A DNA stretch of 64,000 nt, from the IMG/VR virus record IMGVR_UViG_3300024257_000004; one strand, 5' to 3'. The notes beneath the pieces are model-generated. The model was not told the origin of the DNA. It ran no database searches and saw nothing but the letters and a program-made list of their open reading frames with translations. A program made the position numbers and the translations under genes. Below are positions 1 to 64,000 of the stretch, in pieces. The stretch is from a virus (Duplodnaviria; Heunggongvirae; Uroviricota; Caudoviricetes; Schitoviridae). Numbering within the stretch: position 1 is the stretch's first letter; the number at the start of each line of letters is the position of its first letter.

Positions 1-373
1 CGAATGCTTGGTCAACACCTGATGAGTAAGACATAGCGTGAGTATGCTCCATAGTAGCAATTCTGCTGTATAGGTACTCAAGCCAAGGGTCATTAGATAT
101 TTCTGATAAATAGCTGAACACGTCAGGTACTAGTGAATCCAATACAGTCTGGTAGCCTACAGTTTTTCTGAACTTAGATAAAGCGTTATCTGGCATCTCG
201 TCCCATCTATCTTGCGAACAAGAGATTAGGTTAAGAAACCATACGTTAGATTCATCAACTTCTGCTAATTTCTTAAAAGCACTATCGTACGGTAAATCTA
301 TACGTGATACCCCATCTGACTCCCCGAAGAATAACTCCGGAGAACGTTTAGGTTCATTTTGTATATTGATCAT
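1..373 (-). CDS. nrdB: Ribonucleotide reductase class Ia small subunit, N-terminal part (gene continues beyond window start)
   Basis: Minus-strand translation from the ATG at 373 gives MINIQNEPKRSPELFFGES...YQTVLDSLV...EHTHAMSY. This aligns with the E. coli NrdB N-terminus (MFFGQPVNVARYD, YQTLLDSIQ, ETIHSRSY). It lies immediately upstream of nrdA on the same strand. Confidence 0.8.
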   Translation of the reverse strand, partial: MINIQNEPKRSPELFFGESDGVSRIDLPYDSAFKKLAEVDESNVWFLNLISCSQDRWDEMPDNALSKFRKTVGYQTVLDSLVPDVFSYLSEISNDPWLEYLYSRIATMEHTHAMSYSSGVDQAF

Positions 374-385
374 AGTTTATCCTTA

Positions 386-2656
386 TTATGCCCCACATCC
401 ATCACATTCCTCATCTTCAAGGTCTGATTCGTCAATAGGTGTATGTGTGTAATATAATGATTTAAGGCCAAGTTTCTCAGCATAGATTATGTCATTAATT
501 ATTTCGTAGGCTGAATCAGGTTTAGCGTATGCTAATGACACTGATTGGCCCATATCAATAAACTTCTGCCTGATTGCAGCAAGTTCAATAGTATCCGAAT
601 TAGGGATATTAAATGTAGTTTGGTAGTACTCTCTATTTTGATTCAAGTTAGGTACTACAAACGGTAATGAGTATGTACCTTCTTGGATAGTTTTAAGCTT
701 TCTAGGCGCATCAACACCTTCAGTAGCGTTAATAGCTTTAGAAGAGGTTGCGGTAGGCGCAATAGCTAGTAAGTATTCGTTTCTGATACCATACTTGAGT
801 AATTGAGTTCGTAAGTATTCCCAATCCATTAATAATGGGTAGTTAAGTTCTGAGTCCTGATTATGCAGGATAGATAACTCGTGAGGGAATATACCTTCAG
901 CCCACTTAGTGTCATTAAACACTGGACATCTACCACGTTCAGAAGCTAGTTTTATAGATGCTTCAATGGCGAAGTAAGATATCTCTTCTGATATCTCGTG
1001 AGTTAATTTACGAGCACCTTTTGATCCCCATAGGAATCTGTTAGATGCTAATAAGTTTGCGTAATTAGAAGCACCAATACCGATATTCCTATGCTGTTCA
1101 GAGTGATACTTACCTAACGGGTTAGAGTAGAATGCGTTATCAATAGCGTTATCCATAGATGATACTAATGTATACATAAACTTAGATTTCTCAGTAATAT
1201 TTAGTGTTACCCAGTGCATTAAATTAGCAGATGACAAATTACATAAAGCAATGTCGCCTTTGTACTTTCTGCCCATAAACGTACCATAATTGGTACTGGT
1301 AACTAAATCGTCCTCAAGATGCTCAATTGCTTTAAAGTTAGGTAAGTACTCACAACATAAGTTAGATTGAGTAACAGTACCTGCTCCGATATTCTGAATA
1401 TTAGCATTATCAGTAAAGAATGTATAGATATTTCCAGTTTCAGCTTTCTGAGTAGCTACAGTGTAAGCTAAATCTCTAGCTGAATACTTCCTCTTGTGGA
1501 TGTGATTATTTCTGGAGTACTTAGCGTATAAGTCCTTCCATTCATCACCCCAAGCGTAGGTCATATCTTGAGTCTTGTGCGGATCTATTAGGTATATTGG
1601 TTCATCATTACAGATTGCATCTGATAACGTTGAATTCCACTTAATTGAATACTTAAGTTTACGCGCTCTGTCTTCATCCTTACCGGATTCAGATTTAAGC
1701 ATAGTAATCTCAGGCGATTGATAGTGAAACCAATTGTAGTATACAGCACAAGCCGAAGACCTAGTAGATCCCTGGTTATATGCTCCTACCGCTGCTTGAG
1801 TTTTCTGTATAAACGGTATAACTCCGCCAGAATAGCCTTTATTACCATCAACTACTGCGCCTTTAGCCCTAATAGCTGATACATCAAGAGATAAACCTCC
1901 ACCAAACTTAGATTCTCTACCTAATAGATCATCAACTACGTTTAGTGATTCAAGTGAATCTTCCGGTCTTGCTAAACAGCACGAAAACATTTGTGCGTTC
2001 TTTCTACCAGAGTTCACTGTTTTAGGTGTTGCTTCTGTTACGGCGTGAGTTGCTAATTGATTATACTTATCGATGATAGCGTCTACACCCTGTTTGTGCA
2101 TAAGGTTAATAGCAATCCTCATATAGACATGCTGAGGGAGTTCAACAATCTGTTTCTTATGGTGGTTGCAGTACTTTTGTACAAATACATTTAGACCACC
2201 GAACGTGAACAATAGGTCATTTTCCGGTCTAATTGCGTCAGATAGCCTACGGTATACAGCTGTATCATAAATAAAGTTGAATAAATCAGCGTCATAAATA
2301 CCTTTGTCGATATTAGCTAAAGTTAATGACTTGTAGTCTGGATAAAAGTCTCTAAGAACTCCCATATCCTTATGAATTTTCAATAGGTATAGGTTCTTAG
2401 CCACAGTCTCCCATTTAGGAGCTATATCTGATATTAGATTAGCCGCTGTCTCGATTAATTCATTGAATAGCTTAACTATACTGATTTTATCGTATATTCT
2501 AATGCTAACTGCATTGATTAGTTGATCAGCGAATGCCGGTGAACCATCACATGCCCACTTAATAACCTTATACAGTTTATCAGGGTTGTAAGGTTCCGTT
2601 GTACCGTTTCGTTTAATTACGAGGTGGGACTTACCTTTAATTACTGTTATACTCAT
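386..2656 (-). CDS. nrdA: Ribonucleotide reductase class Ia large subunit with N-terminal ATP cone
   Basis: 756 aa. The N-terminal ATP-cone segment reads VIKRNGTTEPYNPDKL. An SNLCCEY active-site motif matches the NrdA SNLCLEI motif. The C-terminal CDGCG redox cysteine pair is present. Confidence 0.92.
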   Translation of the reverse strand: MSITVIKGKSHLVIKRNGTTEPYNPDKLYKVIKWACDGSPAFADQLINAVSIRIYDKISIVKLFNELIETAANLISDIAPKWETVAKNLYLLKIHKDMGVLRDFYPDYKSLTLANIDKGIYDADLFNFIYDTAVYRRLSDAIRPENDLLFTFGGLNVFVQKYCNHHKKQIVELPQHVYMRIAINLMHKQGVDAIIDKYNQLATHAVTEATPKTVNSGRKNAQMFSCCLARPEDSLESLNVVDDLLGRESKFGGGLSLDVSAIRAKGAVVDGNKGYSGGVIPFIQKTQAAVGAYNQGSTRSSACAVYYNWFHYQSPEITMLKSESGKDEDRARKLKYSIKWNSTLSDAICNDEPIYLIDPHKTQDMTYAWGDEWKDLYAKYSRNNHIHKRKYSARDLAYTVATQKAETGNIYTFFTDNANIQNIGAGTVTQSNLCCEYLPNFKAIEHLEDDLVTSTNYGTFMGRKYKGDIALCNLSSANLMHWVTLNITEKSKFMYTLVSSMDNAIDNAFYSNPLGKYHSEQHRNIGIGASNYANLLASNRFLWGSKGARKLTHEISEEISYFAIEASIKLASERGRCPVFNDTKWAEGIFPHELSILHNQDSELNYPLLMDWEYLRTQLLKYGIRNEYLLAIAPTATSSKAINATEGVDAPRKLKTIQEGTYSLPFVVPNLNQNREYYQTTFNIPNSDTIELAAIRQKFIDMGQSVSLAYAKPDSAYEIINDIIYAEKLGLKSLYYTHTPIDESDLEDEECDGCGA

Positions 2657-3137
2657 TGTATTCCTTGTAATATTGTTTGATTGTGTCTAGTTTAACAAAC
2701 TCAAAGTTATTGTTATCTAGATTAACGTTAAAGTATCGTGAGTCTGGTATAACATCGCCATGTAGATGACCATGAATATTCCCAAGCCTGCCCCGTACTT
2801 CTTTTGGGTGAATAGGGCAATGCGATATCCACATCGATTTGTAGCAAAACAGAGGTAACTGCATCTCTACAAAAGACTCATCATAGAGTTTACGTGAATC
2901 ATGGTTACCCATAACTAATTTGATGCGGCATTTGGCTTGCGATAGCCGTTGTACATATTCTTCATAATGAGGACCGTCAAATAGAAAGTCTCCGAGGAGT
3001 AATAAAACGTCACGTTTACCTAGTGAAAGAATCATATTGATGATATAGTCATCGTGTTCTTCCACGGTACCAAATTGTGGTCTATACTTAATAATTGCCT
3101 TATGTCCTAAGTGTGTGTCTGAAGTGAAATAAACCAT
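2637..3137 (-). CDS. Ser/Thr protein phosphatase (calcineurin-like metallophosphoesterase)
   Basis: 166 aa with metallophosphoesterase motifs DTHLGH, GDFLFDG, GNHD and GHLHG. Confidence 0.8.
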   Translation of the reverse strand: MVYFTSDTHLGHKAIIKYRPQFGTVEEHDDYIINMILSLGKRDVLLLLGDFLFDGPHYEEYVQRLSQAKCRIKLVMGNHDSRKLYDESFVEMQLPLFCYKSMWISHCPIHPKEVRGRLGNIHGHLHGDVIPDSRYFNVNLDNNNFEFVKLDTIKQYYKEYNEYNSN

Positions 3138-3146
3138 AACTAACCC

Positions 3147-4622
3147 TTATAGTAGGTAAGCTGCGTTATCTACATTATACCTAGCTCTAGTTACAGCAAC
3201 ATAGTACAGGTATAATTCAGTTAGTTCATCGCTGGCTAGTAGTGGAGTAGTTCCATTACCCCTGCACTCTAAAATGTGTGACATTATACTGTCGATTGAT
3301 TGATTTACGTCATCCGCTAGTTCAACAGAATCGAAAGTTGTACCTTTACTTGTGTGTACCGTTAACAGGGAGAGGCTAGCGGTAGTACACTTCTGGTGGG
3401 ACTTAGCTGAATTATGTGCATCAATTACTCCGGCAGGTGAATGCGCGGAAATCATACGTAATGCAGGTTTAACGTCTGGGTTATCTGGGTTCTCTGAAGC
3501 TAAGTATGCCATACGTGACGGGTAGAGTTGTTGTAAATGTGTAGATTTACCCCATAGATCTGCCTGTCGCTGCATTTGTTTGTACTTAGGATTCTTCTCT
3601 TTATTACCTGGTTTGCATCTTAATAGCGCTAAAGGTAATTCGAACATCTGATTAATCTTAGCTGTAGTAGCTAGTTTATACGGCGTACCTGACTCATTAA
3701 GTTCAATCATTTTACCTATTAGTTCTGCGTTAGTACGAGTTAAATAGGCTGATGATGCGTATTCTGTCGGAACTACCGGGTATTCAAACCCAGTAAAAAC
3801 CATATCATGGTTAAATGTCGCCCTGCTAAATGCTTCTACACGTTTAGCTAATTCAGATTCGCATCTAAATGACTTAGTTAAGGATAATTCTTTAGCATCT
3901 TTGAAGTAGTCAAAAGCGTTTATACATCCCATGAATGAGAAAATAGACTGATAGGTATCACCTACTAGTACTTTCAGTTTAGCTGGGTATGCTCGTATAA
4001 TATCCAACGTAATTGGAGTTAAATCCTGACACTCATCCACAGCTAGTATGTCTGTAGTAGCAAGTTTAGTTTCACCGCTCATAACTTCCATATGAAATAC
4101 TTTAAGATAGAAAGGGTGAGTACATCCCATTTTACCTTCTACCATAGCAGTCATAATATCATTAGCTAATTTAACAGCTCCTGGTGTGTACTTATTTATA
4201 ATCTCTAGGTCATTTACGTCCATTTCAGTAGACGCACAAAATGTTTCAATAAGCTCAATAGCAGAGGGAGTCTGCCCAAATGGCTGATGAATATACTTAG
4301 GTATGTCCTTCCAAGAAATGAAAGATGTTTGACTTAGATACATAGTACTGCACTTGATAGTATTGTGAAATGCCAGTGAATGTAAAGTAGATACAATACA
4401 ATTAGAGTTCATAGATTGACGTGCTTCTTCAGCTTGCAATGTTCCAAAAACTAAATACCGGAATGACCTATTTGTATTATGTTCAAAGAACGCATCCGAA
4501 GCTTTCGACAGAGTGTACGATTTCGATGCCCCAGCTACAGCTTCTACTAATAAAGTATCTGCCGTTGGGTTTATGATCTCATCAACGATGTCTTGTTGCT
4601 GTTTTGTTAATTGATATGACAA
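3147..4622 (-). CDS. Superfamily 1 DNA helicase (UvrD/PcrA-like)
   Basis: 491 aa. Walker A-like AGASKSYT and DExx box AVDECQDL. The C-terminal motif VAVTRARYNV resembles helicase motif VI. Confidence 0.65.
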   Translation of the reverse strand: MSYQLTKQQQDIVDEIINPTADTLLVEAVAGASKSYTLSKASDAFFEHNTNRSFRYLVFGTLQAEEARQSMNSNCIVSTLHSLAFHNTIKCSTMYLSQTSFISWKDIPKYIHQPFGQTPSAIELIETFCASTEMDVNDLEIINKYTPGAVKLANDIMTAMVEGKMGCTHPFYLKVFHMEVMSGETKLATTDILAVDECQDLTPITLDIIRAYPAKLKVLVGDTYQSIFSFMGCINAFDYFKDAKELSLTKSFRCESELAKRVEAFSRATFNHDMVFTGFEYPVVPTEYASSAYLTRTNAELIGKMIELNESGTPYKLATTAKINQMFELPLALLRCKPGNKEKNPKYKQMQRQADLWGKSTHLQQLYPSRMAYLASENPDNPDVKPALRMISAHSPAGVIDAHNSAKSHQKCTTASLSLLTVHTSKGTTFDSVELADDVNQSIDSIMSHILECRGNGTTPLLASDELTELYLYYVAVTRARYNVDNAAYLL

Positions 4623-4645
4623 TTCTGGGTCCTTTTTGGTATTTA

Positions 4646-5734
4646 TTATTCTAACGGAGAACCGTCGTCATTACAGGCTCTGAAGTGATTACCTACAGGC
4701 TTAAGTGGTTTAAGGTCTTTTGATAAAGTTTCATACTCTATGTTCAACCAGCGTCCGACATTAGATTTAGCAATAGCTGCATCAATTAATCGTTCTTCTG
4801 CTGTACCTTTACGTTTAACGGAAAATTCAAGACCTTCCGGAGTTACACAAGTGTACACTGGATGGTTGTTCTTGTCTAGTTTAAAGTCAGTTACTCTGTA
4901 TTCGTCGTCTAGTGTTTTCTTGTACTTCCACTGGTCAGATGACCTAACGTTGTGCTTATAAAGTCCGCAGGGGTCCTTAATAACAGTACCTTCTAACCCT
5001 AGTTTCATGCAAGCATTGTAATGATCTTCAATATCTTGTAAAGTTTGACAGACTGTTCCGGTAAGTGGGTATACAAACTCAATCTTGTCTTGGTACATCA
5101 GCTCTGCCTCAACAATTAACTGTCTACGGTTAGTGTATGTATCATTAGAATCTGCAATATCAAAGATTGCAAACTCAAGCGATTTAGAAAGTTCTTTCGG
5201 CTTCTTAACCGCTGAAGTGATATCTTGAAGGTGGGTATTCTGAATATAAAGCTCACCGTTTAGTTCAGAGGATTCTAGTATAGCCATAATGTACTTGACA
5301 TCTGCCGCCAAATGTGGAATAGCCGGGTAGACTTCACCGCCACGACTAGTTAATACTAGCTCGTTATTCACTAATCTGTATGTAGCATTAACACCGTTAA
5401 GTTTTGGAGTGGAAATAAACCCAGGTTTAAACCGTTTAGATTCCCATACCTTAACTTTCATAGGTAATTGTACAGTTACTGGCGCAGACTGATCAATACT
5501 ATAACCAGACTTGATCTTCTTTTCCCATTTTGACTTAGCTTCTAGGTCAGCTTGTTGATTGTCAGTAGTTTCATTAGACTTACCGACATTCTTACCTTTA
5601 CACGAGGTAGTTTTAATCTGCATCTTGCCGTCTAGTTGGCCGAATTCGACTGTTATAACATTACCTAGTGTAGATATACTACAAACCTGGGTTGCTCCAG
5701 TTTTTGTAGCTTTATAAAGTGTCGGTAAAGTCAT
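4646..5734 (-). CDS. ATP-dependent DNA ligase
   Basis: 362 aa carrying the nucleotidyltransferase motifs of DNA ligases: motif I KLNGV(NATYR), motif III ELNGELYI, motif IV EGTVIKD, and a lysine-rich motif V. Confidence 0.7.
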   Translation of the reverse strand: MTLPTLYKATKTGATQVCSISTLGNVITVEFGQLDGKMQIKTTSCKGKNVGKSNETTDNQQADLEAKSKWEKKIKSGYSIDQSAPVTVQLPMKVKVWESKRFKPGFISTPKLNGVNATYRLVNNELVLTSRGGEVYPAIPHLAADVKYIMAILESSELNGELYIQNTHLQDITSAVKKPKELSKSLEFAIFDIADSNDTYTNRRQLIVEAELMYQDKIEFVYPLTGTVCQTLQDIEDHYNACMKLGLEGTVIKDPCGLYKHNVRSSDQWKYKKTLDDEYRVTDFKLDKNNHPVYTCVTPEGLEFSVKRKGTAEERLIDAAIAKSNVGRWLNIEYETLSKDLKPLKPVGNHFRACNDDGSPLE

Positions 5735-5736
5735 AG

Positions 5737-6423
5737 TTACTTACCGAATTTAACTTTTTTAGTTGGCTGTTTAACTGTGTCAGATCCTCCAGCAGCTGCT
5801 CCGCCACCTTGACCTCTGTTGTTTTTGATCCAGTCTTTGATGTCTTCTTCAGTTAAGTTATCTCTGTATGATATATCTGAAGCATAAGCTTGATCTTTCT
5901 CTAGTTGAGATCCGTGACCTTCCCCTTTAGTAAGTTCTTGTGCTGACGCACCTTTCTCATCGTAGAAGCCTCTAATAATTTTGTTTTCGCTGATATTATC
6001 GTTGTATTTAGAATATTCAACTTGAATTCTTACTTGGATATTACTACCGTCGAAACCTTCTAAAGCTTTAACATCTTTAGCTGCACCTTTTTTACCGATT
6101 GGTAATTCTGCGTCAACTGAATCTTCTACGTCGTTAGGGTCAATGTTACAAACTTTACACATTTTAAGGAATAATCCCATACCGATTTTGTTCTCAGAAC
6201 CATCGTTATTGTAAATTCTCATTCCACCATAGATAACTTGCTCTTGTCCTGCATGGTCTACAAATAAATCAATTGCTATTGATCCATTTTTACCTGTACT
6301 AACTACTGGAGCTAATAACGTTACCGGGTAAATACCTGATTTAGTGATGTGTTTAGAGTTTCCTCCTTCTTTAGTTGCTTGGTTTAATTCTTCTTCTGTT
6401 ACTACTTTTTTTAAAAATGCCAT
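5737..6423 (-). CDS. Hypothetical protein, possibly DNA-binding (start moved to an internal Met with a strong RBS)
   Basis: AAGGAG lies 5 nt upstream of the ATG at 6423 (MAFLKKVV...). The protein is Gly/Lys-rich at the C-terminus. The 5' extension in the ORF track overlaps the upstream gene. Confidence 0.5.
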   Translation of the reverse strand: MAFLKKVVTEEELNQATKEGGNSKHITKSGIYPVTLLAPVVSTGKNGSIAIDLFVDHAGQEQVIYGGMRIYNNDGSENKIGMGLFLKMCKVCNIDPNDVEDSVDAELPIGKKGAAKDVKALEGFDGSNIQVRIQVEYSKYNDNISENKIIRGFYDEKGASAQELTKGEGHGSQLEKDQAYASDISYRDNLTEEDIKDWIKNNRGQGGGAAAGGSDTVKQPTKKVKFGK

Positions 6424-6472
6424 AATTTCTCCTTTTGGCGGGTTGGTTAATTTGGTTAATTGAATGAGAGAG

Positions 6473-7246
6473 TTATATTCTCCACTCTTCAACGTCGTTC
6501 TGGTTAGCTAATAATTTTGCTATATGGTCCTTAAGGTTGAAGTATTCTTCGCCCTCTTTAAGTTTTTTACTCTTATCAGGATCATCTATATTTGCTACGT
6601 ACATCTTACTAGGTAAGTCAGTTAGAAAAGTTCTAGCTTGCTTCTTATCCCCTCTAGTATGCACGATCCTATGAGTGCCATCTGGTACAATAGTTACTGA
6701 TTCATTTACAGTACTATAGAATCCACCTTTTTCAAGGAATTTACCTTGACCGAATGGTAAGAAGTTTCCTGTGTAATTACCTTCTAACTTCTCATTTATA
6801 ACGTGATTAAGTAGTATTACATTAATACCGTTTAATTCTAACTCTTCATGGATAAACTTAGTTAAAGTTGCCATTTCCTTAGTAATAAATGCTCCTCTAC
6901 TACCCCACGAATCTGGTACTGCTGCTCCTGAATCAATAACGTCCATAAAGATTTGTGATACTGAATCAATTACTACATTTTCAGGCGGATGGCCTATCTT
7001 TTCGTAGTACGTGTTTAGTTTATCTACAACACCTTCAATAACTGTATCTTCATTTTCGCTATTTTTAACTGTACCGCCGTACAATAGTATATCCATACCG
7101 TAATAGGTATCAACTAACATATGAGGCAGCGGGAGATTGAATTCCTTCGCATCTCTAGATACAACAAATGTTTCCTTGCCTAATGATTTTAGCAGTTGTG
7201 TTTTACCGGCCCCTGCAATACCGTTTATTAATAATTTTACAGACAT
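6473..7246 (-). CDS. RecA-like/Sak4-like P-loop ATPase (replication/recombination)
   Basis: Walker A GIAGAGKTQLL lies directly after an RBS-supported start (AAGGAG-N6-ATG at 7246). The N-terminal extension in the ORF track is probably not translated. Confidence 0.65.
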   Translation of the reverse strand: MSVKLLINGIAGAGKTQLLKSLGKETFVVSRDAKEFNLPLPHMLVDTYYGMDILLYGGTVKNSENEDTVIEGVVDKLNTYYEKIGHPPENVVIDSVSQIFMDVIDSGAAVPDSWGSRGAFITKEMATLTKFIHEELELNGINVILLNHVINEKLEGNYTGNFLPFGQGKFLEKGGFYSTVNESVTIVPDGTHRIVHTRGDKKQARTFLTDLPSKMYVANIDDPDKSKKLKEGEEYFNLKDHIAKLLANQNDVEEWRI

Positions 7247-7292
7247 AGTTGTCTCCTTTAATATGTTAGTTTTATGACTTCTCGGTCTGTTC

Positions 7293-7520
7293 TCATGTTT
7301 GTAACTGCCTGTATTCAATTTTGATACTATATACCATGTTATTTCTTTCACCGTAAGGGTTCTCGAAACTATGAGTAAATACATCAGGTTGAGGCAGTAT
7401 TAACTGGTTTGCTAGTTTCTCCGCTAAGCTATTAGCTAAGTTTGATATAAGCCCCCGCTTGAAGTTAGGGTCAAATATGTCCCGCTGACTAGCTCTAAAC
7501 TGTGTTTCTATAATTTCCAT
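7293..7520 (-). CDS. Hypothetical small protein
   Basis: 75-aa ORF with an AGGAGA RBS upstream of the ATG at 7520. Confidence 0.5.
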   Translation of the reverse strand: MEIIETQFRASQRDIFDPNFKRGLISNLANSLAEKLANQLILPQPDVFTHSFENPYGERNNMVYSIKIEYRQLQT

Positions 7521-7529
7521 AATTGTCTC

Positions 7530-9833
7530 CTAAAATTCCCATCTCGCCACCTGTTCAATGATAGATATTCTGAATCGTTCATCGTCCATAGGATCATACC
7601 AGTAATCGTTGATTTCGTGCATAAGGGCGACCACTGATTCCTTAGTTGCCCCAAGGTCTTTAGCGTGCTTAGCGGCTCTGATTAACGCTCTAGAACAATT
7701 TGCTTCACACTCAAATGCATATGAGAATGTAGTAAGCTTGTTCTGTAACTGCGCGTCCATTTGAGACTTATTAAGTTTCTTAGGTTGTGAATTAGTTCCA
7801 GATAAAGCGTCAGATGAAGCTAATATAAACTCTTTGGCAGCTAATGGTTCTGCATCTAGTACTGATAGTACATTACGGTCTGCATAACTAAAATATATCT
7901 GCCCTTTAGGTAAGTTATCCACTTCAAGTTGCAGTTTATTTGCTATTGCTTGAATAAAGTATTTCCATTGTATGTCAGATACACTAACTACAGTATCTAG
8001 TTGCAGTAGTACTCTAAATTTAAATGGGTTATCTGGGTCCGACGTACGTGCTATATGGTGGTTAATGTCTTCAAGTAAGTAGTGAGCTTCCTCATCAGTA
8101 ATATCTGACGTATCGACATCAAGTACTACCCAAGAACACCCTCCTACGATATTATTACGACCTCTAACTCTGCCGCTAGGATTAGGATGCTTTTTACGAT
8201 CAATATCTGCACCGTTAAGTACATCCTTCAGCTCGAATGGTGTATAAGCAAAGTCATTAGTTAATAAATCAGCTAATTCTTCGAAAGAGGTTGGACCATA
8301 GTCATACCCGTGTACAGCAGTAGCAGCTACAAAAGCTTTAGCTTTCTTGATACGTTCATAGTCAGCATTTTCAGAAACTAGTTTCGCTACATTAGAATTA
8401 TCTACTTCTATATAGGATACGCCCATTTCCGTAGCAACTACCTGCTTTTCATAGCAGATGGCTGAGTTTTCTTTACAGATAGTGTATACGCCTTCTGGGT
8501 CATACGATGAAGCTAAATGTACTAATTCACACATATTAGTTGTTGAATCACCTTTAGGTGGTATGTATCCTAGCTTACGTAAGTCATGAAGAGTTATCAT
8601 AAACTTGTTATCAATAGCATGTAATTGCATATATTGAACAAATAGTTCATATGCTTCTTTCGATAATTGTTCTTCGAATGATAATAAATCCGGAGATAAA
8701 GTCTCTATAGTATTGATTGCATCGACATAATGAGATTCATTAATAGTTTCTGATTGATCAAGAATTGCGTAAGTACCTGATAATTTGAGGGCTAACCACT
8801 GCTTGTGTTTACGTGCTAGCTTACTTATAGGATAATGTGCATCTAAGTCTTCAGATTCTCTGGAGTTGTATTCAAGGTATATATCAAATAGGTCTTGAGC
8901 GCATGATTCCAGTGGTAATGTTTCCGGGATAGTATCAATATTAGTAACTAATTGATGAACATAGTCACCCACCAGTTCTTGAGCATGCGATACTCTTTCA
9001 CGTTCAGCTTGTTTATGTTTACGTACTTCTGTGATTGATTTGAAATTCTTCATCGGCACTTTATCTGGAGAGAAACTAAATAATGACCTACGTGCTAACT
9101 GTGTACTAAATACTGTACGAAATTTAGCCTTTATATTATTATCATAAAGAATAGCATCCTCTGAGCCAAATAGTAGAGCGTTAATAGGTAAAGCATTTAC
9201 TTCCCCGGTTTGATTCTCTGATGACTTAACAATCTTTGAAGGTATTTTACCTAAGTCATAACCAACTGCTATAGTTTTAATAATATCTATAAGTAGTGGG
9301 TTTGATTGTAGGTCAGTACCAATTTCAGACGTATTAACTGAAGCAGCTCCAATTGCCCCTTCTTCTAGGTGAACAAAATGTTGAACTAGTCCTTCTACTG
9401 TACCAAGACCAGCTTGTAGCGCTCTAGGTTTAGTATAGTAACTAATCCATTGATCAGTATTAGCTCCGTCAGCTTTAGCAGCTTCTTCGGCTTTTTGTAC
9501 AGCAAATTGTTCTCTGTAGTCTTCTATTATGTTATAAGATTGTTTAAATGCTTTTCTAATCATATTCATAGAACTATCTTTTGCTTGACCTGATCTTGCT
9601 AGTGCAAATGTAATAGCGTTACATGGTACTACAGTTCCGTCATGCAGTGTAATAGATCTACGTAGATGTGAAATCAGAGTAATTAACTCTGATAATGCTA
9701 TAGATAATCGTAAGTTATACGGAGCGTCTTCTGGGAGAATATCCACTGTTGCAGATACTACTTCGTGTGTAAGTGGTTTGAATGCCCCTTTACTCTCTAA
9801 GTGAGCACGTAGCATGTCTTTAGTTGTGCACAT
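7530..9833 (-). CDS. Putative replication protein with primase-polymerase (AEP)-like motif
   Basis: 767 aa with no Walker A. The C-terminal region has WVVLDVDTSD (hhhDhD), typical of AEP primase motif I. It sits between the ATPase and DNA polymerase genes. Confidence 0.4.
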   Translation of the reverse strand: MCTTKDMLRAHLESKGAFKPLTHEVVSATVDILPEDAPYNLRLSIALSELITLISHLRRSITLHDGTVVPCNAITFALARSGQAKDSSMNMIRKAFKQSYNIIEDYREQFAVQKAEEAAKADGANTDQWISYYTKPRALQAGLGTVEGLVQHFVHLEEGAIGAASVNTSEIGTDLQSNPLLIDIIKTIAVGYDLGKIPSKIVKSSENQTGEVNALPINALLFGSEDAILYDNNIKAKFRTVFSTQLARRSLFSFSPDKVPMKNFKSITEVRKHKQAERERVSHAQELVGDYVHQLVTNIDTIPETLPLESCAQDLFDIYLEYNSRESEDLDAHYPISKLARKHKQWLALKLSGTYAILDQSETINESHYVDAINTIETLSPDLLSFEEQLSKEAYELFVQYMQLHAIDNKFMITLHDLRKLGYIPPKGDSTTNMCELVHLASSYDPEGVYTICKENSAICYEKQVVATEMGVSYIEVDNSNVAKLVSENADYERIKKAKAFVAATAVHGYDYGPTSFEELADLLTNDFAYTPFELKDVLNGADIDRKKHPNPSGRVRGRNNIVGGCSWVVLDVDTSDITDEEAHYLLEDINHHIARTSDPDNPFKFRVLLQLDTVVSVSDIQWKYFIQAIANKLQLEVDNLPKGQIYFSYADRNVLSVLDAEPLAAKEFILASSDALSGTNSQPKKLNKSQMDAQLQNKLTTFSYAFECEANCSRALIRAAKHAKDLGATKESVVALMHEINDYWYDPMDDERFRISIIEQVARWEF

Positions 9834-10599
9834 TATAATTCCTTCATTATTTGTTTAATTTCCTCCGTAGAGCAGTTATTTGGTAGTTCAGTTTGACTAG
9901 CCCAGTCAGGGCCTATTTCTAGGTTAGCTTCGTTATGTACTATTTGATTATCCATAAAATCCTTCACCATAATTTCAACTAAGTTGTTATTTAGCCATTT
10001 AATTAAGGCTGGATCAGCTTTGATTATTCCATAAATTGAATCATAAATAGTCGACGTGACGTATAAGTCCGATTCAGGTATTTTAGCTTCTGCTTGTCTA
10101 TGGTGTAACTCATTAATTGAAATAGCAGTTAGTATTGACCAAAATTGTGAATTAGCGTTAAATAGCGTTCTTGAGTCTTTGTCTGGTGTATCAGAATAAA
10201 GCCTAAGACCTAATCCTATGTGAGTGTACCCAGTTTGTTTAACTTTATCGATTACCTTATTACGGAATGCTGATATATTTGGATACATCTTGTTATGGTA
10301 GTTATCAAAGATTTCCTGAGTAATAGTACCACCTTTATCAACATCAGGGAAGCCCCCATAAGCCAATTTGAAGGTTACAGGTTTAGACTCTTGTCTAAGT
10401 GCTCCGGCTTCTTCCGATGTCTTAGTAAGCTTTTTGAATAGTCTAGAAGCTTCCTTGTTATCAGTAAATTCTCCAACCATGTCTGCTATCCTATCCGGGT
10501 AGTAGTATGTAGCGGCTAATGAGTGGCCATCTAAGCCTTCAGAGAATACTGCGATTTTATTGTTATCCCCAGAAAGATTAGCTATAACTCTATCTTCTA
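9833..10599 (-). CDS. DNA polymerase I family (PolA), exon 2 (motif A second half, motif B, motif C)
   Basis: Carries motif B (KPVTFKLAYGG) and continues motif A (EDRVIANLSGD). It is in frame with exon 1 after removal of the intron, giving the spliced junction ...DYAAL|EDRVIANLSGD, which matches the PolA motif A DYSQIELRILAHLSGD. Confidence 0.75.
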
Positions 10600-11540
10600 C
10601 GTTTATATTCAACACAGCTCGTTAGGCTGTGCCGGTTCTTGCTTCGCTTACAGCGTTACAGGAAATCAAACTAACCCGGAGGATGCTGACTCGTTTGGAA
10701 CTCTATAAGCGAAGTGAACTCCTGCATGTTTCCATGCAGACTAGACTATATCATCATCCATGTAGGATGCTCACCACTTCCACCCACTTGGGTGTACTCC
10801 CTGCAAAGGGATAGTCGTTGCACGTTCCTCCGAAGAGGCTTCGCTCAGGATTGCCGGTAAATTAATACTACGGGTTTCCCTGAATTCGATGAGTTTGCTG
10901 TACACATTACTGCGTACAGGCGCTAGTTAATTAAGGTTCGAGACCAAAAATAGCCACCTGCGGATTTACGTAACCCACGAGTGACTTTGGATATATTTTG
11001 AAAAGGCACATTAGTTTGGCGAGTAGCTTCCCTATCGCTACAATAGGTAGCAATAAACTCACCAGATTTAGTGTACTGGTGTATCTCTTTAGAGCAGTGA
11101 TCATGAGTAGTTAACCCAGTATCAACTGCATGTTGAGAATTCTCCTGCTCAGTAGCCCATTCTAGGTTAGTTAAGCAGTTATTTAGCTTGTTACCATCGA
11201 TGTGGTTTACATGTGCCTTATTTTCCAAATTAGGTAAAAAAGTTTCACACATAAGTCTATGTACAGGTCTATTTCTACGAGAACCGCTATTGTCTACTAA
11301 TGTAACTATATAATAGTTGTTACTAGTATTTTTACTATTGTTTACTTGTTTAAGTATTTTAGAAGTTCCGTCTATTGTGTTTTTTCGTTTTTTGAGTGAT
11401 AGTACCTCTGTAGTCTCCCTACAGAGGTAATAGTCACTATACCCATTTATTTTTGTAAATTGTTTTTGTTCAAATACCATAGTAATCCTTTTTGTGTAGT
11501 CGAATTATAGGGGTATTTACCTTAAGTGTAACTTATGTTA
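10600..11540 (-). mobile_element. Group I intron (about 941 nt) interrupting DNA polymerase motif A, carrying an HNH homing endonuclease ORF
   Basis: Exon 1 ends with U and the intron ends with G (omega G at 10600). The 3' 320 nt (10600-10922) is GC-richer than flanking DNA and contains GNRA/UUCG-capped helices (CUGCAUG-GAAA-CAUGCAG, CCUC-UUCG-GAGG, GGG-AAA-CCC). An in-frame stop follows exon 1. Removal restores a perfect PolA motif A. Confidence 0.65.
10923..11480 (-). CDS. HNH homing endonuclease (intron-encoded)
   Basis: 185 aa with HVNHIDGNKLNNCLTNLEWATEQEN, an HNH motif followed by an AP2/NUMOD-like region. It lies inside the intron within the polymerase gene. Confidence 0.75.
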   Translation of the reverse strand: MVFEQKQFTKINGYSDYYLCRETTEVLSLKKRKNTIDGTSKILKQVNNSKNTSNNYYIVTLVDNSGSRRNRPVHRLMCETFLPNLENKAHVNHIDGNKLNNCLTNLEWATEQENSQHAVDTGLTTHDHCSKEIHQYTKSGEFIATYCSDREATRQTNVPFQNISKVTRGLRKSAGGYFWSRTLIN

Positions 11541-12603
11541 ACGCTGCATAATCTATCGAGAATACTAGGTACCCTGGAGGAGCTGTAAAGCACTTTTTAA
11601 TAGGCTTAGCGTATATTGACCCAGTTGAAGGCATATTAAGCATATTCGGCCTCTGTGACGTATAACGAGCTGATTTAGCTCCTAGTAGTTTGTAATCTCC
11701 GTAGAGTTTACCGTCTACTGAATATTTATAAAATGCTTCGATGAAGTTATTCTTTACAATTGCTCCGAATGAGAAATCGATAAAGGCTTGAGTTATTTCC
11801 TCAAGAACTGGATCCTTAGTTTCATGGTTAATTCGCTCTATTTGATCACGAGGCCATGATGGGTCACCTGTAGTTTTAGATGTTGTTTCAGATTCAAGAC
11901 CTAACCAAGCAAATAGTTCTGCTTTTTGTTGTGGTGATGATGGTAAAAATTCAGGTAGAAGTTTATCCATAGACACTGTTTTGATCTGCTCACGGTATCG
12001 TTGGTTAATTGAGTCTGCTTTAACTTTGGCTCTAGCTAATTGATTCATAGCTTCGATAGCTATTGGATCCGCTTCTGGCACAGTTTTATCCATTACTGAT
12101 TGCAGTTCAGGGCATATCTGTAAGTAGGCTTTAACTAATTTAGCTGTCCATTTAGGAATACCTAAATCTAGCATGTCCGTTGGCGGAGTTAGTTTAAATT
12201 TTGGGTAGCGTTTACGAAATTCTTCCATGTAGAAAGACCTATGAATAGTGTTACCGTTCTTGAATGTCTTCATAAAGTACTGTACATTACGTAGTTTAGA
12301 GTTGATTTCTTTTAAGTACTCATCTCGTACTTTAGGATATTTCTGCGCATGAAAGTCGATTATGATTTGGTTATTAGCTATAATTTCCTTTACACCAGAT
12401 AGTACCTCATCAAGAGTAGATTCCAATTCAGCTACACGTTCCATGTCTATAGGTAAGCCATTTGACATGATTTTGTTCGTATCTTCAATAAGTGGTTTTG
12501 CTATGTTTTCATAGAAGTAGTCTAGTTGTAATTCAGATGGGTCATATACTGAAGGGGCCGGTTGTGGTAGACACATCCAAGGCCGGTTCTGTTGGTTGCT
12601 CAT
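11541..12603 (-). CDS. DNA polymerase I family (PolA), exon 1: polymerase domain N-terminal part up to motif A
   Basis: 356-aa ORF ending ...FSIDYAAL(T). Motif A begins with DYAAL. It has its own RBS (AGGAG-N7-ATG at 12603). Confidence 0.75.
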
Positions 12604-13270
12604 TGTTAAGCTCCTTTATTTGTTTCTTCATATCATTGTATAAATACATTGTTGCACATGCATCCACAGCTGCGTATTCAAGCATCTTAGGGTCCATTTT
12701 GTTAGCTTCAGTAAATTCTAGCTCATCGGCAATAGACCATTCACCGTATACGGATCCTGCTAAATGCTTCAGTCCTGTAAGTGCTTTACTAATATCACAG
12801 TGGTTGATTAATGTTTTAGCTAAGATCTGCGTATCTTCATAATTCTTAGGGAATCGACCAGTGAAATATCTAATTAATTTACCATCGTAACCTAAGTTAT
12901 GCCATATTTGCTTAATTTCCGTTGTAACTATCCAGTTAAGTACATACTCGTGAATTTCCGGGTTAAATACTATAACAAATGAATCATATTCAGATGTAGC
13001 AATTGACATGTGAGTTATCTGTATTAATGATGGGTGTGATAACCCGTCTGATGTAGTAACTTGGTTAAGATATACTAATTCCGGATCACGAAAGGGCACA
13101 TCAAGTTCCTCACGGTAATCTTTAGCTGCTACTACTTCCTCCTTAGAGTAAATAGAGGCAGCTTCAAAATCGGCAGCGATTGGTTTATTTGCTGGTAGAT
13201 TAGCCAGGGCTTGTTTGACTTGAGGTAACGTTGTATAGTGTACCCAGTCTACTTTACGAAATGGGTTCAT
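12542..13270 (-). CDS. DNA polymerase 3'-5' exonuclease domain (separate ORF or frameshifted N-terminal part of PolA)
   Basis: 242 aa. The Exo I motif is IAADFEAAS, typical of DnaQ-like proofreading domains. It ends 62 nt inside the next ORF, in a different frame. Confidence 0.65.
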   Translation of the reverse strand: MNPFRKVDWVHYTTLPQVKQALANLPANKPIAADFEAASIYSKEEVVAAKDYREELDVPFRDPELVYLNQVTTSDGLSHPSLIQITHMSIATSEYDSFVIVFNPEIHEYVLNWIVTTEIKQIWHNLGYDGKLIRYFTGRFPKNYEDTQILAKTLINHCDISKALTGLKHLAGSVYGEWSIADELEFTEANKMDPKMLEYAAVDACATMYLYNDMKKQIKELNNEQPTEPALDVSTTTGPFSI

Positions 13271-13568
13271 TAGTTATCCTTTGGTTATTAATTTCGTTTT
13301 CTATACGTTCTAATAAAAATTCTTGTTCCGGGTTTGGTTCACCTGTTGATATGTCATCAAATAGTGATTTCAAAAAGAACAATTTATCCATGTCAGTTGA
13401 CCTAGTTAATAGTATCATTCTAAGGTTTAGTTCAAGAGTATTAGCTACAGATTCAGTCACATAACGAGAGATTACATCGTAAGTTAAACTAGCTGCGTTA
13501 GAAGTTACTAACGTAGCTTTAGCGTAGTCTGCAGTTGCTGCAACCGTACTAGCTACTTGATCGTTCAT
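13254..13568 (-). CDS. Hypothetical protein
   Basis: 104-aa ORF in the operon. Confidence 0.45.
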   Translation of the reverse strand: MNDQVASTVAATADYAKATLVTSNAASLTYDVISRYVTESVANTLELNLRMILLTRSTDMDKLFFLKSLFDDISTGEPNPEQEFLLERIENEINNQRITNEPIS

Positions 13569-14448
13569 CTCGTAGTCTCCAGTCTTGAGCCAACAGGTGC
13601 CTGAATTCTGGCGATTTGTTCCAATGGTCCACTGAATGCGCTATTAGTTTAATAACACCCTCAACCATGTCAAAATCCTCATCAGTAATTTGCTCAGTAA
13701 GAGTAACTACTTGTGATGGGTATTGAGTTAAAGGTTTACCAGTTTTCTCAGATACTCTACCTGTGTCATTCTTAGTGATGTAAATAATTCTAACTCTATC
13801 AATAGTAATACCCATTTGCTTAAGTACCCAAGCGTACGTCAATAACTGCATTTTATGTGAGTATTGAATGTTCTTAGGTAATGAAGTAGGTCTAGTACCA
13901 GTAGTTTTGTAGTCACAGATGATTCCACCGTCACATGAAACTAAGTTATCAAATGAATGGTCATCAGATGAGTACTTAGGATTCTCCAGCGTAAGGTTAT
14001 CTATCGATCCGCCAACATGAATTCCCGGTAATACTTCATTTGCAATGAATGGTTCTACATGTGTAGGCATATTCTCTTGTAAATATGAATTAACACCTGT
14101 TTCAGCCATAACTTTGTATTGGTCTCTAATGTAAGATTCATCAATTTCAGCTTCAAAATCTGCTGATGATGGATCACAATGTTTAGTTATGTATAGCTCC
14201 ATTTGTTCTTTATCTTCGTCAGATAGGTGTTGTTTAGCTGCGTATTGCTCAAGAATGTAATGTACAATAGTACCAGTTACAGATGCTGAGTTTCCAGTGA
14301 AACCGCTTTCTCCAAGTAGGTTCTCTCTGTACCAAGCGTTAGTTGCTGTGAAGAATTTACTGATACCAGATGCTGATATTCTGAATTCACCCTCAGGTAC
14401 TACATTAGTACCGTTGTTGTAGTCTAGTTTTGTTATTATTTGTTGCAT
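13549..14448 (-). CDS. PD-(D/E)xK family nuclease (RecB/Cas4-like domain)
   Basis: 299 aa with IICDYKTTG (the hhDYKTG hallmark) followed by a QxxxY motif (QLLTY). Confidence 0.65.
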   Translation of the reverse strand: MQQIITKLDYNNGTNVVPEGEFRISASGISKFFTATNAWYRENLLGESGFTGNSASVTGTIVHYILEQYAAKQHLSDEDKEQMELYITKHCDPSSADFEAEIDESYIRDQYKVMAETGVNSYLQENMPTHVEPFIANEVLPGIHVGGSIDNLTLENPKYSSDDHSFDNLVSCDGGIICDYKTTGTRPTSLPKNIQYSHKMQLLTYAWVLKQMGITIDRVRIIYITKNDTGRVSEKTGKPLTQYPSQVVTLTEQITDEDFDMVEGVIKLIAHSVDHWNKSPEFRHLLAQDWRLRDERSSS

Positions 14449-14464
14449 TATTTATTTTCCTTTA

Positions 14465-14677
14465 TTAGTTTAGTTTGTACCACTCTATATCAGTAAGTGG
14501 CGCATTTGGGTTATGTTTAAAATAGTTTAGCGCTTCCATGTACATAGATAACCCGAAGCACCCATATTGTGATGCCTGTTCTTTAAGTTTATGTTTTAAT
14601 TCTTCAGTGAATCTTGATTTGTACTTAAAGTAATTTAATCGTGAAAGTTCGTATCCTGGCTCTTGTGCGTATTTCAC
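14465..14677 (-). CDS. Hypothetical small protein
   Basis: 70-aa ORF. Confidence 0.4.
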   Translation of the reverse strand: MKYAQEPGYELSRLNYFKYKSRFTEELKHKLKEQASQYGCFGLSMYMEALNYFKHNPNAPLTDIEWYKLN

Positions 14678-14691
14678 TAGTTATCCTTTAA

Positions 14692-15003
14692 TTACTCGTA
14701 GTAACTTGATATTTCTTCATTTGACGTATTTTGTAAGAATAGTAATACTTCTTCTCCGAAGTCAGTAAGCCATCCACCTCTAGGTGATGAGCCGTATTCA
14801 ATACAGTCACAAAGCAGTCCTAGGAATAGCCAATACTCACGCACCGTATATAAGTTGTCCGGTATATCAGTAGAGATAAATTTGTCATCCGCCTTCCACT
14901 GCAAGATAGTTCTGAATGCATCAAAGACTTCCTCGTCTGACAGTTCACCGTACGCCAATATTGGTAATTCGTCATACCATTCCTTGAATTGTTCATGCGT
15001 CAT
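14692..15003 (-). CDS. Hypothetical protein
   Basis: 103-aa acidic ORF. Confidence 0.45.
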   Translation of the reverse strand: MTHEQFKEWYDELPILAYGELSDEEVFDAFRTILQWKADDKFISTDIPDNLYTVREYWLFLGLLCDCIEYGSSPRGGWLTDFGEEVLLFLQNTSNEEISSYYE

Positions 15004-15004
15004 T

Positions 15005-15364
15005 TTAGTCCTTTAGTAGATCTGTGTTTTCATATATGTTTCCGATTACTTCTCTTTCTTTAAAGTATAAAACACTACTTAGAGTATTTCTTTTATTGCT
15101 TAGAGTAAAACTATTATTTACATAATTTACTATATAACTATTAATAGAGTTTTTGTCAGCAGTCATTATGTCACCCTCGTAAATTTCTACACCATTCTTG
15201 TCTTTAAGGCCGGTGTACTGCACTTTATATTTACAATTACCCCAACCCACTACACCATTAAAAGCTTTTCTATCTTCTATCTGATCCAGGGTAGCATCTC
15301 TGTGAAATGTTTTACGGTTTGGTAAATCTACGTTAAAGTAATATCTAAACTTAATCTCTCTCAT
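15005..15364 (-). CDS. Hypothetical protein
   Basis: 119-aa ORF beginning MREIKFRYYF. Confidence 0.45.
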   Translation of the reverse strand: MREIKFRYYFNVDLPNRKTFHRDATLDQIEDRKAFNGVVGWGNCKYKVQYTGLKDKNGVEIYEGDIMTADKNSINSYIVNYVNNSFTLSNKRNTLSSVLYFKEREVIGNIYENTDLLKD

Positions 15365-15375
15365 CGTTTATTTCC

Positions 15376-16668
15376 TCATATGATAAATTTTGGTTGTGGT
15401 ATATTATCCTCTTGCGATAATTCCTGATTCTTAATTGGTTTCTTTCGCTTAAGATTACGTTCTGCCTGTTCAGCTGATTCTTGTAAAATATTATACCACC
15501 TGCCCCTGTCGTCATCACCAGTGTATATGTAACATTTAATCTTCATTCGACTGATACCGACGTATAACAATCTCAACATTAGATCAAGATTAATAGGGTT
15601 GTTATACTTAGATTTAGGTGTTTCATAAGCATTTACAATATCTAGTGCATCTAAGAATACGTAGTCAATTGATTCGCCTTGTGATTTATGTACAGTTGAA
15701 GCGTACACATGTTTAAGTCTAAATGACTTATCAAATAAGTCCCAGTAACCGTTTTCGTTACCTTCTAGTTGCAATTCACCTAACAGTTTAGTCAACTTAG
15801 AAGAAGCCTTATAGTGCCTAATCCAAGACATGCTGCCATTATCGGTTACTACTCGTATAGAATAGTAGTCGTCCAGTTCCTCTAAGTCGTTTATTATTAC
15901 TACATCCTGGTTGTGTGCAATTTGACCGATTGGTTTATCCAGTATTACAGCGTCTCCAATATTGAATGTATCACCGTCATTGATATTAGCGTTATACTTC
16001 TCCACCACGTTGTTTCTATAAGCAATAATCTTCTTATTACCCTCACAGGTTACGTACTTACGGCAAAATACCTTGTGGTCATCGATTAACTCAATAGCTG
16101 GAGCTTCTGTACCTAATTCAGGTAAATTACCTTCCTTTATTGCTGTACGGTATGTATCCATATATGAAGCTAGCTTATCGCACGGTTGTTGTCTCATCTG
16201 TTCAGTCAAATTGATCTGATGTTTGGCGAGTTTAGCTAATTTAGGTTTATTAGATACTGCTGGTAGCTGGATAGGATCTCCTACAAATAGTAGTTGATCA
16301 TATGAGTCACCTAAAGCTTCTAGAGCTGCAGTGAGTATTCTGTCAGGTAGCATAGATACTTCATCAATAACTAAAAGTCTTGTTTCCTTTAGATCGTGAT
16401 TACCATTCTGAACAAGTACCTGTTTATAGTTAATGTTAGTTAAACGAAATCCAAAGTACTTATGTACAGTCTGAGAAGGTCTACCCGTCATTTGTGATAA
16501 AACTGATTTAGCTTTATGTGTAGATGCTGTTAGTATTGAAGGTATATCATGAATAATTTGTGATACTGTGAATGACTTACCGGTACCGGCTTCACCTGTC
16601 AAGTAAGTTATAGGAGCCCGTTCTTTAATGACCCTGTCGTATACTTGTTGTTGTTTTTCGTTTAGCAT
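15376..16668 (-). CDS. Dda/RecD-like SF1B DNA helicase
   Basis: 430 aa with Walker A GEAGTGKSFT and Walker B LLVIDEVSM, plus the C-terminal motifs of an AAA_30/UvrD_C_2 architecture. Confidence 0.8.
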   Translation of the reverse strand: MLNEKQQQVYDRVIKERAPITYLTGEAGTGKSFTVSQIIHDIPSILTASTHKAKSVLSQMTGRPSQTVHKYFGFRLTNINYKQVLVQNGNHDLKETRLLVIDEVSMLPDRILTAALEALGDSYDQLLFVGDPIQLPAVSNKPKLAKLAKHQINLTEQMRQQPCDKLASYMDTYRTAIKEGNLPELGTEAPAIELIDDHKVFCRKYVTCEGNKKIIAYRNNVVEKYNANINDGDTFNIGDAVILDKPIGQIAHNQDVVIINDLEELDDYYSIRVVTDNGSMSWIRHYKASSKLTKLLGELQLEGNENGYWDLFDKSFRLKHVYASTVHKSQGESIDYVFLDALDIVNAYETPKSKYNNPINLDLMLRLLYVGISRMKIKCYIYTGDDDRGRWYNILQESAEQAERNLKRKKPIKNQELSQEDNIPQPKFII

Positions 16669-16677
16669 TTAAGTTCC

Positions 16678-17841
16678 TTAGTTCGATATTTCGAAATTAC
16701 CTACTGAATCAGTACCGTCAACATGATCCCATGTGTAATCAGTGTAAGCTGAATCAGCTAAAGCTAATGCTTCTGCTTCAGACGCAGCCTCTACTGTAGT
16801 AGATTCAGTTATTGACTTAGTAGCTAGTACTGTGTAAGTTTGCAATGATCTGTACATAGTTAAGTCATAGTCATTGTGGAATTTACATTCACCAGTTAAC
16901 AGCCACTGAGTTGATATAACATCGTTATTAGCGTTTCTAACATACCCTACAATAATATCATCAGTTATCTCTAGTAGTCTGCATTTGAAGTCTGGGTTAT
17001 TGAATGTATAGTTACCTATACTAATAGTTGGACTACAATCGACAACCTGTTTAGTACTGTCAAAGTCTGGTACGTCGTCTACTGCTGGTTCAACTACAGG
17101 CAGTTGTGCAGGTTCTGTATCTGATTGATGTCGTTTCTTCCTAAGGAAGTTATTATATAAGATAGAAACACCTAAAGATTTCTTCATAGCTTCAATTATT
17201 TCAGATTCGTCGGCAACTGTAGTTGAGTCTGTACTGATAACCTTTACTGATTTTTTACGTTTAGTTTGTTTAATAGTTACTACAGCGGTAAAAGGTTCGT
17301 AAGGAGCAGTTACAGTTACTGTACTCTGGTCATATGAGATTAATTGAGCAGTTCCAGACTCATCCATAAGGATTAAGTAGCTTTCCCTGCCTTTTTCTGG
17401 TAATACGTATAGTCCGTAGAACCTTTTATTCGCACAGGCATCAAAACTAATATCCTTAGTTCCAGTTTTGACTTCGTGTAAATTAGTAATTCTAGGTTTG
17501 TCATCATCATCATCAGTGATTGTGACTACTACGTCAGGTTTAACTTCGGCTTTTACATGAGATATATACTCTAACCTGAAAGGTGCGCTAGAGCTACTGA
17601 ATCTACCGTTGTCCGCTAATCTTACTTTAATAGAGGTAGAAACTTCTATCTTTCCAGCAGCTTCATAAAATTTAGTATTTTGTGGAGCTGCCATGTAGTG
17701 TATATTACCAAGTATACTAACTTCCCATACGTCTTGGGTCCAAGTTGGGTTAGGTGGTGGTAAGATATCTACTATGTTAAGTATAAATTCTTTTGTATTG
17801 TATTTGGCATATAGCCACGGTAAATTAGTTACCTTCATCAA
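16678..17841 (-). CDS. Hypothetical protein
   Basis: 387-aa ORF with no recognised motifs. Confidence 0.5.
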   Translation of the reverse strand: MMKVTNLPWLYAKYNTKEFILNIVDILPPPNPTWTQDVWEVSILGNIHYMAAPQNTKFYEAAGKIEVSTSIKVRLADNGRFSSSSAPFRLEYISHVKAEVKPDVVVTITDDDDDKPRITNLHEVKTGTKDISFDACANKRFYGLYVLPEKGRESYLILMDESGTAQLISYDQSTVTVTAPYEPFTAVVTIKQTKRKKSVKVISTDSTTVADESEIIEAMKKSLGVSILYNNFLRKKRHQSDTEPAQLPVVEPAVDDVPDFDSTKQVVDCSPTISIGNYTFNNPDFKCRLLEITDDIIVGYVRNANNDVISTQWLLTGECKFHNDYDLTMYRSLQTYTVLATKSITESTTVEAASEAEALALADSAYTDYTWDHVDGTDSVGNFEISN

Positions 17842-18288
17842 TTACTCCTTATCGTCTAGTAAATTGCTGAAATATCTCCCAGCTATGTTTTTATTGTAGT
17901 AGTTATCGTTGATACACGCTTCTACTTTAAATAGTTCTCTATCCTCAAGGTAAGATAAATACTGCTTTTTGTGTGAATAGAATAAAATAGTTTTAGTTAT
18001 TACTTTATCTTCAGGGTCAATATCTTTACTGCTACTTTCGTAGTTGCGCCATTTAGATTCTGTGGCAACTAATTCCATAGCTACACGTTTGCTCTTCTTG
18101 ATGCGGTTAAGGAACTTGATATGCCCTTTACGTGGTTTGCCAGATTTTAGTGCAGTTTTCTCGTTGTATGAGTGAACTTGCTTCTTACCAATGTACTTCA
18201 GCCCTGATTTGTACGTCAGCTCGTAAACAAACCCAAATACGTCATCAGGTATAGTGTCTACAGGCAGGTTTTTATGAGTCCATTCCAT
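17842..18288 (-). CDS. GIY-YIG nuclease domain protein (free-standing homing-endonuclease-like)
   Basis: GFVYELTYKSGLKYIGKK, a GIY-(9 aa)-YIG arrangement. The C-terminal ELF...NYYNKNIAGRYF resembles the end of the I-TevI catalytic domain. Confidence 0.55.
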   Translation of the reverse strand: MEWTHKNLPVDTIPDDVFGFVYELTYKSGLKYIGKKQVHSYNEKTALKSGKPRKGHIKFLNRIKKSKRVAMELVATESKWRNYESSSKDIDPEDKVITKTILFYSHKKQYLSYLEDRELFKVEACINDNYYNKNIAGRYFSNLLDDKE

Positions 18289-18290
18289 AG

Positions 18291-18983
18291 TTAGATCCTA
18301 GCTTTAATTTGGTTTGATACTGTTAATAGACAATTGCTGTAGTAGTCAAGTTCAACTAGTTTATCATCGACTTCTGGTAACTTAGTGTATAACTCATCCA
18401 TGTATTCATTAATATGTTTGTACTTAATACTCTTGTTTGGCAAATGGTTAACTATGTTTTGTAGTTGTATAATTTTAGTTAGATACTCATTACCGTTACC
18501 CCTGTTAGCATAATGTCTACCCGAGGTAGGTAAAGGTCCAGTTAAATAGCTATATAATGAGTCTGTATACATTCTCCAATTAACAGTAAAATTAGTAGGG
18601 TTATCCTCTGTTACGGTAGAAAAATTAGTTATAATATCACCAGAATTGCCTGGCATTTCAACATGCGTAGTGTGTTGGAATACTTCCATCATCCGTTCGT
18701 AAGTTGGTAAATCTGGTGATTGATGTTTGAAGTACCGTAGCATAAGTTCTGTAGCCTGGTTACGTAATGAGTACTCTATAAAGTCTGGTAATTCTTTTGA
18801 AGACTTCTCTCTAAGACGTTCATAAGCATATGTAGCTAACATGAAAGTATGTTCAAGTTCTCTTGTTGGTGAGCTACTATCAATCCCGTGTAAGGTGTTT
18901 TGCCTAACGGCTGATTCGTAGTCTTTAACGTATTGCGCTTCTTTTATTTTGTTGTACTTAAGTATAAAATCAAAGTCATTCAT
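18291..18983 (-). CDS. Hypothetical protein
   Basis: 230-aa ORF. Confidence 0.5.
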   Translation of the reverse strand: MNDFDFILKYNKIKEAQYVKDYESAVRQNTLHGIDSSSPTRELEHTFMLATYAYERLREKSSKELPDFIEYSLRNQATELMLRYFKHQSPDLPTYERMMEVFQHTTHVEMPGNSGDIITNFSTVTEDNPTNFTVNWRMYTDSLYSYLTGPLPTSGRHYANRGNGNEYLTKIIQLQNIVNHLPNKSIKYKHINEYMDELYTKLPEVDDKLVELDYYSNCLLTVSNQIKARI

Positions 18984-19285
18984 TATTTGCCCTTTTCTAT
19001 GTATAGGTATGTACCTAGTTTTAATTTCTTCTCTGTGTCCGCTTTCACTTCATCTAAGAATATATTTCTGTATTTTCCAGTCGTTCTTGAGTAGTCGTAT
19101 GCTGGGTAGATAATTACTTTATTGTTTATTTTAGCAGCTATCTTAGTGTTGTATGAAAAGAATACTTGTAGATTATTTGCAGTATCTCTAAGAATAATTT
19201 GATTCCCTGCGGTATCTAATCGTTCTACGGAAATACTAGTTAGTTGATTGAGTTTAGTTAACTCTGAGTTAGTTAGTGTAGTCAT
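18983..19285 (-). CDS. Hypothetical protein
   Basis: 100-aa ORF. Confidence 0.45.
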   Translation of the reverse strand: MTTLTNSELTKLNQLTSISVERLDTAGNQIILRDTANNLQVFFSYNTKIAAKINNKVIIYPAYDYSRTTGKYRNIFLDEVKADTEKKLKLGTYLYIEKGK

Positions 19286-19326
19286 TTAATGCTCCTGTTT
19301 AATTGCCCAGGAGAAGGCAGTTATCG

Positions 19327-20763
19327 CTAAGGGATAACTACATTAGTTCCTGGTACTTTAGTTGTGTCTACCGGTCTACCATCGGATGGTGATACCCAGT
19401 AGCAAGTTAATTTACCCATGATTGGGTACTTATAGAATGTATCTTCAATATCTGAATAGTTATCAGAAAACGACATATATAGGTATTCTGTAGGATTAGT
19501 TACTTTTAGGTTAGCTATGTGCTTGAATACATCCAAATGAGATGTACCGCCATTTCCGTGTCTGGTACCGATTGCTTTTCTGAACATCGGGTCATCTGCA
19601 ATACTATCATCTGCTTGAAGTGTGAATTCTTTCAGTACAGCTGAAGTATGTGGTAATACAATGATTTCGCTAATTCTTTTAGACTGTTTTTCAAATAGAC
19701 CTAATAACTTCTGTAAATCACTATATGACATTGAGCCAGAGTTATCAATAGATAAGATTAGCTTAATAGTCTTTTTTATGTGCTTGTGCTTAGGTGCTGA
19801 ATAGATATGCCTATAGGTATTGTTTAAACCTGCCCAAGTAGCCTCATGCTCATTAGTTCTATGATAAACCACTCTGTGAAAAGACTTAGCTAGTTTCTTA
19901 AACCATGATGTGTCTACTTTAACAGAGTCAAATGTAGCAGCAAATAGGTCACCTACACCAGTACCCTTACAGTTAGATGAGATATCGTTATGTAATTGAT
20001 CAGCTAATGATGTAATAGAAGCGTCAACTTTGCCTAGGCCTGTTTGATACCCATATTCACCGAGGTCAGGGTTACAGCCGTGAGATACTTTTTCAGGTAT
20101 AACATAATGTTTACCGTTAATATTTACTTTCTTTAAGTACTTCTTGATACTAGTCACTTTCAGCGTTGGAGCAGAAAAAGCTATTTCTTTGATAATATCT
20201 TCTGCACTTAGGTCTGATGACGGCGCTGGGTAAAGGCTATTAAGTTCATTAATAGCCTTAGTAGCTGGTGCTAAGACATTTAGTATAGCACGCATTTTTT
20301 GTCTTATTACCTGGTCGTTAGCAATTTCTACTAGCATATGGATATCTTGCTTATCGCCAATAACCCTAGCTAATGACTGAGTATGAGCTAGTGTACCATG
20401 CTTAAGTATAATGCTATGCATGTTTCTTAGGTAGTGGTATGAGAACAGTAAAGGTTTCTTCTCTATGATTCTAAGTAGGTGCTTAAGGTGTTTTTCGTCT
20501 TTATACACAAACTTAAACTCAACTGTTGAAGGGTTATCTGGATTTATGTATGAAATGAATTGATTATCTAAGTCTTCTATTGATAGTGTTTTAGTGACAG
20601 TAGTATTATCATCCTGTACTGCTGAAATATTTACACCTAACTTAAGTATCATACCCGTCGATAGGAATGATGTTTTCTCTTGTTGCATAAGAATATTAAT
20701 GTTCTTCATAATGTCTTTAAAGATTGTCTCTTCGGCTTGTTTAATAAATTTTTCGTATTTCAT
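19327..20763 (-). CDS. von Willebrand factor A domain protein (CobT-like partner of the AAA+ ATPase)
   Basis: 478 aa with the MIDAS motif LSIDNSGSMS in the C-terminal half. It lies directly downstream of a MoxR/CobS-like ATPase. Confidence 0.65.
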   Translation of the reverse strand: MKYEKFIKQAEETIFKDIMKNINILMQQEKTSFLSTGMILKLGVNISAVQDDNTTVTKTLSIEDLDNQFISYINPDNPSTVEFKFVYKDEKHLKHLLRIIEKKPLLFSYHYLRNMHSIILKHGTLAHTQSLARVIGDKQDIHMLVEIANDQVIRQKMRAILNVLAPATKAINELNSLYPAPSSDLSAEDIIKEIAFSAPTLKVTSIKKYLKKVNINGKHYVIPEKVSHGCNPDLGEYGYQTGLGKVDASITSLADQLHNDISSNCKGTGVGDLFAATFDSVKVDTSWFKKLAKSFHRVVYHRTNEHEATWAGLNNTYRHIYSAPKHKHIKKTIKLILSIDNSGSMSYSDLQKLLGLFEKQSKRISEIIVLPHTSAVLKEFTLQADDSIADDPMFRKAIGTRHGNGGTSHLDVFKHIANLKVTNPTEYLYMSFSDNYSDIEDTFYKYPIMGKLTCYWVSPSDGRPVDTTKVPGTNVVIP

Positions 20764-20798
20764 TGTGTATCCTTTATTTATACGGTATTATACCATAA

Positions 20799-21995
20799 TT
20801 AATGTATATAGTCACTTACTGTGTCCAGTAATTTAGACTGATTAGCTAATACTTTAGTTTCTAGTAACTCTTTCTCTTTCTTAGTTAATTTGTGATTAGC
20901 TTCATTGTAATTACCTAAGAATTTCTCTATTAGGATTTGTTGTCCTGCTGTAATAGCTATACCCTCTTGAGATGACATAACAAATTTAATGTAAATCTGC
21001 CCTGATAAGTATCCGATAAAGTTCTGAGCTGTTACATCGTTACTATTGTGGTTAATTAAATCAATTAAATATGCCGCATCAGTTGGTGTATGGATATAGT
21101 TAACTATATAAGCCCATAGTACTTTATCAGTTTCCTTAAGCTGTGAGATTGATTGCATAGCTTGTGATTTAACTACGTTATCGAAGTCAATCTTATTGAT
21201 ATAAGTAACATGTTCATACAGCTTTTTAGATACGTCGTTAGATATTTTCATCCTAGCTAACATTTCTATGTTATCGTTTACAAACTCTGTAGAGTGTAAT
21301 CCGATTTCGTTAGCTAAGTACGTCCAAGACCTAGGAGATTCAAATTGTTCTAAGTCAGTAGATTCTGTACCAACTATGTCACCTTGATTAGCTTTTAAGT
21401 ACGATGCTACATAGTGATGTAATCTGTTACCAAAATTATCAAACCAGTAATTGAAATCGAAATCAATCTTCATAAGAGAGAACCTGTTCTTGATAGGAGC
21501 TTCTAGTCCTTCAAATCCTGCTTCTTCTGAATCATTCATTGCGCCCATGATGGCCACTTTAGACGATAATTTGTAATTACCTAGCTTACGCTCACCTAAT
21601 AGTGAATATAGGTAAGGCTCAACTGGTTTAGGAATTTTATGTAAATCGTCAAGGAATAAAATTGCCCCATTACCAGTTTCTGCTGCGTTATTACAGTTAG
21701 CTATAAGTTCAGGTACAGACCATTGAGTTGATTGAGAATCAGTTACACCTGCAGTAGAATACTTATCCATATTAGGCGCTGGTTTGAACGTAGGAATCCC
21801 TGATGCGGATTCAATAGTTGCCTCTGGTAATGAGATATGAATAACTGACATATTAAGTTCTTTACCTAATGCGTACATAGATTGTGTTTTACCGATTCCT
21901 GGAGGTCCTACTAGGCATACTCCGCCACCGATATCAGCTCCTGCAAGCTGACCTGAGATATTTGTTTTTAGTACTGTTGTAATTAATGGGTTCAT
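20799..21995 (-). CDS. AAA+ ATPase, MoxR/CobS-like (AAA_5)
   Basis: 398 aa with Walker A LVGPPGIGKTQ and Walker B ILFLDDLH, plus a sensor region. Confidence 0.7.
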   Translation of the reverse strand: MNPLITTVLKTNISGQLAGADIGGGVCLVGPPGIGKTQSMYALGKELNMSVIHISLPEATIESASGIPTFKPAPNMDKYSTAGVTDSQSTQWSVPELIANCNNAAETGNGAILFLDDLHKIPKPVEPYLYSLLGERKLGNYKLSSKVAIMGAMNDSEEAGFEGLEAPIKNRFSLMKIDFDFNYWFDNFGNRLHHYVASYLKANQGDIVGTESTDLEQFESPRSWTYLANEIGLHSTEFVNDNIEMLARMKISNDVSKKLYEHVTYINKIDFDNVVKSQAMQSISQLKETDKVLWAYIVNYIHTPTDAAYLIDLINHNSNDVTAQNFIGYLSGQIYIKFVMSSQEGIAITAGQQILIEKFLGNYNEANHKLTKKEKELLETKVLANQSKLLDTVSDYIH

Positions 21996-23104
21996 TATTG
22001 TTCCTTGTTTAGTTGTTTCATTGTTGTTTCATAAGCAGAAAACGCGTTGTCTGTAGATATTTTGTCACGTAACTCATCTGATACTAGACCACTGTTAAAG
22101 ACTTCTAGTAGTTGATCTCTAGCGGTAGTTAAGTAATATTTACCATTTGTGTTAGTACTTAAAAGGTAATTAAGTACTACTAGCTTATCCCTTAGCAGGT
22201 TAACCTCTCTATCGTCCAGTTTACTAGGTTTAGTTACACCACTAACGTACATGTAGTCAGTTGAATACACAGCTAGTATAGACGTAGATACCGGTAATTT
22301 GTGGTTACGTGCTACGGAGTTATAAAAGTCATTTGAAAATGCTATGTTATCGCATACATTATTATCATCAACATCCGCTAATGCAGTTTCATACCATATA
22401 TATTTAAAAGGTAAGTCTGATTGATTAGTGCAGTCTATTGATCTACAATCCCTAATAGTGCTAATAAGGTGATTAGTTTTTGTCCTAGCCTTATTCCAAA
22501 TTAGGTTCATGTATTTAACTTTAATGTCAAGTTCTGCTTGAGTGTAGTTATTATTTATATACGTTGATGGTAATATTTCTGACATGTAGTTAACCGCATC
22601 TACGCCTGTAATATACTTCTTCGACTTAAGAAAGTTTTCGAAAACTGTATAACTAAACATGTCAAGTTTGAGATTAGGTTTAGTAGCATTAAATTCTAGC
22701 TCTCTACGCCTAGATCGTTCTTTTTTAAGTACAGAGGTTGTTGCGTAGTCTTTAAGTTTGTCGTCAGGAATAGCTTTTATTATACCCTCAAGTTTACCGG
22801 AAAATCCCCATCCCCCTGGAGGATGTGTGATAAATTCCTTACAATAGTCTTCTGCTAAGTCGTAAACTGGCGTCTTGGCTGACTGTGTGATATTTAGCCA
22901 TACTCGGGAGCTACTTGCGTACACACCCATAACAAATAATTTAGTAGCCAAATCCGGTAATTTATCAAATTCTGCAGAGACTACGTGTTCTTTATGGTAG
23001 GATTGGTTATTATCATTAAATTCGTAAAATTCTTGTATTTGACTTGAGTTAGTGTTATTTACTACCCAGTTAGCTAGTTCTTGTACTGTTTCAAATTGTG
23101 CCAT
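21995..23104 (-). CDS. Hypothetical protein
   Basis: 369-aa ORF whose start overlaps the stop of the AAA+ gene (ATGA). Confidence 0.5.
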   Translation of the reverse strand: MAQFETVQELANWVVNNTNSSQIQEFYEFNDNNQSYHKEHVVSAEFDKLPDLATKLFVMGVYASSSRVWLNITQSAKTPVYDLAEDYCKEFITHPPGGWGFSGKLEGIIKAIPDDKLKDYATTSVLKKERSRRRELEFNATKPNLKLDMFSYTVFENFLKSKKYITGVDAVNYMSEILPSTYINNNYTQAELDIKVKYMNLIWNKARTKTNHLISTIRDCRSIDCTNQSDLPFKYIWYETALADVDDNNVCDNIAFSNDFYNSVARNHKLPVSTSILAVYSTDYMYVSGVTKPSKLDDREVNLLRDKLVVLNYLLSTNTNGKYYLTTARDQLLEVFNSGLVSDELRDKISTDNAFSAYETTMKQLNKEQ

Positions 23105-23243
23105 TATTCTGCTCCTGTAAAAAATAGTTTGATTGCTTGTTTCCAGTCAGTTACTGCTACTGGTGTATCGAAGTAGTTATCTGGATAATACATCCAATAA
23201 CTTACGTGCCATATGAACTTGCCGTGAATTCCATATATTGTAT

Positions 23244-23546
23244 TCATGAGTTATCCTCTGCAAAACCTGCTAAAACGAATGCAGCGTCCATTAGTTTTTG
23301 ACCGTAATTAGCTAATTGCCAAAAAACTAGCTGTTCTGCGCTATCCAAGTCAAAAGGCCTGTTACCACAAAAAGATAAGTAGTAGTCTTCGCTACCTATG
23401 TCCCATTTTGCTAGTGTATAACAGTACTCGCCCTCAGTAGACTGATTAGGCTCCCACTTAACTAATTCACAATACTCTACCTGGTTTGGTCCAATTGCGC
23501 GTGTTGTACGAAAACTAATGTTCCCAATTCTAGTTCCTTCATTCAT
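23244..23546 (-). CDS. Hypothetical protein
   Basis: 100-aa ORF. Confidence 0.45.
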   Translation of the reverse strand: MNEGTRIGNISFRTTRAIGPNQVEYCELVKWEPNQSTEGEYCYTLAKWDIGSEDYYLSFCGNRPFDLDSAEQLVFWQLANYGQKLMDAAFVLAGFAEDNS

Positions 23547-23916
23547 TGTTGTATCCTCCGTGCCATGGGCATGATTCTGTTATTATTCTGGTTTCAGTAA
23601 ATCCTACACGTTCTGCGTTATCCATTTTTGGACAAAGGCAACCGTTTAGCTCCATAGTGTACGTATGAAATGCTATATTTCTTGGAAAATTCCAATTATC
23701 TTGCAGTTTAAACTCAAGCTCTGTGATATTTTCCACTACAGTACGGTGAGATTTTGTAGTAGTAGGATTTGACTCTAGTAATATACCTAGTTCTTCATAC
23801 AGCTTATCTAATTCATATATTTGCTTGTAAGTTACTTTCTGTGCAGCCAACAGAGTTTCATTTAAGTTATACCTTTTTATTACTATTTGGGTAATTTTTT
23901 GCTCATGGTGTGTCAT
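23539..23916 (-). CDS. Hypothetical Cys-rich protein
   Basis: 125 aa with a C-terminal CLCP...CPWH, a possible zinc-binding motif. Confidence 0.45.
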   Translation of the reverse strand: MTHHEQKITQIVIKRYNLNETLLAAQKVTYKQIYELDKLYEELGILLESNPTTTKSHRTVVENITELEFKLQDNWNFPRNIAFHTYTMELNGCLCPKMDNAERVGFTETRIITESCPWHGGYNNE

Positions 23917-24077
23917 TGTTGTATCCTTGGTTGGTTGTAATAATTAAGCCTACATGGCTCTATAAATTCCGTGTTAAAAAAAAATAAATCAAACATACTA
24001 TTTTAAACTGCGTACTATGCAGATGGTTCTAGATTTTTGATAGGCTTAATTATTACAACAGAAGCTAATTAAAGCCT

Positions 24078-24680
24078 CTATTCTTTGATTTTGTTAAGTA
24101 GCCACCACTGCAGCAGCATACGAGTTGTACTGTCAGTATTAGTTACTTCATTCAGGAATGGAAATACGTCAATGTAGTCAAGTGAATACGCTTCGATATC
24201 TTCATCAGGTGATAGTTTCTGACCTATATAATCAGTATCAGCTACTTCACAGTAGAAATGGTGTGATTTGCTACCTTTGGTACCCACAGCATTAAGTGTA
24301 GTAGTGATAGGCACTAATCGTTTAATTGGTACTAGGTAACCTAGTTCCTCATGCATTTCTTCGATAGCCGTTTTCGGTATTCTGTAGTCATCTGTACAAG
24401 AACTGTACTTGTCTACAAGGCCTGCACAACATTCAATTACTTCTCCTGAGTGGTCTGATTGATTGATCAGAACAGGAATACGAATTTGCTTAACTAGTAA
24501 TAATTCATTATGATCGATATTATTAACTAAGATGTGAACAGTGTCATGTCCTGTCCCGACTTCCCATTGGTGCTGCTTGCCTAGTTTGTCACCTCTAGTG
24601 TAAGTAACTAGCTGAGCGTCTTTAGTCAAGAACTTAGGTTCAACTAACGGTTTTTGCTTGTGTATGAAAACTGGTTTCAT
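24078..24680 (-). CDS. Nudix hydrolase (ADP-ribose pyrophosphatase-like)
   Basis: 200 aa with the degenerate Nudix box G-x(n)-IPKTAIEEMHEELGY. It is adjacent to the Nampt and Nmnat genes. Confidence 0.5.
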   Translation of the reverse strand: MKPVFIHKQKPLVEPKFLTKDAQLVTYTRGDKLGKQHQWEVGTGHDTVHILVNNIDHNELLLVKQIRIPVLINQSDHSGEVIECCAGLVDKYSSCTDDYRIPKTAIEEMHEELGYLVPIKRLVPITTTLNAVGTKGSKSHHFYCEVADTDYIGQKLSPDEDIEAYSLDYIDVFPFLNEVTNTDSTTRMLLQWWLLNKIKE

Positions 24681-25022
24681 TTAATTCTCCTTATTCTCTA
24701 ATATCCATTGACATGCTTCGAATACTGCTTCTGATTCTGTATCTGCTAAAACTATTTCTTGTGGGTTTATTTTACCAGGTGAAGCTGTGCGATGATTTAC
24801 TTCACATGACGCGGATATTGCACCATGCCCTGAAAACAAAAAGTAATTCTTAGTATAAGCCCATTCTTTACATTTGTTAGCTAGTTCGTAGATGTTGATA
24901 TACCTATAATATAGCCTACTTCCTACTTTTTCAATATATTCAATCTCATTAGGCTGAAGCTGTTCGTCAATATCAAGTTTACAGCCTAATACTTCACTTA
25001 ATAATTCTTTAGATATTGGCAT
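24681..25022 (-). CDS. Hypothetical protein
   Basis: 113-aa ORF between the Nudix and Nampt genes. Confidence 0.45.
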   Translation of the reverse strand: MPISKELLSEVLGCKLDIDEQLQPNEIEYIEKVGSRLYYRYINIYELANKCKEWAYTKNYFLFSGHGAISASCEVNHRTASPGKINPQEIVLADTESEAVFEACQWILENKEN

Positions 25023-26467
25023 TAGTTACCCCAGTTTCTGATTTCAGCTAATGTTGTTTCTTTAAGCAGTTTACCATTCTCAAACACTACACTCAGTGCC
25101 TCTACGCAATGCATATTTGGTTGCTTACCAACAATTCCAGCGATGTATTCCTTAGTTTCAGTATCGAACCAAGTAGTTACTTTACCTTTCTTGGATGCTT
25201 TACCATGGTCCGTGATTGGGTCTTTGTAGACGTCTATGTCTTCATAAATGTATCCTGATTGACCATCTTTACAGATTGGGTCATCATACCGTCTAGTAAT
25301 AGAACTACATTTAATAGCAAACTTTTGAGTATCTCTATTAACATTCTGCATTAAATCACCACCTGAGCCAAATACAAAGTTTTCAGCAGCAAAAGGTTGT
25401 GTTGATGTTTGATCTGGTGCTGGAATTGTTTCATAAGTAGTAAATGTTTTAAGAATAGTTTCTATAGTGTGCGGTGTAATACCATCACCCCATAAAATAC
25501 CAAAGTTTGTTGAAAGTGCTTTGCCTTCTATATCTGTATCAAAACAATCATTGTTGACCATTATAGCTAACATTTGCTTGATGACATTAATAGGATGACC
25601 ACTATCAGGTCTTAAGACGAATTTCTGATTTGGTCTAGATTCGATTAGTTTTCTAATCCTAGAGTCTGGATGGGTACAGAATTCAGTGAATGCATATACG
25701 TCATAGCTATCTGCCACGAATGACATAATAGGCGCATCTGGGTTAGTTAATAATTGATCATATACAAATTGTTCTTCATTATCTCTACCATATGAAGTAG
25801 TTGAGCTGTGCTCAGTAGCAAATACTGAATATGACTCAGCGATGCCTGCTCCGTAAAATTCTTCACAGAAGTCTAATGAGTTGAAGTTATCAGTTCCCAT
25901 AAATTGTGTAGAGTGTGCAAATCCGCCGATAGCTGCAGCTTCAACAGAACTAGAACCTCTGTCTCCAAAATTGTGATATGCAAATTGTGCCCATTCAGGT
26001 GAACCGTATTTTTCTAACATTTGTTTAGCATAGTAAGATTTAGTGGCTATCGTAGTTGGATACCATAATTTCATAAGTATCGTTTCAGTAAAGCCTGCTA
26101 TCCATGGTACTTTAGGGTCTGTAGATTCAATAGTCATAAGTACATGTTTAGTTAGGACTAGCGATCCCTCATCAACTGCTTTGATCTTAATAGGTAAGTA
26201 ACCTAATTGCACGATATAAGACCAACCGTCATAATCAAATGGCACACCGTGCGCTTGACACCTGTCCCTAGTTTTATCTACTTCTTCTTGCGTAGGTATA
26301 CTCATTAAATACTGTTTAATATAGTATTGAAGTCCTACAAATACTGTTGCTGGGTATACACCACCTCTAGATTCCATGTAGTCATACATAGATACTGTAT
26401 TAGCTGGGTATTGGTTAGCATGGGAGTATTTGTAGCTATCGGCTAGGTTTAAGATGTTGTTTTTCAT
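25022..26467 (-). CDS. nadV: Nicotinamide phosphoribosyltransferase
   Basis: 481 aa. The N-terminus NILNLADSYKYSHANQYP...VFVGLQYYIKQYL closely matches NAMPT/NadV (NILLATDSYKVTHYKQYP...VFYGLQYILNKYL). Confidence 0.88.
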   Translation of the reverse strand: MKNNILNLADSYKYSHANQYPANTVSMYDYMESRGGVYPATVFVGLQYYIKQYLMSIPTQEEVDKTRDRCQAHGVPFDYDGWSYIVQLGYLPIKIKAVDEGSLVLTKHVLMTIESTDPKVPWIAGFTETILMKLWYPTTIATKSYYAKQMLEKYGSPEWAQFAYHNFGDRGSSSVEAAAIGGFAHSTQFMGTDNFNSLDFCEEFYGAGIAESYSVFATEHSSTTSYGRDNEEQFVYDQLLTNPDAPIMSFVADSYDVYAFTEFCTHPDSRIRKLIESRPNQKFVLRPDSGHPINVIKQMLAIMVNNDCFDTDIEGKALSTNFGILWGDGITPHTIETILKTFTTYETIPAPDQTSTQPFAAENFVFGSGGDLMQNVNRDTQKFAIKCSSITRRYDDPICKDGQSGYIYEDIDVYKDPITDHGKASKKGKVTTWFDTETKEYIAGIVGKQPNMHCVEALSVVFENGKLLKETTLAEIRNWGN

Positions 26468-26988
26468 TTGTTATCCTTTATATAATTATACACACTTGGG
26501 TGTAAATAGTGTTTGTTAGCTTCTAGGTCTTCTCTAATTAACTTCGCTCTAATCGGTATATCAGATATAGGTAAACTAGTTGTGTGTAAGCCGTCGATTT
26601 CGTACATCTTACAATATGACTCATCAAGATAATCTACACCCCTAAAAGTGAAGTTTTGTAGGTCTTCCAACTTTTCGTGCAGATAGATTGTTATTTCGTC
26701 CAAGTCTTCACTTATTTGTTCTTGTAGTGTTGACTTCAGTAATGAATACCATTCATCCCAGCAGTTTCTGTCTTCTATAGAAATTACTTTGATGTTTGGA
26801 TATACAAGGTTAATCATAGATGTACGATCCTCTACCGAGTAAGGGTTCTTTACATTGCATGATTCTTGCGCTGATCCAGCTAATATTACAGGCTCTAACC
26901 CGTCTGCGATAATGTGATCAATGATAGATTGATGACCGGTGTGAAAGGGCTGAAAACGCCCAAGAAAGACTCCATGTTTGCGTGGCAT
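26464..26988 (-). CDS. Nicotinamide-nucleotide adenylyltransferase (NMNAT, NadM-like)
   Basis: 174 aa with GVFLGRFQPFHTGH, the (H/T)xGH nucleotidyltransferase motif of NMNATs. Confidence 0.8.
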   Translation of the reverse strand: MPRKHGVFLGRFQPFHTGHQSIIDHIIADGLEPVILAGSAQESCNVKNPYSVEDRTSMINLVYPNIKVISIEDRNCWDEWYSLLKSTLQEQISEDLDEITIYLHEKLEDLQNFTFRGVDYLDESYCKMYEIDGLHTTSLPISDIPIRAKLIREDLEANKHYLHPSVYNYIKDNK

Positions 26989-26991
26989 TAG

Positions 26992-27441
26992 TTATCCTTT
27001 TACCGTAGTAGGTCTAGTTATTGGACCATAAATATCATATTTTTCTAGTACTTGACTATTCTCTTCAAAAGCCCATATACCCCCAATAATCTTCCTATCA
27101 CTTGTTTCACGAACAATTTCAATACGCTGACTATCAAATAGTTTAGACACACACCAATAGTACTCACCTATAATTAATTCATCATTTGATGTTACTTTGT
27201 TGTAGTGTGAATTATTCTTTTCTAATATCCACAACATATCATTTTCTTTGTTTTCTATATCATCCCATTTATCATCAATATTATCCCAATAAACATCACC
27301 TTGTGGAGTGTTTTTCCAGCTGAAAGCAGATGTGATAGAACAGCTAATATTTTCTAACCAATAATCATTATCATCTTCATCAAAGTTTTCTACAAACTCA
27401 TCATAACAATTATTATCTTTTAAAAATGTGCTTAGTTTCAT
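26992..27441 (-). CDS. Hypothetical protein
   Basis: 149-aa ORF. Confidence 0.45.
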   Translation of the reverse strand: MKLSTFLKDNNCYDEFVENFDEDDNDYWLENISCSITSAFSWKNTPQGDVYWDNIDDKWDDIENKENDMLWILEKNNSHYNKVTSNDELIIGEYYWCVSKLFDSQRIEIVRETSDRKIIGGIWAFEENSQVLEKYDIYGPITRPTTVKG

Positions 27442-27650
27442 TAGTTATCCTTTGGGTAATTGATACAGCGGTATACTGGTCGAAGTTGAGAACCTGATTT
27501 AGTGTAGTCATCCGTATATAAGTTTGGTACTTCAGTGCAATGCTGTTCAATAGCTGATGTATGGGCATTAGCCCTCTCGACAGCAAAGTATATTACTAAA
27601 CCTAATCCTACAAATATACTAAACAATGTTGCAGTAATTATGTTATCCAT
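27441..27650 (-). CDS. Small membrane protein (possible lysis accessory: holin, antiholin or spanin)
   Basis: 69 aa with one N-terminal transmembrane helix. It lies upstream of the endolysin cluster. Confidence 0.4.
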   Translation of the reverse strand: MDNIITATLFSIFVGLGLVIYFAVERANAHTSAIEQHCTEVPNLYTDDYTKSGSQLRPVYRCINYPKDN

Positions 27651-27868
27651 TAGTTATCCTTGTTGTACCATTCTTTGACTCTACTATATACCAGTTCCAG
27701 GGAGTCATTTGGTAACTTAGCTAATTCATTTCTGTGCCAAGTCCATTCGCTTTTAAAGCCTCCTGAATAAGATCCGCATTTCGATATTTCGTCTGTTGAC
27801 ATTGCATCATAGCTAGGACTATTACCGACTATTGCATCAATTAGCATTCTTCTATACGTATTGTCCAT
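27650..27868 (-). CDS. Hypothetical protein
   Basis: 72-aa ORF. Confidence 0.4.
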   Translation of the reverse strand: MDNTYRRMLIDAIVGNSPSYDAMSTDEISKCGSYSGGFKSEWTWHRNELAKLPNDSLELVYSRVKEWYNKDN

Positions 27869-28338
27869 TAGTTATCCTTGTGATTGCGCATCATATTATA
27901 CAAATAGACGCCTCTAGTTTTAGTTTGCTTGAACCAACGTGATGCTTTCATTTCCAATGCAGCCTTGACCCAATTTTGTCTAGATAGTTGTGTGTGCATC
28001 TTCTTGAAAGTGCTGAATCTACTAATACCCATATTATATACCATATCCTGTAGGATAGATTTAGGTACATAAGGTAAATTAGAGTACCAGGGAAATCGTC
28101 GATCTAGGTCCTGGTCAACTACGAATAGTCGTGACACTAGTAAGTACTCAGCTTCGGCTTTAGTTATGTAAGATAAATTAGTACCGTAGCCAATTGCATA
28201 TCCATTAGCATCTCTGTATACTGAAGATACGAATCCCTCATGGTCCTTGATAAGTTCAAGAGATAACTCAGTTGGGTTAGCTCGTAATTGAGTATATGTG
28301 ATAGCCAGGATAATACCTAGTATATAAAGTAGTTTCAT
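27868..28338 (-). CDS. SAR endolysin, T4-lysozyme-like glycoside hydrolase family 24
   Basis: 156 aa. An N-terminal hydrophobic SAR/signal segment (MKLLYILGIILAITYTQ) is followed by LIKDHEGFVSSVYRDANGYAIGYGT, matching the GH24 catalytic E...D...T region. Confidence 0.82.
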   Translation of the reverse strand: MKLLYILGIILAITYTQLRANPTELSLELIKDHEGFVSSVYRDANGYAIGYGTNLSYITKAEAEYLLVSRLFVVDQDLDRRFPWYSNLPYVPKSILQDMVYNMGISRFSTFKKMHTQLSRQNWVKAALEMKASRWFKQTKTRGVYLYNMMRNHKDN

Positions 28339-28359
28339 GTGATCTCCTTTGGTTGTACG

Positions 28360-28752
28360 TTATTCTGTACATTCCTCGAATAGTACACAGTCTTTCTTGT
28401 ATTTGCTCTCATACTTAGTGTTACACCAGTGGTTTAGTTTATTGTTAGCTTCGTAAAGTGCTACACCTACTATAGTTAACATAATAAAAATAACTGCAAT
28501 GAAGGCTGCAGCAATTAATCCTGTAAGTAAAATGTGAAATACCGGTAGTACGCTAAGTAGGGATAGGGAAGTTAATCCACTAAGAAACCATACTTGTACT
28601 TGTTGAGTAATTAGTCCAAACAAAAACACAGCTACACTTGTAGCTATAATTATTACAGTCCACGTAAAAAGTGGAACTATGTGTTTCTGGAATTTGTCTT
28701 TAGCACATTGTGATACGCAATATTGCTTTTTGTTGATCGGGTTTGTAAACAT
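28360..28752 (-). CDS. Membrane protein, candidate holin/pinholin
   Basis: 130 aa with about three transmembrane helices and a charged C-terminus. It is immediately upstream of the endolysin. Confidence 0.45.
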   Translation of the reverse strand: MFTNPINKKQYCVSQCAKDKFQKHIVPLFTWTVIIIATSVAVFLFGLITQQVQVWFLSGLTSLSLLSVLPVFHILLTGLIAAAFIAVIFIMLTIVGVALYEANNKLNHWCNTKYESKYKKDCVLFEECTE

Positions 28753-28783
28753 TAGTTGTCCTTGGTTATTGTATTGTTTTAGT

Positions 28784-28981
28784 TTAAGCGGTTATCTGTT
28801 CATCTCTATAAGCTTCGTAAGCCTTATCGTTGCATTCACTGATGAATTCCGTGTATCTGGTTTCTAACCATGCCCATTCCTCTTCAGGTTCGTCATTAGG
28901 ATGTAAGTTCTGAAAGTCGTTAAGGTATTCCTCGTACTCATCTGATCCGGTATTGTGATACCAAGTGTCATAGTCAAGCAT
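28784..28981 (-). CDS. Hypothetical acidic protein
   Basis: 65-aa ORF. Confidence 0.4.
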   Translation of the reverse strand: MLDYDTWYHNTGSDEYEEYLNDFQNLHPNDEPEEEWAWLETRYTEFISECNDKAYEAYRDEQITA

Positions 28982-28984
28982 TAG

Positions 28985-29182
28985 CTATACCAGTGCATAG
29001 AATACAGACACATGATAGATGTTAGCTGCCGATAGGTTAATATTAATATCCACTATGTCGATGTCCATAGTACTGCTTACCTGGAGATTTAGTTCTGATA
29101 GTATTTTTGACTCTAGGTCGATATTCTTATCAGTGTTGAAAGAAATAACTCCCCAGTTGTCGTTTTTACGGTATTTAATCAT
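28985..29182 (-). CDS. Hypothetical protein
   Basis: 65-aa ORF. Confidence 0.35.
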   Translation of the reverse strand: MIKYRKNDNWGVISFNTDKNIDLESKILSELNLQVSSTMDIDIVDININLSAANIYHVSVFYALV

Positions 29183-29185
29183 TAT

Positions 29186-29434
29186 TTATCCTTTGGTTCT
29201 ATATAATTTATTTTTATAAATAAATAGTTTTGTGTCTGGTTCAATATAACCACCAAGAGAGTCCACATAAAATAGGGTATCTTCTTGTCCTCTATACCCT
29301 TCAATATATTGCAGTGTTTCATTGGTTTTATTATCCACTAAAATTTTATGGAAGTTACCATCTTTGTTTGTCCCATTCCATGTTATATGCACTATATCTT
29401 TGCATAATAAGTTTTGTAAAAAATTTAACATCAA
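29186..29434 (-). CDS. Hypothetical protein
   Basis: 82-aa ORF. Confidence 0.4.
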   Translation of the reverse strand: MMLNFLQNLLCKDIVHITWNGTNKDGNFHKILVDNKTNETLQYIEGYRGQEDTLFYVDSLGGYIEPDTKLFIYKNKLYRTKG

Positions 29435-29780
29435 ATCTCCTTTAGTTATAAATTGTTTTTGAGACCGACATCAGTGTCGGCATCAAATCTACACACTAGA
29501 TCAGACTCCTACCAGAATTGCTCCGATATTGTCTGATCCATCTATAGACTGTTTTTAGTGTTTATGTGCCAGTCACACAATAAACTATGCTGATTTTCAA
29601 CTGAGCCATAATTGTTGTTACGGCAATCACTAACACTTCTAGGCCTTGCATCATAGCCTACCTTCGATACGACAAGTACAACAATACCCACCGAATTATG
29701 ATAGTTGTCTAAACACACAGTGAAACATTGCTTTAAGCCAGCAAACTCCACGATTTTATACTTATAGTGTGGCTCTTAAG

Positions 29781-29888
29781 TGGTGAACCTTTCAGGATTC
29801 GAACCTGAAACCGTGCAGGGTGGACCATCCATAATACGGGTAACGATCCCGGCCCCTCGCCTGCTCTACCAATTGAGCCTAAAGGTTC
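29781..29888 (-). ncRNA. tRNA-like element, 108 nt, with a GC-rich insertion in the anticodon region (noncanonical)
   Basis: The minus-strand RNA reads GAACCUU-UA-GGCUCAAUUGGUAGAGC...UCAGGUUCGAAUCCUGA-AAGGUUC-A-CCA. A perfect 7-bp acceptor stem, a D-arm, a T-arm (GGUUCGAAUCC) and an encoded CCA are all present. The region between the D- and T-arms is 54 nt instead of about 22, with internal hairpins (CGGG-AUCGUUA-CCCG) enclosed by a GCAGG/CCUGC helix. Confidence 0.5.
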
Positions 29889-30476
29889 TCGTATGTGTGC
29901 ACTATAACTGGTGCACACACCAGGATTCTTTTATATCCCGAATTCCCTTACCATCGGCAATAGCTTACGGCTATCAATCTGATAAACACAATAGGAAGAG
30001 GTTAGAAGTAAACTCCTGCCTCGTACTATTGATTATGTAGTGCGTCTGCCGTCTGATCACTACCCGTTTGTTCGTAGGCTACGTATTCGAGATAAGTGAA
30101 TATCCAATAACTCTACACCTGTGCTTTCACTAGCGTTTCATGCAGATCAGTTAGATCACCTAACAACTATACACCGTGAGCATCTCTTCCAGAGGTCGAC
30201 GTTTGGGAGACTCTATAACTGCTGTATAACGTGTACTTGACGGATCAATGTCTTTTGGGCTCTACTGTGACTTAGCCTAGGATGTCTGCTTGTTTCGGCA
30301 CGTTCCTAGGTACAGTTGATGTATAGCTGTTAGCTAATCTAAATACTCAAGCAGACCAAGTCTTGAGCAATCTTTAGGGTCAGCCCTCGACCAAAGGGTA
30401 TAAATTATATAGAAGTCTTTTAGGCTCATACTCAGGAGCTAGGTCTAGTTATTAGGGTCAAGGTGACCACACCTGG

Positions 30477-30719
30477 TTAAATAGTGTCTTTGATTCTAAT
30501 TATAAGATCTTTCAAGTCAAGGTATTCATCATACTCTGATTTGCTGAGTATATAACCATCAAGTGAGAATGTAGTTAAAGAATCAGGACTAGAATCATCC
30601 CAATTTAACAGTCCAGAAAATGTAGCTAGATTGACTTCTGTGCCTAATTTCTCACTAGCATATACTAAGAACGGTTTAGCGGTCTCACTTTGTAATTCTA
30701 TACGTAGTTTTCGTTCCAT
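30477..30719 (-). CDS. Hypothetical protein
   Basis: 80-aa ORF. Confidence 0.4.
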   Translation of the reverse strand: MERKLRIELQSETAKPFLVYASEKLGTEVNLATFSGLLNWDDSSPDSLTTFSLDGYILSKSEYDEYLDLKDLIIRIKDTI

Positions 30720-30931
30720 TACTTATTCCTTATAGCTTCTACATATGTTTTGCAATCCTTAACCCAAATTACACCTGCGTGACTTTGAAAGTCTGGTACA
30801 GATTTGCACTGTTCAAGTCCTGCCTTAGCTAATGCTATGTCAGACTCCATTTGCTGCTTATTGTAAGTTGTTATACCCAGTGTAAGTACTATAAAACCTA
30901 CAAGTACTGCTATTATTAATGTTGTATTCAC
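30719..30931 (-). CDS. Small membrane protein
   Basis: 70 aa with an N-terminal transmembrane helix (TLIIAVLVGFIVLTLGI). Confidence 0.45.
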   Translation of the reverse strand: MNTTLIIAVLVGFIVLTLGITTYNKQQMESDIALAKAGLEQCKSVPDFQSHAGVIWVKDCKTYVEAIRNK

Positions 30932-31344
30932 TATATTTCCTTTGTATTTTAATCTTCATTTATTACTATTAACTAAAAGCACCTAAAGGATCCGACTATA
31001 CTACATGCATTCGTATAGTCGATTATGTCGTAGTTTTCCAACAATGAAGGTCAAAGACCATTTACATACGTCCTACGCGTTAGTATGTCATATCACCAGC
31101 AAGGTTTCCCTATATGGATATTGTTGATGCTCTTAATTAATAATAAATAGTAGTGTAGATTTGCGTGTTCGCATTATACTGATAAAATTTCCCTTACTGT
31201 TAACATATAAAAATAATTTGTGTATAAATTTAAAGACTTCACGACTAAGTCATCTGGCTCTACTATGTGAACTGTTCAGGATTTAGTCGATTTGACAGTC
31301 TGTTTCTGCTATTGTATAGGCTCTATACTTCGTCTACCTATACA

Positions 31345-31557
31345 TTATTCTCCACTTACAAAAGAATCTTCTTTGTAAGTAATAGGGTTTTTAAAGAAAC
31401 TGTCTTTAGCTTTTATACACTTAAAATTCGATACGTCTAATTGCTTAAAGCCTACAATATACTCACTGTTAAATTGGGGTTTACGTTCTACAGTAATTCC
31501 AATAAAGTAAAGAGTAGCTAGTGCTCCAGCTGCAGCTGAGATTATATGAGAAAGCAT
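31345..31557 (-). CDS. Small membrane protein
   Basis: 70 aa with an N-terminal transmembrane helix. Confidence 0.4.
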   Translation of the reverse strand: MLSHIISAAAGALATLYFIGITVERKPQFNSEYIVGFKQLDVSNFKCIKAKDSFFKNPITYKEDSFVSGE

Positions 31558-31565
31558 AATAGTTC

Positions 31566-32432
31566 CTACTTAGTATTAACTATAACCGGGACGTTTCCAC
31601 CCATAAGTGTTGTTGGTAACTTACCATCCCACTTAGTTAATTCTTGTTCTCTAAGTTCAAGTCTTCTAAGCTCTAATAAGTCTTTAGTAATACCTGAAGC
31701 GATCTTCTTATTGTAGTCAGCAATTCTCTTAGCTTCAATCATTTTAATGTTGTACTCACCTTTAGCGATAGCTTCTCTACCCTTTAGTTTAGTTAACTCA
31801 ATTTGAACTTGTGCTTCTTCCTTTTCAATAGCCATTCTTCTTTCTTTAGCTTTTTCAATAGCTTCAGTTACGATTGCTGGATATTCAATACTTCCGATAG
31901 TTACATCAGAGATTTCGATAGGTAAGTGGTCTAGCTTAGGTTTAATTGCATTATATAGTTCTACAGTAATTCTAGCATAATTCGTATTTACTTCATCAAC
32001 ATTGTACTGTGATATAACTTCTCTCGCTGTATTAAGTACTACCATTTTACCGTAAGTATTATATACCTCGTCTGTAGTAACTATCTTATCGTCCATTTGC
32101 ATATCATTAAAGATTGTACTGATAGTTTTGTTATCACCACTAATTCTTCCTCTGAATACTATATGAGCTTTCAATGTAAGTTTATCTTTAAGCAATACTT
32201 TAATTGGTTGAGAATATTTCTTAGTTGTTGTTTGTACTAAAAACATTTTTTCAGGAGTTAAATTCCAAATATTGTTATTTAACCAAACTTTAGATGGAGG
32301 GTATACTTCTGGCTGGAAACCAGTTTTACCCATAATTTTACCTTTGTGTCCTGCTGGGACTTGCGTGTTACAGCCTGTAAATCCAAACATCACCAAACCG
32401 GCTAATACTAATACTATTAATTGTTTTTTCAT
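31566..32432 (-). CDS. Lipoprotein with SPFH/band-7 (prohibitin-like) domain
   Basis: The signal peptide has a lipobox (LVMFGFTGC). The C-terminal region has SPFH-like and coiled-coil features (IEKEEAQVQIELTKLKGREAIAKGEYNIKMIEAKR...). Confidence 0.55.
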   Translation of the reverse strand: MKKQLIVLVLAGLVMFGFTGCNTQVPAGHKGKIMGKTGFQPEVYPPSKVWLNNNIWNLTPEKMFLVQTTTKKYSQPIKVLLKDKLTLKAHIVFRGRISGDNKTISTIFNDMQMDDKIVTTDEVYNTYGKMVVLNTAREVISQYNVDEVNTNYARITVELYNAIKPKLDHLPIEISDVTIGSIEYPAIVTEAIEKAKERRMAIEKEEAQVQIELTKLKGREAIAKGEYNIKMIEAKRIADYNKKIASGITKDLLELRRLELREQELTKWDGKLPTTLMGGNVPVIVNTK

Positions 32433-32455
32433 TTATTTTCCTTTGCGCTAGACGA

Positions 32456-32680
32456 CTAAGCGCCTAGTAGTTTATCAAGTTGTTCGATTGTGTTTGTAGC
32501 CTGTACAATACTGGCATCGTTATCAGCATTCTCTGCATCTAACAACTCCATTGTTTTTAAGTTAGTATTAATACTTTCTTGACATAAATTAATACCCTCT
32601 TGAAGCTTAGTTTTTACACTTTCAAACTGACTTAGTGTTGACTTAATTAAGTCACTTCCGTTTTGTTTCATACTAAACAT
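32456..32680 (-). CDS. Hypothetical protein
   Basis: 74-aa ORF. Confidence 0.4.
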   Translation of the reverse strand: MFSMKQNGSDLIKSTLSQFESVKTKLQEGINLCQESINTNLKTMELLDAENADNDASIVQATNTIEQLDKLLGA

Positions 32681-32688
32681 GTTTTCTC

Positions 32689-33018
32689 CTATTTTAAATC
32701 TTCAGCTGATATACCGAAGTCTTTGTTAACCGATTTATCAAATGAGTTATCTATTGTTTTAGCTGGTAGTACTTTTGATTGCTCAATTTGAGTATTCGCA
32801 TAGTCAGTTTTAGCTTTAGTATTTACATCCATTTTTACTGGTGATATAATCTGCAGTACTAGTATAACTAATGATACGGTAGTCCACTTATTCCATAATT
32901 TGTTATCACCAGCTTCAAAAGATGCTTGAGACGTTCTCCATGCTTTATACAAAGCAAGTAAGAATGCTGCACTAAAAGCTAGTTTAGCTAACCAGAACCA
33001 TTGTAATGTTAATTCCAT
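32689..33018 (-). CDS. Membrane protein
   Basis: 109 aa with two N-terminal transmembrane helices. Confidence 0.45.
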   Translation of the reverse strand: MELTLQWFWLAKLAFSAAFLLALYKAWRTSQASFEAGDNKLWNKWTTVSLVILVLQIISPVKMDVNTKAKTDYANTQIEQSKVLPAKTIDNSFDKSVNKDFGISAEDLK

Positions 33019-33046
33019 ATTTTCTCCTTTCGTAAAATTGTAATTA

Positions 33047-33454
33047 CTACTTTTTCATCGCTTGTAAGTCTTTAATAGACATTTCAGCTAATTGTGCATT
33101 TTTCTTCTTTTCAATAAGATCATCTATCATATCGTTATGTGAAGTATTTGCTTTAGCTGACTGAATTGCTAATTTATCGTCTTGTTTAGTTTTAATAATA
33201 TCTACAACTAAATTAAGTTGTAGTTCAGCTAATGTATCTGGTTCAGTTGTGTCTAGAAAGGATTTCTTTTTTGACTGCTTAAACTGCGAATGAAGCTCCA
33301 TAGCAATATCATTTAGTTGTGCTGGAGTTAATTGCCATAGCTGTTGTACGTTAAGTACACCTTTAGTTGATTGGAATGTCCAATTGTGTTTTGTTGCTTC
33401 TTTGAATAAATTCATATTATTTCCTTTGTTATTTGTGGTTGCCAATTTGGCCAT
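33047..33454 (-). CDS. Hypothetical protein
   Basis: 135-aa ORF. Confidence 0.45.
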   Translation of the reverse strand: MAKLATTNNKGNNMNLFKEATKHNWTFQSTKGVLNVQQLWQLTPAQLNDIAMELHSQFKQSKKKSFLDTTEPDTLAELQLNLVVDIIKTKQDDKLAIQSAKANTSHNDMIDDLIEKKKNAQLAEMSIKDLQAMKK

Positions 33455-33458
33455 AAGG

Positions 33459-33540
33459 TTACCATATCAGGAATCGAACCTGAGACATCTTGCTTGTTTG
33501 CATTTTAAGGCAAGCGCTCTACCGACTGAGCTATACGGTA
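33459..33540 (-). tRNA. tRNA, type II (long variable arm), Leu-like with UAA in the anticodon loop; anticodon stem-loop irregular (4-bp stem, 8-nt loop)
   Basis: The minus-strand RNA reads UACCGUA-UA-GCUC-AGUCGGUA-GAGC-G-CUUGC-CUUAAAAU-GCAA-(14-nt variable)-UCAGG-UUCGAUU-CCUGA-UAUGGUA-A. The acceptor, D-arm and T-arm are canonical. Confidence 0.6.
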
Positions 33541-33546
33541 ATAGGT

Positions 33547-33692
33547 TACTCGAGTAGGGATTGAACCTACGGCCTTCATCGTGTAATGGTAAATCTGCTA
33601 GGATTTGAACCTAGAACCCCTAGACTAAGCTAGTGCTCTAACCAGTTGAGCTACAGATTTTGGATGACGCTCTACCACTGAGCTACCGAGTA
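33547..33692 (-). tRNA. tRNA-like gene interrupted in its anticodon loop by a complete second tRNA gene (outer gene; probable pseudo-tRNA or processed composite)
   Basis: The 5' half reads UACUCGG-UA-GCUC-AGUGGUA-GAGC-G-UCAUC-CA. The 3' half reads UUACAC-GAUGA-AGGCC-GUAGG-UUCAAUC-CCUAC-UCGAGUA-A. The acceptor halves (UACUCGG/UCGAGUA) and anticodon-stem halves (UCAUC/GAUGA) are complementary across a 73-nt insert. Confidence 0.5.
33588..33660 (-). tRNA. tRNA nested inside the anticodon loop of the outer tRNA-like gene (encoded CCA; anticodon arm noncanonical)
   Basis: The RNA reads AAAUCUG-UA-GCUC-AACUGGUUA-GAGC-...-CUAGG-UUCAAAU-CCUAG-CAGAUUU-A-CCA. The acceptor stem, D-arm and T-arm are perfect. 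The anticodon region (ACUAG-CUUAGU-CUAGG) has only a 6-nt loop. Confidence 0.5.
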
Positions 33693-33708
33693 ATGGGTAT
33701 ATAACGTA

Positions 33709-35703
33709 CTAAAATTGTACGTTATATAGTTTTGTTGAATTAGGGTTAGTCACTTTAAGTACTACCTCGTTATTCACTGTAGAGCTGAAGCCTAGTCCAG
33801 CTAATTGTTCATTCGCTGCTTCTACTTTCATTTTAGATGCTAATACTTCGAATACTTTACGGTGTTCATTAAGATTAGCGGCTAAGAATTCGTTATAGAA
33901 TCCTCTAACTTGATCAGTAGTCTTACAACCATCTAGTATAAACATATAATGCTTATTACCGGTAGAGTTATCTTGCCAATGGTTAGGGGATAACATAATA
34001 TTATTTACTTTAACAAACTGCTGAGTTTTAACACCATAAATAGTTTTAGATGACTGAGAATGGGTTAAGTGGTGTGTAATAGTTATATTTCCAGAAGAAT
34101 CCACAACTAATGTCGCTATCCTAACGTTTTCCTTGTCACTAAGTGGTTTATGGTAACTGTATTCAAATACTTCTCCGTTAAACTCAATTTCTGCTTTGAA
34201 ACCTGATGTGGCTCCTCTAGCTGAAAAGTTATTTACAGCGTATTCATATATACCTTGTTTTACTTTACCGTGAGCATGAACAATGTTCTCTACTGCCACT
34301 TTACTACCCGGGCTAGTAATATCAACATCAAGGTTAAATGCTGCATTACCTTTATTTGAGTATTTGATATGACCGTATGGTGATTTACAGTATAAGTCAA
34401 GATCATCTGGATTATCGTTATCTTCATTCCACATAATAGAACACCTAGTTGCTCCGTCTACTTTACCCCCAAATGACTGCACTAGTTGCTTCATAGAGTC
34501 AGTAACGTTACCATTATAAGACCATGTAAAATTGTTATCCCATTTAAGTAAGTGCTTAGACTCATTAATAGGTGCTATAATATTCATAAAGTTGGATTGG
34601 TGTTTGTTATCAACTAAAGCTTCTATAGATTGTGCATTAGGTAATTGATGTGCTAAGAAATCTTCAATTGAGATATCCTGAGCATTATCAGTAGTTGGTT
34701 TCTTAACTTTTACTTCTTGTTTAAGCAGATCTGCTACACCACCTTTCATTAGAGATTGAACTGCAGTATCAGAGAATAATACGTCATTTACATTAACATC
34801 ATGAATAGTTGCATGTCTTCTAGCTAAAGAAGGCTCAAGGTCAAGTTCAGTGATAGTTTCCATTGCTTTATTAATCATACCCTGTGTAATAAGAGATTTA
34901 CTACGTTTATAGTTCTGAGGAGCTACTTTAGCTTCAAAAGACTTAACTGCAGATACTAAGTCGACTCCATTAGATAGGTCCTCAACTAATGTACCAATAA
35001 CTGTGTTCTTGAACCTAGCTGCTGGGTTATTATAATTTTCAAATCCGAAGAGTCTCTTTGTACCAGAGTACGACAGTGATTTGTTAAATAAATCTTTGAA
35101 CTGTTTAACAGCCTTAAGATGCTCGTCCCCTCTGTACAGAGAATTAGATTCAATAAGTTCAATAACATCATTAAGTGCGGATAGTTTAAACGATTCAATA
35201 GCTGTAGTTAACATAGTTGCTGAAGTAGTTGCTTGTCCAGTAATTTCTCCGACACTAGGGCCTTTAAACAGGCTAGAAGGCATCTCACAGTGGAAATGAT
35301 TCCAGTTAATAACTGAACCGTCAGGTAAGGTTTGTTTAGATTCATATGCTCCGTATTTCTTCTCAGAAGCATAAAATACTGAGTGAATAGGTTTAGTTTT
35401 TACGTAAGCTGACATACTATCTGCTACAGCTTGGTACTCATCATCAACAATTATATCCCATACTGAAATAAAGTTACCATCTTTTACTGCTACTAAATTA
35501 CCTACGTTTCTGATAAAGTTCTTACAACATGAACAATCATGCTTAGTGTTAGTGATGTAGGTAGGATTAGTTCCTTCCGGGAACGCATTAAGGTAATGTT
35601 CTTTAATTTCGTCTCTATCGATATTCATTCTGAATAGTGGGTAGTTATTCGCCATATGGTTGAATTGGTTGTGCACTAATTGTGCGAATTGTTTAAAATT
35701 CAT
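33709..35703 (-). CDS. Hypothetical large protein (664 aa)
   Basis: Long ORF with good codon periodicity and no recognised catalytic motif. It is adjacent to the tRNA-like cluster. Confidence 0.55.
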   Translation of the reverse strand: MNFKQFAQLVHNQFNHMANNYPLFRMNIDRDEIKEHYLNAFPEGTNPTYITNTKHDCSCCKNFIRNVGNLVAVKDGNFISVWDIIVDDEYQAVADSMSAYVKTKPIHSVFYASEKKYGAYESKQTLPDGSVINWNHFHCEMPSSLFKGPSVGEITGQATTSATMLTTAIESFKLSALNDVIELIESNSLYRGDEHLKAVKQFKDLFNKSLSYSGTKRLFGFENYNNPAARFKNTVIGTLVEDLSNGVDLVSAVKSFEAKVAPQNYKRSKSLITQGMINKAMETITELDLEPSLARRHATIHDVNVNDVLFSDTAVQSLMKGGVADLLKQEVKVKKPTTDNAQDISIEDFLAHQLPNAQSIEALVDNKHQSNFMNIIAPINESKHLLKWDNNFTWSYNGNVTDSMKQLVQSFGGKVDGATRCSIMWNEDNDNPDDLDLYCKSPYGHIKYSNKGNAAFNLDVDITSPGSKVAVENIVHAHGKVKQGIYEYAVNNFSARGATSGFKAEIEFNGEVFEYSYHKPLSDKENVRIATLVVDSSGNITITHHLTHSQSSKTIYGVKTQQFVKVNNIMLSPNHWQDNSTGNKHYMFILDGCKTTDQVRGFYNEFLAANLNEHRKVFEVLASKMKVEAANEQLAGLGFSSTVNNEVVLKVTNPNSTKLYNVQF

Positions 35704-36197
35704 AATATTTCCTTTGTAGGTTGGTTTGTGCTAAAATATGGATTAGTTTTAGCCATTTCGATAAGTATTGATCCGTGAATGTTAATAAGTTTATATCCCT
35801 CTTTCAGTGCTGCGTTAACTACTGTCGTGCCGGTATGAGCGTCACTTGCCTTATAGATGAAATAATCCTGGCAAGTAGAAAAGTCCACAGTCGCATCGAT
35901 AGCTGGTACGTAAACTACGTATTCTGAAGGTATAACAAAATTACCTAAGTTATCACTGTAAAGTTCTATCCCAAGTTCGTGGCTGTTTCCTTTTCTAAAT
36001 GGAAACGTTTTGTAAAATTCCTTATTACGTAAAATACGTTTAGTAACTTCTTTTCTGAAGGTATAATCATCAGTATTATCATGTCTATTAATTATACTGA
36101 ATAAAAAATGATCATTTGAAGCTTTCTGTAAGGCATCAAAGAAATCTGGTGTAAACTGCCAGTACTCGTCCTGTTGTTTGTGGATAACTGGTAGCAT
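35700..36197 (-). CDS. Hypothetical protein
   Basis: 165-aa ORF whose start overlaps the upstream stop. Confidence 0.5.
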   Translation of the reverse strand: MLPVIHKQQDEYWQFTPDFFDALQKASNDHFLFSIINRHDNTDDYTFRKEVTKRILRNKEFYKTFPFRKGNSHELGIELYSDNLGNFVIPSEYVVYVPAIDATVDFSTCQDYFIYKASDAHTGTTVVNAALKEGYKLINIHGSILIEMAKTNPYFSTNQPTKEIL

Positions 36198-36922
36198 TAG
36201 ATTCCTCCTTCAGCTGATTCAGATTGATTAATAAGTATTATATTAGTATTAGTAGACTTAGCCAGTTCAATAAGAGCTTGCTTAAGTACTGAATAGTACG
36301 TAGTATTTGTGTAAGCAGTATAAATCTGCACTTTAGTTATGTCTGAAAAACCCAAAGAAAACTTACTGAGCTTAAATAGCTCACGATGGTTGTCTTCTGA
36401 AAGTTTAATTAGTAATTTATTAGGTATATAATTAGATAAATAAGTAATAGAGTGGTTGATCTGTGTACGTTTACGGTCATTAACTAGTGCTTGTACTAGC
36501 CAAGGTTTTGCGTTATGGGTAGTAGGGTTTATACAAACCTCGTGTAGTAATAAGTCACACTCAGTAATGTATGAGTCATACTGTGAAATTAAATGATCAG
36601 ATGCTGTAATACTCGATAAAAATTCATCGTTTGTGTATACGTATGGGTTTACTTCAAACAGTGTACCTTCAGAGTTAATTGGTTTACGGAATTTACTAAA
36701 ACACGTACTAGTGGTAATGTACGTAAAGTTACTGATTTGGTACTTAAGTTCATCGAAGTACAAAGCTAACTTCTGCTGTTCAATGGCTAACTTCTCACGC
36801 TTAAGTTGAGAAATATCGTCAGTAACGGGCAGTTTATTGTAATCCTGTTGAAGGTCAATGTCTGCAATTAAGAGTTTATCTAGTTGTTTTTGCAGTTTAC
36901 GCTGGTTATACCAATCAAACAT
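36197..36922 (-). CDS. Hypothetical protein
   Basis: 241-aa ORF. Confidence 0.5.
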   Translation of the reverse strand: MFDWYNQRKLQKQLDKLLIADIDLQQDYNKLPVTDDISQLKREKLAIEQQKLALYFDELKYQISNFTYITTSTCFSKFRKPINSEGTLFEVNPYVYTNDEFLSSITASDHLISQYDSYITECDLLLHEVCINPTTHNAKPWLVQALVNDRKRTQINHSITYLSNYIPNKLLIKLSEDNHRELFKLSKFSLGFSDITKVQIYTAYTNTTYYSVLKQALIELAKSTNTNIILINQSESAEGGI

Positions 36923-36937
36923 AATAAACTCCTTTAG

Positions 36938-37729
36938 TTAGTTGTTATACTGTTTCGCCAGGTCTAAAATTTTATCATATAACCCTAATTTGAACTCAAA
37001 ATCAGCGTCAATACTTTTAATAGGGAATGACTCTGTGTACTGTTCAATACTAGATACTGGAGCATTCGTCATAGCGTATAAAGCTTTTAGTTCTTCTAAA
37101 GATTCAATAGTAAAAGTCACTTGTACTGGTCTAAACTTATTAGACGGAAGGTTCAATGTATAGTTAACTGGTTCTAGCATAGCTGATGCATATGAGTAAG
37201 CAACTTCGGTAAGCTCTACAGTTAAATCGTCAACTATGTCAACGATTTTATTACTGTGAAAAAGCATACCCCGCAGAAGAGTAGCTTCGCCATACTTAGT
37301 ATCGAGGGTAAGGTTAGGTTTGAGTTGGACTTCATCACCTACGTCATAGTATACCTCGTCAGTAATAACTACAAAGCTGCTATCCGCTATAGTACTAACT
37401 CTTAGTACTACCCCGACATTGTTAGTTACAATGCCATTAGTTACTACATAGGTTTTACCTGGAGTAAAAGTATCCCCCTCCCAGTTTGTACACATAATTA
37501 GATATTGATCAGCTAAGGTAGTAGTCTGGCTAAGAGAGGCAGTCCGTACTTTACGGAAGTGTTTGGAAGTATGCCAACAATTTGTACCGTCATGACTATT
37601 TAACGCTATAGTAATTACAGCCTTATCTATCAGTTTACCTACTAAATAAAAGTTTCCAGCTATAAGGTTACCCTTTGGTGACGATTCTACACGTACTACT
37701 ATGTCTCCTGGTAAAATAGTTTGTCTCAT
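36938..37729 (-). CDS. Hypothetical protein
   Basis: 263-aa ORF. Confidence 0.5.
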   Translation of the reverse strand: MRQTILPGDIVVRVESSPKGNLIAGNFYLVGKLIDKAVITIALNSHDGTNCWHTSKHFRKVRTASLSQTTTLADQYLIMCTNWEGDTFTPGKTYVVTNGIVTNNVGVVLRVSTIADSSFVVITDEVYYDVGDEVQLKPNLTLDTKYGEATLLRGMLFHSNKIVDIVDDLTVELTEVAYSYASAMLEPVNYTLNLPSNKFRPVQVTFTIESLEELKALYAMTNAPVSSIEQYTESFPIKSIDADFEFKLGLYDKILDLAKQYNN

Positions 37730-37731
37730 AA

Positions 37732-38529
37732 TTAGCCCTCAGTTACAGTTGGTTGGATTTTCTCCCAGATTGTATCAATAGTTTTATCAAGATTGAAATC
37801 TGCAATTGATACTGTATTAGTTGGTTCACCAATAGTTGAATTACTGTTGTTTGGATTAAGTAACTCATATGAAGCCCATCCAAATGTACGTTTAGAGTCT
37901 GCAGTAAAGAATAAAAATTCTTCAGGTTTAATAGGCTGTCTGAACTTTTTCAAGCAGTAAGAGTAGCAAGTTGGAGTATCTGTACCAACATGGTTAATTA
38001 CAAATACTCTGATTGATACTAGTCTAGCTAATTCTTTACAAAGTGCGTATAATGCGTAAGCATTGTTCTCAATTACCTTGTCATCTATACTCCATGAGTA
38101 TGATAAGTTAATATAAATATCGTGGAATAGTTTACTGTCATCCATAGCTGTGTTCTGGAAGTAGCAATCACGTTTACCAAGCATAACTCTCTGCTTAGAT
38201 AATACACCTGTGTTCTGAGAAGTAAATGATACATCCCCGTAGAGCATTTTAGTAGTAAATCCTCTAGAGTGCAGTTTATCTTTTACTTCCCTAGCAACGT
38301 CTGCGTATAACGTAGAGTAAGATCCATTCTTTGTTTGGATATCTTTATATTTCTCTTTACCTTCAGTAATAAGATCTATTGCCTCACTGTCAGTAGTCGG
38401 TGTGTTAATAATATCATTCATGAAATCAATAGGATTTTCATAGTGATTATAGATTGTATTATCAACCCATCGTTTATCTAAATGCGCTTCAATAGCTTTA
38501 GCAGGTTTGTTAGTTTGTGTGTTTTTCAT
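37732..38529 (-). CDS. Hypothetical protein
   Basis: 265-aa ORF. Confidence 0.5.
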   Translation of the reverse strand: MKNTQTNKPAKAIEAHLDKRWVDNTIYNHYENPIDFMNDIINTPTTDSEAIDLITEGKEKYKDIQTKNGSYSTLYADVAREVKDKLHSRGFTTKMLYGDVSFTSQNTGVLSKQRVMLGKRDCYFQNTAMDDSKLFHDIYINLSYSWSIDDKVIENNAYALYALCKELARLVSIRVFVINHVGTDTPTCYSYCLKKFRQPIKPEEFLFFTADSKRTFGWASYELLNPNNSNSTIGEPTNTVSIADFNLDKTIDTIWEKIQPTVTEG

Positions 38530-38531
38530 GG

Positions 38532-38882
38532 TTAGTCCTTATTGTTACCAAATTCGGTATAATTATCGTATAGCCAAGCGGCTAATGGTTGTATTGTATG
38601 GATGTTAGTGGAAAATAGTTTATCAAAAGGTCTATCGTTATAAGCATAAATAAAATCACTTTCTACTAAGTCTGTAATACTAAGTACAATAGGAAAAGTA
38701 TAGGGAGTTGCTGTTGCTAAGCTATCACGTAAATTATCAATCAATTTCATCTTTAAGGTATTTACCCATACGTTAATTACATAGTTTTTTATCTTATCGT
38801 AATCGTATTTGTCGTTTATTTGTATACAAAACTTTGGAATACATAGTGTAGCATTAAGGTTATTCATTATGTACACTCCCAC
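38532..38882 (-). CDS. Hypothetical protein, member 3 of a tandem three-gene paralog family
   Basis: 116 aa sharing the pattern W(Y)..(V/H)...LIDxLRD...YP(I/L)...I..........PLA(D)WL..NY with the two adjacent ORFs. Confidence 0.5.
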   Translation of the reverse strand: MGVYIMNNLNATLCIPKFCIQINDKYDYDKIKNYVINVWVNTLKMKLIDNLRDSLATATPYTFPIVLSITDLVESDFIYAYNDRPFDKLFSTNIHTIQPLAAWLYDNYTEFGNNKD

Positions 38883-39205
38883 AGTTTAGCTGTAACACCA
38901 GATTTTCCGTGCAGGTTATAGTTAGTTTGTAACCAGTCAGCTAACGGCATTACACAAGCTATACTTGTATGCAATGAATCAGAAAAGTCTTTATCTTTAG
39001 TGTTATAAGTAAAATCATACTCTTTCATAGCTTCTATTGTAACTAATAAAGGGTAAGTAGAAGTTTTACGCGGATAACCTTTTATTTTATCCCTCAAGTC
39101 AATAAGTCCCCAAGCACAATGAATACTATACCAAATCCGTGAGAGGTAGCTGTTAATTACTTTGTGCTCGTCAGCGTCTGCTATGGTAATAGTAAAATTA
39201 ATCAT
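38867..39205 (-). CDS. Hypothetical protein, member 2 of the tandem paralog family
   Basis: 112 aa with the motifs IWYSIHCAWGLIDLRDKI...YPLLVTIEA...MPLADWLQTNY. Confidence 0.5.
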   Translation of the reverse strand: MINFTITIADADEHKVINSYLSRIWYSIHCAWGLIDLRDKIKGYPRKTSTYPLLVTIEAMKEYDFTYNTKDKDFSDSLHTSIACVMPLADWLQTNYNLHGKSGVTAKLWECT

Positions 39206-39525
39206 TACACACGCTCCGGGTTGTTTTTAGTTAAATTAGCTATTAACCAGTCATTAAACGGAATAAATTCTGGTATAGTTGTAGTAGGTAACGTTGAGAT
39301 ACTGGATACACGACGTAATAAACTTATTTTAAAGTCTACTGGATCTGCTTCTATGTGTAAAGTTATTGGATACTGTAAAGTTCCCTCCGAATCGTAGTAA
39401 AATGCACGTAGTTCATCTATCAGTGAAACGCGTACGTTATACCATAAAAAGCAGAAATACCTATCGTAAAAATCATCAAAGTGTTCTGTATTATTAATAA
39501 TTAAGCTGAACTTAGCAGATTCCAT
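39205..39525 (-). CDS. Hypothetical protein, member 1 of the tandem paralog family
   Basis: 106 aa with the motifs FLWYNVRVSLIDELRAFY...YPITLHIEA...IPFNDWLIANL. Confidence 0.5.
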   Translation of the reverse strand: MESAKFSLIINNTEHFDDFYDRYFCFLWYNVRVSLIDELRAFYYDSEGTLQYPITLHIEADPVDFKISLLRRVSSISTLPTTTIPEFIPFNDWLIANLTKNNPERV

Positions 39526-39528
39526 GGA

Positions 39529-42012
39529 TTATCCTTGTTTGATTTTAGTTTGCCTTACATGTCGTTCTACATCTCTCGGATCCATGTTAGTTAAATCAAT
39601 ACCCTTAACATACTCAAGGCCATACCTAATTGCTAATTGAGCATGAGTTAGGTCATAGTTGATTGTGTGAAATCGTTTAAGTGTTGCTGCATCCATAGGT
39701 TGTCTAGCGTTAAATTTCTCTGAGTACTCATTACCAGTAGTATTAGCTGTACCAATTAATCTGAAATTAGGGTGTACATCAACTAGTGCGTCAGGGAATT
39801 GAAATTGGTCCTTCTTTAATGCATTAAGCACTAGTATAGTGTTAGGATTACAAGCATCAATCTCATCTAAGATAAATACTTTACCGTGCTCTACTGCGTC
39901 TCTAAGTAATGATGAGATATACTCACCAGTAGTGATAGACTTGTAACCTAGTAGGTCATCAACAGTTAACTGAATAGTGCCTTGCTGGATTACTAATTCT
40001 TTATTATGGTGCTTAGCATAATCAATAGCTATAGTAGTTTTACCTGAACCAGATGGCCCTGTAAGTAACGCCCATTCTCTAGCTTCAATGTTCAATTCAT
40101 GGTCAAGAGTAACTAATAACTCGTCGAATACTTCCTTATCTTTAGGTGATAGTTTTTCAACTGGAGTAGAAAATTCATCAGAAATTAATTGGTAGTTATA
40201 AGAATAATCAACTGGTGATATATTAGTCTTATGTAAATGACTAATATCGTCTAAGATATCTCCAGAGCTAGAACACTTGTATTTACCGCAAGAGTATTGT
40301 GTAAGATTGTGAACTACGTCTTTGCTACTGGCTTCAGTAAGTACTCTGTATACTGTATAGTTATCCGCATCAGCTTTATACTCAGCTAAATCTTTTCTAT
40401 TATTTATAACAGACCAAGTGTGTGATGCGTTACACAAAATAATATCTTTTACTTTAACTCTCGCAGACTTGTCAAGTTTAAATATTGGGTATTGTTCACC
40501 TGTGTTATGTTCAGTTTGGGATTGAGGTATTGTTTCACCATCAACAACCACATAAGTATAACTAGATACATCGTAAGGATTAGGTACATTAGGTTCAGGA
40601 TTCTTCCATTTAGCTTTCTCTGGAACCGGTGATAGTTCAACCGGGGCAGGTTTAGCTGGTTGTTGGTTAGATGACGTACCTAGTTCTTCAATTGTGATTT
40701 TCATTTTTGCTCCTGTGTTTATTGTTTTTTCTACCATATCGTAACTTATGTAATATGAATGCTTACTATTATTAGTTTTCCATACGTAAGATTTTATAGT
40801 AATAGTTCTGTTTACTGGTAAAACGTTCTCCATGCTAGCAGTAAAACACGGATCAGTATCTATACACCCATTACGGTCTAATCCGTATACTGCTTCCATA
40901 CTCTCCCATGAAGAAATAACTACTTGTGAGAAATCTTCTGCATCCAGTTCGTGTAGCTCACTAAGTGATTCTATTACAGTACTGTCCTTGGTATGCGCTG
41001 GTATATGTCTGCAGGCTCCAGGTATAATACCATTTTCGTATGATGTGCTAAGACTTATAAGCATAGGAGTTGAGTTAATACGATTGAAATAGCTCGATAG
41101 GTTACCGTAATTGTCTTCTAAATTGTAATTACTACCAGTTTGGTAATAACTTAGTTGAGTTACTACTTCACGTATCTCTTCTTCTGTAGTTACTTTTACC
41201 GCGATACCCAAGTCACATAAGTAGTTGATATTATTAGGCGCAGGTTTAAGTAACGATATTATTTCTGGAACTGTGCATTGACTTACTTCCCAGTTAACAC
41301 TATTGGATAAACTTAAGAAGTTATTTTCTACATTTATATACCGATGTCCAACATAAGATATGCTTCTACTTCCGGATGCTCCCCATTTATAACCATTGTT
41401 AAGTAAAGCTGTTTGTGTTTGATCAAAATTAGTTTCGTCGTTTATAATGATCTGAAATTCTTGGTTTAGGTTTATTGGTTTACTAATTATTGTTTTACTA
41501 GTTAGTGTTTGAATCAATTTCAGGTCCTCTAGTGTTAAATGGATTGTATCTGGGTTTAAACCGTTAAATCTACGATTAGTACGTACTGCACAAGAGGTGT
41601 AGTCGGCAATAGCGTTATTAAGCGCAATACCCTTAATAGTGTTAGCTCCACCCGCATGTCTGTAGCCATGACCTACAAATAGTTGATTATCTAGCTTTGG
41701 TAGCTCTCTAATTAGATCTTTCATTTCAGTAAATTCTGCTTCAGATTCTACTGCTATGTAGCAAGGGTAATTACGATCAAGTAGTTGCTGGATAGTAATT
41801 TCACGATAGCTATCATCCTCGTACGTTGGTACGTTTGTTGAGTATGTTAACTTACTGCTGTTGTCTAAGAATAATCCTACCGGTTTTGTTGAACTATTAA
41901 GTCTTTCTAAAGAAATGTTTGAAAAAGGTTTAACTTTATAAGACATATACTTGTAGATTAAGTTAAATTCCTCTGCAGAGTTACAAAGTATTTTAGTGTT
42001 AGTTAAAGACAT
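39529..42012 (-). CDS. Large protein with C-terminal AAA_5 (MoxR/McrB-like) ATPase domain
   Basis: 827 aa. The C-terminal 200 aa carry Walker A LLTGPSGSGKTT, Walker B VFILDEIDAC and a sensor FRLIGTANT. The N-terminal 600 aa have no recognised domain. Confidence 0.65.
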   Translation of the reverse strand: MSLTNTKILCNSAEEFNLIYKYMSYKVKPFSNISLERLNSSTKPVGLFLDNSSKLTYSTNVPTYEDDSYREITIQQLLDRNYPCYIAVESEAEFTEMKDLIRELPKLDNQLFVGHGYRHAGGANTIKGIALNNAIADYTSCAVRTNRRFNGLNPDTIHLTLEDLKLIQTLTSKTIISKPINLNQEFQIIINDETNFDQTQTALLNNGYKWGASGSRSISYVGHRYINVENNFLSLSNSVNWEVSQCTVPEIISLLKPAPNNINYLCDLGIAVKVTTEEEIREVVTQLSYYQTGSNYNLEDNYGNLSSYFNRINSTPMLISLSTSYENGIIPGACRHIPAHTKDSTVIESLSELHELDAEDFSQVVISSWESMEAVYGLDRNGCIDTDPCFTASMENVLPVNRTITIKSYVWKTNNSKHSYYISYDMVEKTINTGAKMKITIEELGTSSNQQPAKPAPVELSPVPEKAKWKNPEPNVPNPYDVSSYTYVVVDGETIPQSQTEHNTGEQYPIFKLDKSARVKVKDIILCNASHTWSVINNRKDLAEYKADADNYTVYRVLTEASSKDVVHNLTQYSCGKYKCSSSGDILDDISHLHKTNISPVDYSYNYQLISDEFSTPVEKLSPKDKEVFDELLVTLDHELNIEAREWALLTGPSGSGKTTIAIDYAKHHNKELVIQQGTIQLTVDDLLGYKSITTGEYISSLLRDAVEHGKVFILDEIDACNPNTILVLNALKKDQFQFPDALVDVHPNFRLIGTANTTGNEYSEKFNARQPMDAATLKRFHTINYDLTHAQLAIRYGLEYVKGIDLTNMDPRDVERHVRQTKIKQG

Positions 42013-42103
42013 AAAAGTTCCTTACGTTAATATATAAATAATTGAGTAATAACTTATATATTACCGTAGAGTAAAAAAGGGAACTGAATCCCTTTTAGTT
42101 AGA

Positions 42104-42433
42104 CTATAATAGTCCTTCGCCGTTACTAGCTGATGATTCAGATACGATACATCTAAGTACTGCGTTATTCGCAATTAACTTAGCAATCTCTACCTTTCTA
42201 TCTGCTTTCTTAGGTATAGCTGTTACTGCGTCCGTAATTGCTACGTATTCAGCGGTAACTGTTGCCCATTTAGAGTCCTCATCGATTAACATCGATACAG
42301 GCATTTGACCGTAAGCAGTTTCTACTTTTGGTTCAGTTGTAGGCATACCTGCTCCGTATACTGCTACCGCAGCTTCTACGGCTTCTGTTAATTTCTTGAA
42401 ATCTTGTTTCTTAATCGCTTTGCTTAATGACAT
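42104..42433 (-). CDS. Hypothetical protein (start moved to an internal Met with RBS)
   Basis: AAGGAG-N5-ATG at 42433 (MSLSKAIKK...). The longer ORF in the track overlaps the upstream gene by 77 nt. Confidence 0.45.
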   Translation of the reverse strand: MSLSKAIKKQDFKKLTEAVEAAVAVYGAGMPTTEPKVETAYGQMPVSMLIDEDSKWATVTAEYVAITDAVTAIPKKADRKVEIAKLIANNAVLRCIVSESSASNGEGLL

Positions 42434-42506
42434 AATGTCTCCTTTAGTTTTGGTTATTGTGTCTGTACACACAATAAAGCAGAGTAATATCTGCTCTATG
42501 TACGTA

Positions 42507-43055
42507 CTAGTTAAATAGTGATTTAAGTTTTTGTACTGTTTTATCGAACTCTTGTTTAACAGGTTCAAGTTGGTTAGTATCAATATCCTTGATAGCTGAA
42601 GATAGCTTTCCGTTTAACTTCTGTGCTTTATCAGAAAATTCAGACAGTTTAGCGTTAGTATTAGCAAATTCACCTAAGTCGTTGTTAAAAGCGGTGATAA
42701 GTTCTTTCATATCCTTAGCTAATTCAGATGTAGTTTCAGAGAATGCCTGTTCCGTATCATTCATCTTGTTCTGTACATACGACGATAAGATTTCATTCAC
42801 TCTAGAAGCAATAATAGTTTCAAGGTTATTTGACCCAGCTTGTAGTACGTATAGTTCGTAGTTAGCTTTACCAGCTAGTAATTCCTCTAAAGACTCTGCT
42901 GTTTTGATATTGATTAACTCCCCGTTATACATCATTTGAGTACCTGAGAAGTACTTAATGTTTGAATAGTAGAATATGTAACTTGATTCCCCGGAACCAG
43001 TAAATGATACTAGGTTAGTGATTTCGTCCTTGTCCATTTCTAAGATTGATTTCAT
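42507..43055 (-). CDS. Hypothetical coiled-coil protein
   Basis: 182-aa ORF. Confidence 0.5.
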   Translation of the reverse strand: MKSILEMDKDEITNLVSFTGSGESSYIFYYSNIKYFSGTQMMYNGELINIKTAESLEELLAGKANYELYVLQAGSNNLETIIASRVNEILSSYVQNKMNDTEQAFSETTSELAKDMKELITAFNNDLGEFANTNAKLSEFSDKAQKLNGKLSSAIKDIDTNQLEPVKQEFDKTVQKLKSLFN

Positions 43056-43261
43056 GTTATTTCCTTTGGTTGTTGTGGTTGTATTTTTTCAAATACTAAT
43101 TGAGAGGTGTAGTAGTTATAGCGGCTATCTGCAGCTATAGCATTAGACTGCATTACAAGTCTGTAGCCTTTTTTATTGTAAGAGGATAGCGCTTTTGATA
43201 GTTTTTCAGATTGAGTATCAGAAGTGGTACTTCTGATAAATTCAATTTTTTGGTCAAGCAT
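43052..43261 (-). CDS. Hypothetical protein
   Basis: 69-aa ORF. Confidence 0.4.
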   Translation of the reverse strand: MLDQKIEFIRSTTSDTQSEKLSKALSSYNKKGYRLVMQSNAIAADSRYNYYTSQLVFEKIQPQQPKEIT

Positions 43262-43269
43262 AAATACTC

Positions 43270-44313
43270 CTACTTAGCGTAGTTTTCAATTAAAAGGTTA
43301 GTTCTGTCTTCTCTACTTTGGTCTAATTGGATCTTTAGTTGTTGTACATCTACAAACTTCTTGTCCATTTTGTCCTTAGTTTTCTGCATAACAGTGTCTA
43401 AACGTTGACGATGTCTAGCTTCATCCGAATGAATACGCTTAAGCCTGTCAGTGTCTAGTCCAGTTTCACCTATCATTTCTAGTGACTCATATATAGTTTC
43501 ATTGATATCTACACGTATAATGTCTCCAGCCTCTGAAGCTAATGCTGTAGTTGCTTGGACCATCCCATTTAGATCTGCTAGTTGTTGTTGGAATGCTTTG
43601 AATCCTGTTTTGTACTTAAGCTCATTCTCAATAGTAGGTAAGATAGCTCCAATTTGTTTAACAGATATACTTGCTCCTGTAATAAGGGGATTTACTTGAG
43701 ATTCTATATCGGATTTGATACCTTCAATAGTTACAGTTAGTTGAGAAATAAGTAACTGAGCATCAAAGTGTTCTCGAGATAAGTCTTTAGCGTTAGCTAA
43801 TACTGCTTCTGCTTTAACTAGTAAACTCTCATAGCTTGATACAGATTCTACCATGTCTTGTTTAACTGATGCCGCTATTTCAATAAAACCTAATACTTCC
43901 TCACGTTTAGTCTCAATATGGCCAATTAATTCATCAACAATTTTAGATATAGATTTCTCTTTTAGTTTCTCTTCATCTAAGTTTTCTTTAGCGTTGTTAA
44001 GCCACTTACCTGCCCATTTATTGTTTGGGTCAATAAGTGAAATAGCTCGAGATGATACTTTAGATACTGTCGAAGGTACTTTTCCATTATTAACAAAAGC
44101 GTTAACTGTTTGCATAGTTTCTGATATTTTATCATTAATAGAGTCCATACCACTTAAAGTAAAGTTTCCAGCTAACGACTCAACCTTAGTAGACGCCTGT
44201 TTCTTTGTAGAATTATATGAAGACATTAGTTCTTCAAGCGATTCAACAGGTTGTGAAGAGTCATCTGTGTCAATTATTTCAATTTCTACAGGATCTCCGT
44301 CGTATAGTGACAT
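43270..44313 (-). CDS. Hypothetical coiled-coil protein
   Basis: 347-aa ORF, heptad-rich. Confidence 0.5.
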   Translation of the reverse strand: MSLYDGDPVEIEIIDTDDSSQPVESLEELMSSYNSTKKQASTKVESLAGNFTLSGMDSINDKISETMQTVNAFVNNGKVPSTVSKVSSRAISLIDPNNKWAGKWLNNAKENLDEEKLKEKSISKIVDELIGHIETKREEVLGFIEIAASVKQDMVESVSSYESLLVKAEAVLANAKDLSREHFDAQLLISQLTVTIEGIKSDIESQVNPLITGASISVKQIGAILPTIENELKYKTGFKAFQQQLADLNGMVQATTALASEAGDIIRVDINETIYESLEMIGETGLDTDRLKRIHSDEARHRQRLDTVMQKTKDKMDKKFVDVQQLKIQLDQSREDRTNLLIENYAK

Positions 44314-44323
44314 TGTATCTCCT

Positions 44324-44974
44324 TTATATCTTGTATTTAGATTTCACTTTATTGTACATTTCAATGTCTTTTAGTTCATCATTAATTGCAGAACTAGTTT
44401 TGTTTAACTCATCTAGTACTGTAGTTGATAACTGAATACCCTTAGTAGATACTAAGTCATTAATAGCTTTAGCTTGTTTATTAAGTACCTTTTGCACATC
44501 ATGGATGTTCTTAGTACCGATTACCTGTTTCGAAGCAATATATGGAATACCTGTAGGCGCATCAACGTATTGTTTATAAGTATGCCTATATTTAGTAACC
44601 CATCCACTTAGGGTTTTAGCATTAACGTTTAGATCTTTAGCTATACCTGATTGAAGTTCTCCGTGCTCTACATGTCTTCTAACAGCATTACACTTAGTAG
44701 CCAAGCACATTCTAACTTGTCTACCATGGATAAACCCAGCTGCCTCTATGCCGCCAGATTCTTTTAGTTTACGAGCCCAAGTATCAATTGTACCGATAGC
44801 TAAATTAAACTTCTTACTAAAAGTTTTGTATGGTATTTTAGATACTTTGCATAATTTAACTGTTTTTATTTTAAAAGAATCTGGCGCTATTCTTTTACCT
44901 TTCTTATTAAGTGGAAAAGTCGAGTATTCGTCTACTAGTTGTGCTATTTGTTCAGTTATTGTATATTGTTTCAT
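44324..44974 (-). CDS. DNA-binding protein with two helix-turn-helix-like motifs
   Basis: 216 aa with two similar segments, KKFNLAIGTIDTWARK and AKDLNVNAKTLSGWVTK. This resembles transposase-N or terminase-small HTH repeats. Confidence 0.45.
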   Translation of the reverse strand: MKQYTITEQIAQLVDEYSTFPLNKKGKRIAPDSFKIKTVKLCKVSKIPYKTFSKKFNLAIGTIDTWARKLKESGGIEAAGFIHGRQVRMCLATKCNAVRRHVEHGELQSGIAKDLNVNAKTLSGWVTKYRHTYKQYVDAPTGIPYIASKQVIGTKNIHDVQKVLNKQAKAINDLVSTKGIQLSTTVLDELNKTSSAINDELKDIEMYNKVKSKYKI

Positions 44975-45107
44975 TATATTTCCTTTGGTGTAGTTGTGAG
45001 TTTATTAAGAACTTTCGTAAATGCGCATTTCTCCGGGTAAGTTGAAGCTTGTGCGATTTGCTGATTAAGCCATATTGATAGCTCTTCGACTGATATGTGG
45101 TCCATAG

Positions 45108-45335
45108 TTATTCCTCTTCATTAAGTGATACTGTTGATACTCGTGATGTTACAGTTCTAGCTGTACCACGACGTTTACGTTCTTGGTTAATAGCCGATAC
45201 TAATGGATCAACTAACTTCTTGTCAGCTGTTTTCTCTAGCGAAGAACAGCACTTGAAAATGTGTACAAGCGTGTCATCACTTTTAGCTTCAAGTCCTGCA
45301 ATTGTATTGTCTACAGTTTCCTGCGTAATAGTCAT
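45108..45335 (-). CDS. Hypothetical protein
   Basis: 75-aa ORF. Confidence 0.4.
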   Translation of the reverse strand: MTITQETVDNTIAGLEAKSDDTLVHIFKCCSSLEKTADKKLVDPLVSAINQERKRRGTARTVTSRVSTVSLNEEE

Positions 45336-45344
45336 TCTTTGTCC

Positions 45345-45995
45345 TTACAGTTCATATTCTTTGTTATTTAGTATTTCACATACTCTTTCAGATACTTTTT
45401 TAGGCACATAGATTACTCCTGTAGTTTTTAAAGTCCACCAGCAATCCGAGTAATACCTATTACCTTTGCAATCACAATCAATATAGTACTTAGATTGATT
45501 ATCATCATTCCAATCAGCTACCCAATCTTCCATGTTCATCTCAATAGTTACTGCTTCTATTAGAGCACCTAATCTCATCATCTCATTTTGAGTCTTGGAA
45601 TGTTCATTAGTAAACTTTTCAGTACTCCTGTATCTACCAGTATTAAGGAGGTCCTCGTCTGTTCCTGAATTTACCTGCCTAGTCCTATAACTACCTATAA
45701 GGTTCGTACTTCCAGCCTCATATTCTATCTCATACTTACTAGGTTCTTCGAGCTGTGTGTCATCGCATACAATAGCTTCTACCATCCATGGGTCTATTTT
45801 GAAATTGTCATAAGTACTATCAGCGTCTAGTTTAACAACAGAGTTACATAGTTGTTTCATTTCACGGCTAAACGTTGGAGTATTGTCTGAGTACGTTCTC
45901 CCTCCATAGGTGGTTTTGGTTGTAATCTTCTTAATGGATTTCCAAGATTCAATAAGTACTTTTCTGTCTCTGATTTGGTCTTCTGTGCAATTCAT
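45345..45995 (-). CDS. Hypothetical protein
   Basis: 216-aa ORF. Confidence 0.5.
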   Translation of the reverse strand: MNCTEDQIRDRKVLIESWKSIKKITTKTTYGGRTYSDNTPTFSREMKQLCNSVVKLDADSTYDNFKIDPWMVEAIVCDDTQLEEPSKYEIEYEAGSTNLIGSYRTRQVNSGTDEDLLNTGRYRSTEKFTNEHSKTQNEMMRLGALIEAVTIEMNMEDWVADWNDDNQSKYYIDCDCKGNRYYSDCWWTLKTTGVIYVPKKVSERVCEILNNKEYEL

Positions 45996-46012
45996 GTGTT
46001 ATCCTTTAATTA

Positions 46013-46141
46013 TTTTATGTCAATCCAGCCTGAATCGCTTTCTTTATCAATTCTAGCCTGTTCTTTACCCATTAGTTTAATAGCTATGAGTAATAATATT
46101 CCGCATGCTAGTAGTCCGATAAAATCTATGTAATGTTCCAT
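46013..46141 (-). CDS. Small membrane peptide (42 aa), not in the ORF track
   Basis: AAAGGA-N7-ATG at 46141. The product MEHYIDFIGLLACGILLLIAIKLMGKEQ... has a single transmembrane helix. Confidence 0.3.
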
Positions 46142-46219
46142 TTTGATTCCTTTGTGTAAGTATAATAGTGCCCACAATAATCTAAGTTTCAGAGGGATTA
46201 TGTGAGCACGATATAGTTA

Positions 46220-48709
46220 CTAAAATTTAGTAATGTGGTTAAATGATAATCTACTAGAATCCATTCCAGAAATATTCATTTGATCTTGAGTGTAGTCTGC
46301 TGTAAATTCTAGAGAAGAGTTATCAGTTAACCTGTGGTTATAATTTGCATAAACACTAACTTCCTGACCTGCAGGAGCTAGTGAAGTTGATTGAGTTGAA
46401 TTAGATATTGATCCATCCATAGCTCTTGAAGTTGGTACAACTGAAGTAACTGATCCTGAATCAACTCTCATAGGTAGTTTAATACCACCGTTAAAGTTAG
46501 TTGAAACATAAGTTAGTTTAGCTGCCATACCTGTAACTGCAGTAATATCTGTAAACATTCCACCTACTTGTCCATCTGCTGTACCATAAGTTACTGATGC
46601 AGTAAGTCCGTTGTAAGTTGGAGTATCTATAGTTAAATACTGAGTTTTACCTGAGATGCTCATAGCACCCTCACCTGTAGTACCGAATAAGTCATTAGAT
46701 TGAGCATACATGAATTTGAATCCCTTGATACTAGTACCAATAGATGCTGATTGTGATGCTTCGTCTAATCCAATAATAATACTGTTAGAGAATTCCATTT
46801 GCTGGTAAGAATCTGCATCAAATGCATATCCTGTGTTAGCTACTTGTGATGTCATGTCAAGAGTATAACCTCTGTTGAAATCATCAAGAATTAATGTGCT
46901 AGACAGTGCTGATATACTAAGTGCTGATCCAAATGCAGAACTAGATGTAATCTGAGTCTTGCTTGAATCGAATTTAGGTGCTGTAGAAGTAATGTATCCA
47001 CCTGTAGGAATGTTTATAGTACCTACTGGTTGCATAGCTTTTTCAATATTTAATAGACCATGTCCATAAATATCATCAACACCTTCCTCACCTAAGTCAG
47101 TAGTTGTAGCAAACATAATGTCTCTGATTTCTCTACCTACTAGGTAAGGGAATTTCTCAGCTAATAAAGCAAAAGCACCTGTAACAACTGGAGCTGCCAT
47201 AGATGTACCCTGCATATAATTGTAGTCACCCTCATCGTATATTCTATCCGCACTGTCAGATGATTTAGTTGACATAATCATACCGTCAGATCCAGATGCT
47301 GTGAATAAATCTCCACCTGGAGCTACTATGTACCAGTCTTTAGTTATACCTGCAGCGTTAGAATAATACGCAAGAGTGTCATCTGTTGATTTGTTAACTC
47401 CGTTCCCAGAAGTGTAATTAAAGTTATATGAATCACTAATTGATCCAACTGCAATAAATGCTCCGTCATATGTCCCATCAACCATATCAGCATAATCCTC
47501 GAAAGCCGGAAGAGCTGCTGGGTAATTACATTTACCTGTTGAAGTATATCCCATATCCTTACATTGACCAGAATTATTACCTGCTGCAAATATTAATGAT
47601 GTGTCAGCTTTTAAAGCTGTTCTAATATCCTCTACACTACTAGCGTAGTATGATGGACTCCAATAAGTTGTACCTAGTGATAAGTTAGCAACTTTAGCGT
47701 CTTGTTCAGCTGCAAGTTTAATACCTGCAGTGATAGTACTTAATGAACCACTTCCTGAATTGCTTAGTACTTTGATACTAATAATATCAGCATTGTAAGC
47801 AACACCGTGCATACCTTCGTCATCCTTAGTTGCTGCGATAATACCTGCTACGTGCGTACCATGTCCATGAAGATCTTCACCTGAATCGCTATACATAGTA
47901 AATGTACCTTTGATGTTATCAGCAAGATCACTGTGATCAGCATCAATACCTGTATCTAATACAGCTACTTTAACACCTGCCCCTGTCCAACCTTGCTCAT
48001 AAGCAGCTGCAGCGTTAACTTTTTCTAAGAAGTTTCCAGCTTTATATTCTGCTGTGATTGGATTAAGGTCTTTAGTTCCAGGAGTTCCTAGAGTGTAATC
48101 AGGTGTTCCTACTATTCTAACTGGAGCAACTACTGGAATTTCTTTGATAGTGAATTCTTCTTTACCGTATGCAGATCTATCACCTTTATCATCCATTACA
48201 TAGAAAAGGATTTTGTAGTCTGCTACAGGAAGGTCATCAATAGTTTCTTTAGATGAATTAAGTACTTTAAAGTATCTACCATTCTTATACAAGAAACCTC
48301 TGTGTTGTACAATAGTACCGTCACTGTCTGTAGATTGTGATGAGTCTACTGTTACAGATTGACCACTAGTTGTTGCTGTTAGAACTAGTGTAGGTTTAGC
48401 GTTTACAACTTCTTCAGCTCCTGAAGCTGATACTGTTTTCTTTACTAGTTTATATTTTTTACCGTCGCTATCTTTAGCTACCATAAGAAACTTATAAGTT
48501 GCATCAACTAGCGGTAAATAGTCTGTACCAGTTAATTTAGTAAAGTATCTACCATTCTTCCATACGTATATAGTAGTAGAGCCTACTGAACCAGATGTGT
48601 CAATTTTGATACTTGATTCTGTAGTTGATATACTCATATTTGCTACTGCTGCGTAAGATGATGTAGCTAATAAAGCACTAAGTGCTAATAGTTTCAATAA
48701 ATGTTTCAT
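46220..48709 (-). CDS. Secreted subtilisin-like serine protease (peptidase S8) with N-terminal repeats and a beta-rich C-terminal domain ending in Phe (autotransporter-like)
   Basis: A signal peptide (MKHLLKLLALSALLATSSYAAVA) precedes the catalytic triad motifs VAVLDTGID (Asp), HGTHVAGIIA (His) and GTSMAAPVVTGA (Ser). An internal repeat (KNGRYF...) occurs twice. The C-terminus is ...SFNHITKF. Confidence 0.8.
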   Translation of the reverse strand: MKHLLKLLALSALLATSSYAAVANMSISTTESSIKIDTSGSVGSTTIYVWKNGRYFTKLTGTDYLPLVDATYKFLMVAKDSDGKKYKLVKKTVSASGAEEVVNAKPTLVLTATTSGQSVTVDSSQSTDSDGTIVQHRGFLYKNGRYFKVLNSSKETIDDLPVADYKILFYVMDDKGDRSAYGKEEFTIKEIPVVAPVRIVGTPDYTLGTPGTKDLNPITAEYKAGNFLEKVNAAAAYEQGWTGAGVKVAVLDTGIDADHSDLADNIKGTFTMYSDSGEDLHGHGTHVAGIIAATKDDEGMHGVAYNADIISIKVLSNSGSGSLSTITAGIKLAAEQDAKVANLSLGTTYWSPSYYASSVEDIRTALKADTSLIFAAGNNSGQCKDMGYTSTGKCNYPAALPAFEDYADMVDGTYDGAFIAVGSISDSYNFNYTSGNGVNKSTDDTLAYYSNAAGITKDWYIVAPGGDLFTASGSDGMIMSTKSSDSADRIYDEGDYNYMQGTSMAAPVVTGAFALLAEKFPYLVGREIRDIMFATTTDLGEEGVDDIYGHGLLNIEKAMQPVGTINIPTGGYITSTAPKFDSSKTQITSSSAFGSALSISALSSTLILDDFNRGYTLDMTSQVANTGYAFDADSYQQMEFSNSIIIGLDEASQSASIGTSIKGFKFMYAQSNDLFGTTGEGAMSISGKTQYLTIDTPTYNGLTASVTYGTADGQVGGMFTDITAVTGMAAKLTYVSTNFNGGIKLPMRVDSGSVTSVVPTSRAMDGSISNSTQSTSLAPAGQEVSVYANYNHRLTDNSSLEFTADYTQDQMNISGMDSSRLSFNHITKF

Positions 48710-48975
48710 TACATATCCTTTATTTGTTGGTATTTTAGTATTTCCTGTTTAACAGGAGTTCCTACATTATATAGCAGTGTCGCTATAAAGTCCATTAGTT
48801 CTTTATTCTTTTTGTTATGATCTTTACAACTCTCGTAGTACATTGTTTCTGAAGATTTAGACTGAGCAAGTTGACGTTTTAGTTGTTGATTTTCCCTCTC
48901 TAAACCTTCGTTTTTAGTCTCTAGACAACTAATGTCATGTACGAGTTGCTCCGTATATTTAGCTATTATTGACAT
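48709..48975 (-). CDS. Hypothetical coiled-coil protein
   Basis: 88-aa ORF. Confidence 0.45.
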   Translation of the reverse strand: MSIIAKYTEQLVHDISCLETKNEGLERENQQLKRQLAQSKSSETMYYESCKDHNKKNKELMDFIATLLYNVGTPVKQEILKYQQIKDM

Positions 48976-48986
48976 TAGTTATCCTT

Positions 48987-49355
48987 TTATTCTCTGAGAT
49001 ATATTCTCAATGGTTTGATTATCTCTGGGTGTTTAAGTTTTCTTACTACTTGGTTTATTTCTGTACTCATAGCCGTAGCTGATTTACTGAATACAGTTGC
49101 CATAACTTCTGCACTGCCCTCATCACGATTAGGTTCGATAGTTGCGTCAACACGTCTGCGTTTTAATACTGCTAGGTTTTCTTTTAGTCTTTTAGTTAGT
49201 TGGTCAAGTTCATCTACATAAGCTTGGCCTTCAGCGGCTATTTGGTAGTTTGAATTATGTGACATATCCGCAAATGGCCGTCTGGCATTAGCTATGTACT
49301 TAATTTCTGTCTCATAGTCATTTATGATATTATTTATTATTTTTAAATTAGGCAT
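48987..49355 (-). CDS. Hypothetical protein
   Basis: 122-aa ORF. Confidence 0.45.
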   Translation of the reverse strand: MPNLKIINNIINDYETEIKYIANARRPFADMSHNSNYQIAAEGQAYVDELDQLTKRLKENLAVLKRRRVDATIEPNRDEGSAEVMATVFSKSATAMSTEINQVVRKLKHPEIIKPLRIYLRE

Positions 49356-49785
49356 AATCGTTAACTCCTTCTACGTCAATATGCTCCGGTAGGATTAGTA
49401 CTTTCAATTCATCTAGGGCTTTCTTAACCTTTTTGTCGTTCAACGATATATTTTGTAGTTTACGCTTAGCTTGATCATCTATTTGTTGAATTCGTTGTTT
49501 AGTTACTCCGCCTAGTACAAAAGCTATGTCCTCAAAAGGCAAGTCTTTAAGAAATTCTGAATACTTAGTTTTAATAAGTCGGTTAAGTACGTAAGCTGGA
49601 AATTCTTGTTTTTCCCATACTTTGAATGAGAGTTTAGGCGTTTTACTGTGCAACTTCTCCATACATTCCGCATGAATACGCTCTTTAGCGGCTTTTGGTG
49701 TGTACTTTACAAAGTCTTTTACTATACTTCTTATTGCTAAAAGCCCGTTATATGTTACAAGGTCAGTGTGTTTAGTTTTAGCCAT
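49348..49785 (-). CDS. Sigma-factor-like protein (sigma-70 region 4-like HTH)
   Basis: 145 aa. The segment DIAFVLGGVTKQRIQQIDDQAKRKLQ matches the region 4.2 HTH consensus (IAxxLGxSxERVRQIExxALRKLR). Confidence 0.5.
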   Translation of the reverse strand: MAKTKHTDLVTYNGLLAIRSIVKDFVKYTPKAAKERIHAECMEKLHSKTPKLSFKVWEKQEFPAYVLNRLIKTKYSEFLKDLPFEDIAFVLGGVTKQRIQQIDDQAKRKLQNISLNDKKVKKALDELKVLILPEHIDVEGVNDYA

Positions 49786-50036
49786 AATAGCTCCTTTATT
49801 GTTTATAGGTGGTTTAGAGTTTTTTCTTAATTGGCACTTTTTAAAAAAATAAACGCTTTATAGTTCCATAGGGTCGTAATTAATTAACAATTTGTAAAAA
49901 AACTGAGTATTTTGACTCTAGGTCTGCCATTAATTCTTCCATCTGTCCGATAGTTACTTCTCCTATGTATTCCACATGGTCGGTATAGTGAATTGTACAT
50001 ATTCCGTTGATGACTTTTACTGTAATTGGTTCCATT

Positions 50037-50624
50037 TTATAATCCTTTTAAAAGTATTGGTAGTGCTTCAAGATGTTTATCTTTCTGCTTCTGTGAGTCT
50101 GTGTAAGCCATATCATGGAACATACTTACTATTTTCACTTTAGTTGCTAGTTTATTACGTGCTATACCTTTAATATATTCAAGATATGTTTGGTTTGACT
50201 GCTTAGTTAGTAAACTTAGTGCATGATACGCATTTTCAAATATAATATAGGCTTCACCTTTATATATTTTGATAAAACTATACCCTGATTCAGTGGAATG
50301 CAATAATTTCGCTTCCGTATATTTAAATAGGCCATGTAATACAGCTACTATCTTCTCTTCTTCTGTATCCATCATGTTCATAACTGCTAATGGATGAGTA
50401 ATGTAAGGTTCTACTGTATACCATTGTTTGTAATTAGTGCAATATGTAAGCATACTCTTGTTTGGCAGCGCTAGATATTCTCCTACTAGGGAACCATACA
50501 TCATATCTGACATTTGTTCATCTGTAATTAATTCACCTGGGCCTTGTCTTAGGTATTTAGGTCGTTTCCATTGCCCCTCATGTGCTTTCGTTGCTAATTC
50601 AATAGCTTGTGGTAATGTAACCAT
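50037..50624 (-). CDS. RelA/SpoT-family HD-domain protein (small alarmone hydrolase-like; catalytic HD appears as HG)
   Basis: 195 aa with ATKAHEGQWKRPKY and EPYITHPLAVMNMM, matching the SpoT hydrolase motifs AxxAHxGQxRK and EPYITHPxAV. The expected LHD motif reads LHG. Confidence 0.6.
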   Translation of the reverse strand: MVTLPQAIELATKAHEGQWKRPKYLRQGPGELITDEQMSDMMYGSLVGEYLALPNKSMLTYCTNYKQWYTVEPYITHPLAVMNMMDTEEEKIVAVLHGLFKYTEAKLLHSTESGYSFIKIYKGEAYIIFENAYHALSLLTKQSNQTYLEYIKGIARNKLATKVKIVSMFHDMAYTDSQKQKDKHLEALPILLKGL

Positions 50625-50637
50625 TCTATATTTCCTT

Positions 50638-51093
50638 TTATTTTATTGGGTATTGTGTTGTTCTATCGTAACCTAGCCTACCATGGATGTGCTGATGGCA
50701 GTCACGGCATACTAGGTTTAGATCTGATAAATCTTCTGAGCCTAGACGTTCATAAGTATTATGGTGTACCTCTAAAGATTCTGGGTTGCCGCAGCACTCA
50801 CACTTGCTGTCGTGTAGTATATACATAAGATCTTGTAGTGTCTTCCACTTTGAGGATTTAAGATACTCTCGCTTCTCTTTAGCTGACATGTACTGATTAC
50901 CTGCGGTGTACGTGTCTGGTATGGTACCATTATACTCATCCTGGCTACTGTCTATAGTTGAGTAATATACATTGTAACATATTAATAAAAAAATAAATAA
51001 AACAGGCAGCATAGTTATAGTCTGTAAAGTTATAATAAATATAATAAACACAGAAACTACAAGTAAGTAGTATTGAAATTGATTCTTAATCAT
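50638..51093 (-). CDS. HNH endonuclease with N-terminal transmembrane segments
   Basis: 151 aa. The C-terminus CECCGNPESLEVHHNTYERLGSEDLSDLNLVCRDCHQHIH is an HNH motif. The N-terminal 40 aa are hydrophobic. Confidence 0.65.
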   Translation of the reverse strand: MIKNQFQYYLLVVSVFIIFIITLQTITMLPVLFIFLLICYNVYYSTIDSSQDEYNGTIPDTYTAGNQYMSAKEKREYLKSSKWKTLQDLMYILHDSKCECCGNPESLEVHHNTYERLGSEDLSDLNLVCRDCHQHIHGRLGYDRTTQYPIK

Positions 51094-51134
51094 AATTAAC
51101 CCTTTTACTCTCTTATAGACTTAAAAAAAAAATA

Positions 51135-51167
51135 ACCACAATACTCAATTAAGAGTATTGTGGTTAA
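51135..51167 (-). terminator. Rho-independent terminator (13-bp stem) followed by a U-run on the minus strand
   Basis: AACCACAATACTC-AATTAA-GAGTATTGTGGTT is flanked by A10 on the plus strand (U-run on the minus transcript). It lies downstream of the RNA polymerase gene. Confidence 0.6.
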
Positions 51168-51198
51168 TAAGTCATCTGTTGTATAAAACAAAAAAAAA

Positions 51199-51222
51199 TA
51201 AGCATACACTGTTACGTGTATG
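51199..51222 (-). terminator. Second tandem terminator hairpin with U-run
   Basis: GCATACAC-TGTTAC-GTGTATGC is preceded on the plus strand by CAAAAAAAAATAA. Confidence 0.5.
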
Positions 51223-51234
51223 CTGTTTATAAGG

Positions 51235-53163
51235 TTATTTAAGTGCCATAGGGTCACACTTAAAGTCAGTTGTTAGAGGGTTAATTTGTTTACTAAGTTT
51301 TTGCCATTCCTTCATAGCATTACTGTTAAGTCTGATAGATTTGAAGTAATTATTCAGAATAGCTTCTCTATCTGCGTATACATCTTCTATTTTAGTTGCG
51401 TATAGTTCTCTAGTTTGTTGCGCATGTACAGGAGATACTATAAATGCGTCGTGTATAGTTAAAGCCCAAGGTAAAGCTTCACCGATTGAGTCAGCAATTT
51501 GACTATCAAGGTTATGTATTAGTAGTGTTTGGAAGTATCTTTTGAACTGTTTTAAGTCTGGTACTTTATGCGTATGTGTATGCGCTATGGCAAGTACAGA
51601 TCTATCAGCAGTAGAGTAGATAGGGTATCTTCTAGTGTAGTCTCCTACATTCTTGAATTTATTACAAGATATAGTAAATTCTTCATTCCAAATCTTTACA
51701 TCCATACTTTGAGATGGTTGTGCGTTATCAATTACCATGTTCTTGAAGTCATTAGCTACTGCGTAGAAGCCGTTCTTTACTTCGAAAGACATTAATGCTA
51801 ACTGCTTAGTAGTGTAGTCTAATCCTTTCTTATCCCAAAGAGTTTTAACTGTCTGAGATGAACCGTATAATGTAGGTGTAGCGTACGACTTAACTTGTAA
51901 CCTACTGATATTGTCTAAATGCCAAGGATCAGTGATACCAGTGTTAGTTAATACGTTAGTTGCTTCCATATAAGGTGTGTGGTTAAGTAATACACCAGTA
52001 AGTTGAAGCATAGATGCTGATGCGTCTAACTCAATAGGTACGTAAGAGTAGAAAGGTTCATCAGTATTTCTACTAAAGAATGCATCTAGCTCGTCATACA
52101 ATCTTTCTAGCCAAATTAGCTCGTGTAATTCACTTCTGTCATGGTCAGCTCGTGCTATTTCAGCCGTAACTTCATCGTCAGTCATGAACGAAGTTAATAC
52201 TTCTTGACAGTCTAGCTTAGGTAATTCTCTGTTTTTATACATTTCTTTACCGATTCTAGCCTTATCCTGTTCACTATCGCAGAATTTAGTACCATTTAGT
52301 TCAGCAATAAATAAGTAGATTGCATGTGTATACGCTCTTGCTTCTTTGAATGAGTTTGTTGGTACTAACGTAGCTGGATTAATAAGTAATGCTCTCGCAT
52401 CTTTGAATCCAATAGGGTTAAATACTTTCTTAAGTGCGTTAGATATAGCTCTACCTCTAGAGTCGTTGTAGTTAGCTCCAAGTGTAAACTCTTCTTCTGA
52501 GTACATATGGTAGTCAACGATATCTTTAGATATAGAATTATAATCTGCTCCATCTTCTACTAGTTCGTGTATTTCAGCAACTTTTCTCATAGATTTAGTT
52601 ACATTCATAACTATTGCATCATAGTACTTATATAAGTAATCTGTGTCATACTTAAAAGAGTTAGTTCCTGTAGTAGCGAACCCGTTTCTTGTAAGTCCAG
52701 TGTCTAACACTCTACCGTTTTGCTTAGTTAGGTTAGCGGCTGCGATATTTGGTTTATACTCTAGTTTATACTTGTTAAACTTAATAGCTTTTCTGATATT
52801 AGTAATAACTTCTTGAGGTACTACTTCTAGTAGTTTAGCTTCTACTAACTCTATTTCAGCCCAGTGTCTAGCTGGTACTACAATAGAGTTAATCCAACCT
52901 GCATCACTTAAATTCTTAAGGAATTGGTTGAATACTTTAGGATCTTCAAATTTATCATACCAGTAAGTAGTAGATATTGTAGATTTATTCTTAAGGTAGT
53001 TAGTCCATAGGTTCTTCCACATACTCTCCATTAGTTGTGTTGGTTCTTTGATTAAGTCTAATACTTCTACCGGAAAGCTTAGTTTACCTTGCTCTAGTTC
53101 TAATCTGAACTGCACTCTCTGCGCTAATCTTTGTTTTACTGTTGATATTACATTTACTGACAT
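51235..53163 (-). CDS. Single-subunit DNA-dependent RNA polymerase (T7-like / N4 RNAPII-like), 642 aa
   Basis: Motif A is LDASASMLQ (T7 DGSCSGIQH). Motif B is VKSYATPTLYGSS (T7 KRSVMTLAYGS). Motif C is LTIHDAFIV (T7 LIHDSFGT). The size is close to the fused N4 RNAPII p4 plus p7 (673 aa). Confidence 0.75.
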   Translation of the reverse strand: MSVNVISTVKQRLAQRVQFRLELEQGKLSFPVEVLDLIKEPTQLMESMWKNLWTNYLKNKSTISTTYWYDKFEDPKVFNQFLKNLSDAGWINSIVVPARHWAEIELVEAKLLEVVPQEVITNIRKAIKFNKYKLEYKPNIAAANLTKQNGRVLDTGLTRNGFATTGTNSFKYDTDYLYKYYDAIVMNVTKSMRKVAEIHELVEDGADYNSISKDIVDYHMYSEEEFTLGANYNDSRGRAISNALKKVFNPIGFKDARALLINPATLVPTNSFKEARAYTHAIYLFIAELNGTKFCDSEQDKARIGKEMYKNRELPKLDCQEVLTSFMTDDEVTAEIARADHDRSELHELIWLERLYDELDAFFSRNTDEPFYSYVPIELDASASMLQLTGVLLNHTPYMEATNVLTNTGITDPWHLDNISRLQVKSYATPTLYGSSQTVKTLWDKKGLDYTTKQLALMSFEVKNGFYAVANDFKNMVIDNAQPSQSMDVKIWNEEFTISCNKFKNVGDYTRRYPIYSTADRSVLAIAHTHTHKVPDLKQFKRYFQTLLIHNLDSQIADSIGEALPWALTIHDAFIVSPVHAQQTRELYATKIEDVYADREAILNNYFKSIRLNSNAMKEWQKLSKQINPLTTDFKCDPMALK

Positions 53164-53225
53164 TCTGTATTCCTTATAAGTTGTTAAATAGTTCTAGCAC
53201 GACTGGCTAGAATGCCAGTGCGGTG

Positions 53226-53882
53226 TTATGCTGTTTTATACACGATATCTGCTACTTCATCATTGTTAGATGGGTCCAGTAGTTTGTTGTCCTCATATTG
53301 AGTATTAGCTTTTATTACAGCTTTGTCTTCAAGCACTTGTAGTTTGTCCTGATTGATTTGACTAAAGTTCACTGCTGCTAATCCGATTTCTCTTGCTACT
53401 GTTTCTAAGATTGCTCTCATTTCGTGGGCATTGCCTATAGCGCCTGGTACTACTGATCCAGTTAATTTGTCGAAGTAAGTATTTCTACCTGCTACGTCTG
53501 GGAATGCATTAGCTCTCAGTTCTAGTGTACTAGCGAAGTACGATAATTCTGGGTTAAGAGCTATAGCTTCATTTAGAGCTTCTCTACCAGCTTTCTTCTG
53601 GAATTGGATTGTTCTAATAGCTCCGATTAGTGCATTTGCTTGAGTACCGAAGTTAAATTCTTGGTATCTTGCGAAATGCCTATCACTAATGCTGTCCAGC
53701 GGTTTAGTTATTGCTAATAGCACGGCGTCATCCGCCAGTGTTACTTGATCATTAACGTACTTGTCCGAGTTGATGTAGTTAAGCTCATTTTCTAGTTTGA
53801 TTACCTCTATTCTCTCTGTTGCTTCTACTTTTCTAGCCTTACTTGCTTCATTGATCTTGTTGATTAATTCTTGTTTTGTCAT
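53226..53882 (-). CDS. Hypothetical protein
   Basis: 218-aa ORF. Confidence 0.5.
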   Translation of the reverse strand: MTKQELINKINEASKARKVEATERIEVIKLENELNYINSDKYVNDQVTLADDAVLLAITKPLDSISDRHFARYQEFNFGTQANALIGAIRTIQFQKKAGREALNEAIALNPELSYFASTLELRANAFPDVAGRNTYFDKLTGSVVPGAIGNAHEMRAILETVAREIGLAAVNFSQINQDKLQVLEDKAVIKANTQYEDNKLLDPSNNDEVADIVYKTA

Positions 53883-53974
53883 GTGTTTAATTCCTGTGTT
53901 TATTTTATTTGTTAGTATTCTATCACTTTGTTATGATATACCAGGTGTACGGCTAGTTTTTTGACAGTTACGGT

Positions 53975-53993
53975 CATATCATAAATTAACGGT
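53975..53993 (-). promoter_or_regulatory. Conserved intergenic motif copy a (TCATATCATAAATTAACGG), candidate phage promoter
   Basis: Shares the 14-nt core ATCATAAATTAACG with three other intergenic sites. It lies about 95 nt upstream of the leftward gene starting at 53882. Confidence 0.4.
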
Positions 53994-54007
53994 AAAGTAC
54001 GATGTAC

Positions 54008-54241
54008 TTAGTTGTTAATTATCTTAGCTTCTGGGTTATGTTGTGCCCAGTTACCACTATCCAGTTCTTGCATTAGTTCTGGGTAGTTACTATATAGCTT
54101 GTCTATCATCTTCTCTTTGATATAAGTTTCTATATTTCTATCGAAGTTGATGCTACCGTTTATATACATCGATAACGTACACTTTCTGTGTTCATCGTAA
54201 AATGTCATACCAGTTAGCGGGTGCATTGTTTGTAATTTCAT
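54008..54241 (-). CDS. Hypothetical protein (start at internal Met with AGGAGA RBS)
   Basis: 77 aa. The ATG at 54241 (MKLQTMHPLTG...) overlaps the upstream stop (ATGA). Confidence 0.45.
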   Translation of the reverse strand: MKLQTMHPLTGMTFYDEHRKCTLSMYINGSINFDRNIETYIKEKMIDKLYSNYPELMQELDSGNWAQHNPEAKIINN

Positions 54242-54489
54242 TATATATCTCCTATAATGTCTGATAAGTCTTCTAGTTCTATCGGCAGTTCCCATAGAAT
54301 ATCCTTGAATGCTGCACTCGTTTTGAATTCACTGTCTGCTGTCCATACTTGTGCACAAGCGAACTCAAACGATTCTGGATTATCGGATATATCCCATTCT
54401 AGGTATTCAGCGTACAGTTCTTGTAGTTTCTCATTATTCTCTCCGACAAACGTTTCTAGGTCGTCTATTCGGTAATATTTAGTTTTCAT
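54241..54489 (-). CDS. Hypothetical acidic protein
   Basis: 82-aa ORF. Confidence 0.45.
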   Translation of the reverse strand: MKTKYYRIDDLETFVGENNEKLQELYAEYLEWDISDNPESFEFACAQVWTADSEFKTSAAFKDILWELPIELEDLSDIIGDI

Positions 54490-54552
54490 TAGTTAATCCT
54501 CTCTATAAAGTATATTGTTAGTGTTACTATAAACATTGTTAGCAGTATGTTG

Positions 54553-54783
54553 TTAGTCATTAGATATTTCCTTAGTATTTAGTTTATGTTGAAAGTATAG
54601 TGGTGCTTCAAAAGCTTTTACAGCTAGCATCCTATCTTCCTCAGTAATTTCTATACCCAGTTGGATAGACATAACTTCTACAGGTACACTGTGTAAGTCC
54701 ATCTCATAGATGTCCAGTATTACCTGTTCAGCTTCTTCTAATGTTACACTAGGTTCAGCTGGTTTAATATCGAATATATTCAT
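54553..54783 (-). CDS. Hypothetical protein
   Basis: 76-aa ORF. Confidence 0.4.
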   Translation of the reverse strand: MNIFDIKPAEPSVTLEEAEQVILDIYEMDLHSVPVEVMSIQLGIEITEEDRMLAVKAFEAPLYFQHKLNTKEISND

Positions 54784-54786
54784 AGA

Positions 54787-55128
54787 TTAAGCTCCTACTA
54801 TTTGCTCTATTGTTGGAACTTTGTGTAGTTCCCACCACTCCGACCCATCATACTCATCTCGAGTAAGCCACGTACCGTTGTTTAGCAGTACCGTCCCAGT
54901 TAGGTGTTGCACACCATACCCAGAGTCGTACTCTAGATCTGCTGGGATAGTGCAGTTGTCTATCTCTATCCCTTTAATCTCTAAGGCACGAATTAGTAAT
55001 GACTCCCCATTATCCGTACCTGATTTGTAGTTAGGATTGGAAATGCTTAGGCGCATGCTATATGCTACTATGTCACTTAGCTGTGCTGGACTGATAGCGT
55101 CTTTTAATTCTTGTAGTACGTTTGTCAT
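54787..55128 (-). CDS. Hypothetical protein
   Basis: 113-aa ORF. Confidence 0.45.
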   Translation of the reverse strand: MTNVLQELKDAISPAQLSDIVAYSMRLSISNPNYKSGTDNGESLLIRALEIKGIEIDNCTIPADLEYDSGYGVQHLTGTVLLNNGTWLTRDEYDGSEWWELHKVPTIEQIVGA

Positions 55129-55567
55129 GTTATGCTCCTTAAGCTCACCTATGGTATAATAGGTATGGTCCTAGTTACTTACTAGGTGGTATGGTTTATA
55201 GTTGGACTATAGTAGTATTATTGGTGTGGTACATGGTGGTAGTTGAGGTTATTCTGAAGAGTAGGTTGTAAAATCCGCTGTAGCCAGTCCTCTCTCATCG
55301 CTATAAGGACGTAATTCGAAGTATTCGTAACGAACATTGCTCGAAGTCGTATCGCTTTGCTAGGTATAACTACGGAGCTGTAATAGAGTCTCTCTTTTTG
55401 GATTTACTCTCTTACCTGTGAAGAGAAGGTGAGGACTTACGTCCTACTGTTGATTGCTCTAGCTTCTTCTAGGCTACTACATACTGTTCCGTTGTTCGCT
55501 ATCCATATCATGTTTTCTCCTTTAGATTAGTTGTTAGTACAATACTCCGAAGAGTACTGCGTAATTA

Positions 55568-55840
55568 CTACGAATTAGTAGCTGGTTTGTTCATGTTTCT
55601 AAGGAGGTCTTCGATTTCCTTGTTAGTTACTACGTTATCTATATTGTTTATAGAGTCGAATTGCTCACTACGCTTTTCAGCGTTCATTATCAGCACGTCG
55701 TTTCTGTACGTCTTTAAACTATCATCAGCTGTCACATTTACTGTATCTACTACAGTTTCAGCAGTTGATGCTAATCCTTTGATCGAGTCTTTGAACCAAA
55801 ATAGTAAGAATAGTCCCGCAATTAATATTAGTGTTTCCAT
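55568..55840 (-). CDS. Small membrane protein
   Basis: 90 aa with an N-terminal transmembrane helix (METLILIAGLFLLFWF). Confidence 0.45.
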   Translation of the reverse strand: METLILIAGLFLLFWFKDSIKGLASTAETVVDTVNVTADDSLKTYRNDVLIMNAEKRSEQFDSINNIDNVVTNKEIEDLLRNMNKPATNS

Positions 55841-55930
55841 GTTGTTGTCCTTTGTTGATATTAGTTAGTACTTAGCTATTGTACTAAGCTGTGGTTGTCC
55901 CTGATGGACGTAGTTAGCTACTAATTTAGC

Positions 55931-55950
55931 CTTATCATAAATTAACGCAG
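55931..55950 (-). promoter_or_regulatory. Conserved intergenic motif copy b (CTTATCATAAATTAACGCAG)
   Basis: Same 20-nt motif. It sits in a roughly 60-nt tandem duplicated unit upstream of the gene starting at 55840. Confidence 0.4.
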
Positions 55951-55990
55951 CTGTACGTTGTACTAAGTGCTGTTGTTAGTAGTAATTAGT

Positions 55991-56010
55991 CTTATCATAA
56001 ATTGACGAAG
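55991..56010 (-). promoter_or_regulatory. Conserved intergenic motif copy c (CTTATCATAAATTGACGAAG)
   Basis: The second copy in the tandem duplication. The flanking GTACTAAGTGCYTGTTG is also repeated (55963 and 56057). Confidence 0.4.
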
Positions 56011-56107
56011 GTGTACCGTACGTTGAGTGACGAGCTAGTACTATTACGTCGTACTAAGTGCCTGTTGTACTCTCTTGTACCCCTTACTAAAAACAAAGAG
56101 ATAGACC

Positions 56108-56389
56108 CTAAAGGTCTATTTCGATGTTTGTCGGTGCTGGATTATTAAGACGGTGTCTTACTAGTCCGCATATGTGAGGACCGTCGTCTTCACCGTATAG
56201 CTCCTCGAGCGTTTGTCCATTCAGTTTTTGACTGAATAGGATGCCGTATTGTACGGCCTTGTCTTTACTTGTAAAGTCAGCGTAAGCTGGTTGGTTGATT
56301 AGAGAGTTAGCGATCTTATCAGCAATTGTGTATTTAGTTTTTAATTCCATTCGAAATCCTTTTAGTATGTAGTTTTGGGTTAGAAACAA
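56108..56389 (-). CDS. Hypothetical protein
   Basis: 93 aa. It is the last gene of the leftward block. Confidence 0.45.
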   Translation of the reverse strand: MFLTQNYILKGFRMELKTKYTIADKIANSLINQPAYADFTSKDKAVQYGILFSQKLNGQTLEELYGEDDGPHICGLVRHRLNNPAPTNIEIDL

Positions 56390-56447
56390 TGCAGGTGGTC
56401 CTCGCCTTGCTCACGCAGGAGAATCTTTAGATTATTCCTTATCATAA

Positions 56448-56467
56448 ATTAACGAAGCGTAGCGTAG
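56448..56467 (-). promoter_or_regulatory. Conserved intergenic motif copy d (CTTATCATAAATTAACGAAG)
   Basis: Lies 60 nt upstream of the leftward gene starting at 56389. It is an exact match to the consensus. Confidence 0.4.
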
Positions 56468-56801
56468 GAAAAAGGGTCCCTTTTCTGGAAGAAACTTGAC
56501 CGGGGGGTACTTGTTCTGGGAGCAGGCTCCAAGCAGGTATACTGCCCACATTCAGAGAATTATAAAAATCAGTAAAAACAAAACTTAAACCAACCTTAAA
56601 CACCCCCTCCTGTACATAAGCCTTGAGGTTTTCCTGTAGTACCACGACTGAGCGAGTCCTGCTCGAATCGTAGGAGCACACGAAGAAGCGCAGCGACTGA
56701 GTAGTGCAACGGAGATTGAGTAAAGGATGAGTCGAAAGAGTGTGTACGGAATGGAAAATCGAATAGGCGTCCCTTCGGCAAAGATTAAGATTTCACCTAA
56801 T

Positions 56802-56937
56802 CGGGGTCAACTACTATAATATAACAGTACCTACCAGAAAAATAGAACATAACAGGGGTCGTGTACCCGATGAACACCGAAAAGTACCCTAAATAGTTAG
56901 AGTTATAAGGTACAAACAAGGGTCGTTATGTTATAAT
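56802..56937 (+). promoter_or_regulatory. Tandem promoter-like modules GGGTC-N6/7-TATAAT (56802-56820 and 56920-56937) upstream of the rightward operon
   Basis: A(A/C)AGGGGTCG(T) is repeated at 56802, 56851 and 56916. Copies 1 and 3 are followed at fixed spacing by TATAAT (56815-56820, 56932-56937). The second box lies about 28 nt before the RBS and ATG at 56966. Confidence 0.4.
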
Positions 56938-56965
56938 GGTACATATATTAGATAAAGGGGTTGAT

Positions 56966-57691
56966 ATGACAGATGTAAAAACTAGAGCTGGTACTGATGG
57001 AGCATTTCCTATTAATGAAGAATTAGCTGGGTTAGTTCCTATGGCTATTGCTAGTGAACAAGCTGTACTTACAATGGATATAAACGAACATGGTCAACGT
57101 GAGCCTATAGTGTTATGGAAAGGTGAGGTAGTAGATGGCCGGTGTAGACAAAAGGCGCTTATAACATTAGGTAAAGACTTGTATTATAAGGAATTAGATA
57201 GTGCTCTTACTGAGGATGAAGTGAAGATATTCGTTAAGAGTGTGAATACTAGACGAAACCTAACACAGACGCAGAAGATAATGAGCGCTTGTAGAGATTC
57301 CCTTAAGTCTAATAGTAAGTCAATAGTTGATACAGCTAAAGCCTGGGGTATTGGTGATAAGACTTTGAAGAATGCTAGATACGTAGCTAAGCAACGTCCT
57401 GAGTTCATAGATCCACTGTTCAATGGTAAGACTGTTACTATAGTTAATGTGAAAGGTGAGGAGATCGAAAGTAATAAGATCACAGCGATTTATGCTTTTA
57501 TTAAGAGGTTAGAGGAAGCAGTTATTGAGGATGTGGAGCATGCTTGGGATGAAAGGGCTGCTATCAAGACGCAAGCTGGAAAAGAGTGGTATTATAAACA
57601 AATGTCTGATATACAGGACTACGGTGACGTTAAAGCTAAGATGCTTATCGCAGAATTAGCGAATTATAAGTTTAAACAGAATAAAGATTAA
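56966..57691 (+). CDS. ParB-like nuclease domain protein
   Basis: GQREPIVLWKGEVVDGRCRQKA matches the ParB/Srx motif (PIvV....liDGhhRl.A). The start is AAAGGGG-N5-ATG at 56966; the ATG at 56936 in the track lacks an RBS. Confidence 0.6.
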   Translation: MTDVKTRAGTDGAFPINEELAGLVPMAIASEQAVLTMDINEHGQREPIVLWKGEVVDGRCRQKALITLGKDLYYKELDSALTEDEVKIFVKSVNTRRNLTQTQKIMSACRDSLKSNSKSIVDTAKAWGIGDKTLKNARYVAKQRPEFIDPLFNGKTVTIVNVKGEEIESNKITAIYAFIKRLEEAVIEDVEHAWDERAAIKTQAGKEWYYKQMSDIQDYGDVKAKMLIAELANYKFKQNKD

Positions 57692-57734
57692 GGTGTATAA
57701 CGATATACTGTTATCATAATTACATAGGAGAACC

Positions 57735-58967
57735 ATGAGTAAGCTAAAAAAATACAAATACGAAGATCTAACAGATCAGGATAAGATTGATATCTATACA
57801 CAGTTGAAGCGCAGAAACCTTGCCGTTGTTGAGGAATTCTACGTAAGATTTGGTAAAAAAGAAAGAACTCTATATAGCTGGAAAAAGAATATTAGAGAAG
57901 AGATTGAGGCTGGTAAACTAATACTTACTGGTTGGGATAATAGTAAAAACGCGGCGTGTAACGATTATGAGGTTAACGGAGTAAGTGCTGAGGTTAGAGA
58001 GTTAATGAAACCTAAAGCTACCAGTACACTGTATGGGCCAGACGGCGAAGTTAAGTTAGAATGGGTAAAGAGTGACATTCAAAAAGATAATGCCTTAGAG
58101 ACTTACGAAAAGGCTTTAAATGTGCTAAGCGAAAGTTTAATAGAAAGTAGAAAACCTATTAAAGTACCTAAGGTTAGTAATTCTGATTCTATGACTGTGT
58201 ACACTATTGGTGATGCGCACGTTGGTATGTTAGCCCATAAAGCTGAAACCGGTAATGATAACGACTTAAAGACCGTAGAAGACGACCTTGTTATAGCTAT
58301 GACTATGCTTACTGAGCAGTCTGTTGCTACAGAAGAAGCGTTTATTATTGATGTTGGAGATTACTTCCACAGTGATAATCAAAGTAACACGACTGCCGCT
58401 AGCGGTAACAGGCTTGATGTTGATGGTAGATACCATAAGGTACTAGAGGTTGGGTTAAGAATGACTACAGAGTTGGTTGATATGGCACTTACTAAACATA
58501 AAGTAGTTAGATGGAGATCAGCTATCGGTAACCATAATGAACATACCGCGTTAATGATCAATGCATTCTTAAAAGCTTACTACAGAAATGAGTCTAGGGT
58601 TATTGTACATGACACACCTAACATGTTAATGTATCACCAATTTGGTAAGAATTTGATTGGAATTACACATGGGCATACGGTTAAAGCTGATAAGCTTGGT
58701 GAAATAATGTCGGTTGATTGTGAAGAGTTATGGTCAAGTACTAAGAATAGGTATTGGTATACTGGTCATGTTCACCACTTAAGTACTAAAGAGTACCCAA
58801 GTTGTGTAGTTGAAACATTTAGAACATTATCAGGTAAAGACGCGTGGCACTCTGCAAGTGGCTATAGAAGTGGTCAAGATATGAAAGCAATTACATTGCA
58901 TAAAGACTTCGGTGAGGTTGGTAGAAACACCGTTAACATTGCTGCTATACAGAATCGCCAGAACTAA
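57735..58967 (+). CDS. Calcineurin-like metallophosphoesterase (Mre11/SbcD-like fold) with N-terminal extension
   Basis: 410 aa with the motifs VYTIGDAHVG, DVGDYFH, GNHNE and GHVHH. Confidence 0.6.
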   Translation: MSKLKKYKYEDLTDQDKIDIYTQLKRRNLAVVEEFYVRFGKKERTLYSWKKNIREEIEAGKLILTGWDNSKNAACNDYEVNGVSAEVRELMKPKATSTLYGPDGEVKLEWVKSDIQKDNALETYEKALNVLSESLIESRKPIKVPKVSNSDSMTVYTIGDAHVGMLAHKAETGNDNDLKTVEDDLVIAMTMLTEQSVATEEAFIIDVGDYFHSDNQSNTTAASGNRLDVDGRYHKVLEVGLRMTTELVDMALTKHKVVRWRSAIGNHNEHTALMINAFLKAYYRNESRVIVHDTPNMLMYHQFGKNLIGITHGHTVKADKLGEIMSVDCEELWSSTKNRYWYTGHVHHLSTKEYPSCVVETFRTLSGKDAWHSASGYRSGQDMKAITLHKDFGEVGRNTVNIAAIQNRQN

Positions 58968-59001
58968 GCTAGGATAAAGGGATTGGACGGTAAAATGTGG
59001 T

Positions 59002-59451
59002 ATGATTAATTTAGTAATAGCAAGTAAAAGATATAGTAAAACCGATAGCAGGTTTAACACGTTTATGGCTGACGTAACTAAGTGTATCACAGAGTCGCCG
59101 TACTACCACACTGAGGTAATATTTGACGGGTTGTGGTATAGTATGAACACAGACGGGATGTCTGCTGGTGCGTTAAGACCTTTAGAGGATAATTGGGATT
59201 ACCAGTTGGTAGAAGTTGACGATAAGTTTGAAGATATAATTAGACAGTGGTTTGAATGGACTACCGATAAAGAGTACGATTGGATGGGTGCAGTAAGAGC
59301 ACAGTACAGCTGGTTTCCTGAAAGTAAAGATAAATATTTTTGTACGGAATTTGTCGGTGACTTACTACAAGCGTGCGACGTTCGTAGTATATGTACGATA
59401 GACACTAGTAAGTTAACTCCTGGTGAATTGTACGAATTGCTTGACAAGTAA
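59002..59451 (+). CDS. Hypothetical protein
   Basis: 149-aa ORF. Confidence 0.45.
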   Translation: MINLVIASKRYSKTDSRFNTFMADVTKCITESPYYHTEVIFDGLWYSMNTDGMSAGALRPLEDNWDYQLVEVDDKFEDIIRQWFEWTTDKEYDWMGAVRAQYSWFPESKDKYFCTEFVGDLLQACDVRSICTIDTSKLTPGELYELLDK

Positions 59452-59733
59452 TGTTTAAAATAGATCACTTACCCAAATGAGCTTACACTGCTGAAGAGTG
59501 GGGTGAGCTCAAGAAGGGCGCGTACGCGGCGGTAGGAGATACGTTGTATTCTAGGTTTAAGGAGAATATAAGTAAACCTGCTGTAAAATGTCAATCTATA
59601 AAAGGTTTACTTCGCAGTAGAAGTACTACCATAGACGAATAGAAAGGTTAAACATGAACGTATGTATAAGTTGTGGTGATACTGTACCAGACACTTACGT
59701 AGTTTCCCCTAACTGTTCAAATAAATAATTTAT

Positions 59734-59809
59734 GCTGTTGTAGCTCAGTTGGTAGAGCACCTCACTTGTAATGAGGCGGTCGGTGGTTCAAATCCTCTCA
59801 ACAGCTCCA
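59734..59809 (+). tRNA. tRNA-Thr (anticodon UGU)
   Basis: GCUGUUG-UA-GCUC-AGUUGGU-AGAGC-A-CCUCA-CUUGUAA-UGAGG...CAACAGC-U-CCA. The cloverleaf has a 7-bp acceptor stem and an encoded CCA. Confidence 0.8.
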
Positions 59810-59810
59810 C

Positions 59811-59886
59811 GGGGAATTAGCTCAGCTGGGAGAGCGTCTGCCTTGCACGTAGAAGGTCATCGGTTCGAACCCGATATTCTCCACCA
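59811..59886 (+). tRNA. tRNA-Ala (anticodon UGC)
   Basis: GGGGAAU-UA-GCUC-AGCUGGGA-GAGC-G-UCUGC-CUUGCAC-GUAGA-AGGUC-AUCGG-UUCGAAC-CCGAU-AUUCUCC-A-CCA. A G3:U70 pair is present, as expected for tRNA-Ala. Confidence 0.85.
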
Positions 59887-60022
59887 TATGAATTTATTAG
59901 ACACTGATTATGGAACCGGTAAATTAACTGGGGACTATTGAGTTAGAACACAATCTCTGTTCCGTGAATTCACAACACATATCTGCTCCGCCTCTCTATG
60001 AAGCGCAACCGAGCAGGTCTTT

Positions 60023-60097
60023 GGTCCCTTCATCTAATGGTTAGGATTTTGGATTTTCATTCCAACCATAGGAGTTCGAATCTCCTAGGGATCACCA
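60023..60097 (+). tRNA. tRNA-Glu (anticodon UUC)
   Basis: GGUCCCU-UC-AUCU-AAUGGUUA-GGAU-U-UUGGA-UUUUCAU-UCCAA-CCAU-AGGAG-UUCGAAU-CUCCU-AGGGAUC-A-CCA. Confidence 0.8.
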
Positions 60098-60100
60098 TAT

Positions 60101-60174
60101 TGACGTATCGCCAAGCGGTAAGGCCGTAGCTTTTGGTGCTACTATCCTAGGTTCGATCCCTAGTGCGTCATCCA
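60101..60174 (+). tRNA. tRNA-Gln (anticodon UUG)
   Basis: UGACGUA...GUAGC-UUUUGGU-GCUAC-UAUC-CUAGG-UUCGAUC-CCUAG-UGCGUCA-U-CCA. Confidence 0.8.
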
Positions 60175-60189
60175 TAAATAATAATAAGT

Positions 60190-60266
60190 GCGGTTGTAGT
60201 TTAGTTGGTTAGAATGCCTGCCTGTCACGCAGGAGGTCGCGAGTTCGAGTCTCGTCAACCGCGCCA
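60190..60266 (+). tRNA. tRNA-Asp (anticodon GUC)
   Basis: GCGGUUG-UA-GUUU-AGUUGGUUA-GAAU-G-CCUGC-CUGUCAC-GCAGG-AGGUC-GCGAG-UUCGAGU-CUCGU-CAACCGC-G-CCA. Confidence 0.85.
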
Positions 60267-60271
60267 CTTTT

Positions 60272-60347
60272 TCCGAATTAGCTCAGTTGGTAGAGCGCAC
60301 GACTGTTAATCGTGTTGTCGATGGTTCGAGCCCATCATTCGGAGCCA
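60272..60347 (+). tRNA. tRNA-Asn (anticodon GUU)
   Basis: UCCGAAU-UA-GCUC-AGUUGGU-AGAGC-G-CACGA-CUGUUAA-UCGUG-UUGUC-GAUGG-UUCGAGC-CCAUC-AUUCGGA-G-CCA. Confidence 0.85.
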
Positions 60348-60362
60348 CAAATTTAAAATGTA

Positions 60363-60450
60363 GAGAGTTGACAGAGTTGGTCGAATGTACCGGTTTTGAA
60401 AACCGGCGAGGTTTACGCCTCCAGCGGTTCGAATCCGCTACTCTCTGCCA
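60363..60450 (+). tRNA. tRNA-Ser (anticodon UGA), type II with long variable arm
   Basis: AGAGAGU...CCGGU-UUUGAAA-ACCGG-(variable arm CGAGGUUUACGCCUCC)-AGCGG-UUCGAAU-CCGCU-ACUCUCU-G-CCA. Confidence 0.8.
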
Positions 60451-60524
60451 TTACTTATCCCCAAATTAAGCTTACTAAAAGATTCATATGCTACAATAAG
60501 TCAATAAATATACAAAGGGTACAC

Positions 60525-60752
60525 ATGACATGTGATAGATGTAATAAAACTAATAGTGAATTCAGCACGTTTGATGTGCGAGTATCATTAGATGAGGTAG
60601 CTCAACGTAGTAGATTCAATGGATCTAGTTGGACTAGACGACTGTTTAAAAAGTACTTAGGTGTTTTACTTAAAGATCCTGTAACTAAAACTGTTAACGT
60701 GTGTCAGACTTGTACTAGCAGAATGCTCAGGAAACTAGATAAGGATAAATAA
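60525..60752 (+). CDS. Small zinc-ribbon protein (start moved to internal Met outside the tRNA)
   Basis: AAAGGG-N6-ATG at 60525. The product MTCDRCNKTN...VCQTCTS has two CxxC pairs. The 5' extension in the ORF track overlaps tRNA-Ser. Confidence 0.5.
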   Translation: MTCDRCNKTNSEFSTFDVRVSLDEVAQRSRFNGSSWTRRLFKKYLGVLLKDPVTKTVNVCQTCTSRMLRKLDKDK

Positions 60753-60973
60753 TGGGTTTACTAGCAAATAAAATAACAGCTATGCCCCAGGCTAATAATG
60801 GACCGCAAAAACCATCTCCGGCAGCTATAAAGTACTTTGAGATTTTACGTAAAAGTATAGGTAACGTACCTAAGGCTACACCAAAGGTAGAAGCTGGGAA
60901 ACCTAAGCTAGACTTAGATAAACACTTCAGTTTTAATCCTGGTAAAGACTTCGAAAATATAGATTGGAAATAG
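60752..60973 (+). CDS. Hypothetical protein
   Basis: 73-aa ORF in an ATGA overlap with the upstream gene. Confidence 0.45.
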   Translation: MGLLANKITAMPQANNGPQKPSPAAIKYFEILRKSIGNVPKATPKVEAGKPKLDLDKHFSFNPGKDFENIDWK

Positions 60974-60974
60974 T

Positions 60975-61313
60975 GTGAATTGGAGGCGCTCTAGAGAGTA
61001 TAGGGTTTGGAGAGCCTCAGTTGTTCGAAAAGGTAAAGTGTGTCATATATGCAAGTCAAGTCGTAGAAGACAGGCTCACCATATAAAGAACGGATCGCAT
61101 CACCCTGAAAGTAGGTACGACGTAGATAACGGTGTAGTACTTTGCAGAGACTGTCATTCACAACTGCATAACAATTACAAGCATAGTTATAGGATGAAAA
61201 CTACTGATAAAGACTGGGATAATTTCAAAGCTTTAGCTAACTATTATATTCAATTAGGTAAACTACAATATATAAAACAGTATAATAGGGAATTACATGG
61301 TAGTAGGTTATAA
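60975..61313 (+). CDS. HNH endonuclease
   Basis: 112 aa with the motif CHICKSSRRRQAHHIKNGSHHPESRYDVDNGVVLCRDCHSQLH (C..C...HH...N...C..C..H). Confidence 0.75.
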   Translation: MNWRRSREYRVWRASVVRKGKVCHICKSSRRRQAHHIKNGSHHPESRYDVDNGVVLCRDCHSQLHNNYKHSYRMKTTDKDWDNFKALANYYIQLGKLQYIKQYNRELHGSRL

Positions 61314-61497
61314 GTTTGATGATGTATATCCAAGTAAGTTGGACGAAGTAATAGACTACGTAGAGGATGAGTTAGTTCGTAGTACAGAACTCACAGGTAT
61401 AGGCTATACTGCGGTGTACTACCTGAACGATAACGGTACTATATACGCTGATGTGTTTGAAGAGCTGATTGAGTCAGATGAGTTTCCTACGAACTAA
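61297..61497 (+). CDS. Hypothetical acidic protein
   Basis: 66-aa ORF. Confidence 0.4.
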   Translation: MVVGYKFDDVYPSKLDEVIDYVEDELVRSTELTGIGYTAVYYLNDNGTIYADVFEELIESDEFPTN

Positions 61498-62011
61498 TGA
61501 CGACGGAACCGTTACAGGTAGACGTAATAGTAAAAAGAAGAAGACATACCCAAGGAAAGCTGAGGGCATAGTCTACATTATAAAGAGTAAACTTAGATGT
61601 GGTACTGTGTTATATAAGATAGGGTACACTACTAGACGTGGGATCAATGAACGGTTAGCTGAGAACTTACTAGGATTCTTTACACAATACAGGTATATCC
61701 CAGAAACAGACGTACGTAAATATAGTAAAACTCCATATTACTCGGAAGTAGAGGCGCTACTACATAGAGGTTACAACGACGTTAGGTATGTATTTGATAA
61801 GAAGTTCGGAGGCAGTACTGAATGGTTCCATATAGAAGACGAAGAATCGCTGATAAAAGCTTATGAAGAAATTATGGCTGATCCGCTAGACTACGTAACA
61901 CCCACCAAATCAGCTTCAGCTAAGCAAGAAGAGCTAGCTGAAGAAGACGCTACCCAAGCAAGTATGATGGATATTGAACCTGTCAATATGATGGATATCG
62001 ACTACACTTAA
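61469..62011 (+). CDS. GIY-YIG-like (T5orf172-type) domain protein
   Basis: GIVYIIKSKLRCGTVLYKIGYTTRRGINERL has a GIY...YKIGYT...R...E arrangement, typical of T5orf172 and Meiotically up-regulated 113-like GIY-YIG domains. Confidence 0.55.
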   Translation: MSQMSFLRTNDDGTVTGRRNSKKKKTYPRKAEGIVYIIKSKLRCGTVLYKIGYTTRRGINERLAENLLGFFTQYRYIPETDVRKYSKTPYYSEVEALLHRGYNDVRYVFDKKFGGSTEWFHIEDEESLIKAYEEIMADPLDYVTPTKSASAKQEELAEEDATQASMMDIEPVNMMDIDYT

Positions 62012-62080
62012 GAAAACTTTCAGAAACATTCGGATACACTAAAAAATATAATAATTCTATAAACCGAAAGAGGCAAATTA

Positions 62081-62857
62081 ATGGCTGACGCAATTGATCC
62101 TACGGTACCGCAATCAGGTACACACAATATAACAAAAGATAAACTAAAAACATTCTTACCCAAAGGTAGTAGCCATCAAGTAACAGATGAAATACTGAGT
62201 ATGATCACAGGTATGGAAGACGATACCGGACTACTTCAAGATTATATGGAAGAAAGTGTGCTGTCACACATGCACGTATTCAAGACTATGAAGAAGGTTG
62301 ACTTAAAAGACTACGTTAACGCTATTAAGTATTGTAACCTAAAACAGAACATGAGTAACAAGAAAGCTTGGGAAATCACATTCCCAACTGTGTATACTAG
62401 ATTATCAGAAAAGATAGCTAATGGCGAAAAAGCTGGATCAATCGATGCTAACGTATACATGTATGATAAGAGTGACATAGTTACTAAGATTAGTGCAGAG
62501 ATGATGATTAGCGCTCATATACAGTACGCCCCTATGTTCCACGCATCAGTTAGGAAGCAGTTTGAGTTAATGAACGGTAAAGCCGCTGGCGGAATGAATG
62601 TAAGTGCCCACGTACAGCACTTAGCTGCTAAAGAATTAAGAGAGATAACTCAGATGCCTGAAGATAACAGTATTGAGTTGAAGATAGGGCCGACTGATGA
62701 AGCTAAGAAAAGCCAAGATAAATTATTCGATCAAATGAATACACTGGCGTTACAGCAGCAACAGTTGCTTGCTGAGGGTCATGATATAACTAAAGTACAA
62801 AAACTTAATATTAAGATGACAGTAGAAGAAGATATAGAGGATGCTGAATATGAGTAG
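62081..62857 (+). CDS. Hypothetical protein
   Basis: 258-aa ORF immediately upstream of the terminase gene. Confidence 0.5.
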   Translation: MADAIDPTVPQSGTHNITKDKLKTFLPKGSSHQVTDEILSMITGMEDDTGLLQDYMEESVLSHMHVFKTMKKVDLKDYVNAIKYCNLKQNMSNKKAWEITFPTVYTRLSEKIANGEKAGSIDANVYMYDKSDIVTKISAEMMISAHIQYAPMFHASVRKQFELMNGKAAGGMNVSAHVQHLAAKELREITQMPEDNSIELKIGPTDEAKKSQDKLFDQMNTLALQQQQLLAEGHDITKVQKLNIKMTVEEDIEDAEYE

Positions 62858-64000
62858 GCTTCCTACTGCAGTATACGATTGGCCAACAACAGCAGAGGGG
62901 GTAATAGAGTGCTTCGCTGATGGTAATTTATCTGTGGATAAGATGTTGGACTACCCGGACGTATCGCTAGATTGGTATGTACCAAGCTTAGATGCAATAG
63001 ACTTCATAAACACTATAAGGTTAATACTTGGAGATGAGCCGGAGAATACAAACCCCAAAGCGCATTACTTCCTTATAGACTGTATATTCCAGCATGATAA
63101 TGTAAAACCGTACTTCGCAGCTAGAGGGATAGACTTCGATGAGATGAAGGGGCGAACAGTTGTAATGGCAACCAGAGAGTTCGGTAAGTCAGTATTCGTA
63201 GTGTTCCTGATTCTGTACTTAGCTGTTAAAGGTGAGATGCCAGGGTTCGGTAAAGTTAGGTATGGTATATATGTATCAGACTCTATGCGTAATGGTGTAG
63301 AGACTACGATGACTACTATAGCTAAAGTATACTACGAGAGTGAATATCTGCAGAGTATGTTTGAAGAAACTAGGTTAATACAGACTGAGATAAACTTTAT
63401 ACGAAAGCCCAGAACTAAAAAAGAGATTGCAGTATACAAGCACCACGTAGAGGATATGGGTAAAGAAGCTAAGACTGTTCCAGGTAGGATGAAACGAACG
63501 TTGTCAATTAAAGGGTTAGGAGCTGCTACAGGTGGAAGGGGTTCCAGAGATGGGCTTGCTAGACCTGAGTTTGCTATATTCGATGATATGATACCTAATG
63601 AAAAAGATGCTGAATCAGATACTATACTAAGTAACATCGAATCGACTATTGAAGCCGATGTACTAAAAGCGCTTAGCGGTAATGGTAACTTTGCTATAGC
63701 TATTGGTACTCCGTATAATAAGAAGGATCCGATATATAGAAGAATTGAAGATGGTTCGTGGTTACCTGTAGTATTCCCTAGAGCAGAGAAACCTCCGGTT
63801 GACGGTATGAAAGAAGAAGAGTTCAACAGCGTATGGCCAGATAGGCATGATTATAGGCAATGCAGAAAAGACTATGTAATAGCTAAGAAAGCTCAAGATA
63901 GCGGTAATGAGTTCCCTATGAGATCACTAATGCAAGAGAACTACCTGAGAATTAGTAATGATGCTGATAGATTAGTTCCTGCTCCGTTGATTCAATGGTA
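62850..64000 (+). CDS. terL: Terminase large subunit, N-terminal ATPase domain (runs off the window end)
   Basis: The ATG at 62850 overlaps the upstream stop. Walker A is VVMATREFGKS and Walker B is EFAIFDDM. The open frame runs to the window end and is absent from the ORF track because it has no stop. The antisense ORF 63332-63826 is considered spurious. Confidence 0.8.
   Translation, partial: MSRLPTAVYDWPTTAEGVIECFADGNLSVDKMLDYPDVSLDWYVPSLDAIDFINTIRLILGDEPENTNPKAHYFLIDCIFQHDNVKPYFAARGIDFDEMKGRTVVMATREFGKSVFVVFLILYLAVKGEMPGFGKVRYGIYVSDSMRNGVETTMTTIAKVYYESEYLQSMFEETRLIQTEINFIRKPRTKKEIAVYKHHVEDMGKEAKTVPGRMKRTLSIKGLGAATGGRGSRDGLARPEFAIFDDMIPNEKDAESDTILSNIESTIEADVLKALSGNGNFAIAIGTPYNKKDPIYRRIEDGSWLPVVFPRAEKPPVDGMKEEEFNSVWPDRHDYRQCRKDYVIAKKAQDSGNEFPMRSLMQENYLRISNDADRLVPAPLIQW

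Follow-up and report, generated by a model that had tools for sequence, protein, structure and literature searches.

Early promoters in the systems closest to this phage

The phage analyzed here is an uncultured marine phage and a distant relative of N4, and its closest isolates are the Alteromonas AD45 phages. In N4, the virion polymerase gp50 reads the early promoters P1–P3, which are grouped where the early block begins, point in the direction of the genes, and precede the RNAPII genes. Each possesses a 5–7-bp hairpin with a 3-nt purine-centered loop on the template strand, with a GC-rich heptamer centered at −11. Initiation by the N4-type virion RNA polymerase (RNAP) is resistant to rifampicin, needs no protein synthesis, and takes place on single-stranded or supercoiled DNA. 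LUZ7, an N4-like system with three polymerases, has tandem early promoters 33 nt apart, as mapped by ONT-cappable-seq, and the small early genes behind them are highly expressed; each of these promoters shows a 3-nt loop on a stem of 4 bp or more, with transcription starting at a G 13–14 nt downstream. The promoters of the T7, T3, and SP6 polymerases are spread through the genes that each enzyme expresses, and in T7 several further promoters (the A1–A3 cluster) are grouped before the phage polymerase gene. To our knowledge, N4 and LUZ7 are the only N4-like phages for which promoters of virion-delivered or RNAPII-type polymerases have been mapped, and we know of none in the large AD45-like marine group.

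The N4 RNAPII type does not use double-stranded promoters unaided (PMC4496689); the N4 enzyme requires cofactors and recognizes only weak AT-rich sites (PMC4496689; PMC9163698). In AD45-P1, the virion polymerase comprises two polypeptides (PMC3821669). An RNAPII homolog was reported to be absent in the original AD45 description; the AD45 group does encode one, which in AD45-P1 is split by a homing endonuclease.

A four-copy element at the start of the leftward block

In the window, i.e., the whole 64-kb stretch of DNA analyzed, TATCATAAATTRACG occurs exactly four times, only on the plus strand, against approximately zero occurrences expected by chance. The repeat noticed in a preliminary description of this DNA is therefore real. 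The 14-nt core ATCATAAATTRACG is matched exactly at 53978, 55934, 55994, and 56441, on the plus strand in all four cases, and the genes that follow the copies are on the minus strand. The 20-mer CTTATCATAAATTRACGMAG is matched exactly by copy b (55931–55950), copy c (55991–56010, with G at the R position), and copy d (56438–56457, the first copy past the strand switch); shuffled sequence gives a mean of 0.03 matches with up to three mismatches allowed. Copy a (53975–53994), whose minus-strand reading is ...CCGTTAATTTATGATATG, is in register and has the exact core, with 16 of the 20 positions matching. The 20-nt motif first attributed to all four copies thus holds for b, c, and d, while copy a retains only the core, and the fourth copy, originally placed at 56448–56467, was off by 10.

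A 15-nt block is common to the four copies, with the R position as its sole variable site, and the part invariant in all of them is TATCATAAATT-ACG. The likeness among copies b, c, and d reaches approximately 22 nt, and we take the repeated element to be 16–20 nt long with an AT-rich core. No dyad or inverted repeat was found inside the invariant block, and such an asymmetric core is expected of a directional signal. Copies b and c are arranged in tandem, as was described initially, with c placed 60 nt further upstream. The GTACTAAGTGC repeat (55954–55970 and 56045–56061), which was thought to belong to the same unit, has a spacing of 91 nt, so that b and c do not form a simple 60-nt tandem unit. 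Eight contigs of this phage are 100% identical across the motif region, and within-phage variation is consequently uninformative.

The placement of the copies relative to the genes should be noted. All four copies fall in intergenic gaps (53883–54007, 55841–56107, and 56390–56935), although intergenic DNA makes up only approximately 12% of the window, and all are oriented with the minus-strand genes, as the preliminary description had stated. The first leftward early gene encodes 80 aa (56108–56350, minus strand), and copy d precedes its ATG by 89 nt. Copies c and b are 152 and 92 nt, respectively, from the single ATG of the second leftward gene (90 aa, 55568–55840, minus strand). Copy a is 94 nt upstream of the ATG of a 218-aa gene (53226–53882, minus strand) that directly precedes the gene of an RNAPII-like polymerase (51235–53163, minus strand). 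Judging from gene size and position only, a gene of approximately 203–240 aa occupies this place directly before the polymerase gene in every relative examined. All copies thus fall within the opening 2.5 kb of the leftward block, and the polymerase gene sits just downstream of the cluster.

No further copies are found in the window, in the 10 kb past its right end (L136), or in approximately 10 kb past its left end (L139 and L141). This search, which the preliminary description had proposed to extend beyond the window, covered approximately 84 kb of the approximately 115-kb genome and found no copy within genes or in the reverse orientation. Specifically, the motif is absent downstream of the RNAPII-like gene, both from the 51 kb of leftward genes below 51235 and from the next 10 kb, and it was not found in the replication-gene region. 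The last result led us to reject the N4 RNAPII middle promoter, a short AT-rich start before middle or replication genes, as an identity for the motif.

These features bear on whether the element, rather than being a promoter, is an asymmetric operator or “stoperator” to which a DNA-binding regulator of the phage or host attaches to turn early transcription on or off. Regulators typically have repeated sites of 15–20 nt in early regulatory DNA, a 113-aa early protein encoded nearby (54787–55128) shows a weak excisionase-like helix-turn-helix match, and the junction of AD45-P1 contains GTATAAC words in both orientations beside a ParB-like gene. However, the absence of dyad symmetry in the core is contrary to an operator for a dimeric repressor, the copies all point the same way and keep a fixed distance of approximately 90 nt from start codons, and no other minus-strand promoter candidate exists beside them. 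We regard a regulator site as improbable.

Two T7-family polymerases as candidate readers

The phage encodes two T7-family polymerases, a 642-aa RNAPII-like enzyme and a split N4 gp50-like virion polymerase located outside the window. The single-subunit 642-aa enzyme, equivalent to a gp15–gp16 fusion, has hundreds of homologs in a protein search, by which the AD45-like marine group is widespread in metagenomes. The profile of its family matches N4 RNAPII gp16 (6dt7_B, E = 2.8e-5), and motifs A, B, and C all align, which bears out the initial statement that this phage possesses a single-subunit RNAP. Asp380 lies in motif A and Asp572 in motif C. R421-x3-K425-x7-Y433-G434-S435 fits motif B by spacing, which is that of the R-x3-K-x7-YGS pattern in T7, the LYGS stretch alone being aligned. 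The enzyme is approximately 240 residues shorter than T7 RNAP and is minimal in the manner of N4 RNAPII.

For the virion polymerase, a 1355-aa ORF (L139:16922–20989) matches residues 2620–3449 of N4 vRNAP (E = 2e-21), and a 2579-aa ORF comes before it. The pair is homologous to the two virion polypeptides of AD45-P1, and the enzyme thus differs from that of N4 in being split in two. The large virion subunit is seen as its C-terminal 426 residues only, where a VHDA stretch aligns with IHDA of AD45. A sequence search of the AD45 large virion subunit against solved structures gave no match.

Given these genes, the repeat is most likely a start signal for one of the phage's own RNA polymerases. 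From the repeat, its placement, the polymerase genes, and the motifs of relatives, we infer that the copies act as promoters, which polymerase reads them, and where transcription starts. As our leading reading, held at slightly less than even confidence, the four copies would be promoters of leftward early transcripts that are read by a phage T7-family polymerase and not by that of the host, most likely by the gp50-like virion enzyme. Copy d would drive the first small gene, whose transcript would end at a terminator-like hairpin with a T-run (56101–56119, minus strand) located at the 3′ end of that gene, between d and the c/b pair. The next genes would be driven by the tandem pair c and b, and the 218-aa and RNAPII-like polymerase genes by copy a. 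The virion polymerase is expected to enter the cell with the DNA and then to get the RNAPII-like gene expressed; such an enzyme is available before any phage protein is made. Since all copies are upstream of the RNAPII-like gene, the virion polymerase is by position the more likely reader. The distance of 89–94 nt to the start codon in three of the four copies, the common orientation, and the intergenic location are consistent with this assignment.

The other candidate reader, implied by the preliminary description, is the 642-aa enzyme itself, which would be made from another promoter, fire d, c, b, and a, and read through the 56-kb leftward block. It truly belongs to the T7 family and its catalytic motifs are intact, and the asymmetric conserved 16–20-nt element is of T7-type promoter size. 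A junction module conserved clade-wide upstream of copy d could give the first transcript and could itself be the true first early promoter. The leftward genes are all co-oriented with short gaps, making read-through from copy a conceivable. However, all the copies are upstream of the polymerase gene and none precedes any of the approximately 70 downstream genes, whereas the known phage enzymes of this type (T7, T3, and SP6) have their promoters distributed over the genes they express. In addition, the enzyme is minimal, and its N4 counterpart is the cofactor-requiring RNAPII limited to weak AT-rich sites (PMC4496689; PMC9163698). We consider this assignment rather unlikely.

Like the class II/III promoters of T7, T3, and SP6, the element is asymmetric, approximately 20 nt long, lineage-specific, intergenic, and in the orientation of the genes, and in both cases the sequence varies between related phages. 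Unlike the element, however, T7-type promoters lie downstream of the polymerase gene across middle and late genes, and the T7, T3, and SP6 consensus sequences show no similarity to the motif. The proposal of a phage-RNAP promoter in the preliminary description is thus supported in part, namely as regards the promoter-like traits (asymmetry, intergenic location, common orientation, regular spacing, and counterparts in relatives), and the analogy with T7 calls for revision, since it predicts promoters downstream of the polymerase gene. The N4 early promoters offer several likenesses. A few copies (three in N4 and four here) are grouped where the early block begins, in gene orientation and ahead of the RNAPII genes, the conserved block is approximately 17–20 nt, and both gp50-like and RNAPII-like polymerases are encoded. 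As in LUZ7, the promoters would lie before small early genes, though the tandem copies c and b are 60 nt apart instead of 33 nt. The repeat is an element of the expected kind with a new sequence.

Local structure around the copies

An inverted repeat, AAGTAC-atc-GTACTT (53995–54009, minus strand), adjoins copy a on its upstream side, with the loop center 10 nt before the core, and GTAC-aac-GTAC (55953–55963, minus strand) is found at the same distance upstream of copy b. Their stems are 6 bp and 4 bp, respectively, with 3-nt loops, while copy c has only a degenerate stem of 3 bp and copy d has no hairpin at the corresponding position. GTAC at positions −8 to −5 is common to copies a, b, and c and is missing from d. 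The folding energy at the copies is no better than that of shuffled sequence in all four cases (z = −0.7 to +0.9). An upstream hairpin is thus present at two of the four copies only, and the invariant block, in contrast to N4, is AT-rich and not self-complementary. That the defining N4 hairpin (a 3-nt loop on 5–7 bp) is not found consistently at the four copies counts against a gp50-like reader, and the LUZ7 geometry is likewise inconsistent here. If the gp50-like virion enzyme reads the copies, it would recognize mainly the 16–20-nt sequence itself, perhaps aided at a and b by the short GTAC inverted repeat on the upstream side.

The same geometry is relevant to the idea that the element acts in RNA, as a leader for processing, antitermination, or a translational regulator, in transcripts starting further upstream. 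With a start 11–14 nt past the loop center, as in N4 and LUZ7, transcripts would include the block at copies a and b; moreover, the distance to start codons is constant, and the block is AU-rich and unstructured like RNase E sites. Contrarily, no conserved secondary structure accompanies the element, 53800–57000 contains no Rfam match, and no minus-strand σ70-type promoter is predicted upstream of d, though the clade-conserved junction module is present there. A terminator-like hairpin at 56470–56485 precedes copy d, and read-through from further upstream therefore looks limited. ORFs from the ATG inside the motif have 2, 5, 11, and 21 codons and are not conserved. Action in RNA appears the least probable of the explanations considered. 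A leader peptide was rejected, since these 2–21-codon ORFs are mutually unrelated.

Parallel motifs in relatives

Three relatives (L013, L146, and L012) have polymerases 52–54% identical to the 642-aa enzyme. Each carries its own different motif in three or four copies, on the gene strand only and upstream of the polymerase gene only, with the last copy just before the pair of an approximately 220-aa gene and the polymerase gene. The chance expectation for these motif sets is 0.01–0.3. Simple word searches of L010, L147, L148, and L149 gave no comparably clear motif set.

The unrelated motifs at the same positions in relatives are unexpected if a conserved host sigma factor is the reader. This observation weighs against the copies being strong early host σ70 promoters with TATGAT as the −10 element, an explanation suggested by the agreement of TATGAT with TATAAT at five of six positions and by the clustering of several promoters before the phage polymerase gene, as in the T7 A1–A3 cluster. 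Furthermore, there is no acceptable −35 element at 16–18 nt and no TG extension, a consensus scan of the minus strand predicts nothing at any copy, and the invariant block would sit in the normally unconserved spacer. Host σ70 promoters are accordingly a highly improbable explanation. We also rejected a rightward σ70 promoter, because TTGACG/TTAACG as a plus-strand −35 element has no −10 partner and is antisense to the genes.

In the early region of AD45-P1, no counterpart of the motif was found; besides the GTATAAC words, which occur in either orientation, the region contains a pair of hairpin-plus-T-run units spaced 60 nt apart. The early block of the AD45 relatives is not at a genome end, in contrast to N4. 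In AD45-P1 it lies inside the genome, so that the N4 argument of early genes being “injected first” cannot be transferred directly.

In L012, three of the four copies are preceded by 6–7-bp stems of differing sequence, followed by a T-run. The template-strand loops are GAA-centered (GAA in two and TGAAG in the third), with z = −2.7 to −3.6. This hairpin and T-run layout is the same as the architecture of N4 early promoters. It is possible, though doubtful, that the gp50-like enzyme of AD45-like phages reads a linear AT-rich 16–20-nt sequence and not the DNA hairpin of N4. If so, the hairpin would be dispensable or lineage-specific in one clade, being present in L012, vestigial in the phage studied here, and missing from L013 and L146. 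A second mode of promoter recognition would then exist within the giant virion polymerase family, and the relatives found here would form a natural series for how the switch happened. The candidate early promoter and its differing counterparts in relatives provide concrete templates for testing polymerase recognition, and the candidate motif helps to delimit early genes in uncultured genomes.

Database scans and other words in the genome

Megablast of the region against phage genomes gave no close DNA relative, and back-translated peptide patterns found no relatives in IMG/VR. A 15-mer scan of IMG/VR returned single chance matches only, apart from an unrelated contig (L106) with two copies belonging to its own longer repeat. 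A 20-mer scan of metagenome contigs, in a collection that evidently lacks some samples containing this phage, recovered the phage once (L144), together with two unrelated chance matches within coding-like sequence (L142 and L143). A de novo search for a second intergenic motif gave mostly noise, from which only the short word CTATTTAAC stood out; this word is separate from the motif and is enriched in the replication-gene region.

Distribution of the motif around the strand switch

The 20-mer CTTATCATAAATTRACGMAG occurs exactly at 55931–55950 (copy b), 55991–56010 (copy c), and 56438–56457 (copy d) in the window; shuffled sequence gives a mean of 0.03 matches even when three mismatches are tolerated. 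The preliminary description counted four copies of one 20-nt motif. This holds for the 14-nt core ATCATAAATTRACG, which has four exact matches (53978, 55934, 55994, and 56441), but copy a (53975–53994) agrees with the 20-mer at only 16 of 20 positions, and copy d had been placed 10 nt too high, at 56448–56467. Weaker core matches elsewhere are no more frequent than expected by chance. TATCATAAATT-ACG is invariant across the aligned copies, and the minus-strand reading is (C/T)(C/G/T)CGT(T/C)AATTTATGATA(A/T)G. As originally described, all four copies lie in intergenic gaps, which make up about 12% of the window. The four core matches are all on the plus strand. The distances from the motif end to the next ATG are 94, 92, 152, and 89 nt for copies a to d, respectively. 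The word GTACTAAGTGC, said to repeat with the unit of about 60 nt containing copies b and c, recurs at a spacing of 91 nt, not 60 nt.

Of the genome-wide search that had been proposed, about 84 of 115 kb was covered; this gave no further copies in the rest of the window, 10 kb past its right end, or about 10 kb past its left end. Scans of public sequence collections for the motif added nothing useful. In this region, the contigs that other samples yielded for this phage do not differ from the window. The metagenome contig L006 (1–607, joining window 56405) agrees fully with the window as far as this position, which lies 33 nt downstream from copy d, and continues with tail-fibre-like ORFs in place of copy d and the junction; it represents a recombinant genome or else a chimeric assembly.

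Between about 56350 and 386 the genes run leftward, and rightward genes start from 56936, the change of direction coinciding with a switch in composition skew. Copies a to d therefore fall in the first 2.5 kb of the leftward block. Along the direction of transcription, copy d comes first, followed by an 80-aa gene with a terminator-like hairpin at its end (56101–56119), copies c and b spaced 60 nt apart, a 90-aa gene and several small genes without assigned function, and then copy a, a 218-aa gene (53226–53882, minus strand), and a 642-aa gene (51235–53163, minus strand). The replication and nucleotide-metabolism genes are downstream of the last. The repeat is a real feature and very probably a set of phage-specific early promoters; its sequence is new and comes from an N4-related clade that has been little studied.

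A sigma-70-like promoter (TTCACC, 17 nt, TATAAT) is located at 56792–56820 on the plus strand, 116 nt ahead of the gene that opens the rightward block (56936), which fits transcription of this block by the host polymerase.

Two phage-encoded polymerases

The proposal that the phage encodes a single-subunit RNA polymerase is borne out by the 642-aa gene. We assign its product as a single-chain, minimal N4 RNAPII-like polymerase because a profile built from 23 of its metagenomic homologs matches N4 RNAPII gp16 (6dt7_B, E=2.8e-5), motifs A (PIELDAsAS) and C (HDAF) are aligned together with LYGS from motif B, and the invariant residues R421, K425, and Y433-G434-S435 are spaced as in T7. Hundreds of metagenomic homologs were found, each a single chain of 590–675 aa and none with a Pfam domain.

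No close DNA match was found among phage genomes. Apart from the metagenomic homologs, the 642-aa protein has matches only in the Alteromonas podoviruses AD45-P1 to P4 (42% identity). AD45-P1 has N4 gp43-, gp57-, gp59-, gp68-, and gp69-like genes and a gp50-like region. Contrary to their description, the AD45 phages do have an RNAPII homolog; it is broken into three ORFs, with a GIY-YIG nuclease gene among them (gp044, gp046, and gp048 of AD45-P1, L001:9007–12370).

Two ORFs on the opposite strand, of 2579 and 1355 aa, lie outside the window to its left (L139:16922–22271). The 1355-aa protein matches residues 2620–3449 of the N4 virion polymerase (E=2e-21). Both proteins are homologs of two AD45-P1 polypeptides, which the paper on the AD45 phages assigned to the N- and C-terminal portions of gp50 and reported as identifiable in polyacrylamide gels (PMC3821669). 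The gp50-like polymerase is split in the same way in both phages. The RNAPII-like gene and the split gp50-like ORFs indicate that the phage carries the N4 set of two T7-family polymerases of its own.

Counterpart motifs in relatives

The motif of the window is absent from the relatives. Three of them, whose polymerases are 52–54% identical, each have a different motif of their own: CTACTAATGTAYTTCCAT in L013 (3 copies, chance expectation 0.01), TAYTTCCATTYA in L146 (4 copies, 0.03), and TTCTATCTATTGG in L012 (4 copies, 0.29). All of these copies match the gene strand and none the other; they fall past the strand switch and ahead of the polymerase gene, and in each relative the last one directly precedes the pair of a gene of about 220 aa and the polymerase gene. 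Simple word searches gave no clear motif in L010, L147, L148, and L149. The same position combined with diverged sequence favors recognition of the signal by a phage protein that evolves fast over recognition by the host sigma factor. A host polymerase promoter, with TATGAT as its −10 box, is accordingly disfavored by the unrelated motifs of the relatives; moreover, TATGAT has neither a −35 box nor a TG extension, the promoter scan is blank at the copies, and the invariant block would be placed in the spacer. We regard this reading as improbable, and a regulator site or an RNA-level element likewise.

Short tandem repeats distinct from the promoter-like motifs are also present in the early regions of two relatives, namely CTTCTCCATAYAC repeated four times (L012:4417–4535) and 11-nt and 15-nt units (L145:226–500).

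Hairpins and the proposed reader of the motif

Inverted repeats are located upstream of copy a (AAGTAC-atc-GTACTT) and copy b (GTAC-aac-GTAC), with 10 nt from loop center to core in both. Copy c has GTAC-g-GTAC, where a 3-nt loop is impossible, and copy d has no inverted repeat at the equivalent position, only an AAAAGG-gac-CCTTTT hairpin further upstream. Folding is no better than that of shuffled sequence in any of the four regions. Given these inconsistent repeats and the folding results, the hairpin of N4 early promoters is present in the window only as traces. Three of the four L012 copies have upstream stems of 6–7 bp with differing sequences, followed by a T-run, and their folding is better than that of shuffled sequence (z = −2.7 to −3.6). 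On the template strand, two of these copies have a GAA loop and the third, with a 6-bp stem, a TGAAG loop; the sequence at the fourth copy is GCTTCGC, which the template strand reads as GCGAAGC. This layout is the architecture described for the early promoters of N4 (PMC4496689) and LUZ7 (PMC9163698).

As judged from position and analogy only, the virion polymerase is the most economical reader of the motif, and the copies may well, though by no means certainly, be its early promoters. N4 has a comparably small early promoter cluster. The virion enzyme, already there at infection, would read the copies and drive the RNAPII gene. Recognition by the RNAPII-like enzyme itself seems unlikely, since all four copies are upstream of the gene that encodes it and no copy was found in about 61 kb downstream of that gene, and since it is a minimal enzyme of the kind of N4 RNAPII, which depends on cofactors and uses weak AT-rich sites (PMC4496689). 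The motif would gain in interest if the virion polymerase were proved to read a hairpin-less promoter.

Conserved junction module

A module at the divergent junction is kept clade-wide on the early-gene strand, at 56470–56570 in the window (minus strand), L001:3024–3130, L010:~150–260, L012:~3090–3200, L146:~3760–3870, L147:~5040–5150, and L149:~6120–6230. Its parts are an AT-rich box (TGAATTTTATAATTTTTTGG-like), GTACCCCCC about 45 nt on, and GGGwCCCTTTTT about 25 nt further, and in the window it ends about 15 nt upstream of copy d. As RNA, it folds no better than shuffled sequence. This module could be the real first promoter. The AD45-P1 junction (L001:2800–2995) also contains GTATAAC/GTTATAC words in both orientations beside a ParB-like gene, and two AAGT-tat-ACTT hairpins 60 nt apart, both with a T-run after them.

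Other repeated words and features

CTATTTAAC occurs seven times against 1.5 expected, six of them on the gene strand (53183, 42510, 30476, 18541, 10157, and 3739, minus strand; 37596, plus strand). Three copies border a large intergenic gap or immediately precede the RNAPII-like gene. The ATTTAA within the word resembles the short AT-rich start sites of N4 middle genes, and CTATTTAAC is a possible second promoter class. The leftward block has intergenic gaps of 440–650 nt at 55129–55567, 42013–42506, 29919–30476, and 12604–13253, which have no Rfam match and contain no ORF of 50 aa or more. The 13–15-nt word AAGGATAACTAATG, comprising ribosome-binding site, spacer, and start codon, recurs unchanged before six different minus-strand genes (plus-strand coordinates 13268, 26986, 27439, 27648, 27866, and 48973).

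A group I intron (10722–10943, minus strand; Rfam 99.8 bits) lies inside the DNA polymerase A region, called as several pieces, beside an HNH gene. Two tRNA-like genes (33457–33540 and 33587–33660, minus strand) score 56–62 bits with the Rfam tRNA model, and ARAGORN gives them abnormal anticodon loops of four bases (taaa) and two bases (ta). Seven tRNA genes (Thr, Ala, Glu, Gln, Asp, Asn, and Ser) are clustered in the rightward block at 59734–60450 (plus strand).

Follow-up and report, generated by a model that had tools for sequence, protein, structure and literature searches.

Which function does the long non-coding DNA have that separates the leftward from the rightward gene block of a marine podovirus? 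In the window, i.e. the whole stretch of 64,000 nucleotides analysed here, the leftward block is headed by an 80-aa gene with its start at ATG 56350, and the rightward block most plausibly starts at ATG 56966, behind the RBS AAAGGGG, rather than at 56936 (RBS and ATG at 56954-56968, + strand; the relatives align from ATG 56966). This leaves a non-coding gap of 614 nt at 56351-56965. An earlier note, made from the sequence alone, had delimited the region as 56390-56965 (575 nt); the long divergent non-coding region it described is real, its true limits being the ones given here. Small ORFs within the gap have non-ATG starts or no usable RBS and show no family matches.

We resolved the parts of the gap by comparison with about 90 relatives and read it, with a probability of about 0.6, as the region controlling divergent early and late transcription in an uncultivated, AD45-like marine podovirus distantly related to coliphage N4, being composed of four modules. 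As a divergent control region of a phage it is of an ordinary kind. Among the three options offered in the earlier note, i.e. a leader or ncRNA, replication iterons, or an integration of host-RNAP and phage-RNAP promoters, the last one fits best. The two tandem host-type promoters of the rightward module are established by sequence together with comparative conservation, the function of the leftward module is putative, and the transcription start sites and binding proteins named below are predictions throughout.

An AD45-like phage and its divergent gene blocks

Searches with the segment 56000-57700 (megablast and blastn) and with the ParB-like protein encoded by the first rightward gene (tblastn) gave no match in 50,697 phage records, and contigs identical to the window, up to 115 kb in length, are present in marine metagenomes. 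The 642-aa protein encoded at 51235-53163 has matches confined to the Alteromonas phages vB_AmaP_AD45-P1 to P4 (42% identity), and the gene order is that of AD45-P1, showing that the phage belongs to the Alteromonas AD45-like, N4-related group. The AD45 phages are N4-related podoviruses of 100-104 kb (PMC3821669), and N4-like portal, terminase and primase are found in the group. The order of ParB-like gene, phrog_2109 protein and large terminase is the same in AD45-P1, in which a divergent gap separates the ParB N-domain gene, a gp69-like gene and the terminase from small early genes. The rightward block of the window contains the ParB-fold gene, an exonuclease, seven tRNAs and the terminase, and the leftward block contains small ORFs followed by replication and nucleotide-metabolism genes. 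The layout of AD45-P1 and the contents of both blocks identify the gap as the early/late switch region, in agreement with the earlier note, which had placed the change from leftward to rightward genes here.

The open reading frames ORF126 and ORF127 of AD45-P1 match the virion RNA polymerase family (phrog_2206; E 2e-57 and 5e-115), i.e. they represent a split gp50 homologue. Within the 64-kb window no virion RNA polymerase gene was detected, the longest ORF there having at most 830 aa. A phmmer search against PDB sequences returned nothing for the AD45 virion polymerase, the 642-aa protein or the ParB-like protein. The AD45-like phages are abundant in marine metagenomes, as judged from the 441 homologues of the ParB-like protein that we found. 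A comparative map provides testable promoter and operator sites in a clade with a cultured member, AD45-P1 on Alteromonas, and would show how the N4 strategy of virion polymerase, hairpin promoters and late host polymerase diverged in a lineage with a split polymerase.

Concerning base composition, the earlier note had called the region much more GC-rich than the genome average. The GC content of the gap is higher (43.1% vs 36.4% for the window; 97.6th percentile among same-size segments), which is overstated by that wording, the promoter part at 56786-56965 having only 35.6%. The raised GC content is caused by 56455-56785 (43.3% in 56455-56604 and 50.3% in 56605-56785), mostly by an orphan insert of about 180 nt, whereas the promoter part is average.

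Tandem rightward promoters and lineage-specific cores

The sequence TATAAT occurs on the + strand at 56815 and 56932, each time as the -10 hexamer of a promoter directed towards the ParB-fold gene. Promoter P1 (56792-56820, + strand) reads TTCACC-17-TATAAT and matches the sigma70 consensus at 10 of 12 positions; the core GGGGTCA (56803-56809) lies in its spacer, 5 nt before the -10 hexamer. Promoter P2 (56906-56937, + strand) consists of box 1 (TAAGGTACAAA, 56906-56916), box 2 (CAAGGGTCGTT, 56917-56927) and the extended -10 sequence TGT-TATAAT (56929-56937). Only four sites of the type TGTTATAAT, which represents the extended -10 region of P2, are present on the + strand of the window. Both promoters show one or the other hallmark of sigma70 promoters, i.e. 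hexamers 16-18 bp apart or an extended TGn -10 region.

The earlier note had proposed tandem -10 modules for the rightward operon, and both are conserved in position. Of 87 distinct relatives, 78 have a proximal -10-like hexamer at a distance of 18-48 nt upstream of the ATG, and 13 of 70 have an exact TATAAT further away, at 129-169 nt, most of these distal sites showing a lineage-specific core followed by (C/A)A(G/A)AAC-AT(ATA)-TATAAT-A. Measured from the proximal -10 hexamer, TAAG peaks at -26 (29/78, within 1 nt) and at -15 (29/78). The P2 promoter of the window fits both peaks exactly with TAAG at 56906 and CAAG at 56917, whereas P1 has TAAG-like units at -29 and -17 instead of the canonical -26 and -15. 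The complete pattern, [TC]AAG-N7-[TC]AAG-N10-12-TAnnnT, has 64 matches in 598 kb vs 11.3 in shuffles. Thirty-five of them are located directly before the ParB-like gene; the remaining ones are mostly on the + strand, several of which follow the ParB-like gene in the rightward block. In this phage, two such matches are placed ahead of the tRNA cluster (59558) and right behind the terminase gene. This recurrence indicates that P2 is a member of a promoter class with two helically phased boxes in place of a -35 element.

In our reading, P1, with sigma70-like -35 and -10 elements, and P2, with an extended -10 and no -35 element, serve the block starting with the ParB-fold gene, the two TAAG boxes of P2, one helical turn apart, standing in for the missing -35 element. 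The arrangement suggests that the P2 type is an activator-dependent promoter class, acting like PhoB-dependent or MotA-type promoters. PhoB binds pho boxes composed of two 11-bp direct repeats adjoining the -10 element, and the MotA-box middle promoters of phage T4 are also devoid of a -35 element. P2 resembles these systems in having a consensus or extended -10 without -35, in having two direct repeats phased by 11 bp across the -35/spacer region and in the reuse of this arrangement at several genes of one temporal class. In contrast, T(T)AAG matches the box of neither system and a distance of about 5 bp separates the second box from the -10 hexamer, the comparison referring to the mechanism only and claiming no membership.

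Superimposed on these promoters are short GGGTC repeats. The earlier note had described three copies of A(A/C)AGGGGTCG(T), two of them being followed by TATAAT at conserved spacing. The copies read aatcGGGGTCAac (56803), aacaGGGGTCGtg (56855) and aacaAGGGTCGtt (56920) with the cores GGGGTCA, GGGGTCG and GGGTCG, respectively, i.e. the sequences differ and only two of them have the 12-mer AACA(G/A)GGGTCGT in common. Their local clustering, however, is unique: three GGGTC(G/A) within 120 nt occur at no other place in the window, about 0.002 such clusters being expected (a post-hoc figure). Likewise, GGGTC(G/A)-N4-7-TATAAT is found only at the two sites in the gap, at which the core closely precedes TATAAT with a spacing of 5 and 6 nt, which is similar though not identical. 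Across the window, AGGGGTCGT at 1 mismatch is not enriched (4 occurrences vs 4.4 expected), whereas GGGTCG is present three times on the + strand in 64 kb, two of these occurrences being in the gap. As repeats the boxes of the window are weak, no exact 7-mer recurring more than twice. The middle GGGGTCG copy is part of a 15-bp dyad, GGGGT-CGTGT-ACCCg (GGGGTCGTGTACCCG, 56855-56869), and GTACCC is found again at 56884-56889.

Could these repeats be iterons bound by an initiator protein and the gap be a replication origin, as the earlier note had considered? The gap is large and non-coding, adjoins a ParB-fold gene and has short repeats close to an AT-rich block, and the strand composition switches here, the cumulative GC skew turning at the gap. 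The skew switch is explained by the change of the coding strand. Iteron origins have at least three direct repeats of about 17-22 bp at regular spacing and an adjacent initiator gene, whereas the units observed here have only 6-9 nt, are spaced by 52 and 64 nt, occur in both orientations and include one dyad. In all relatives the units are located directly against -10 boxes, and no Rep-type gene was found among the flanking ORFs scanned with Pfam and PHROGs. We therefore consider an origin highly improbable.

Across the relatives, the cores occupy homologous positions. At the place of the P1 core GGGGTCA, the alignment shows AGACAGA for L010 and L117 and GGACACA for L119. L120 and L121 have the GGGGT core of the window at the same places: L120 shows ACAGGGGTCA at the P1 position and two copies of GGGGT-N5-ACCCC in the P1-to-P2 interval, and the P2 boxes of L121 read TAAGGTACATA and TAAGGGTTAGT. 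Within each phage the P1 core recurs in the P2 boxes (GCCAGA, GACAGA, GGACA and TGCGCA in relatives, GGGTC in the window). The repetition of 7-mers in this interval is significant for many relatives, being reached in 0 of 300 shuffles for L103, L073, L059 and AD45 and in 3 to 8 of 300 for L010, L111, L117, L119 and L069. Conservation in related phages, on which the earlier note had made its reading depend, is hence observed, L120 and L121 having the same core and the other relatives different repeated cores at these positions.

We propose that the GGGTC(G/A) repeats are the lineage-specific cores of operator-like sites, with a half-site beside each -10 box and one 15-bp dyad between the two promoters. 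The cores differ between relatives at fixed positions beside the -10 boxes and change together within a genome, which argues for a sequence-specific regulator; most likely, the cores are read by a phage-encoded protein tuning the rightward operon.

A candidate is the ParB-fold protein, which would bind the GGGTC boxes and autoregulate its own operon like repressors of the KorB/ParB family. It is encoded by the first gene downstream of the boxes. Pfam gave no match for this protein; the structure model (pLDDT 84) has its best fold matches with ParB-N, Noc, ParB and KorB, predicting a ParB-, Noc- or KorB-like N-domain plus HTH fold, and the sequence is 23% identical (E 1e-8) to AD45-P1 gp028, a protein annotated as 'ParB N-terminal domain'. 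Dyads as potential targets are present with the 15-bp dyad at 56855-56869 and the 15-bp palindrome at 56470-56484. The gap thereby resembles KorB, ParB and Noc systems in that a predicted ParB-fold HTH protein is encoded beside a promoter region with dyads. In contrast to ParB-parS and KorB, cognate palindromic sites co-inherited with the protein are not seen, most copies in the window are half-sites in direct orientation and no co-variation of the cores with the protein is observed. Compared with the L120 protein, that of L010 is 79% identical (89% in the C-terminal third) and that of the window 68%, yet L010 has AGACAGA boxes and L120 shows the GGGGT core of the window. The boxes are identical between L117 and L012, with proteins of 55% identity, and differ between L019 and L090, whose proteins share 80%. 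That the ParB-like protein binds the repeats, as implied by the earlier note, is thus unlikely. As the box cores do not follow the ParB-fold protein, the regulator is probably another protein, more likely encoded elsewhere.

A single-copy G-run element at the divergence point

Between the leftward gene and the tandem promoters we identified an element of about 140 nt composed of an A-run, a palindrome, a triloop hairpin, a G-run and an AT-rich box. Searches of the gap against 116 related loci with blastn and single-sequence nhmmer returned identical copies only; the element was found only after aligning on the G-run and building a profile, the relatives being fetched through the ParB-like protein. 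A run of G6-10 upstream of the ParB-like gene is far commoner in the relatives than genomes of 30-40% GC predict, and the G6 run at 56502-56507 is the sole run of at least six G or C in 64 kb. The nhmmer profile has one match in the window (56497-56590, E 1.6e-9), one copy in the complete AD45-P1 genome (34494-34571, E 2e-10) and a single match in each of about 25 distinct related loci, where it invariably points in the same direction as the ParB-like gene. In the majority of the loci examined, the element is located at the point at which leftward and rightward ORFs diverge.

From left to right, the alignment of relatives shows A5-6GG with a GGGWCCC-type palindrome, the triloop hairpin, the G-run with TAC, about 28 variable bases, rGTAyT, (T)TACAAAA, an AT-rich stretch, yAyATr and tandem CTTAA(A/G) units 11 bp apart. 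In the window, the left half (56469-56494, + strand) comprises the A-run at 56469-56473, the 15-bp palindrome AAAAGGGTCCCTTTT at 56470-56484 and the triloop hairpin TTTCT-GGA-AGAAA at 56482-56494. The core matched by the profile (56497-56590, + strand) comprises the G6 run followed by TAC, a GTATACT box and an AT-rich block ending in TAAAAAC. The tandem CTTAAAC units are located at 56584-56590 and 56595-56601, 11 bp apart, and read TTTAAG twice on the - strand. TTAAR-N6-TTAAR has just two occurrences on the + strand of the window, and the tandem is kept as CCTTAAA-N5-CTTAAG in L010, L117, L119 and L120. In L120, an HNH endonuclease gene is inserted into the element between GGGGTACTA and ACCCTTCTCACAAAA (820-nt insertion), suggesting that the two halves are separable and work apart. 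The leftward early operon probably has its start region in the left half with A-run, GGGWCCC palindrome, triloop hairpin and G-run, and the right half with the TTACAA-like box, the AT-rich spacer and yAyATr is probably an upstream rightward promoter or control site.

In another interpretation, the gap holds the physical genome termini (a direct terminal repeat) and the packaging start, the G-run element being a terminus or pac signal by analogy with the junction of right and left end between the late and early blocks of N4. In its favour, the element is unique per genome, and the gap separates blocks equivalent to those of N4, whose early genes begin at the left end and whose late genes are encoded on the other strand; in addition, a C10 run is located 30 nt from the left terminus of N4. 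The AD45-P1 record begins within its first CDS, which is thereby truncated, and the 437-bp terminal repeats reported for it may hence represent an assembly overlap (PMC3821669). The authors of the AD45 genomes, however, assign these repeats to the ends of the record, at a distance of 34 kb (PMC3821669), many contigs continue unbroken across the gap and the element tolerates the HNH insertion of L120, which makes termini at this place quite unlikely.

To the right of the element, the GC-rich insert at 56605-56785 is lineage-specific and probably represents an orphan spacer. It is absent from the nearest relatives L117, L010, L119 and L120, has no similarity to any related locus or to the rest of the window and no Rfam or Pfam match, and its ORFs have poor starts, none being credible. 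The repeated CGACTGAG element reported in the earlier note is present in the insert at 56645 and 56694, 2 nt and 1 nt off the positions given there. It has three copies in the window vs 0.8 expected, and 2 of 100 shuffles reach three; scanning viral contigs for CGACTGAG-N30-55-CGACTGAG gave chance single matches only.

Both the element and the insert might instead act as RNA, either as a small or leader RNA spanning the G-run element with a length of about 80-100 nt or as a long structured 5' leader of the ParB-like operon including the insert. The conserved blocks of the element are parted by variable short hairpins, its - strand has a stem-loop followed by a T5-6 run, and a transcript initiated at P1 would have about 139 nt of leader, the GGGGT-N5-ACCC stem included. 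However, Rfam 15 gave no match to the gap even at E up to 10, and the folding z-scores are close to zero, with -0.8 and +0.5 for the whole gap, -0.9 and +0.4 for the insert, which has no significant fold, and a mean between -0.5 and 0 on both strands over 23 elements. RNAalifold finds no consensus pair and the element is split by the HNH gene in L120. The leader or ncRNA proposed in the earlier note is, accordingly, improbable. Helices following the G-run, which appeared to covary by eye, were dropped as they are not in register between the relatives.

Likeness to N4 early transcription and leftward promoter-like sites

The triloop hairpin is the one structural feature of the element that holds up. 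Triloop hairpins of at least 4 bp adjoin the G-run in 13 of the 23 elements vs 12.7% of shuffles, and G-R-A triloops are present in six of the 23 vs 0.013 expected per element. AD45, L072 and L073 have TAC-GRA-GTA in common, with a template C 11 nt from the loop centre, in agreement with N4 geometry. The hairpin promoters of the N4 virion polymerase have a G-R-A loop closed by C:G, with G at position -8 and the +1 C at a distance of 11 nt from the centre of the loop (PMC4496689). As in N4, with its stems of 5-7 bp and 3-nt loops, the window hairpin has a 5-bp stem and a triloop, is located on the + strand, i.e. the template strand for the leftward genes, and its GGA loop fits G-R-A. In contrast, its stem is closed by T:A, and the -8 and predicted +1 positions are occupied by C and T, respectively. 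The hairpins of AD45, L072 and L073 have the C:G closing pair and C at +1, but A at -8, and they also resemble the early promoters of LUZ7 (PMC9163698). N4 has several copies before early genes, whereas the window has one hairpin site, the four leftward 17-mer sites described below not being hairpins.

The left half of the element could be an N4-style hairpin site for a virion RNA polymerase. As the window hairpin has the loop and is devoid of the closing pair and of the -8 and +1 bases, an early start site of the N4 type is our leading hypothesis for this half rather than a finding.

N4 (Schitoviridae) follows a three-stage transcription programme, with hairpin promoters for its virion RNA polymerase and late sigma70-type promoters having weak -35 elements. 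On a wider scale, the resemblance to N4 comprises the relationship of the group to N4 including a gp50-like virion RNAP in AD45-P1, the divergent early and late blocks, the GGA-triloop hairpin with its 5-bp stem on the would-be template strand of the early genes, a homopolymeric G/C run upstream of the hairpin, N4 having a C10 run upstream of the P1 hairpin at its left end, and rightward late-type promoters with a good -10 and a poor or absent -35. The differences concern the virion RNAP, which is split in AD45 and was not seen for the window phage, the number of sites (one hairpin here, three early promoters in N4) and the G-run, which abuts the hairpin here and is 55 nt away in N4. Finally, the late promoters of N4 are not described as having tandem TAAG boxes, and N4SSB activates without DNA binding (PMC4496689).

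We found no description of a single-copy G-run element or of a tandem-TAAG promoter class with swappable operator cores. Tentatively, we suggest that two undescribed devices might jointly define this widespread marine N4-related clade, a combination that we consider less likely than not. The first would be the single-copy element of G-run and triloop hairpin at the early/late junction as a possible entry point for a split virion RNA polymerase, i.e. a variant of the single-stranded hairpin promoter of N4. The second would be the rightward late-type promoters with two helically phased T(T)AAG boxes replacing the -35 element, read by a putative phage activator and overlaid by lineage-specific operator cores, which would be exchanged as modules independently of the neighbouring ParB-fold gene.

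At the left edge of the gap, the copy of a conserved motif noticed in the earlier note proved to be a leftward promoter-like 17-mer, CGTTAATTTATGATAAG(G), at 56438-56454 on the - strand, extended to about 28 nt by an upstream sGTAC-type motif. Scanning viral contigs for the 17-mer gave single chance matches only and the copies have no hairpin in common. The 17-mer is specific to this phage. The window contains four copies at no more than one mismatch, all on the - strand (56454, 56007, 55947 and 53991), a number reached in 0 of 100 shuffles. We infer that the 17-mer behaves as a promoter for a phage-encoded polymerase, and the leftward side of the gap would carry a phage-specific promoter-like 17-28-mer as one of four copies before small leftward genes. 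Each copy has the sGTAC motif upstream, and three of the copies are located 88-93 nt before the ATG of a leftward gene.

Divergent gap in related phages

Comparison of the related loci suggests that the divergent gap, i.e. the non-coding region separating the leftward early/replication block from the rightward late-type block, represents a recombination breakpoint, as judged from the sequence of locus L120, the left half of which is similar to locus L010 while its right half is similar to the window. In L120, an HNH endonuclease gene (356-1174) is placed within the conserved G-run element present at this divergence point. In the divergent gap of the cultured Alteromonas phage AD45-P1 we found seven copies of GTATAAC or GTTATAC within 245 nt (34270-34480; 0 of 300 shuffles), which are the counterpart of the repeated operator-like boxes in this phage, and the TAAG tandem is absent from the same gap. 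Coliphage N4 carries a C10 run at 31-41, at a distance of 30 nt from its left terminus; the hairpin of the P1 promoter follows about 55 nt downstream, and the N4 papers examined give no function for the run.

Leftward promoter-like motifs and a candidate polymerase

We identified a repeated hairpin motif, CTAGCY-NNN-RGCTAG together with CTTAGTRTAGTGG (read on the minus strand), preceding each leftward small gene in L010 (3427-3455 and 3667-3695) and in the related locus L117 (about 1905-1925). In appearance this motif is close to hairpin promoters such as those of N4 or LUZ7. The equivalent places in the window's phage are occupied by the non-hairpin 17-mer. The 642-aa protein encoded at 51235-53163 (minus strand) may be a counterpart of N4 RNAPII, showing no more than a faint RNA polymerase match in PHROG (phrog_2051, E 8e-4); its AD45-P1 homologue is present in three pieces split around a GIY-YIG gene, and the AD45 paper states that an N4 RNAPII counterpart is missing in AD45 (PMC3821669). 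The 80-aa gene has at its 3' end a hairpin (56098-56122) with a 10-bp stem and T-rich flanks, which looks like a bidirectional terminator.

tRNA genes and a group I intron

A cluster of seven tRNA genes (Thr, Ala, Glu, Gln, Asp, Asn, Ser) is located at 59734-60450 and a tandem-TAAG promoter-type site with TAAAAT lies 5' of it (59558-59589, plus strand), according to which the tRNAs would be part of the rightward, late-type block. Two further tRNA-like genes on the minus strand (33457-33540 and 33587-33660) have good Rfam scores (62 and 56 bits) and abnormal anticodon loops in ARAGORN, with a 4-base 'anticodon' in one and a 2-base in the other. Rfam places a group I intron (10722-10943, minus strand; 99.8 bits) between two leftward ORFs (10923-11480 and 9833-10615), which look like exons of one split gene. 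Immediately 5' of this ORF pair, a TAAG-TAAG-TATAAT promoter-type match is present at 11535 (minus strand).
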